The position numbers were made by a program, and so were the translations under genes. From Isurus oxyrinchus (taxonomy: Eukaryota): a stretch of DNA of 64,000 bases. Below the pieces are notes generated by a model. It was not told where the DNA came from. It saw nothing but the letters and a program-made list of their open reading frames with translations, and searched no databases. Within the stretch, counting starts at the first letter, position 1; every line of letters starts with the position of its first letter. This document shows, one piece after another, positions 1 through 64,000 of this stretch. The stretch lies in assembly GCA_026770705.1 (NCBI GenBank), contig JANJGN010000049.1, positions 4,030,001 through 4,094,000 on the forward strand, written 5' to 3'.

Positions 1-29
1 GATCTCCTACACGGACAGTAACCACTACT

Positions 30-135
30 GAACTGAAAACAGAAAGTGCTGTAAAGACACAGCAGGTCTGGCAGGGTCTGAAGAGAGAGAAACAGCGTTA
101 ACATTTTGATTCCATATGAGTTTATTCAGAGCCAC
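30..135 (-). mobile_element. Penelope-like element terminal-repeat fragment
   Basis: aaaacagaaagtgctg...cagcaggtctggcag...gagagaaacagcgttaacatttt matches the reverse complement of the PLE terminus at 51170-51270 and 20160-20280. Confidence 0.55.
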
Positions 136-1939
136 AACTGCAGGTTTGAAGCATGGTCAGTGGAGTGATCATTCAGATGTGGCGATGGTAATGTCATCTC
201 ATTCTTAGGGAATAGCAGGACCGAGGTAAATTAACTGGGCTGGTAATACAGAGAAGATCAGAAATGCTCCAGAGACATGATTTAAACGCCACGACGGCAG
301 CTGGCGTGAATTCCATTCAGTTAATTCATTTAAACCGAAACTGGAATAAAGTTACTAATTGCATTAATAATTGAACAACCTAATTGTCATGAAGTTGCAA
401 TTGGTTCACTTTCTGCTACCCCCCCCACCCCCCCACCAACCCAGCCCTTTCCCGGTAAGGCCAGCGGTGGCTGGTGAAGAAATCGCCTCCCCCGAAAGAA
501 GATCATCAGGCCCCCACGCAACTTTCCATCTTTCATTGGAGACACCCACGTGGACTTTACCCTTTTCCCTCCTGTGCCTCCCTGTCCTTCACTCCTCTCC
601 CTCCTCTCCTCTCCTGTGTAAAAGGGAGAGGTTATTTCTACCTCTCTCCCCACACCACCACCCCCCCCCCCCCCAACCTCACCCCTCCCCTCCCTAGGGA
701 GGAACCTTATATATATTTTAAAAAAATATATATATATATAAAAATATATATTAAAAACAATGTCATTCGGGGAGGAAATCTTATCCTTACCAGCCTGGCC
801 TACGTGAGGCTGCAGCCCCACAACAACTTGGTTGACTCTTAACGGCCCCTGGAATGGTCCAGAAGGCCATTTAGTTGGGCCAAAGCACTTCTTGGAAAGT
901 CAAATAAGAGGCGCACGGCACAAACTGCAGCTGTTCAAGATGTCGGCTCCCCACCACCTTCTCAAAGTACTTGTGAATGGACAGTTAAGGCTGGCCTTGT
1001 TTGCGACGTTCACCACAAAAGAACAAATAAAAACCAGGGTCAAAGCTTTGTAAACTATTACGGATGCTCTCAATCTAAGATAAGGCCAGAAAATCTGGAA
1101 ACACTCAGCATCATTCTCCGCTGACTCTATTTTACAGCGCAGGGGTATCCTAGGCCAATATTTAATGTGAAACTAACATCACTAATAAACAGGTGATCTG
1201 GGCTTTTATTACATCTCTGTTGGTGGGAGATTCCTGTGCGCAAATTGCCTCCTGTAGTTCTAACGCAACACAAGAGATTATAATTCGAAGTAAAGTACAT
1301 CAATGAGGTTAATGAGATATGTGATTGGGACCTCCTGAAATGATGAAATGTGCTGTCTAAACACAACAATTTTACTAAAATTGAACATTTCAAAACACAA
1401 GTGGTGGTGTGTTAGAAAGTCTGAGATGAATGTGATTAATTTTTCTGTTCATTATTTAAACATGTTTAAATGAAAGGGGTTAAACCTTTCACCAATCGAT
1501 ATTCAGCGGAATATCAGGCTGCTCAGTAATGCTGAATCGATTTAAGCGACAGAACTTTTAGAAACATTTCTTTTAATTTAATAGCTTCTTTTGTTTAAAA
1601 TAAATAACATGTTTACCAATTGGTTTTCTGAAAATTGTGTTCAGTTCTTATACCATCTGTGAATATTCTTAAAATAAACTTGTTTTGAGCTGAACATAAT
1701 CAATAAGTGACTGTTGAGCTGATTCTGCTGCCATGAACACCACTTTGAAACTAGTGAGGAGTTTATGTAAATAAACACAGAAATAGACGCCTCAGAATAG
1801 AATATTGAGCGACAGAAATACAATAGATGTTTCCCCACCAACAGAACATAGAAATAACAACAGAGAGAAATGCAAATCACACAAAGGATTCCAGTAATGA
1901 TTGATATTTAGAACATTTCTCTAAGTTATGGGATAGCTA

Positions 1940-2545
1940 TGTGAAGGTGATATCTGTGTTCAAAACTGGCGAAGCATCCTTTGATCCGGGGTATGGCAGC
2001 ATTGAAAATGTATTTGCAGAGTTTCTTGCATTCTATCGCGCTCTGTCTCCCTTTCTCCCCTATCCCGGGCGTCTATGGCCTCTCATTAATGTGTCAGATT
2101 CTTTAACTCATAACATGAAGTCAGTATCTGACCAAAGTTTAACCTCAGCTCTATTCATTGACTTTTAACCAAATAGATGGCTGTTCACAGATAGAACTTA
2201 ACTCCAAAATGTGTCTGGTGCACTCAACAACATGGAAGTATTTAATAGGACAGTCTAAAGGGAGCACTCCTCTGCAGATTAGCATTCCTATGACTTCCTG
2301 TTGGGACATTCTAGAGGGATTTTTTTCTGCATCTGATACTGCTGCACCATTCTTGGGAGCATTCGATCGAATCATGTAGAGGGACCTGTGTCTATCCAGC
2401 GCTATACATGTCCTGGGAGTGTTTGGTGGGATAGTTTAGAAATCTTCCTCTGTGCCTCACCCCGGAATTTACCATCGTAGAGGCAGCTTTACTCTGCATC
2501 TGAACTGTCCTGTGTTTATCCTTAGGAGTGTTTCATGGTGTTTCG
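1940..2545 (+). repeat. Degenerate ~70-bp minisatellite (ctttactctgcatctgaactg...ctgggagtgtttg...gtagaggg)
   Basis: Recurrent ctgggagtgttt / gtagaggg / ctctgcatct motifs at about 2270-2540. Confidence 0.5.
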
Positions 2546-3029
2546 GACTCACTGCATGAAATGATGTTCCAGACCGAATCCCTCATCATATATCAAAATA
2601 TATTTGGATATTTACGTGAAGTACTGTAGCCTCAAGCGCCCTGGAGCAAAAACTGGGAAGTGGGATTAGACTCGATTAGGGTCATTTCCGGCCATTAGGG
2701 GCAGGGGGTGCGGAATGGCCTATTTCTGTGCTGCACATATCTATGATTTTCAGATCCTAGGAAGTGTGTTGAGGTCTCAGAAAGTGTACAGAGGAGGGTA
2801 ACCAGTTTGTTAACAAAGATAAGGGTCTTTAGTAACAACGATACATTGGACAAATTGGGAGCATTGTGCTTGTGATAAAGAAGATTAAGCATAAACCTAA
2901 TCGCTATTTCCAAGATGATGAGAGATTTTGAGAGAATTAGCAGAGAAAACCAATTCCTTCTGTTCATTGTGTCAATATCCAGTGATCATAGCTTTATATA
3001 TATATAGGCAGATTTGTAAACAGGCAATG

Positions 3030-3560
3030 AGGAGAAATATTTCGCTAGCAACTGGTTCCCTTTATATTACACCAGATCCTGCCTCAATTATTACTCTTTG
3101 AGTTCAAGTCACAATTTCAGTTTTACTGAAACCTGTGAAATTTATGGATACATAATCTGGTATTTGTATTTTTATTGCACTAGGCTCTGACAGTTATTTC
3201 TGTGCTAATCAAGCCTCTGTTTCAGGCCGGCCCCCGAATCAGTTATTACTACATTAGAACGTTTCTCTATTTATATTATATAATGCTTTGTTTCAGTTAT
3301 TAATTAACCATACCCCGTGTCTGTTTATGTCGCGCTCGACCATGTCTCAATTATTACTATACTAGAGCATGTATGTGTTAATATTACGCTGGATCCTGTC
3401 TCTGTTGTTACTGCACTGGAACCTGTCCCTATTTATAATGTTTTACACTATTGTTTCTGTTAAAATTGCACTGGAAAATATATTACTTTATATTTTACGG
3501 TGTGCCTTTTCTCAGTTATTACTGCTATATACCATGTTTCTGTTCAGCTAACACTTTACC
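3030..3560 (-). repeat. Degenerate ~27-bp minisatellite in reverse orientation (ctcagttattactrcact)
   Basis: Repeated cagttatt/caattattact motifs, reverse complement of the aataactgagacaggg unit at 5.4, 11.8 and 38.6 kb. Confidence 0.55.
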
Positions 3561-4844
3561 TACGCCAGTAAACAATGAATTATATCATGGCAAACGTATT
3601 GGAAACTGGTGAGGAAATAATGAAGTTAACATGCAGCACAAGCAATGGAAAGAGAAACAAATTATTATTTTTTTAATTGAATTTCATTGAGAGTGGAAAG
3701 TTCTACATTCCATTCCAAGTGAGAGAATTACAGATTTATTATGCTCACGTCAGGTATAGGTACAGTTACATTTTCACCGTCTTTTGCACAGATCATCACA
3801 CACTCCAGTGAGGCACAACTGATCACTTGTCAACAAACAGAACGAATGGTGGGTAGATGTCCTTTATTCTCCATGTGATTTAATCCACTTTCGAACTGAA
3901 TTCTGAGCGCAGCTAAACTCACTTTGGAATCTCAATAGGCACTTTCCACACAAGAACTCGAAAAAGACGTCAGCATCAAGAAATGTTAACGATTATAGAT
4001 TATCTGAAATTGCTAGAAGGATGGTTCGAAATGTAGATATATAGCCCGACAGACAAACAGACAGCTACACAGTTTGATGACTAGACAGATAGAGAGACTG
4101 ATATATACAACATCTAGTGTAATATAGACAGTTTAATGCTAAATAACCTTTTCAGTGGCTCGTATGATACAAACAGGTAGACGGTCTTGTCTAATGTGAA
4201 GAGATGTATGCATCAGTGCACTTACTCCAACAGGGCGTAGTGTAAAACACAAAATGAGACTGGGCCTCTTGCACTACTATCTGAGGCAGAGTCCTGTGTA
4301 ATTTAAAGGAAGGCATGACCCAGTCATTACGTATCAACACCTTCCATGGTCTTAAATACCTCGATCAAAGCCCCTCTTAACATCCTCTATTCTAAGGAAA
4401 ACAATTCATGATCTCCAAGGTCTTGTAACATTCGGATCAATCTCCTCTTCATCCTCTCTGCGACCTCCAGGTGCTTTATAAAACATAGTTCCCGGAATAA
4501 TTATGTACAATACCCATGGAAACACAATAGGGAATACTTTAACAAATGTTGTTTTTAATCATTCACTAGGCTGAAGTATTTATTTCTCTCTATTCATCCA
4601 GGAGATGTGAGCGTCTCTGACACAGTCAGCATTTCCCCCCATGCTCCGCTGTCCTGGAACTGAATATCTGGCTAGACATTTTCAGAGTCGGAGGATAGTT
4701 AAGAGTGAACCACGTGCTGTGGGCCTGGAGTCACATTTAGGCCAGACTGGGGAAGGATGCAGATTTACTTCACCAAATGTTCATTAGTGAACCAGATGCG
4801 TTTACAGCAATGAAAATTGTAACGATCCAGTTCCCTTTCCATTT

Positions 4845-5075
4845 TTTTTTCCATTCATGGGATTTGGGCGTTTCCAGCTGAATCAACATTCAATAGCCAA
4901 ATACAATTGCCCTTGAGAAGGTGTTAGTGAGCAAACCTCTTGTACTGCTGCAGTCCACGTGCTGTAGGGACACCCACAGTGCTTCTAGGAAGGGAGTTGT
5001 ATGATATGGACACAAGGATAGTGAAGAAACAGGGACTTTCCATTGTTGTTCCTGTGCTTCTGCTGCCCTTGTTGC
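4845..5075 (-). mobile_element. 3' end of a shark non-LTR retrotransposon family
   Basis: Reverse complement of the same 3' sequence at 37500-37810 and 41300-41580. Confidence 0.6.
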
Positions 5076-5439
5076 CCGGAGAATTGGGGAATATTCCACC
5101 ACACTCCTGACATGTACCTTGTAGTTTGTGGACAGGCATTTGCAGAATTCTTAGCTTCTGAACGGCTCTTGTCTCAATCGAATTTAAATTCCGCCAGCTG
5201 CTGTGGTGGGATTTGAATCCATGTCCCCAGAAGATGGGCCTGGGCCTCTGGGTGGCTGGGCTAGTGATGTGCACTTGGCACGTCATAACATTCAAGGCTA
5301 TGGGCCAAGTGCTGGTAAATGGGATTAGGTAGGTAGGTCAAGTGTTTCTCACGTGCTGGTGCAGACTCGATGGGCCGAAGGGCCTCTTCTGCACTGTGAT
5401 TCTGTGAATCTGTGGTAGCGCCACGGCCAGGTTGCGCCT

Positions 5440-5660
5440 GAGTTAGGGTCCAGTGTAATGTAACCAGAGATAGGGCCTGGTATAATATAAATGGAAAGCT
5501 GCTCCAGTACAATAATAACTGAAACAGGGCTTGGTTTAAAATAATCTTAAACATGGGCCAGTACATTAAAAACTGAGACAAGTCCTATGAAATATAAACA
5601 TAAACAGCTTAGTGCAGCAATAATTCCAAAAGGGCCTTATGTAACACAAACAGATATTAC
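5440..5660 (+). repeat. Degenerate ~27-bp minisatellite (cagtgtaataataactgagacagggcc)
   Basis: Tandem units visible at 5451-5590. Confidence 0.55.
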
Positions 5661-6094
5661 GTGAGGTCAAATTTCAACAAAGCTTTTTAGAATTTAAACT
5701 TAGTTAATTTTATACATCTGAACTATTAAAAATGTCCTCATTATCAGTAATGGGAAACGTGCACCTCCCAGACTCATCAAAACACACCTGCCACACAAAG
5801 GTACATTTCAGATATACATTTCCCTCCCTTACCTGTTTTTTTTTCCCAAAGGGATTCCAGATGAAGAGCAAGGTGGTTAACTTTTAATCTCCCTCTAAAC
5901 ATTCTCAGTGTGCAGTCATTTTAATTAAATGGCTACGAGTAGCAGCAACCTGAGCACAGTCAGTAAAGCCAGATGGCATCAACCGTGGTACAGGCAAAGA
6001 CACAGGCAGTCCAATTAACTGTATAAAATTCTCCACATGATCTTCTGTGGACATCTACCACACTGAGAAACACGGAACGCAGGCTAGCGGAAAC

Positions 6095-6890
6095 ACAAGA
6101 AGAAGAACAAAAAAGAAGAACAAAGAAAGGTACAGCACAGGAACAGGCCCTTCGGCCCACCAAGCCTGCGCCAATCATATTGCCCGTCAACTAAAACATT
6201 TTGCACTTCCGGGGTCTGTATCCCTCTCTTCCCATCCTATTCATGTATTTGTCAAGCTGCCTCTTAAACACCACTATCGTACCTGCTTCCACCACCTATG
6301 CTGACAGCAAATTCCAGACACTCACTACTCTCTGTGTTAAAAACTTGCCCCCTTCCTTCTCCTCTATAGTTTTCTCCTCTCACCTAAAATCTATGTCCCC
6401 TAGTATTTGACCCTCCCACCCTGGGAAAAAGCTTCTGACTATCTACTCTGCCCATGCCACTCATAATTTTATAAACTTCTATCAAGTCGCCCCTCAATCT
6501 CCGTCGCTTTAGTGAGAACAATCCAAGTTTCTCCAACCTCTCCTCATAGCTAATAACCTCCAGACCAGGCAGCATCCTGCTAAACCTCCTCTGCACCCTC
6601 TCCAATGCCTCCACATCCTTCTGGTAATGTGGCGACCAGAATTGCATGCAATATTCCAAGTGTAGTCTAACCAAGGTTCTATACAGCTGCAGCATGACTT
6701 CCCAGCGTTTATACTCAATAACCCTGCCAATGAAGGCAAGCATGCCATATGCCTTCCTGACTACCTTATCCATCTGTGTTGCCACTTTCAGTGACCTGTG
6801 GACCTGTACACCCAGATCCCTCTGCCTGTCGATGAACTTAAGAGTTCTGCCATTTACTGTATAATTCCTGTCTGCATTGGACCTACCAAA
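6095..6890 (-). mobile_element. CR1-clade LINE, 5'-truncated (ORF2 C-terminus, 3'UTR, tandem tail)
   Basis: ORF 6384-6902 has RDLGVQVH...LYRTLVRLHLEYCMQFWSPH...LERVQRRF...RRLRGDLIEVYKI...TRGH; aagaac-type tail repeats at about 6097-6128. Confidence 0.92.
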
Positions 6891-8990
6891 ATAAACACCC
6901 ACCTGACATAGTCATGCTCAATGTTAATACTTTTCAATCAATATCCCCATGTCTGACTGACCCACAAGTGATGGCGGGACATCAGTCGGGAAGGAGTGCC
7001 CCTGGGGGTCCTCAAGATTGACTCCAGGAGTTATGAATACTCCTGGCAGCAGAGCAGGCGACAGTGGAAAATCTTCTTTCTAATTCGAGTTATTTTCCTA
7101 TCTCAACTAATGAATCAGCGCATCTCCATTTTGAACACAATTCTGGTGAAACACTGACAGCAGGAAAGGGAATGGAACTTCAATGCCCATCAGCAAGAAT
7201 GGCTCGATACCAATACTGACTGAGCTGGCCGAGTCACGAAGGACATATCTACCAGACCATGCCCCCGGAAGGTGTTGAGAGATCACAAAGGGAAACATAC
7301 TTGAGACGGCGCTCATTTTTCAACCTGGCACAGATAGATCTCTCCACGTCAGTATTGATGGGAGTGTCCACCACACTTTCCTTTTGGATACAAAGACCCA
7401 TCTTCAGACTTAGAGCATCACCCATCACATTGTGTGGCATAATCTTCGTGCTAAATGCGATAAATTTGGAGAATATTTGGCAGATAAAAACTGTGCTTGA
7501 GCAACATTCTTACCCCCCTCCCCTCCCCCACAATATGCACCTCATGGGATGTATAACCTTCACTCTACCATTAGGATGAAGCGAGGGGATCAACGATTGT
7601 TCAATGATGAATTCAGAGGAGTAGGCCAGATGCAGCCACAAGAGCATCTAAAAATGGGGCATCAGCCTTATCAAGCTGTAACATGGTGAAAAATTGCTGA
7701 ACAAATCCAATGCCGCCCATTGACTCTCAATCATTCTACTCTCAGCCATCAGCAACCTGATGGAAGGTGTCATTGACGGAGCAATCAAACAGCAACTCAT
7801 CACCAACAAGCTGCTCAACAATGCCCAGTTTAGGTTTCACAAGGGCCTTTCAGTTCCCGACTATATCACGTTGTTGATTTGAACAAAGACAAACAGCTGA
7901 ACTCCTAATATGAGAGTGAATGCCCTTGACATCAAGGCAGCAGTTGACAGATTGTGGCACCAAGGATCATTAGCAACATTCAAGTCAATGGGAATCAGGG
8001 GGAAACTCATTGGAATCTTACCTCGCACAAAGGAAAATGGTTGTGGTTGCTGGAGGCCAAAAAGCCCCACACCAGAGCATCGCTCTCGGAGTTGCTCAGG
8101 AAAGTGTCCTAGGCCCAGCCATCCTCAGTTGCTTCATCAATGACTTTATTTTCATAATCATGTCAGAAGTAGCGACGTTCACGAATGTTGGCACAATTTT
8201 TAGCACCATTCACGATTCCTCAGATACTGAAGCCATTCATGCCTCCATGCAGAGGAAAAACATTTGGACAATATTAAACCTTTGGCTGATGAGTGGAAAG
8301 TGAAATAACGTGTTAGAAGTGCCAGGCAGTGACGATCTCCATCAAGAGAGAATCTAACCATCTCCCATTGTCATTCATTGACATTACCATCGCAGAATCC
8401 AACACCAGCAACAATGTGGGGTCACAGCAGTAAATTACATTAACTGAACCAGCAACATATATGAAGCATCTAGAAAAGGTCAGAGGCAGCAGGTTGTATG
8501 GCGAGTGACGCACCTCATGATTCCCCAGAATCTGTTCACAATGTCCATGCAAACTTTAGGAATGTGATTGAATATCTCAGCTTGCCTGAATCAGGGCAGT
8601 TCCAACAACACACTTCCAGAGCAGGCCCGACGAACCACATGGTCTTCTCCTAATACTATTCGGAAGAAGGAAGACACCATCTAGGAAAAATCATCGTGCC
8701 TGATTGGCAATCCAATCCGCCGTTTATAAATCCATTCCCTCCAGCACCACTGCACAAATACAGTAGTGTGCACCATCTATGACATGCACTGTGGCAACTC
8801 GCCAACTGCCCTATGAAAGCGCCGTGCAAGCCCCTGACTGTTAGCACCTAGAGGAAGAAGTGTAACAGACCCATAGAAAGACCTATACGTTCCTCTCAAG
8901 GCCAAATACCACATTGGCTTGGAAATATATCGTTATTTCTTCACTGTCGCCGGGTCAAAACCCTGAAACCTCCTATCTAACAGCAATGAA
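6890..8990 (+). mobile_element. Decayed non-LTR retrotransposon (RT region and 3' end)
   Basis: Broken frames read ALDIKAAVDRLWHQG and GVAQESVLGPAILSCFIND; paralogous to 60580-61530. Confidence 0.8.
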
Positions 8991-9179
8991 TCATAGGGTC
9001 ATAGAAATCTACAATACGGAAGAGGGACATTCATCCCTGTGAACAAGCAGTAAACAGCCTTGTCCAACTTTCCAGCTCTTGGTCTGTAAACTTTTAGGTT
9101 GTTTCACTTCAAGTTTTTACAACTCTTTCACATCATGGGTTTTAGATTCCCTCCATCCTTTGGGTTAAAACATTTGCCA

Positions 9180-10800
9180 TGACCTATTTACTCTTGGATG
9201 AAAGGGTCGACAGTACTTTAGCCAGATTTGCTGATGATACCAAGCTGGAAAGGGAAACAGGTTCGGAGGATGATACAAAAAGGCCACAATGATATTTAGG
9301 TAAGCTAATTGATTGTGCTGAAATTTGGCACATGGAATATAAGGTTGGAAAAATATGAGTTTGCCGAATTTTGCCGGATAACTCGAAAGGCAACATGTCA
9401 TTTAAATTGAGAGGCTGCAGAATTCTTCAGTGCAGAGAGATCTGCGTGTGTTTGTACATGGATCACAGAAAGCTTACGGGCACAGCAATGAGTTAGGGAG
9501 GCCAAGAGCATAATCCTTTTTATGCAGCATTGTGTTACCTCAGCTTCATTTGTTCAACAGTAAACAAACCTAACGTACCCTCCCAAATAGCAATCCTCCT
9601 GCAGTCGAGGCAATGTCGTCGTAAATCTCCGCTGTAACGTTTCTAGTCCAATCAAATCTTTCATATAGTTCCTGGCCCAGGGCTGCTCCGAACACTCTAA
9701 CTCGGGCCTAACTACTGTTTTACACAGTTCCAGCAGGACGACTCAACTCGTATATTCTAAGCCTCGGAGAATAAAGGCAAGAATCCCATCTGTTTCTTGA
9801 TCAATGTATCTACCTGTCCAGGCACCTTTACGAATATCTGCATTCTATAGTCCCACTTTAATTCTCAGTGTCGTATCATTCGTGAATCAGTGGTAATCAC
9901 TATCTCAGAATGCACTGGATGCCGGGATGCTGAATAAATTTAATGAGGACATAGATTTTTAATTAGTAATGGGTTTAAAGGTTATGGGGAGAGGGTGGGA
10001 AATTGGAGTTGAAGCCGAAATGAGATCAGCCATGATCGTAATGAATAACGGGGCAGGCTCGAGGGGCTGAATTTCCCACTCTTGCTCCTGGTTCTTATGT
10101 CTTATTTACTGTTTATTACTTTATCTTGTTAGCTTTCCTTAAATGCACTACCTCGCGAACATCTCTAAGCCATTCTTATGTCTACCTGACTGGTCGATTT
10201 CCTGCAGTATACAGCTTTCTGCTCAATTTTTAATCACACACCCAATTTGTGTATTATCTAAAGCCTTCTTAGTCATGATCTTTTCAGTCATGTGCAAGTA
10301 ATTGATATATGCAAGAAAAGGCAAGTGTCCTATTACTAAGGCCTGGGGGATACCACTCCCATTTACAAGAAACACCCTTTGTCATTTACCGTTTGCTTCC
10401 TGGCATTGAACCAATTTTGGATTTACCTCGCCGCTTTGCCTTGGATCACATTGGCTTTTAATTTCGGAACCGTTCTGCCATGTAGAAACTGGTCATTTTA
10501 AAATCCACATAGACTACATCGAATGCACTGTATCCATCGGCACTCCTTATTATCCCTTCAAAACATTTATGCATAATAGTCAGACTCGCCCTTCCTTTCA
10601 CAAATTCTTGCTGTCCAGCTTTGCTTAGTCAGTGTCATTCTAAATGTAGAAGCACCGTGTCTCTTAGAATGTTCTCTTTCCAATACTATTCCCTGCTCCA
10701 AGATTATATTCACTGTCCTGTAATTACTCAGTCTATACCTTTGTGCGTTTTGAACAAGGGCACAACGTTAGTTGCCTTCTCGCCCTGTCTCAGTGCCTGA
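9180..10800. mobile_element. Nested CR1-type LINE remnants in both orientations
   Basis: tttgctgatgatacc (FADDT-like) at about 9227; CR1 3' tail gatcagccatgatc...gttcttatg at about 10024-10100; reverse-strand RT remnants to about 10800. Confidence 0.6.
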
Positions 10801-11799
10801 AGTTTCAAACGATTATAAAGTGATTGTGATTCCTATGCCGAGGATATAATTCGGGCGAGCCTTGGCATTTATGCATTTTAAAAGGTATTAAACCGCTTGA
10901 TACTTTCAAGATGGTGGCAATTCGCCATTTGTCGAGGAGAATTGGGAATGGGTAGAGATGTTTGACTTAACAACTACTCCAAATCAGTCGATAATTAATA
11001 AGTAAAACATTAGAGACTGTCTAATGTAACATAAACCATCTATGTCCATCCCTACATTACACTAGGCCCTTTTTCAGTTATTGCCGCCTGAGGCAGTACT
11101 GGTTTGGTATAATTTAGGCAAACCAACTTGCATTGTCACCTGGTGGCCAATCATTGCCGTTACTGCTATCGTGAAAATGTCAACGTTCGTACTGTTGTTG
11201 ATAGAAACGTATCAACAAACAAATTTGCACTTATATTCCACTCAACGCATTTTAAATGAAAGAGAATTCAACACTGTGAAAATAACTGGTGAAGCAAATC
11301 CACCTTTGTGGATGTAACTTGCAAACATTAGGAATGATGTGTTTTGTATGATCACACTCAGACACAAATAGACGCAAATACAGATGTTCAGGCTTGGTCA
11401 CACAACCAGTAGCCACGGAAAACTTGAATGTAAAGGCCCTCAGGAGAAACATTCCTTAACATTAAAACACGGTGTACAATAGCAATAACAGAGATTTCCA
11501 CTAAACAGTATAAACTGCAGTGCACTCTGGCTACACCTTGACTTCAGTTCCTCAATCCAGTTCAAATTTCCGAGATTGTCATAAGATTCGACCAGTACTT
11601 TCAAAATAACTGATAGATAACACCAGAGCAATGGGAAATTGTACACAGCTCCTGATGGCTGTGACCAAGACTAAACGCATTTTTTGAACAAACAAAAAAA
11701 CATCCTCCCACCCAGTCAAATATGTTCTTTAATTATTATGAGACATACCTCTCTCTTCATCCATTTGTCTATTTACCTAACACAGAAAAAAAATTGCTG

Positions 11800-12200
11800 T
11801 ACCACAATAACTGACATTGGCAATAGATTAATATAAACAGAGTGTCCAGTGCTGTCATTACAGAAAAGGGGCCTTATTTAACATAAACAGCGATAAGGAC
11901 TCCTGCACTCTGAACAGTTTAGTCCATGAATAACTATGGCAGACCCCGTCGAATATAAACAGGGAGATGGCCTCATGCAATTTAAAGGGGGGCGGGGGGA
12001 TAACATAATGCAGAAATGAAGGAGAAAGGGTCTAGTGTAATATAACTAAGGACATGGATGATTGCAATATAACCAGACACATGCTTCAGTGCAGTAATAA
12101 CTGAAAAAAGGGCCTAGCGTAAAGTTTGGATGGGCACAGAGTTTATTGCACTTATATCTGTGACTCGACCCAGTATAATATGGGCTGAGACATGGTCAGT
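11800..12200 (+). repeat. Degenerate ~27-bp minisatellite
   Basis: aataactga, cagtgtaatataac and agggcctag units. Confidence 0.55.
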
Positions 12201-12774
12201 TATTACTGCTCCATAGCATGTCTATGTTTATATCACAGCAGACCTTCACTCAGTTATTGCTAGTTCTACTTCAATAGAACTATTCAGAAACTCTTCAGAA
12301 ACTTGAACACTTCTTTCAAAATATCTCTTAACTCTCTCTGCTCTAGGATGATATTTCTATCGTTTTTCCACATAACGGAAGTCTCTCACCCCGTTCTGGT
12401 AATACCTTCGACAGCATCTTCAGAACCCGAGAGCTCTGCAACATAGAAGGACAAGGACAGCAGGTGAATGGGAGCACCAACACCTGCTAGTGCCTCTCCA
12501 AGTCACACACAGTATCCTGATCTGGAAATCTAGATTTTTGCTTCGTTGTTATTGAGTCAAAACCCCAGAGCTCCCTTCCCACCTGCACTGTTTTTGGATT
12601 TGTTCCACACACAAGGCGGCTCACCAACACATTCTCCAGGGCAATTAGGTATGGCTGGTAAATGTCGGCCTTGACAGAAATGTCAACACCTGTGAATGAA
12701 GTAGAACTAGCAATAACTGAGTGAAGGTCTGCTGTGATATAAACATAGACATGCTATGGAGCAGTAATAACTGA
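12196..12774. repeat. Perfect 78-bp inverted repeat (12196-12273 / 12697-12774), 423-bp spacer
   Basis: Arms are exact reverse complements by manual comparison. Confidence 0.93.
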
Positions 12775-15700
12775 GGCAGTGTATGCATGTTGTCACGGAA
12801 GCAATCGCGCTAGCACTGCCACCTTTTGGCGAAAGATTGCCATTGCTGTTAATGTAAAATGCCTTCATCAGTTATTGTCTCTTATATTAACGCATCTAAA
12901 AACAAGCTATTCCCTTTGATTAAAAATATAATTTTAGGTCCTGTAATAGCCTTAATGTGCATTGATTATCCATTTATTTTGTGCTCATATTTAGATCGCA
13001 TTGTTCCACCGGCCATTCTGTTACCAAGGCAATGTCTATCTATCCTCAGAAATCATTTGAAAAGGTGATTAAATCGGAGCATGCATAATGTGTATCTACA
13101 CATTGTTCTTTGTGATAGATTGTTAGTTGATTATCAGGTATATCTCACGGGACCTTCTAATGATTTCGGCGTGTTGCAGTAAAAGTGAGAATCTCACTAT
13201 ACGTGACCTGAGATTAATGCAACAATAATTCTACTGACTTATAATTTCCTTCAGTCAGAAAGAAATCGAATTACATCCAACAACAATTTGCAACCATATA
13301 GCACCTTTAAAGTCGTAAATTTCTCCACGCTGACTCACCAGACCATTAACAGGCCAAGTTTGACACCTAGTCACGCAAGGAGACAGAAGGGCGGATGATG
13401 TAACTTTTAGTGAGGATAGTAAAGGAGCGGAGAGGGAGAAGGGGATTATGAGTGAATTCCATTGTTTAAGGCCAAGGCAGTTGGCAACAAGTGATAACAT
13501 TCACGGCTGCAAAAGATGTGAGAATTCGAGGATGGAAGGGTTCTCGGAGGAATGTGAGGCTGAAGGAGCTGATAGGGATGGCGGTGGTGGTAGGGAGGGC
13601 GGGGGGAGAGGCCATGGAGGGAGTTTAACAACTGTGATAATTTTATTTCTGGTGCATTACTTAACCGAGAGCGGCCGTGGATCAGGGAGAACAGGGTTGA
13701 TGGGCCAACGGGACTTGTGTGCATTAGAGTATGGGCAAGAGCATTTAGCTTGAGCTCCTATTTCTGGAAGGTGGGCTCTGGGAGGATTGTCAGGAAACCA
13801 TTGGAATATTCAGGTCTAGAGGTGACAAAGAGATGGAAGGGAGTTTTAGTCCACTGCCTATGTCATGTAGAACCAGAAACAGGGAATAATTAATTGGGTT
13901 TCTGCTCCCATCTCTGTCGGTGTCATATAGGACCAGTAACAAATAATCTTACCTAGGGTTTGTGCTCGCATGCCTGCCTGTGTCAAATAGGCCCAGCATT
14001 TGGAGATAATGCCCAGGGCTTGTGATTCAAGGTCTGTCTTTGTGACATGGGACCAGCCCCTGGGAATCATTCATATGGCTTGGCTTCAAGGGCAGGTCGT
14101 ATCAGATAATCCCTGCACCTATTAGCAATTCCAAGGTTTTGAACAACTAAACGGTCATATATCAGAAAATCCAGGATCTGGGGACAATTCCCAGCGCTAA
14201 TATTCTCTGGTGACTCTGTTGGGCCCAGGTGTTTGATACTAACCCCAGGATTTGTGCTCTCTGATGCTTCTAATATCTCCCAGTCTCTGGCACTCACATT
14301 CAGGATTTGTGCTCCCTGGAGCGTCGGATAGGCCCCAGGGTCTCGAAATCATTCCTTTGGTTTCTGTCACACGTGCCTCATGATCTGAGAATCTTTCCTA
14401 GGATTCATACCCTGGTACTTCAGAGAGGATACAGTCTCTGGGAATCAATCTCAAGTTATGAATTAATTCGAAATGAAAGTCAATATACCCAATTGAGATG
14501 AACCTGGACTGTTTGGGCATATTGTTGCTGGGCAGATCTGTGTATAAATAGGTTCCTTTGCTAACAGCTGGGTTCTTGTTGCCTTGCTATATTTGATCAG
14601 CGGGCAGGAAACTGATTGTTGAAGTTTCTGCACAGCAGCCACAGATGTTTCCTGTAAATTGAAATGTGAATATTCTCTCCTCCCTGCTGGTGGAATGCTG
14701 GATACCTGTCACTGCCTGTTGGGCAGAGATATGGGATGAATGCGTTGTTCAACAAACTGGGAATAAATTTATCAGCATATAAATCGTTAGGCAATGTTAA
14801 TCTAAATTGCATTTCTTATGAGATGATACTAAGGAAACTGCGTTTTGTGTATGGCAGGTGCAGAACAGACTAAATGCGACAACAACAATACAATGAGTTT
14901 GCGATTTTCATTATTTAAGGCCAATTTGATTCTGAAAATTGCGAAGTTCTTTTACAATCCTGTAGAAGTAAATGCCAGCTGAGCTGGTATCACACAGATA
15001 TAAAGAACACATTAACTACTATAATACCAAAGTTTGATTCCTTTAATAAGTTCCTACTTTACCCAATGGTCTGCAGAAGGCAGGGTTACAATCCCAGTCT
15101 GGAGACTGACTGGGAACTCAAATTATTCAGTGAAACTTTAGTATAATTGTAATGGTAGGCTTTATATTTTCATATGTAACCTGTTCTTCCATTTGGTCCA
15201 AGCACCTGAAAAACTGAGCACAACTGGTTTGATATCACCATAAATTCAATGATTCCTCTTCCATGGTGAAAATTAACAACAGCAAAAAAATCAAACTCGT
15301 AATGCCCCAAATCTCTGAATATAATTTATGGTTTAGTGGGGTCACCCAGATCGATATTGTTTTATCTGCATTGCTAAATATTTCCCCATGGTTTGTGGGA
15401 TGCATATGTCACATCAATTAGAAAAGTAGGCACCGTGATTTAATTCTAAAATAAATAAGGCACGGCTGGACAGTGCAGTCTCATTAGACAAACACTCCTT
15501 AGTGTAAATCTCAACTTATCCCATTTAGAATAGTTCAGTGTGAAATGAAAGAGCAATATTCACACTGGTGAACTGAAATCCAGTGGAACTTTGATTCAAG
15601 GGGAATTGTTTTAAAGCGAAGCTGCACATTTCACGAAGGATTATATCTGAAATTAAGTGATATTATTCCGAAATTGTCGATGTCCTGGGACAAATATAAT

Positions 15701-16321
15701 TGCTTTCTCTGGACAAATATCGGTAACATTTGTATCTTCTGTCCCACAGATAGGGACCAATGAAAATAAAGAAGACTTGGAGTTAAACAATGCAGTTCAC
15801 AACCACAGGACATCATAAAGTGCTTTATAGGCAATGCAGATGTATTTATTTATAAATATATAATCACCATTTTATTGCAAGGAAAGACGACCGTGAATTT
15901 ACACATAGCAACATTCAACAAAGTGCACTGTGATAAATCATCCGATAAGCTGATTTTGGGATCTTGGCTGAAGGAGAAATATTGGCCTTCATCTGCGAAA
16001 TAATTCCATGGGAGCGTTTACGATCATCTGAGAGGAACTGGACACAGAGCACATGCTTTTTTTTTTCTTGGCAATGTAAAGGTTCGCCCTGAATCAACTT
16101 AAAACTAGACCTGCTTTGGAGAGAGAGTATCTGATTCTAAAGGATAAATAGACAATCTAAAAAGATACATTTGTGGAACACGGAATATTAATGGTTAATA
16201 ATTCTTTATACAGCTGGCCCCAGACAGGAAAAGAGAGGAGGAGCCAGGCTGTTAACTTGGGGAGGAGAGTGACTCCCATTCTCCTGCTCTCTCTCTCTCT
16301 CTCTTATTTGACTCTTGCCGG

Positions 16322-16329
16322 TATAAATA
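16322..16329 (+). promoter_or_regulatory. TATA box of the IgH V promoter
   Basis: TATAAATA about 100 bp upstream of the leader ATG; no ATGCAAAT octamer seen nearby, consistent with elasmobranch IgH promoters. Confidence 0.7.
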
Positions 16330-16420
16330 GCAGGATGGTTCAGCGCCAGATTCACAAATCGCAGGTATTGCTACGACTGACAGTCACGCTCCCAAGTCAG
16401 TTATACCCAAAGACTGAAGG

Positions 16421-16466
16421 ATGGGATTTGCGCTGTGCCTTTGCTTCTTATTGGCTTGTTTCACCT
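16421..16466 (+). pseudogene. IgH leader exon (MGFALCLCFLLACFT)
   Basis: ATG, hydrophobic signal peptide, phase-1 donor T|GTGAGT. Confidence 0.9.
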
Positions 16467-16597
16467 GTGAGTATTCCTGACTGTAAAGTGATACAACAGA
16501 AGTCTGCTTCTTGTCTGACATTGCTTTGGTTTTTTTTTTTCCGTTCACTGATTTGATTCTTTTCTAATGTAATTACATTTTTTCCATTCGGTAACAG

Positions 16598-16890
16598 ATG
16601 TCCAATCCGCCATCGTGCTGACCCAGCCGGCTTCAGAGACCGCTAAGCCGGGACAATCTCGCAAACTGTCCTGTTCAGTGAGCGGGTTCAGTCTGGACAG
16701 CCACTGGGTTAAACAAGTTCCTGGGAAAGGGCTGGAGTGGCTCCCTGCTTACAGAAAAACCTGGATACCACGTATTACGCGCCAGGAGTCAAAGGTCGAA
16801 TAATCCCATCAAGAACTTCGTCCACAATTTACATTGAGATCAAAAATCTGAGACCCGAAGACACCGTGAGGTATTACTGTGCAAAAAACT
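16598..16890 (+). pseudogene. IGHV exon with frameshift in CDR2; IgW-like framework
   Basis: Acceptor aacag; [48 protein letters not shown], frame change in the A-run 16755-16759, then [42 protein letters not shown]. Confidence 0.95.
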
Positions 16891-16929
16891 CACAGCGACC
16901 TGAACAAGCCCAGAGCTCGTCCAGAAACT
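16891..16929 (+). promoter_or_regulatory. V 23-RSS (CACAGCG-23-CCAGAAACT)
   Basis: Heptamer directly after the V end, 23-bp spacer, nonamer 6/9 to consensus. Confidence 0.88.
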
Positions 16930-17285
16930 GCAGAAGAATAATTACAGTGAATCATAGGTCAGTACTAGCTCAAAATAGGTTAAGAGATGTGGTTGAACCT
17001 AGATTGAAAAGTTATGTTTTCCAAAGCAATAAAGTGGCGAAGAATAAAATCAAAATGTTGACTAACTCTGTATATTAAAGAGCATAGCTGCGGGTTAGAA
17101 TGTGCACAACTGACGACTAGGAGCCAAATGGAAATATTTTTAAAAATTATTATGTGAACGGGGATAATTTTAGCCCAAAGTTCTGCTCCTGAGTAAAATT
17201 CTTGGATGAATTGTAATCAAAATCTGCAAATCTTCTGCTGACTGAAAGGTTTTATTTCTTACAGCAACAATCAGTGAGTGAGAGC

Positions 17286-17364
17286 AGTATCTGTGCTGGC
17301 TCGTGTCACTGTGGTACTATGGGGATCACGGTGCTGTGTATAGTGAACTCCTCAAACAAATACT
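17286..17364 (+). other. IGHD1 (coding 17314-17326, GTACTATGGGGAT) with 5' 12-RSS and 3' 22-RSS
   Basis: AGTATCTGT-12-CACTGTG / CACGGTG-22-ACAAATACT. Confidence 0.9.
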
Positions 17365-17680
17365 CCAGAGAGGGACTTTGATCAAATCTGCAATCAGTAT
17401 CACAGCAGGAAAATCAAAGAAAATAAATATGACCAACAATAAGGGTTTAATGGAACACTGAATTACGAAAAAATGTATAAAAGTCTTCGTATTTACTAAT
17501 TTTGATTGTCTTGCTAAAAAGAGGCAAAGTTGTTAAAGGCGGATTTTGATCCGCTTTATACACATAATGACGAATATTAACTGAAATATCACAGTGATAT
17601 ATTCCTAGAGTATTCAGAATCAGGTTTTTCAGACCGCTGTGGATTTGAATCTCTGTATTTCACATTTAACAGTCCACCAC

Positions 17681-17747
17681 AATTTCTAACATGATGCCTC
17701 TCACAGTGATACTGAATGGCACAGCCGTTACTGTTAATGCAAAAACC
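17681..17747 (+). other. IGHD2 (coding 17709-17719, ATACTGAATGG) with 12/12 RSS
   Basis: AATTTCTAA (weak)-12-CACAGTG / CACAGCC-12-GCAAAAACC. Confidence 0.85.
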
Positions 17748-18068
17748 TCATCGGGGCTAATTGATTGCATTTCGGTCAATGCATTTTTTCTTGCAAACAG
17801 CTATACTAAACAAAGCCCTATCTGTGCCTGGAACTCCCCAACTGACAGGTTTCAAGAGGTGCTAAAGTGTTAATTATTAAATCATTGGTTGTTGATTTCA
17901 ATGCATGATAATCAGTTACTCTGTGAAATACAAATGAAAGAGTGTAATTTATTATTAAAAAATATTTCACAATTTTACTTTTTTGCTAAAGTCGAACATG
18001 ATTTTACTTTGCCTCTCGGTTCCTAACATTTAAATTAACATTGAATTTTTCCCCTTGTGTGCAGAACT

Positions 18069-18155
18069 GGTTATTGTGTGACCCAGATCAGCGAATGTAA
18101 CACTGTGGCTATCTTGACTACTGGGGACAAGGAAACATGGTGACGGTGACTGCAG
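18069..18155 (+). other. 23-RSS and IGHJ (coding 18108-18155, YLDYWGQGNMVTVTA)
   Basis: GGTTATTGT-23-CACTGTG; WGxG motif; donor G|GTAAG. Confidence 0.95.
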
Positions 18156-20079
18156 GTAAGAAACGTGCCTTCATTCTGTGCTGTTGGATTTGCTTCATTG
18201 TTTCATATTTCTGCTTATTTTAGTCATTAATGTTTTAACTGAAACTTTGTATTGTCGGATTCTGTGTTTACAATGTTTCATTTAATTATGCTGCAAAGGG
18301 ATTGAACAATTGTTCTGCTTCTTGGCAAAAAAAAGTATGGGAGTTTTAAGGACTTGTTTGAGTGATTTGCCTTTCATCTGCTGATGAGGCTTTATGCCGG
18401 CTTACTTAAATACGTGAGTTTTGTTAAACAATTTGGTGTTTCTACCATGTTTAATCTCGGTGACATCTGATTGCTGCAAGTTTTCTAATAGAGTGAAAAC
18501 ATTGTGTTTAAAAGTGTTGGAAATAAGATTGTAGACAGGAAACCGAGTGCTATCAAGGTCAAAAATGTCATTTTAAACTATGGGTTTTAAAATAAATGTT
18601 TGTCTTGTTTATTTGTGTTAACAGCGCTGAATAATATCAATATAATGTTGACGAACGTTCACATTAAATAAGTGAAATGCTACGATAAATAGGAACAACA
18701 GAGTTAACAAATTTCCTGCCTGGGTCAGGTTTAAATTAAAACAATTTGAAACATTAAAATGCAGTAATATCCCTCGATATTACTAAAATATACTGTGAAA
18801 ATCAACACCAATACATTAAACATGATCCATCGAAATACAATTCTTCTGCCGTTGTTTCATATTTCTGTTTATTTCAATAAATGACTTGTACAATGTAAGG
18901 CGATTTTGGTGCAAAGTATTGAGGTTGATTTGAAATGTTGCATCTGATTCTGCTGAAAGGACTAAGGTAATTAAGCAGTTGTTGGATTCACTCCCTCGGT
19001 GTTGTGATTTGGTGTTAAGTGCTGAGGAAAGTATGTGCCTGGGTAACGCTGAACAGTTAAAGCTCGTGGACCTGTTTGCTGATCCTACAACGTGTAATGT
19101 CGATCACATCTACCGTGTGTTGGTTATGAGCTTAAATCATTATGAAGGAGGGCTATAGTTATAAAGCAGGCAGGCTTTTTAATCAAGATTGATAGATATA
19201 TTGATGCATTTTTATTTCAGTGCTAACTGCAGATGCAACAATTAATATATTGTTTCTGATATTCTGATATTAATACTTGAGGTAATAATGCAATGTTAAA
19301 GTACATAACCAGCCAATATGAACTGTGATATGGAGTTAAATGAATATAACTCAAACGGTTATAACGCAGCAATATTTCCCAAGATTACAACAATAAAAAA
19401 ATAGTATTGTTAGACATTTAGCAAATAATCTGTGCTAACCACAACTATGCTGCAAACACAGCACAATTAATATCAGCCGGACAAATGCAGAGGTTCCAGC
19501 AATTTCCATTGTTTTTTTTAAATTATAATACACACTGATTGCACTGCAGTGTTTAGTTCAAACAGGGATTTTAAATTAATTGTTTCCTCCCTGGTTTACG
19601 TAGCTTGAAAGGTGCTTATTAATCATCAATATTAAATGCGTTTTGTAAAATGCAGCAAGCTAATTTAATATATCTGCCGGGTTGCTGAACCTTTGATGTG
19701 CAGCCAAACAGCGCTGTTCCTTCAATTTTTGTGTAGCCCATTATCACTAAGCTAATCGTAAACAGTTTGCAGTTAAGGAATTGCTCAATAATACTATTCA
19801 AATTCAGAGAAAGTTCAGAATGCTTAAGGCTGGAGATGGACAAACATTGCTATTGAAGCAGGTTGGCTTAATTATAAATGTAACTTCTGAATTGAAGAAC
19901 AACAACCAATCTTGCAAAGCTGTGGGATATACGGTGTGAATTAAATGGGAGCTACCTTTAATTCTCATTAAAATCGTTGTTCTTTTTCCTTGTTGAGTTT
20001 CAGTGTCTCAGGTGATGCAGAGGAATTGTTATCTCTCAGTTCTGCATTGATGATTGTGGATCTTAATTTCAATAAGCAG

Positions 20080-20303
20080 CATTATATATTTAAACAGAAA
20101 ATGCTGAAAAAAATACTCACTAGGACTGGCAGCATCTGTCCATGGAGAAGCAGAAATCTGAAGAAGAGTCATACGGATTCGAAATGTTAACTCTGTTTCT
20201 CTCCCCACTGATGCTTCCAGACGTGCTGAGTTTTGCCAGCATTTTCCGTTTTTATATCAGATTCCCAGCATCCGCAGCATTTTATTTTCATTATATATTT
20301 AAA
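20080..20303. mobile_element. Penelope-derived short insertion with inverted termini, flanked by a 15-bp direct repeat
   Basis: CATTATATATTTAAA at 20080-20094 and 20289-20303; inverted gaaaatgctg...cagcattttc arms; CTGAAGA..CGAAAT core. Confidence 0.8.
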
Positions 20304-21908
20304 ACTCATTTACGTGCATTGTGTGGATTACGGGAATGGTATATCGAAGCTTGGCTGTATTATTATCTAGGGGAGGCTCCGAAAATGGCGACAAGCTGCC
20401 AGGGCTACATTAATTATTAAAAATAAAACTGCTGTTGAAATTTGGGATGATATTTAAACTCCGGAGTCCTGCTTTAGTGAGCAGAGGATATTGCACTCCA
20501 TTTTTTATTACCGATTTGAGCACCCGGATAGTGTTTGAACAATTTTAAGCTACCCACTTATAAATTTATCATGTGAAATACACATTTAGAATAGAAGTGC
20601 TTTTATGTCGTGCCAACATAGCCACAAACATGAAAAGCTTACACAGGTGTAGGTATAGGAGCACATTCTTATAAATTTTTTGATCATCTTAATGTATTAA
20701 AAGTAACATAATATATTTGTCCGAATGTCTATCTAATTATTTGTTTAATTTAAGAAATGTCACCATAATTTAATTGGAGCCTATTATTAACAAGATACAG
20801 ATAAGAAGAAGAATGAAATTATTAACTGACTTGGCATAATAGGGTAAAATATCAATAATGTGAAAATCGAGTCTAAGTTCAATGCAAATTCATAACAAAA
20901 AAATCTCTCAAATGTGCTGCGCTGAGTCCAGGATTAAAGTTAAAACTCATGGTTGGAGCATTTAAAAAATTATTTTCAATTAAGTTGGAAAGCAGCATGT
21001 TTCTTACTGAGCTGCCTTCAGCTCCATTGGATATTGCTGTACAACTTAATTAATTTACTTCGTGTTTTGCCTCAGCAGTTTCAATGACATAATTCTGAAA
21101 TTATGTCAGTGAATGATCGGAGTTCAGTGTAAATATCACCCGATTTGTTAAATTCATGCTCTGTTACAATGTCCCTGTTATAGGCATAAATTACCATGAA
21201 CGTAAATTATTTTCATGTGCCAGTTCTCAGCCAAATTGACTCGAAGGCTGTTGTGAAAACTGCACACAGACAGGGAGAAATTGCGGCCCGTCAAAGGGAG
21301 TTTTTCCATTTAGAATCAGCTTAATTTCAAAGAAGTGATGTGGTCATACATCTACAAAAGTTTTAACTAATCAAACGGATTAATGGATGCTGGAGAAATC
21401 TAGCTTTAATAGAATGATTTTTGCATTGTTTATGTCTGTTCTGTTTCCATGTGCGAGAATCAGGAGCCTTCTGGCTGTTTGTGAACTTCCTGGTTCATTC
21501 TGCTGTATTTCAGGGAATTAATTTCGAACCATTTATTTAAGAAGTTTGTATATCTGAGAAAGGTGCAAGTCTGTTCTTAAGTTTGAGAAGGTGTCTCAGA
21601 AATGAGATCAGTATCCCAGTTTGTGGAATTCAGAAGGAATGCAAAGTGCAGAAAGATATTTTTCTTGTTCAGTGTTTGCTGTATCAGAGCCGGTGGTTTG
21701 TTGATGGTCCAGTCTAAGCACAAGTTTTATCTAAAAATGCGGAATAGAGGGCGTTTTAGAATGCATCCCACCATTAATATTCCTGAAATACAGCGCTTCA
21801 CAGGACTGTGCAAAGAGAGTTTTAGTATAATTCAGTTGTTCTGTATCTGACACGAGAGTGTTGGCACTGTCAATATTCAAGGAACTTTAACCAGTATCAA
21901 ACGCATTG

Positions 21909-22540
21909 GGCGTGAGTGCTCCGAATTAGGTATGTAAAATTAAATACCTCAATTCCTCCAATGAAGTAGCAGATCGTTAATTTAACGTACATTTCATTCT
22001 CCGCCGATGCTGCCAGACCTGCTGAGTTTTTCCAGGTAATTCTGTTTTTGTTCTGCCTCTATAATAGTTCGTCAAATGTCCTTAGGGCAGTTGTAATCAG
22101 GTTGTGCATTGAATTAAGCTAAATTCATATTTTTCCAGCTTTCATTCCCACCGTAGTTTGCATTAGACAAGGAGTAAGGTACCATACTGTCCACTTAAGT
22201 TGCACAATTTATTTCCAGATTCGATCATATCACAGAAGGTAACGTTACAGTCACTTCCTTTAACTGTCCTGAAATTAAACTTTAGATCAGATCAATCTGA
22301 TTCAAATATTATCTCTTACTGAAAATGTTTTATCATCTTCCCTTCATCAAAAACTTGGCTTTTTTTAGAATGAAATGTACGTTAAATTAATGATCTGCTA
22401 CTTCATTGGAGGAATTGAGGTATTTAATTTTACATACCTAATTCGGAGCACTCACGCCGATGCTGCCCGACCTGCTGAGTTTTTCCAGGTAATTCTGTTT
22501 TTGTTTTGGATTTCCAGCATCTGCAGTTTTCTTTGTTTTT
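21909..22540. repeat. 92-bp inverted duplication (21909-22000 / 22367-22458), each arm followed by a Penelope terminus fragment
   Basis: Arms are reverse complements with 1 mismatch; cgccgatgctgcc.gacctgctgagtttttccaggtaattctg follows both. Confidence 0.88.
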
Positions 22541-22709
22541 ATCTCTATTATTATTATAGAGGCAGTTTTACTGTTGTTCTAAGGGCTTTACTAGAGCTCT
22601 GAATTTGATGTGGAACTTCAATGTTCTTCTCTCTTGTATCTAATCAGTACAGTCTGTGAACTGTGAACATTTGATTGTGCAGTCTCGATGAAATGACTTT
22701 TTCTGAATA

Positions 22710-23444
22710 TGTATCTATTCATGTATCCATTTTTCCATCTATCCATGCAANNNNNNNNNNNNNNNNNNNNNNNNNNNNNNNNNNNNNNNNNNNNNNNNNN
22801 NNNNNNNNNNNNNNNNNNNNNNNNNNNNNNNNNNNNNNNNNNNNNNNNNNNNNNNNNNNNNNNNNNNNNNNNNNNNNNNNNNNNNNNNNNNNNNNNNNNN
22901 NNNNNNNNNNNNNNNNNNNNNNNNNNNNNNNNNNNNNNNNNNNNNNNNNNNNNNNNNNNNNNNNNNNNNNNNNNNNNNNNNNNNNNNNNNNNNNNNNNNN
23001 NNNNNNNNNNNNNNNNNNNNNNNNNNNNNNNNNNNNNNNNNNNNNNNNNNNNNNNNNNNNNNNNNNNNNNNNNNNNNNNNNNNNNNNNNNNNNNNNNNNN
23101 NNNNNNNNNNNNNNNNNNNNNNNNNNNNNNNNNNNNNNNNNNNNNNNNNNNNNNNNNNNNNNNNNNNNNNNNNNNNNNNNNNNNNNNNNCTTGTCTCTCT
23201 CTTTTTCTCTATCTCTATCGATCTATTTATCTATCTGTTTGTCTATTTATCTATCNNNNNNNNNNNNNNNNNNNNNNNNNNNNNNNNNNNNNNNNNNNNN
23301 NNNNNNNNNNNNNNNNNNNNNNNNNNNNNNNNNNNNNNNNNNNNNNNNNNNNNNNNNNNNNNNNNNNNNNNNNNNNNNNNNNNNNNNNNNNNNNNNNNNN
23401 NNNNNNNNNNNNNNNNNNNNNNNNNNNNNNNNNNNNNNNNNNNN
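22710..23444. repeat. (TCTA/TCCA)n microsatellite region with N runs (22751-23189, 23256-23444)
   Basis: tatctatc and ccatctatccat flank the N runs. Confidence 0.8.
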
Positions 23445-24217
23445 AATAATGGATTATTTGTAAACATCATTGAGCTTTGGCAACTTTGGAGAGTTAATTC
23501 AGAATTGTGATTGGCCAAAAGCCAACCGTCCATGATTTCAAATAGTCTCATTCAACAACTCTGGTTCATGCTTTATAAAAGTGCTAAAAGATTGTCTGTA
23601 AGTAATGAAACTAGTCGATCCACCCGTCGGAGTTACATAATCTTTAGAGCAAATGCTGCCAAGCATCATCCAAGTTTATCCTCTGAAAACGACAACATGT
23701 TGATCATGAAACCATAATAGATTAGTGTAAAAACCTCTCTGGCCCACTGATGTCCTTCATGGAAGATAATCGGCCATCCTGGCCCAGAGATAGGTAAATG
23801 TTGCTGTATTAAATTAGTCATTTGCTGGTGATAAAAGGTTGATAGTAAAATACCTTAAGCGAGAGCTCAATGAAAATATTATGGAAGGGTCTAAAGTGAA
23901 AGTGTTTGAGGAATGATTGATGTTTTCCTAAACAGAGGAGCAAGGGCTGGAGGAAGCCCAGGTTACAATATCTCTTATTTAACACGCAATTATGTGACTT
24001 CATGGGCAGTATTTCCCTTTTCCGACGTGTGCCTCATCTTGTGTACAAGACTGGCCATCATGGCGGCGTGTCCCGTCGGACATATCAACTCCTAAATGCA
24101 GTTTATGACTGGGATATTTTGGAAATTAATTATACCAATATTAAACTTCGAACAATTTGCTTATTTCATAATCAGGAATCATATTTTTAACTTGTTCAAT
24201 TGACTCTTCATTCGCAG

Positions 24218-24517
24218 CGACATCGTCTCCCCCCACCCTCTACGCTCTGCTCTTCTCCTGTGAACAAGCAAACACTGCCGGCTCCGTCACCTACGGCTGT
24301 TTGGTTGCGGACTACTCCCCCGAAATCACCAGCGTTTCCTGGAAGAAAGGTCAAGAGACGATCACAGCTGGATTGAAGACTTACCCATCAATGCTGAACT
24401 AGAAGGGAACCTACACCCTGAGCAGCCAGTTAACAATCACCGAATCAGAGGTGGGAAGCAGCACAATCTACTGCGAAGTTCGACGGAGCGGGTCGGTCTG
24501 GCTGAAGGAAATGCCAG
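24218..24517 (+). pseudogene. IGHM: Cmu1 exon with in-frame TAG at 24400-24402
   Basis: [17 protein letters not shown]...[20 protein letters not shown]...[37 protein letters not shown]; 300 nt with AG/GT. Confidence 0.95.
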
Positions 24518-24659
24518 GTTCGTGTTGTGGGATGCACATGGCGGCAGTGGTGGGGCTGGGTGAAGGGGGAACGTGGTCAGAAAATGAGTTATGTTCAAAT
24601 TCTGCACCACATGGTTTAGAATGGAGTTAGAGTTTTGTGTATAGTTCAGGTGCTCATAT

Positions 24660-37810: not shown

Positions 37811-38569
37811 AATAATTTTCTAACTGATCATTGGGAACAGAAAAGCCAATTCATGGAAACGAAATGGACAGCCTGATATCACTTTGTAAACAATAGAAAA
37901 CAACCGAATAGTTATTAATAAATAGTTGCAGTATTAAACTATCTGCAATTAAAATGCAGGAATACTTCGAGATTTAACACATTCACTGAGGGCAGAGATG
38001 GGCAGAAGGTTATCACTGAAGTTAATGTAGGGGAATTATTCTTTCATCAGTTTTTTATTCAAAAAAGCATTATTAGAAAATCGGAGATTTAACTGAATAG
38101 GCAATTTCCCAGAGACAGAGAGACAGAGGGAGAGAGAGAGAGTTCAATAAGTTTCAGTGAGTTAGACTCTGTCTCAGGTAGAGAGATGACAGACATTAAG
38201 TAAGTGTGCTGACAAACATGCCCGTCTTAGCAAAGAAATGGTTAGTATCACATCAAATTCTAAACAAGAGCACAGAACAGAATGTACTATCAATAAATAT
38301 TTACGATATTAGGCGATAAGTAGTTTCAGGTTGAATAAGAGAAAATAAAAAAAGCTGAAACATTCTGGTGAAGATAAATCTTTTATTTTTGCGGAATGAT
38401 GCAGCATGATTTCTTTTCACAGAGACACACAAAAGGCGATATCTCATATGTAATTCTGCTGGCTGTAATGAAAATTAATATCAGGAGCTGCGCAGAACAA
38501 CAGGTAAATAGGAAACTTCTAGTTTTAGGCCAAAGTCAGAGGCCCATTTCTAACTCAACATGCAGCTTA

Positions 38570-39870
38570 TAGAGACATAGACAAGTGAAATAACAACAGA
38601 GACAGAGTCTGGTGTGGTAATTACTGAGATAGGGCCTAGTGCAATTTAAGCAAATACATTACAAGTGCAGTAACAATCGAGACAACATCTAATGTTACTT
38701 AAGCAAAGGCGTGACCGAATGCACAAATAACGGGGACGGAGACAAGTGCTATATTAACATAGACAGGGTCTACTGCTATAATAGCGGAGACGGGAATACA
38801 GGGCCTGGATCAATATCAAGTGAAATAGGGCAGTTCTTACAGGCACAGGGCCTAGAGTAATTGCTTCCTAGAGAGAGTCTAAGTCGTAATAACTGAGACT
38901 GCTGCCAGTGTAAGAGAGACAGATATGATCTCGTGGTGTAAAATCAGGGAAAGGGAGAGTGGAATAGAAGCAGAGACAGAGGGACAAAGACAAAGTCTCT
39001 GCAAAGACAGGATCCATTTTAATTGAAAAGACAGACAAGGTCGTGTGTGATACAGGCTGATAGAGAATCAAGTGTAACTTGTTCTGAAATGGTCTAGCGG
39101 AATATAAATGCAGACATGATTGAGTGTGTTATAAGCAGGGCTGCGATAAGTCGAACATAAGTGAGGCAGTGAGAGTGCAGTAATAATTGAGACAGCACCT
39201 TGTGTAATACGAACCAGCCTAGTGTAGTAATAACACAGACCGGATCCAGTATAAGAAAACTGATACACTGTCTAGTGGAGCTTCACATAATCCAGCGCTC
39301 TTTGTAATATAATCTGACGCAGTGTCTGGTGAATTAAATACCGGCAAAGGTCCGAGATTAATAAAAACAGAGACATGGACAAGTACAGCAATAAGAGAGT
39401 AATGGTATTGGACAATAACAATAGAAACAGGGAATTGTGTGATATGAATGGAGGAATGTGTTGGTGCAGCATTACCTGAGATAGGGTCCAATTTGATAGA
39501 CAGGTGGCAGGTTCTACTGGAGTAATAGCTGAGACAGAGTCTTGTTAAATGCAAATAAAAACATGTTCTAGTTTTCTATAACCAGAGACAAGCTCTAGTG
39601 CAGTGACAACTGGGGCATGACTTATTGTAACTTGAGCCGAGACCTGCTTCAGTGCAGTCATGACTGAGATAGTGCCAATTGTATTGTGGCCCTCGTCCAG
39701 TACATAAACAACTGAGACTGAGCCAGTTACAGAAAGAACTGAGAGGTGACCTTCTCTAAGATGATTAGAGACATGTCCTAGTGTAATAGAAATAGAAACG
39801 GCGTCTAATTTAATATGAACAGAGACCGTGCCAAATGCAGTAATAATTGAGACCGCGTCTGCTTCATGTG
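38570..39870 (+). repeat. Degenerate ~27-bp minisatellite (agtgcagtaataattgagacagggtc)
   Basis: Dozens of aataactgagac / agtgtaat units. Confidence 0.7.
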
Positions 39871-39993
39871 ATGTGAGCAATCACGGTTACACTGCCATCC
39901 ATTGGTCAATCTTTGCTATTACAGGTATTGCGAAAATGTCGTTTCTATTTACTATTTCTGAGATCAATGTTTAAAATCAGAAATAATGGAAAA

Positions 39994-40075
39994 CGTAGTC
40001 GGCAGGATTTGAACCTGCGCGGTGTAACCCCAATGGATTTCAAATCTATCGCCTTAACCACTCAGCCACGACTAC
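39994..40075 (-). tRNA. tRNA-Ser(TGA), several substitutions, possibly a pseudogene
   Basis: GTAGTCGTGGCTGAGTGGTTAAGGCGATAGATTTGAAATCCATTGGGG...GGTTCAAATCCTGCCGACTACG followed by TTTT. Confidence 0.8.
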
Positions 40076-41254
40076 AGACCTGGACAGTGAAATATATATA
40101 TTTCATATATGAAATCATAGAATAGTTACAGCCGAGAAAAAGCGTCTTCTTCCCACCCTGTCACTGCAACAACCCAGCCTTTTCCCCGTAACCCTGCAAT
40201 TTATACTGTCCCTCCTCGTTCTCCCTCCCAAACTGGGAATGAAAGAGAGAGAATGAAAGAGGAAGAGAAGTGACGGGTTTTGTGGATCCCAGGGAAAAGA
40301 GACTCCGGGAACAGTTCATTGTGACAATTCACACAGCAACAAGAAAGCAACATTCCCTGAGGAGGGCCAGGAGTAGGAGGGTGTTTAGTTCAAACGCAGA
40401 AGACTTGTTCAGCCAATAACAGCATCGAGTCTGTTAGACATAAACATGAAGTGAACAGGGAGGTGAAATAGTGCCACAAGCTGCGGATGTGCAACTTTCA
40501 ATTTCCAAGACCCACCATCTTCATCAATGCGGCTCCTCTGAAACTTTCAAGGTCAATGTTGATCCTTTATAAGGTGCCTTTCCCAGAACGAGACACAGTC
40601 CTCCAGGTGTGACCTAAACAGGGCTTTGTATAGCTGCAGCAAACCTTTCTCTCTTTCCTATAACAGCCTCTGTAAAGGTTGTACAGACAGGGGGATTAGA
40701 TTGTATCGATCGAATAAGAAAAATAAGGAGATGCTTCATCAGACTAAAATTCCTTTTCAAATTCCATTTGAAATTAACTTAATTTTTTTGAAAGCTGTGT
40801 AAGAATCTCCAGCCTAACTCTTCATGTCATTGGGTCTGGGAAACTTTGTTAATATTCACACACTGAGCATGGACACGGCAGCAGCTCCTGCACCTCTTTC
40901 AATATTGTTTTTCTTAACTCAGAGTTTTCGAAATGGAATTGGACAATGACTTGAAAGGGAGAAAAACGATCAGGATGATGGAGAAAGAGAAGGAAATTGA
41001 GACTAATTGGAAAGAACATTGTAAGATGCTGGTAATGATATGATGGTTTAAATGGTCTCCTCTCACACTCTGCCATTTTATGATGACATCATCAGATTAA
41101 TTTGATGACAACATTTCTAAATTTGCCACCCGAATTCCATTTCTGTAAAACAAAGACCCAAAGTGCGGCAGCAGGACCTCACAGTTTAACATAGTGCGCA
41201 GGTGCCTCTGGCTTTGTCAGGTATTGTTCTGTAGGGGAGTGGTTATCACATGTG

Positions 41255-41580
41255 CATGAAATCACCAAGCCTCCTTAGACAGAACCTTCCAAGCCCACGA
41301 CAATTACCATCTAGAAAAACAAGGACAGCAGATAGTTGGGAACACGACCATCTGGAATTTCTCCTGCAAGGGACTCACCATCTTGACTCAGAATTATGTC
41401 ACTGTTTCTTCACTGTCGCTGGGTCAAAATCCTGGAACTCCCTTCCTAACAGCACTCTGGGTGTACCTACACCACAGGGACTGCTGCGTTTCAAGAAGGC
41501 AGCTCAGCAGCACCTCTCAAGGGACAATGTGATGGGCATTAAATGCTGGCCCAGCCAGCGAAGCCCACATCTCGAGAATG
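41255..41580 (+). mobile_element. Non-LTR retrotransposon 3' end truncating a tRNA-Val copy
   Basis: Preceded by gttctgtaggggagtggttatcacatgtg (Val 5' half). Confidence 0.65.
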
Positions 41581-42085
41581 TATTACATACTGTCTGCAGA
41601 ATTAATCATAAATCTTCTTCTCATCCGTGTTACTAAGAGTTATTTCAGTTGCAAACATTCACTAAATTTGGAGTCTGAAACGGAACAACCATTGGCCAAT
41701 TTGGCGACACCGTTGTTTTCTGGGTCTTTTTCTCTCCTTAGGCCTCTGTCACTCTCGGTGTACATCTCCGTGTGTGTTCCTGTCTGTGTGTCAATGTGAT
41801 TCAGTCCCCCGAGGGGTTGAACACATATTTTCCCATCACAAACTTTTTACACATTGGTTGGGCAGCTTCACATTACAAAGTAACAGAGAAAAGTATCAAG
41901 ATGAAAGAGGAATTTGCAATGTTATTACATACCAGATCTTCACCTCTGTATTTGCTCTTGAGCTGTTGCAACTCTGATACTAGCTCTTGCTCCATTCATT
42001 CTGGTAGAGGTGATATGCAGGGTTTCTGCATTTTTTACTACACAAGGTCATCCTAGCGCTTCGCCCTAAGTTATCTATTTCACTG

Positions 42086-42157
42086 CTCCCTAACCAGGGA
42101 TCGAACCCACGCCCCGACTATGAAAGCACAGAATCGTAGCTATTGGGCCAGCAGGAA
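42086..42157 (-). pseudogene. tRNA-Glu(TTC) pseudogene
   Basis: 72-nt degenerate match to TCCCTGGTGGTCTAG...GGTTCGATTCCCGGTCAGGGAA. Confidence 0.7.
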
Positions 42158-43357
42158 AGGTGCTCACAAGCCTCACAACCTGGGTGAGCCATGCTACCTG
42201 GGCCTTTTATTTTCATTTCAAACCTCTTTCATTAGAGACACGTTTCTCCCTCAAATTGACACGTTTATATAAAACACAAACAACATCCATTGTCAGACAG
42301 TTCCGGGTTGTTATTGGGTCCTTAAGCGACAAAGAGAAAAGAATCCAACTCTCCTGTTGCTCAGCGGGTTCCAACACCAGTGATTTTTTTTAGTCTGAAT
42401 ATAAATTTCAAAAATAATTTAATAAATGACCAACCATGTACCTACAAATCTATGAAGTTATTGGTTTCAAATAGACCCGTTAATGATTCCCTCTTCCTCA
42501 GCTCCGTAGTGAGTGAGACAGGAAAAAGCAGAGAAGCAGCAATATTCCGGCCCCGCACTCTCCAATCACCCGCTGCCAGCAAACAGATACATTCACTTTG
42601 CTGAGTGTTTATTCTGTGAAATTGTGAAGAGCGAATCTAAGTCGCTTATAAGATACTGCGCTGTTAATATCCAACAACAAACAGGAACAAGGCAGCTTTC
42701 ATTTCACTTAAAAGGGCAGGTTTTGATAATGCTTCTGCATATAATCACATATTTATAAAGCGCATTTAATCTGTTGAAACGTCACAAGGCGTCCCCCGTG
42801 GTCACTATAACAAAGTGTGACACCGAGCCACATAATCGGTCAGATGACTAAAAGCTCGGTCAAAGGCGGAGGCTTTAAGAACTGTGTTACAGGAGGAAAG
42901 TATCGATTTCATGTTCCAGCTCACAGCAATGTTTCTTCTCATTGGCTAAAGAAGTCTCCTGTGTTCAACCCAAACAGACCTATTAGTCGGAGAAAGTTCT
43001 CTCTGGTGAAAATATCGGGAATGGAAAACAAAAGTCGAAAGTAGCTTCTAAATGCCAAATGTCAAACCTTTTTGGTACTTTCCCTGATGTCTCATAACTG
43101 GGGATCGGCGCTTCCATTGGACCAACAGCGAATAGGGTGGAGGGTTTGGAAATTGAAAGTTGCGCATGTGCAGCTTGTGGGACTATTTCATCTCATTGTT
43201 AATTTCATGTTCCAGCTCACAGCAACCGTCGTTATCATTGGCCGAAGAATTCGTTTGTGTTAAGCCCAAACAGGCAGTTTTGAGGTGAAAGAGATCTGAA
43301 CTGAAAAACAATAGGCAAAAGCAGAGTGGATAAGCCAAATCAACAGCCTTACTAGAT

Positions 43358-43429
43358 TATCTGGTCATCTAGTGGTTAGGATTCGGCGCTTTCACCGTCG
43401 CGGCCCGGATTCGATGCCCGGTCAGGGGA
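43358..43429 (+). pseudogene. tRNA-Glu(TTC), degenerate acceptor and T arms
   Basis: TCTAGTGGTTAGGATTCGGCGCTTTCACCGTCGCGGCCCGGATTCGATGCCCGGTCAGGGGA. Confidence 0.8.
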
Positions 43430-44413
43430 TTAAGCTTTGTTGCGTGTGGTCACTTACGATTTGCAAACAGTTCGCCTGAGAATTAACGTTTCGCCTCACA
43501 GCAAGAAATGTCACACTTCAAACAAGTCGAGAATAAACAGAAAGGAAGAAGGGCTGGTTGCAAGGCGAAATATGAGTGCGAGAAGGACGAATGTTTCTGT
43601 CTCCTATTTGCACCGGCACAAATATCACTTCTGATCAATCAGCTCCGCTTTGGAAGCAGCGAGCCGGGCCCAATGGGCTCTTTCTGTGCTGTAATTTTCT
43701 ATAATGTTATGTTTCCCAACACCGCCAACACTGCCACTTTATAACCCACTCTAGGAAAATGCGCTTTCTTACCTTTTATTCTGCTCGTCGGAAACCAAAA
43801 CACGGAACAAATTCCGCGAGTTTTCTTGTCATTTCCAGCATGAGATTTGTCACGAGACTAAATGTGAGACACATTAATGGTGCCAATCCTTCCCTGGAGC
43901 TCACCGCGTCCAAAGAGTACTGTTATCATCAGCCTGTTAGGCACCTTCCTGCAATACATCTGCTGAACAATGTTAGCTTATCACAGCTCTGCTTTCTTCA
44001 CGTTGAAATCCAGAGTAAAAATGTGAACAACCTCAAAGCTGATTAACGTAGACAAGACTGGAAGGAGAGTGTGACTGTGGATAATCGGCACTGTGCACAT
44101 TCCTGTAATCAGTATCTGGGAGAATCAGGAAGGTGGTATCTTTTCACTCTATGGTCTGCAAACCTATCGTATTGTGTCTTACATTCCTACGAACTGACTG
44201 TGTCTGCATCAAGCAGCTAGTTGACCTCGGAGCTGTGAGGGCAGAGGGAGCTGGAGGCGAGACAGGGACAGAAGCAGAAAGAAACGCGACATGAAAGTGC
44301 TTTGAATTTGATGTCTGTTGCTTGGTGCCAGTGGTAAATGTCTGCCTTGTAGGTGCCACTGAATGAAGTTGTGTTCTTTTTTGTTTTAAAGCAGCAAGAT
44401 TGTAAATGACCAC

Positions 44414-44478
44414 AGCCCCCAGCATGGGGCTCCATCACATGACCGGGAATATGTTCTATTGACTGAGGTAGCCCGGAA
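44414..44478 (-). pseudogene. tRNA-Lys remnant
   Basis: Reverse complement ccgggctacctcagtcaatagaaca...gagccccatgctggg; flank homologous to the Lys copy at 57617. Confidence 0.5.
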
Positions 44479-45792
44479 TCGGGGAAGGAAGCCTTCATAT
44501 CCCAACAGATATGGCGACAGGTGTTTTTTTTTTCCACCTGGAGCCTCAGCTTGTTCTGAATCTTAAAGTATAGAAGGGAATCGACCTACAAAAGCCCCAA
44601 GGTTGCAATGCATCCCTCTCAATCATCAATAACATTATTCCCATCTTCCGCTTCTTAGTTGCACCTCCTTCCAAAAATTTCAAACTCTCTCTTTCATCTT
44701 TCATCCTGATATTTTTCTCTAACTTTTTAACATGAAGTTGCACAACTAATTTAAATAAAGTTAGTGATGGTAAAAATGTGTTCACCCCTCGGGGAACTGA
44801 CTCACATTGACACACATAGAGGAACACGCACAAACATATGCACTGAGAGTGACAGAGGGCATGGGTTTGTCTCTAAGGGGAGGCAAATATTCAGGAAGCA
44901 TGCATGTGGCCAGGTTTTATTCCTGTTCCAAGTTTCGTGAGTCTTTTCGTGAATGAACAGGAATAGAAAACCCCCCAAGTTCTTGGATAGATTTTATTCA
45001 ATTTAAGCTATAATTAACTCTATAGACACAGTTAAAACCAGGAATAATGAGAAGCGGGGAATCCTAATGGACTTGGGCTCCATCGCCTAAACCAACCGAC
45101 CACGACAACTGGCCCTGTGCACTGGTTAATGTTGATGGTAAAAAAATCATAAATATCTACAGCAGAGGAGGATGTCATTCAGCCCATCGTGTCCATGCTG
45201 GCTGATGGCAAAAGGAATTCAACTAATTTGATAGCCCCGCATTTTCTCCACTGCAATTTAAATTTATATTGTCTCTCCTCGTTCTTCCTGTTAAAATGAA
45301 GCATGACAGGCATCTATTTTTGACAGTGAGCTGGCACATTTTGCATCATTCGTGTTTGTAGTTGCATGTTAAGTGAATGTAATATCACTCAATCACATTA
45401 CGTGTCCAATTCACCATTTCACAGGATAAACCCTCAGCAAAGTGAGAAAATCTTTCAGCTGGCAGTGGGTGATTGGAGAGTGGGGCGCCGGAATATTGCT
45501 ACATTTCTGCTTTTCCCTGTCTCACTCATTGTGAAGCCGAGAAAGAGAGAATAATTGACGGGTTTGTTTGAATCCAATAATTTCACAGGTGTCCAATGAG
45601 TTAGGTGTAATTACATAGTCGTTTATTGTTTTTTATTGTGTTTGAAATGAACATTCAAAACAAAAACATCGGTGTGGGAACACACTAGTTAAGGGTAAAG
45701 TTTGCGGGATAATTCCTTGCAGCTCAAGTAGCCAATGAGAGCCCGGATCTGTGTGACAATGAAAGCTGATAGGGAAAAAAAAGTGAAATCTT

Positions 45793-45866
45793 CGTCCCTG
45801 GGTGGTATTGAACCACCAACCTTTTGGCTACCATTGGAACGCACTAAACAATTGCGCCACGGAGAC
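45793..45866 (-). pseudogene. tRNA-Asn pseudogene
   Basis: Reverse complement GTCTCCGTGGCGCAATTGTTTAGTGCGTTCC...GGTGGTTCAATACCACCCAGGGACG. Confidence 0.75.
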
Positions 45867-47069
45867 TGAACTAAGGCTGACCTGCCAACTTTCCTAAACC
45901 AGGGTGTCAGCGTGTTTATGCTTCAGTTTGCTGCTACCGGGATGACAATTGTTCTCTTTATTTTTACTCTTCCAAAATAAAGGGAGGGACATTCACTGTG
46001 GATACATGGAAACAGTCTGACCCCACCCACTGCAGACACATCCATGTCACCGGGAACCAGCTCTCCTACAACCGGTGCTCCTTCCCTTCGAGCCTTTTGG
46101 TGTCTTGACTGTTACCAACTATTCTGATTGTCCTGAAGCCGATGTTAGGTTTGAATTTCTGATGTGCAGTAACGAGAATCATTTCAATCTCTCAGGTCAG
46201 ATAACTTCACTGATAACTTCAGAGTTAATGTTCCAGCGTCCTAAAGAAGGGAAAGGTGCCTTGACTGTCTCTGGTCAGTCGAACATTTCACCTTTCATTC
46301 TCCTCTGATTCTGGTTCCCAAAGAGTTTCTAAAGATACACAAAGCTGGAGACTGGGTTTTCTTTTTTGGTTCCTTCTCCATTTTCCCAGCTGCCAACTGA
46401 CAGTATTTTCCAAATATTGAGCAGACAACAAAGTGGCCTTGAAACCACAATCAGATCAGCCATGATCTTACTGAATAGCGAAGCAGATTCAAAGGGCTGA
46501 ATGGCCTCCTCCTGATCCTCATTCCTCTCTTTCCTGCGACACAGCCCGGATCAACTCCTGACTTTAGCAAACTGCCTTCGGAATTAATGATCAGTTAAAT
46601 GAAATTAAAAAATCAAACTATTTCTGTGTTTTTATTTCCGTTCATCTGCAAACATTCACTAAATCTGCAATCTGAAATGGAACAATAATTGGTCAAGTTG
46701 GTGACATCCTTGATTTCTGGGTGTTTGTCACTCTCGGTGTAAAGCTGTGTGTGTGTCAATGTGGTTCAGTTCCCCGAGGGGTTGAACACATTTTTCACCA
46801 TCACAAACTTTAGCCATATTAGCTGTGCAGTTTCATTCCAAAATATCAAGATGAGAGATTGAAGACGAGTTTGCAATGTTTGGAAGGAGGTGCAGCTAAG
46901 AAGTGGAAGATGTGAATGATTTTATTGATGATTGAGAGGAATGTATTGCAAACTTGGTCCTTTTGGAGGTCGATCACCTTTGAAATTCAGAACCAGCTGA
47001 TGCTTGAGGTCGAAAACAGCAGTGATCTCCATGGATGTTGGGATGTGGAATGCTTCGCTCTTCTTACAT

Positions 47070-47116
47070 GCCTGGCTAGTTCAGTCGACGGCGTCAGAGA
47101 CTCTTAATGCCAGGTC
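47070..47116 (+). pseudogene. tRNA-Lys(CTT) 5' remnant
   Basis: gcctggctagttcagtcg...gagactcttaat. Confidence 0.55.
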
Positions 47117-48732
47117 TGTTCTATTTGCGATCTGTGCTCAGCAAAATTCCCTTTTTAAACTTTGCTGCTTTCATGGGTGATCCCCAGGTTTCCATTCCTC
47201 CGGCAGTGTCACCGCTCAAACTGAGTCTTTCTCCATCCTGCTTTGTTAATATCACAGCTGCTGGTTTCTGAGTGAAAACTGCTCTCTGCATCATTGAATG
47301 TCAGAGTATTTAATTCTGAGCATTTGGTGCTTTCACCGCTGCAGCCTAGGTTTAATTCCCATACAGGGAAAACCTTTTCCTTTTCGTTGTGTGAACTATC
47401 ACAATGAACAGGAATTCCTTATTGAATGGAATCAGATCTGGCAACGTCTGTGGAGTGAGAAAGAAAGTTAATCTTCCAGCTGGATGAACCTTCATCAGAG
47501 CTGGAAACTCCAGAGAGGTAACAGGTGGAAAACAAGTCCAGAGGCGGAGAGAGGGGAGAAAGGGCAAAAGGGAAGGACTGTGATAGGTTACAAGGCATGA
47601 GAGAGAAACTGACTAAAGGGATGATGGTGCAGAACGTGGGTGGGAATGGGACAGATTTTTCTTCCTGCTGTTCAAACTGGGACAAATATCTCTGATCAAC
47701 CAATCACAACTGCTTTTTCAAAGCAGCACGCCGGGCTGAATGGCCTCTTTCTGTGCTGTACTTTTCTATAATAGTTTCATTTCCATCCTCACTGCTGCTG
47801 CCTTCACAGTCATGCCATCATCTTACAACCCTTTCCAGCAAAATACACCTTCTTCCCTTGTGTTCTGCTCCTTTAAGATCATGGAACTGAATAAATTCAG
47901 TGGGAAATTTCCTTCTCATTTGGCACGAGATTTGGAAACAGCTCTGGGAAATATTTGTGTCAGTGCAAACAATAACACCTCCCCTATCACCTCTACATTT
48001 TCCCATGCACCACCATCTCTATGGTCACTGCTTTTCAGCTTATCACAGCCCTTCTCTGATTTCTTATCTTCACCTCTGTATTTGTTCGTGACCTGTTGCA
48101 TGGGTGACATTTCCAGCTCTGATGCAAAACTCCAGCTCTCGCTCCACTGATTCAGGTGGAGCTGATATGCGTTTTCAGTTTTCAATCAGGAAGTAATGCA
48201 CATTTATTTTAATCATTTGCATGACATTTATAAGCGCCGAATCCTAACCACTAGACCCCCCAGGCTTGCAAATTCACAACCCGGCTTATCCATGCTACCT
48301 GTGCATTTTATTTTCATTTCACATGTCTTTCACCAGAGGCACTTTTCTCCCACAAAATGACACGTTTATGTAGAACACAAAAGACTTCTTCAGCCAAAGG
48401 CGACAGTGATTGCTGTTAGCTGGAGCAGCATTCATTGTCTCACAGTCCCGCGTTGTCATTGGGTCCTTAAGTGACAAAAAAGTGCAAAAATCGCCAACTG
48501 TTCTGTTACCTGGCGAGTTGCAACAGATATGTTTTTACTGAATATTCATTTTGAATATTGTCCACTCACGCGCTGCCAGTTGAAGGATATCCTCACTTTG
48601 CTGAATGTCCACTTTGTGAAAAGACAAAGAGTAAGTGCAATACAGATGTGAGATTCTGCATTCAGTTAATATTTAACAACAAGCAGGAGCAAAGCAATTT
48701 TCCCTCTCGCCTAATTGAACAAGTTTCAATAA

Positions 48733-48805
48733 TGTCGCGGCCTGGCTTTAAACCAGGGACCTGTCAAGTGTGAGACAATTGCGATAACCACTAGACTACA
48801 GAAAC
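48733..48805 (-). pseudogene. tRNA-Val(CAC) pseudogene
   Basis: Reverse complement GTTTCTGTAGTCTAGTGGTTATCGC...CTCACAC...GGTCCCTGGTTTAAAGCCAGG. Confidence 0.7.
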
Positions 48806-49463
48806 TTAATACATTAGGAGTTAAGTGCACCTAACTACAATGCAGTTCTGCAGCAGCACTTTGGGTCTTTGTTTTGAAGAAATGGAATTCGGCTGTTCTC
48901 ATCAGGAATGCTGGAGACAGACTGATCAACAATGTCATCATCAAATGGCACAGCGTGTTTGAGAGTCTCTCTGATCATCGCAGCTTCTTTTTTAAAGAGC
49001 AATCAATTAGTCTCAATATTCTTCTTTCTTTCCATAAGCCTCAATTTCTCTATTTCAAGTAATTGTCTAATTCACTTTTGAAGAAGGAGTTTCTGCAGAA
49101 TCCATGCACAGTTTCCCTGACCCAGTGACATGGAGATTTGGATTTGGGTTTCTTCCAGTCCCTCGAGGAGTTGATCCTAATCCCAGCGCTGCCGCAGTTT
49201 GTGTCACATTCCCACTTTTGGGCACTTTAGAAATTCCCTTTTGGAGAACAAGAGGGGGCTCTAGTTTAATATAGGGCGGGTTATGGTCTTTTATTTTGTT
49301 TGGAGAGGCAAAACAAATATAATTTTTTGTGGGTGTAAAGGCAGGTGAGTGGAATCGGTAGAGCTGCTGTTCCAGAGAGCCAGCACAGACACGACGGGCT
49401 GATTGACTTATTTTGCAGCCATCTCTGATTTGATAAGGACTCATTGGAGCTCGCGAGCAGCTG

Positions 49464-49544
49464 TTAGTCGAGCTGAATGTTTAAGGTGATGGATTTGAAA
49501 TCCATTGGGGTCTCCCCCTGAAGGTTTGAATCCTGCTGACCACA
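49464..49544 (+). pseudogene. tRNA-Ser(TGA) pseudogene
   Basis: ttaaggtgatggatttgaaatccattggggtctcccc...ggtttgaatcctgctgac. Confidence 0.7.
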
Positions 49545-49810
49545 GTTCACATTATTCCTCATTTTATCCCAGTGCCGCCAACCTCATCCCTGTGGCTCCT
49601 GTGAAACTGACAAGGCGACACACGTCAGAAATTCATTACTGAAAATAACTGACACACATCAAATTCTGCCGCTTTCATGTTGCATCTTTTAACTTCCTGT
49701 TCTCCCTCTCAGACATTTCCACGTCTATCAAATGTCACCCACCTGGGACTTAGCATCTACCTCAGTCTATTGAATATGGTGGACTTTCCCGTGTGGTCTT
49801 GTTACCATGT

Positions 49811-49883
49811 AGCTCCATAGCTCAGTGGTTGGAGCACTTCTCTTGCAATACAGGGGCTGTAAGTTCAACCTTTGCTAGAGCCT
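49811..49883 (+). pseudogene. tRNA-Thr-derived pseudogene
   Basis: gctccatagctcagtggttggagcact...cagggg...agttcaacc...gcct. Confidence 0.65.
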
Positions 49884-49984
49884 ATCATTAACCTTTAGCT
49901 GAGAATACGAAGTTATGCGGAAAGCTGAAAAACCACAGAACAATATATATGAAGAAAAAGAAAAGTAATGCGGTGAAGCATTTT

Positions 49985-51270
49985 GCTTTTAAGTTAAAGT
50001 ACTGTGGATGCTGGAAATCTGAAGTAAAACTTAGTATCTGGCAGCATCTATGGAGAGAGAAACAGAGTCAACGTCTCGATTCCATGTGATCTTCTTCAGA
50101 GCTAAAGAGAAGCAGAACTGTTCACTGTTTTTATACTGTTTACAAGGGGGTGGGGTGGAGCAGGTGGGGAGGTCAGGAAGAATTGACAAAGATATTATGG
50201 GCACAAGACAAAGAGAGTGTCAATGGTAGCGGTAAGGGCTAAAAATGGTGCTGATATTTGCATAAAGGTAAGAAAGCAGAATGTGTGAATAGCAGAACAA
50301 GATCAGCACCCTGTGAAAGAACAACATAGAGCAATGACAGATGGCCCTTTAGGGGCCTCTCTCCTCACCTTGCAAGGGCCCAAACACTCCTTTAAGGGGA
50401 AGCAGCTATTCATTTGCACCTCCAATTTTGTCCATTGCATTCACTGCCCCCAATGAGGTCTCCCCTACATTGGAGTGACCAAACACAGACTGAGCGACAG
50501 CTTTGTGGAACATCTTCAGTTTGTCTGCAAGCATGACCCAGACCTCCCTGTCATTTGCTATTTCAACACTCCACCCTGCTCTCATGCCCATATGTCTATT
50601 ATTGGCTTGCTGCATTGTTCCAGTGAAGCTCAACGCAAAATGGAGGAACAACACCTCATCTTCTGATTAGGCACTTTACAGCCATCCGCACTTAACATTG
50701 AGTTCAATAGCTTCAGAACACGAACTCTCTCCTCCATTTTCACCCTTTTCAAAATCTCTTGATAAAAAAGTATTTTAACATATTTTTCATTAATTTATTC
50801 ATTATTTCACCCCTTTATTATCCCCTTTTCTATCTTTTTCCCCCAATTATCTCCCCCGCCCACATCCCATCCCCAAAAGGGCCATCTGTTACTCATTCCA
50901 TGTTGTTTTTAAACAGAGCGCTGATCCTTGTTCTGCTATTCACACATCCTGCTTTCTTACCTTTATACCATTATCAGCACCTTCTTCAGCCCTTACCACT
51001 ACCATTAACATCGCCTTTGTCTTGTGTCCAGGGATCTTTGTCAGTCCCTCCTTAGCCCCCACGTATCGCTGACCTCCTATCCAGAATCACCGGCTCTACC
51101 GGTCCCGTCCCTCCCCCTCCCTGCCTCACTTAAACAGTGTAAATTCCATCACTTTCTACTTCCCTTCATCTCTGAAGAAGAGACATACGGACTCGAAACG
51201 TGAACAGTGTTTCCATCACCACCAAGTCTGCGATAAAACTCAAAACTGTTCAGTTTTTTCCAGGACTTTC
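49985..51270 (+). mobile_element. Penelope-like element: GIY-YIG endonuclease C-terminal remnant between inverted terminal-repeat copies
   Basis: YIGVTKHRLSDSFVEHL...LPVICYFN...RKMEEQHLIF*LGTLQPSALNIEF; 49985-50350 is inverted relative to 50870-51270. Confidence 0.85.
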
Positions 51271-51470
51271 TGTTTTTATAATATATAAGAAGTGACTGGA
51301 CAACAAGATGTAAGATTGAGAAAAATGTGGCAAAGACTGAAGCAACTCAGTTAGTCGCAGTAAATTTTCAAAAGCAACAAAGCAGAACACGTTTGAAAAG
51401 GTGAGAAAGATGTGCTGATGTTCAAAGAGACTCGGCTGCACTTGTGCAAAGAACGTGGAAAGTTACATCA

Positions 51471-63099: not shown

Positions 63100-64000
63100 T
63101 GTCTATTTATTGATTCTTTTTGAAACGAGTGTTGATCACTCATTGATTAGAAACGTTTAAAGGCTTCACCATAATCAGAGGAGTGAGGGTTTAAATTTCG
63201 CCACAGATCTGGAAAACATCACACTCGTGAGTGGCAGTGAAGGAAGAGGAGAGGAGAAGGGCTGTTTACAAAGCAAAGTACCTTCTTGCAGTACATCTGC
63301 TGAACAATATAAGCTTATCACAGCTCTGCTTTATTCACATTGAAATCCAGTGTGAAAATCAATTACAAAGCTGAACAACGGGGAGGAGAGTGACTGTGGA
63401 TAATCGGCACTGTGCACCTTCCTGTAATCAGTATCTGGGAGAACCAGAAAGATGAGATCCAGGTGTCTCACGAGTTATCCATTCCCACGAACTGACTGTG
63501 TCTGCATCGAGCAGCTCATTGACCTCGGGGCTGAACGGGCAGAGGGAGCTGGAGGCGAGGCAGAGACAGAAGCAGGAAGAAATGCAACAATAAAGTGCTT
63601 TGAATTTGATGTGTCAGTTGTTTTCAGTGATGAATGTCTGGCTTGTAAGTTTCACAGGAGCCGCAGTGCTTAGTTGGTGTTTTTTTTTCAAGCAGCAGGA
63701 TTTAAAAGTAAAAAGATAAAAGCAAATTACTGCAAATGATGGAAATCTGAAACAAACACAGAAAATGCTGGAAAAGCTCAGCAGCTGGAGGGAGAAACAG
63801 AGTCAAAGCTTCCAGACCGTACAACTCTTAATCAGATTTTCATGATTAACTAACCATGAATGTGAAAAATTGTCTCGTATCCCAACATACATGGATAAAC
63901 CTATTGCTTTCCGCCTGATACCTCAAATTGGTCGGAAGTTTAAAGTGTGGGACGTAATCGGCCTACAAAAGCCTCAAGGTTGCAATGCATTCCCCTGAAT

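Follow-up and report, generated by a model that had tools for sequence, protein, structure and literature searches.

An IgW-type V segment in germline IgM clusters of Isurus oxyrinchus: a dead copy of a probable second shark IgM subclass

Background

The heavy-chain classes of shark immunoglobulin (Ig) are generally regarded as each possessing its own V families, and an IgW V found on a Cmu constant region is read as a sign of somatic switching.

The elasmobranch IgM minicluster contains one V, two D and one J in 2 kb (PMC2435157). In nurse shark, somatic inter-cluster switching between IgW and IgM yields an IgW-type V on Cmu and is thought to be AID-driven (Zhu 2012 and Zhang 2013, summarised in PMC4279169). 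IgNAR is held to have originated by V transfer into an IgW cluster, in work that also treats NAR-TCR and TAILV (PMC12227049, PMC4279169). The excerpts searched (PMC2191167, PMC12227049, PMC5192425, PMC4279169, PMC2435157, PMC8692893; the primary shark VH family papers lay outside this search) contained no report of a germline IgM family with an IgW-type V.

The window analysed here is a stretch of 64,000 nucleotides of Isurus oxyrinchus DNA, in which an earlier note had recognized an IgW-type V within a germline IgM cluster. We put at roughly 0.75 the probability of the following reading: one ancient germline recombination set an IgW-type leader and V before IgM-type D1, D2, J and Cmu, the second shark IgM subclass so formed was amplified to about 47 copies in this genome, and the window contains a dead one among them. 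The clusters of this family are chimeric in anatomy and strictly paired with one Cmu subtype; their intact paralogs are under antibody-like selection and are represented by rearranged, spliced RNA contigs.

Results

Anatomy of the window copy

The window contains a single Ig cluster, in which the leader, framework and V motifs quoted in the earlier note were read directly, with the leader ATG at 16421, the V exon at 16598-16890 and the V-RSS at 16891-16929. Its parts are as follows.

16165..16420, + strand: promoter and 5' UTR; TATA-like box at 16322-16328; start approximate, from paralog alignments
16421..16466, + strand: leader exon; IgW-like peptide, intact donor; RNA contigs of paralogs splice leader to V
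16598..16890, + strand: VH exon of IgW type; a pseudogene that has lost 9 nt after 16701 and 1 nt near 16762
16891..16929, + strand: V-RSS; 23-nt spacer; heptamer that of ordinary IgM clusters; first base of the nonamer damaged
16930..17261, no strand: V-D1 spacer; homology detected neither to IgM clusters nor to IgW clusters
17286..17364, + strand: D1 with its RSSs; D1 at 17314-17326; RSS spacers of 12 and 22 nt; mu-type
17681..17747, + strand: D2 with its RSSs; D2 at 17709-17719; 12/12 RSS; 5' nonamer damaged; mu-type
18069..18155, + strand: J with its RSS; 23-nt RSS; coding part 18108-18155; mu-type
24218..24517, + strand: CH1 of the Cmu subtype peculiar to the family, 'type A'; interrupted by a stop at 24400
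25423..25734, + strand: Cmu CH2; open
29295..29599, + strand: Cmu CH3; 1-nt deletion near 29520
30089..30480, + strand: Cmu CH4 with the secretory tail; stop codons at 30301 and 30472
35540..35667, + strand: mu TM1 (transmembrane exon); open
35808..35816, + strand: mu TM2 exon

Relative to an intact paralog, the V exon has lost 9 nt from CDR1 (after 16701) and 1 nt from CDR2 (near 16762), and it is because of these deletions that the V motifs are spread over two frames. Since stop codons interrupt CH1, CH4 and the tail, and CH3 is frameshifted, the window copy is dead; as a correction to the earlier note, the whole cluster, V and C alike, is a pseudogene. In the J-C intron, a 400-bp piece (22053-22450) is inverted relative to all three paralogs compared, and two N stretches occur further on (22751-23189 and 23256-23444).

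In its layout the locus is an IgM minicluster: V, D1, D2 and J lie within about 2 kb, their signals follow the order 23, 12/22, 12/12, 23, and four Cmu exons, a secretory tail and TM exons come after them. This order (23-12/22-12/12-23) and the same set of constant exons are shared with nurse shark Groups 1-5 and the horn shark main family, and the DNA from D through J into the intron is homologous to that of ordinary clusters. Unlike in those miniclusters, leader and V fall in the IgW clade, the promoter and Cmu subtype are the family's own, and the contigs that carry the family clusters are not those of the ordinary IgM clusters. With the IgW cluster (horn shark W26, P83907; five in this genome, on contig C88) the family shares leader type, short FR3 and V clade (65-67%). 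The IgW clusters, however, have three D segments here and IgW constant exons, neither of which the locus possesses; non-coding homology is absent and the family's CDR2 is one residue longer.

The V segment is of IgW type

By alignment, FR3 of the family V matches that of IgW V in length and falls two residues short of that of ordinary IgM V, just as the earlier note had proposed from the motifs, while CDR2 is one residue longer than in either IgW or ordinary IgM V of this genome. An intact paralog V is 65-67% identical to the five IgW V of the genome and 42-53% to ordinary IgM V, and the best long database matches of an intact family V are IgW chains; in the PDB, the matches listed comprised mammalian antibody fragments only. 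The suggestion that the start of FR1 is IgM-like finds little to recommend it, the first 120 nt of V scoring 100 against IgW and 66 against IgM.

The phylogeny that the earlier note had called for was built as three V trees, of 58, 33 and 35 rows and 97-114 columns; the reduced 33-row tree left out 25 of the 58 rows (long branches, near copies and partial rows), and the IgW labels of database rows other than W26 were assigned here from C regions or V likeness. Family V and the Scyliorhinus torazame sequence P0017 form one clade in all three (support 99/97, 98/95 and 100/99). Its sister is the grouping of the genome's IgW V with horn shark W26 (96/89, 98/88, 97/93), to which the V of a third family, one without C exons, also belongs. 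Ordinary IgM V branch apart (93/100, 100/100, 100/99), so that nesting within the ordinary chondrichthyan IgM VH clade is not seen and the IgW assignment of leader and V stands. When the leader is included (35-row tree), the family nests above the IgW V of bamboo shark, sevengill and batoids. In AU tests with the leader, grouping of the family with IgM was rejected (p 0.032), as was IgW without the family (p 0.030), and union of the family with the third, C-less family was not rejected (p 0.32); with the leader omitted, family plus IgM was borderline (p 0.050). Over some 100 columns, these results agree with one another and reject an IgM origin for V only modestly (p 0.03-0.05).

From D1 onwards the cluster is mu, and the transition lies at or just before the V-D1 spacer

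D1 (12/22), D2 (12/12), J (23), CH1-CH4, tail and TM are all mu, as the earlier note had read them: the D and J flanks match mu and not IgW, and the C exons are 70-85% identical to horn shark and catshark mu exons, whereas identity to IgW C exons does not exceed 40%. Between 17262 and about 18480, a stretch that takes in D1, D2, J and the beginning of the intron, the window is co-linear, at 66-68%, with all nine ordinary IgM clusters tested, and with none of the five IgW clusters outside J, whereas the DNA of the window's V exon is 70% identical to IgW V. Shuffle-controlled segment scores (mu/IgW) were 176/24 for the D1-D2 spacer, 156/24 for D2-J and 46/107 for V 120-260. The breakpoint scan against IgM and IgW clusters that the earlier note had proposed thus passes from IgW-like V to mu by 17262, with the transition at or just before 16930-17261.

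Non-coding homology to the five present IgW clusters was absent in the promoter (z 1.2), leader plus intron (z 1.3) and V-D1 spacer (z -0.6), for which reason the IgW donor and the breakpoint are not directly visible. The leader and intron score slightly higher against IgM (z 3.6) than against IgW (z 1.3). The V-D1 spacer and promoter match neither the IgW nor the IgM clusters of this genome; the promoter, unalignable to both, is homologous to that of the C-less sister V family. The V heptamer is identical to that of eight of nine ordinary IgM clusters and differs from that of all five IgW clusters, a weak hint that a crossover may have ended in the conserved 3' end of V.

A large family with intact members

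A protein search of the 4.98 Gb genome, followed down to unrelated matches, found 47 family V copies, 36 open and 11 broken, and a DNA search gave 40 scored matches at 89-100%; copy counts are probably inflated by haplotig duplicates, the safe minimum being the 14 on one contig. All 47 lie 6.6-11.6 kb upstream of a type-A Cmu, paired by coordinates. By the same approach, 60 of 66 ordinary IgM V are paired with type-B Cmu (no C was found for the other six) and all five IgW V with IgW C. The gene lists came from searches with a horn shark IgM V, a sevengill IgW CH1 and the family's own CH1, which gave 50 type-A matches (84-100% to the family CH1) and 62 type-B matches (63-74%); three type-A and two type-B C exons had no V that could be found. 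Where paralog DNA was examined (20 of 46), every copy carried a type-A CH1. The join is in the germline, as the earlier note had proposed: V, D and J are unrearranged, D and J are mu, and all 47 copies are paired to type-A Cmu.

The functional paralogs that the earlier note had suggested looking for exist: besides the 36 open V, at least two clusters (C131:1.28 Mb and C38:9.12 Mb) show no interruption in any of the exons found, V through TM. The subclass has functional intact members, and the window copy is a dead one. Intact family V are 95% alike, and intact paralogs retain the FR2 and J interface residues, together with the CH1 cysteine. In 23 distinct intact V, pN/pS is 0.21 in frameworks and 1.37 in CDRs, against 0.32 and 1.17 in ordinary IgM V; the frameworks are under purifying selection and the CDRs are not, as in ordinary IgM V.

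Some members depart from this plan. Three clusters (L022, L030, L124) have a single D and a J about 400 nt nearer V. Eight copies (L013, L025, L026; contigs C132, C336, C342, C358, C544) apparently have a frameshifted V in common, which suggests either recent pseudogene amplification or haplotig duplicates. Type-A Cmu without an upstream V was seen at C100:1668538 (L162) and C26:5907549 (L160-L161), the latter an older decayed remnant of about 82%. The family CH1 (window 24218-25734) lacks two near-C-terminal cysteines present in ordinary type-B CH1, as does that of the catshark member. Interspersed among family IgM clusters are five-domain C arrays on C38 (for example at 7.62 and 13.92 Mb; L163-L166), C42 and C100, which we take to be IgNAR (46-63% to IgW C3-C6). 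Such interspersion is unlike four other genomes, in which isotypes are reported not to intermingle (PMC12227049).

RNA contigs

Family V occurs in 20 of 24 runs listed, mostly from two organisms (A and B). Four of the five runs guessed to be RNA were aligned, X20 (share 0.09) being left out. The sequences are assembled Logan contigs, not single transcripts, and carry no expression level. Within these bounds, leader-V splices occur in X15 and X16, a V-D1 joint with added bases in X16, and type-A CH1-CH2 splices in all four runs. One V-J joint each was found in X17 and X18 (organism B), both in frame by length and stop-free by hand reading, and one 536-nt X18 contig, also of organism B, covers V and type-A CH1 (V-J-CH1mu). 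The contigs of organism A show leader-V and CH1-CH2 splices, with no contig bridging V to Cmu among the matches listed. At the level of contigs, paralogs of the window copy thus show in-frame rearrangement and splicing to Cmu, most clearly in organism B, in line with the W-V/Cmu transcripts that the earlier note had proposed to look for. A J-CH1 joint of depth 358 in X16 was dropped as evidence for the family, the contig being ordinary IgM.

A third V family without constant exons

The third family consists of ten copies (C26, C140, C151, C152, C210; L116-L120; for example G000:C26:38727861, + strand), each with an IgW-clade V, one D with 12/12 signals and a mu-like J with an intact splice donor; no C exon was found within 20-25 kb. 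Its promoter and leader are about 60% identical to those of the 47-copy family over 325-400 nt, and its D2-J flanks are mu-type. The shared promoter and leader, taken with these flanks, therefore make it likely that both families derive from one chimeric ancestor. On the opposite strand, at a distance of about 22-27 kb, there are T-cell-receptor-like V segments. The four RNA runs gave no cover of this family, their contigs only cross-matching other V and J, a result that speaks neither for nor against its expression.

Two further V, L126 (C26:29934149) and L127 (C242:584701), are divergent members of the IgM clade, 63-66% identical to horn shark IgM V, for which no neighbouring D, J or C was found; they may represent either TCR-associated Ig V or the monotypic lineage of horn shark.

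Discussion

Age and direction of the exchange

In S. torazame, the models scyTo_0014239 (V, 82%) and scyTo_0014240 (Cmu, 84%) are consecutive, a linkage that rests on gene numbers and equal contig size (159,436), not on the sequence of the locus. The catshark Cmu groups with the family in the CH2 tree (96/95) and weakly in the CH1 tree (71/80). Horn shark, sawshark and a further gene of a catshark combine a type-A-like CH1 with an ordinary V, for which reason the W-type V would be the derived state. Because the subclass appears to be shared with a catshark, the event looks ancient and single, not local, and we infer that an IgM cluster captured an IgW V once, ahead of the split from catsharks, and was amplified afterwards.

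Such a capture would have been one ancient germline recombination that set the V of a galeomorph IgW cluster onto an IgM cluster, by an unequal crossover or a long gene conversion that stopped somewhere from the 3' end of V to D1 (about 16860-17262). The chimeric cluster would then have multiplied to about 47 copies, the swap itself predating the split from catsharks. In intact members, RAG would join V, D1, D2 and J within the cluster, and the product would probably be an ordinary, light-chain-paired IgM with an IgW-shaped binding site.

Alternative explanations

That the join is an assembly chimera or a one-off local rearrangement between V and C would suit the N stretches at 22751-23189 and 23256-23444, which the earlier note had pointed to, but the chance of it is negligible. 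The window is 86-92% co-linear with all three intact paralogs on both sides of the N stretches, the transition falls 5 kb before them, and 20 of 20 paralogs have the same CH1 downstream. Misassembly is ruled out by this co-linearity together with the V-Cmu pairing in 47 of 47 copies, and a one-off hybrid by the 47 copies themselves. A retained ancestral state, or transfer in the reverse direction, is better founded yet still unlikely: the W-type V would be close to the ancestral VH, and galeomorph IgW would later have taken its V from an old IgM lineage that had kept it. In the trees, VH of bony-fish type indeed lies near IgW V while ordinary shark IgM V form a long derived branch; a non-coding IgW trace flanking V is absent, and the C-less family is a second lineage with W-type V on mu-type D-J. 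Against this, the family's position inside IgW V, with leaders included, follows the shark phylogeny (95/92, 97/93), its D-J-intron DNA can still be aligned to ordinary IgM clusters, and its close Cmu relatives have ordinary V.

Capture of an IgW V is compatible with a further reading, to which we lend somewhat less than even weight, namely that the family is the monotypic second VH family of horn shark (clone 1113) together with a divergent VH family reported to exist in nurse shark, only the expansion being new. The second horn shark family is said to share about 60% nucleotide identity with the main one, which fits the 65-67% over the alignable part of V, but one horn shark clone reportedly has a different D/RSS order. 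No clone 1113-like sequence was returned by the protein or representative searches, and this genome offers other candidates in the divergent IgM-type L126 and L127 (63-66% to horn shark IgM V). Horn shark clusters are reported to include a second VH family that is monotypic (PMC2191167). There, as here, a divergent V family stands beside a single-family main IgM V (Hinds-Frey 1993, clone 1113), but as a single copy compared with about 47. For nurse shark, IgM V are reported to be more than 75% identical among themselves (PMC2435157), which also counts against this identification.

Relation to somatic switching and to IgNAR

The earlier note had called the locus a germline counterpart of somatic IgM/IgW switching. 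The germline W-V/Cmu join holds; the likeness is loose, because switching moves a finished VDJ and here only the leader and V are foreign, with D, J and intron mu. Whereas in switching a rearranged VDJ moves to the C of another cluster within a B cell, the V, D1, D2 and J of this locus are unrearranged, germline-fixed and inherited, with D and J of mu type. With the origin of IgNAR the family has in common the making of a new receptor gene by germline V exchange between linked receptor loci; it differs in that the exchange was between two conventional heavy-chain classes, with light-chain pairing residues kept.

Conclusions

A second IgM subclass with an IgW-type V is well supported, extends a known kind of gene exchange among shark receptor loci, and is a larger finding than the earlier reading. 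To a wider proposition we give even odds: that a second, so far undescribed IgM subclass exists in some galeomorph sharks, making up about 47 of the 107 V-linked Cmu clusters here, and arose when an IgM cluster took up an IgW V in the germline before catsharks branched off, the ten-copy V-D-J family without C near TCR genes coming from the same ancestor. If so, many of the IgW-V/Cmu transcripts of these species would be encoded as such in the germline and would not point to somatic switching. Given so large a germline IgW-V/Cmu family, switching studies in new shark species must therefore check the germline first. The family would also show that, in the course of evolution, V genes pass from one class to another, as has been proposed for IgNAR, and would provide a natural test of the IgW-type binding site, with the same type of V on two constant regions in one animal.
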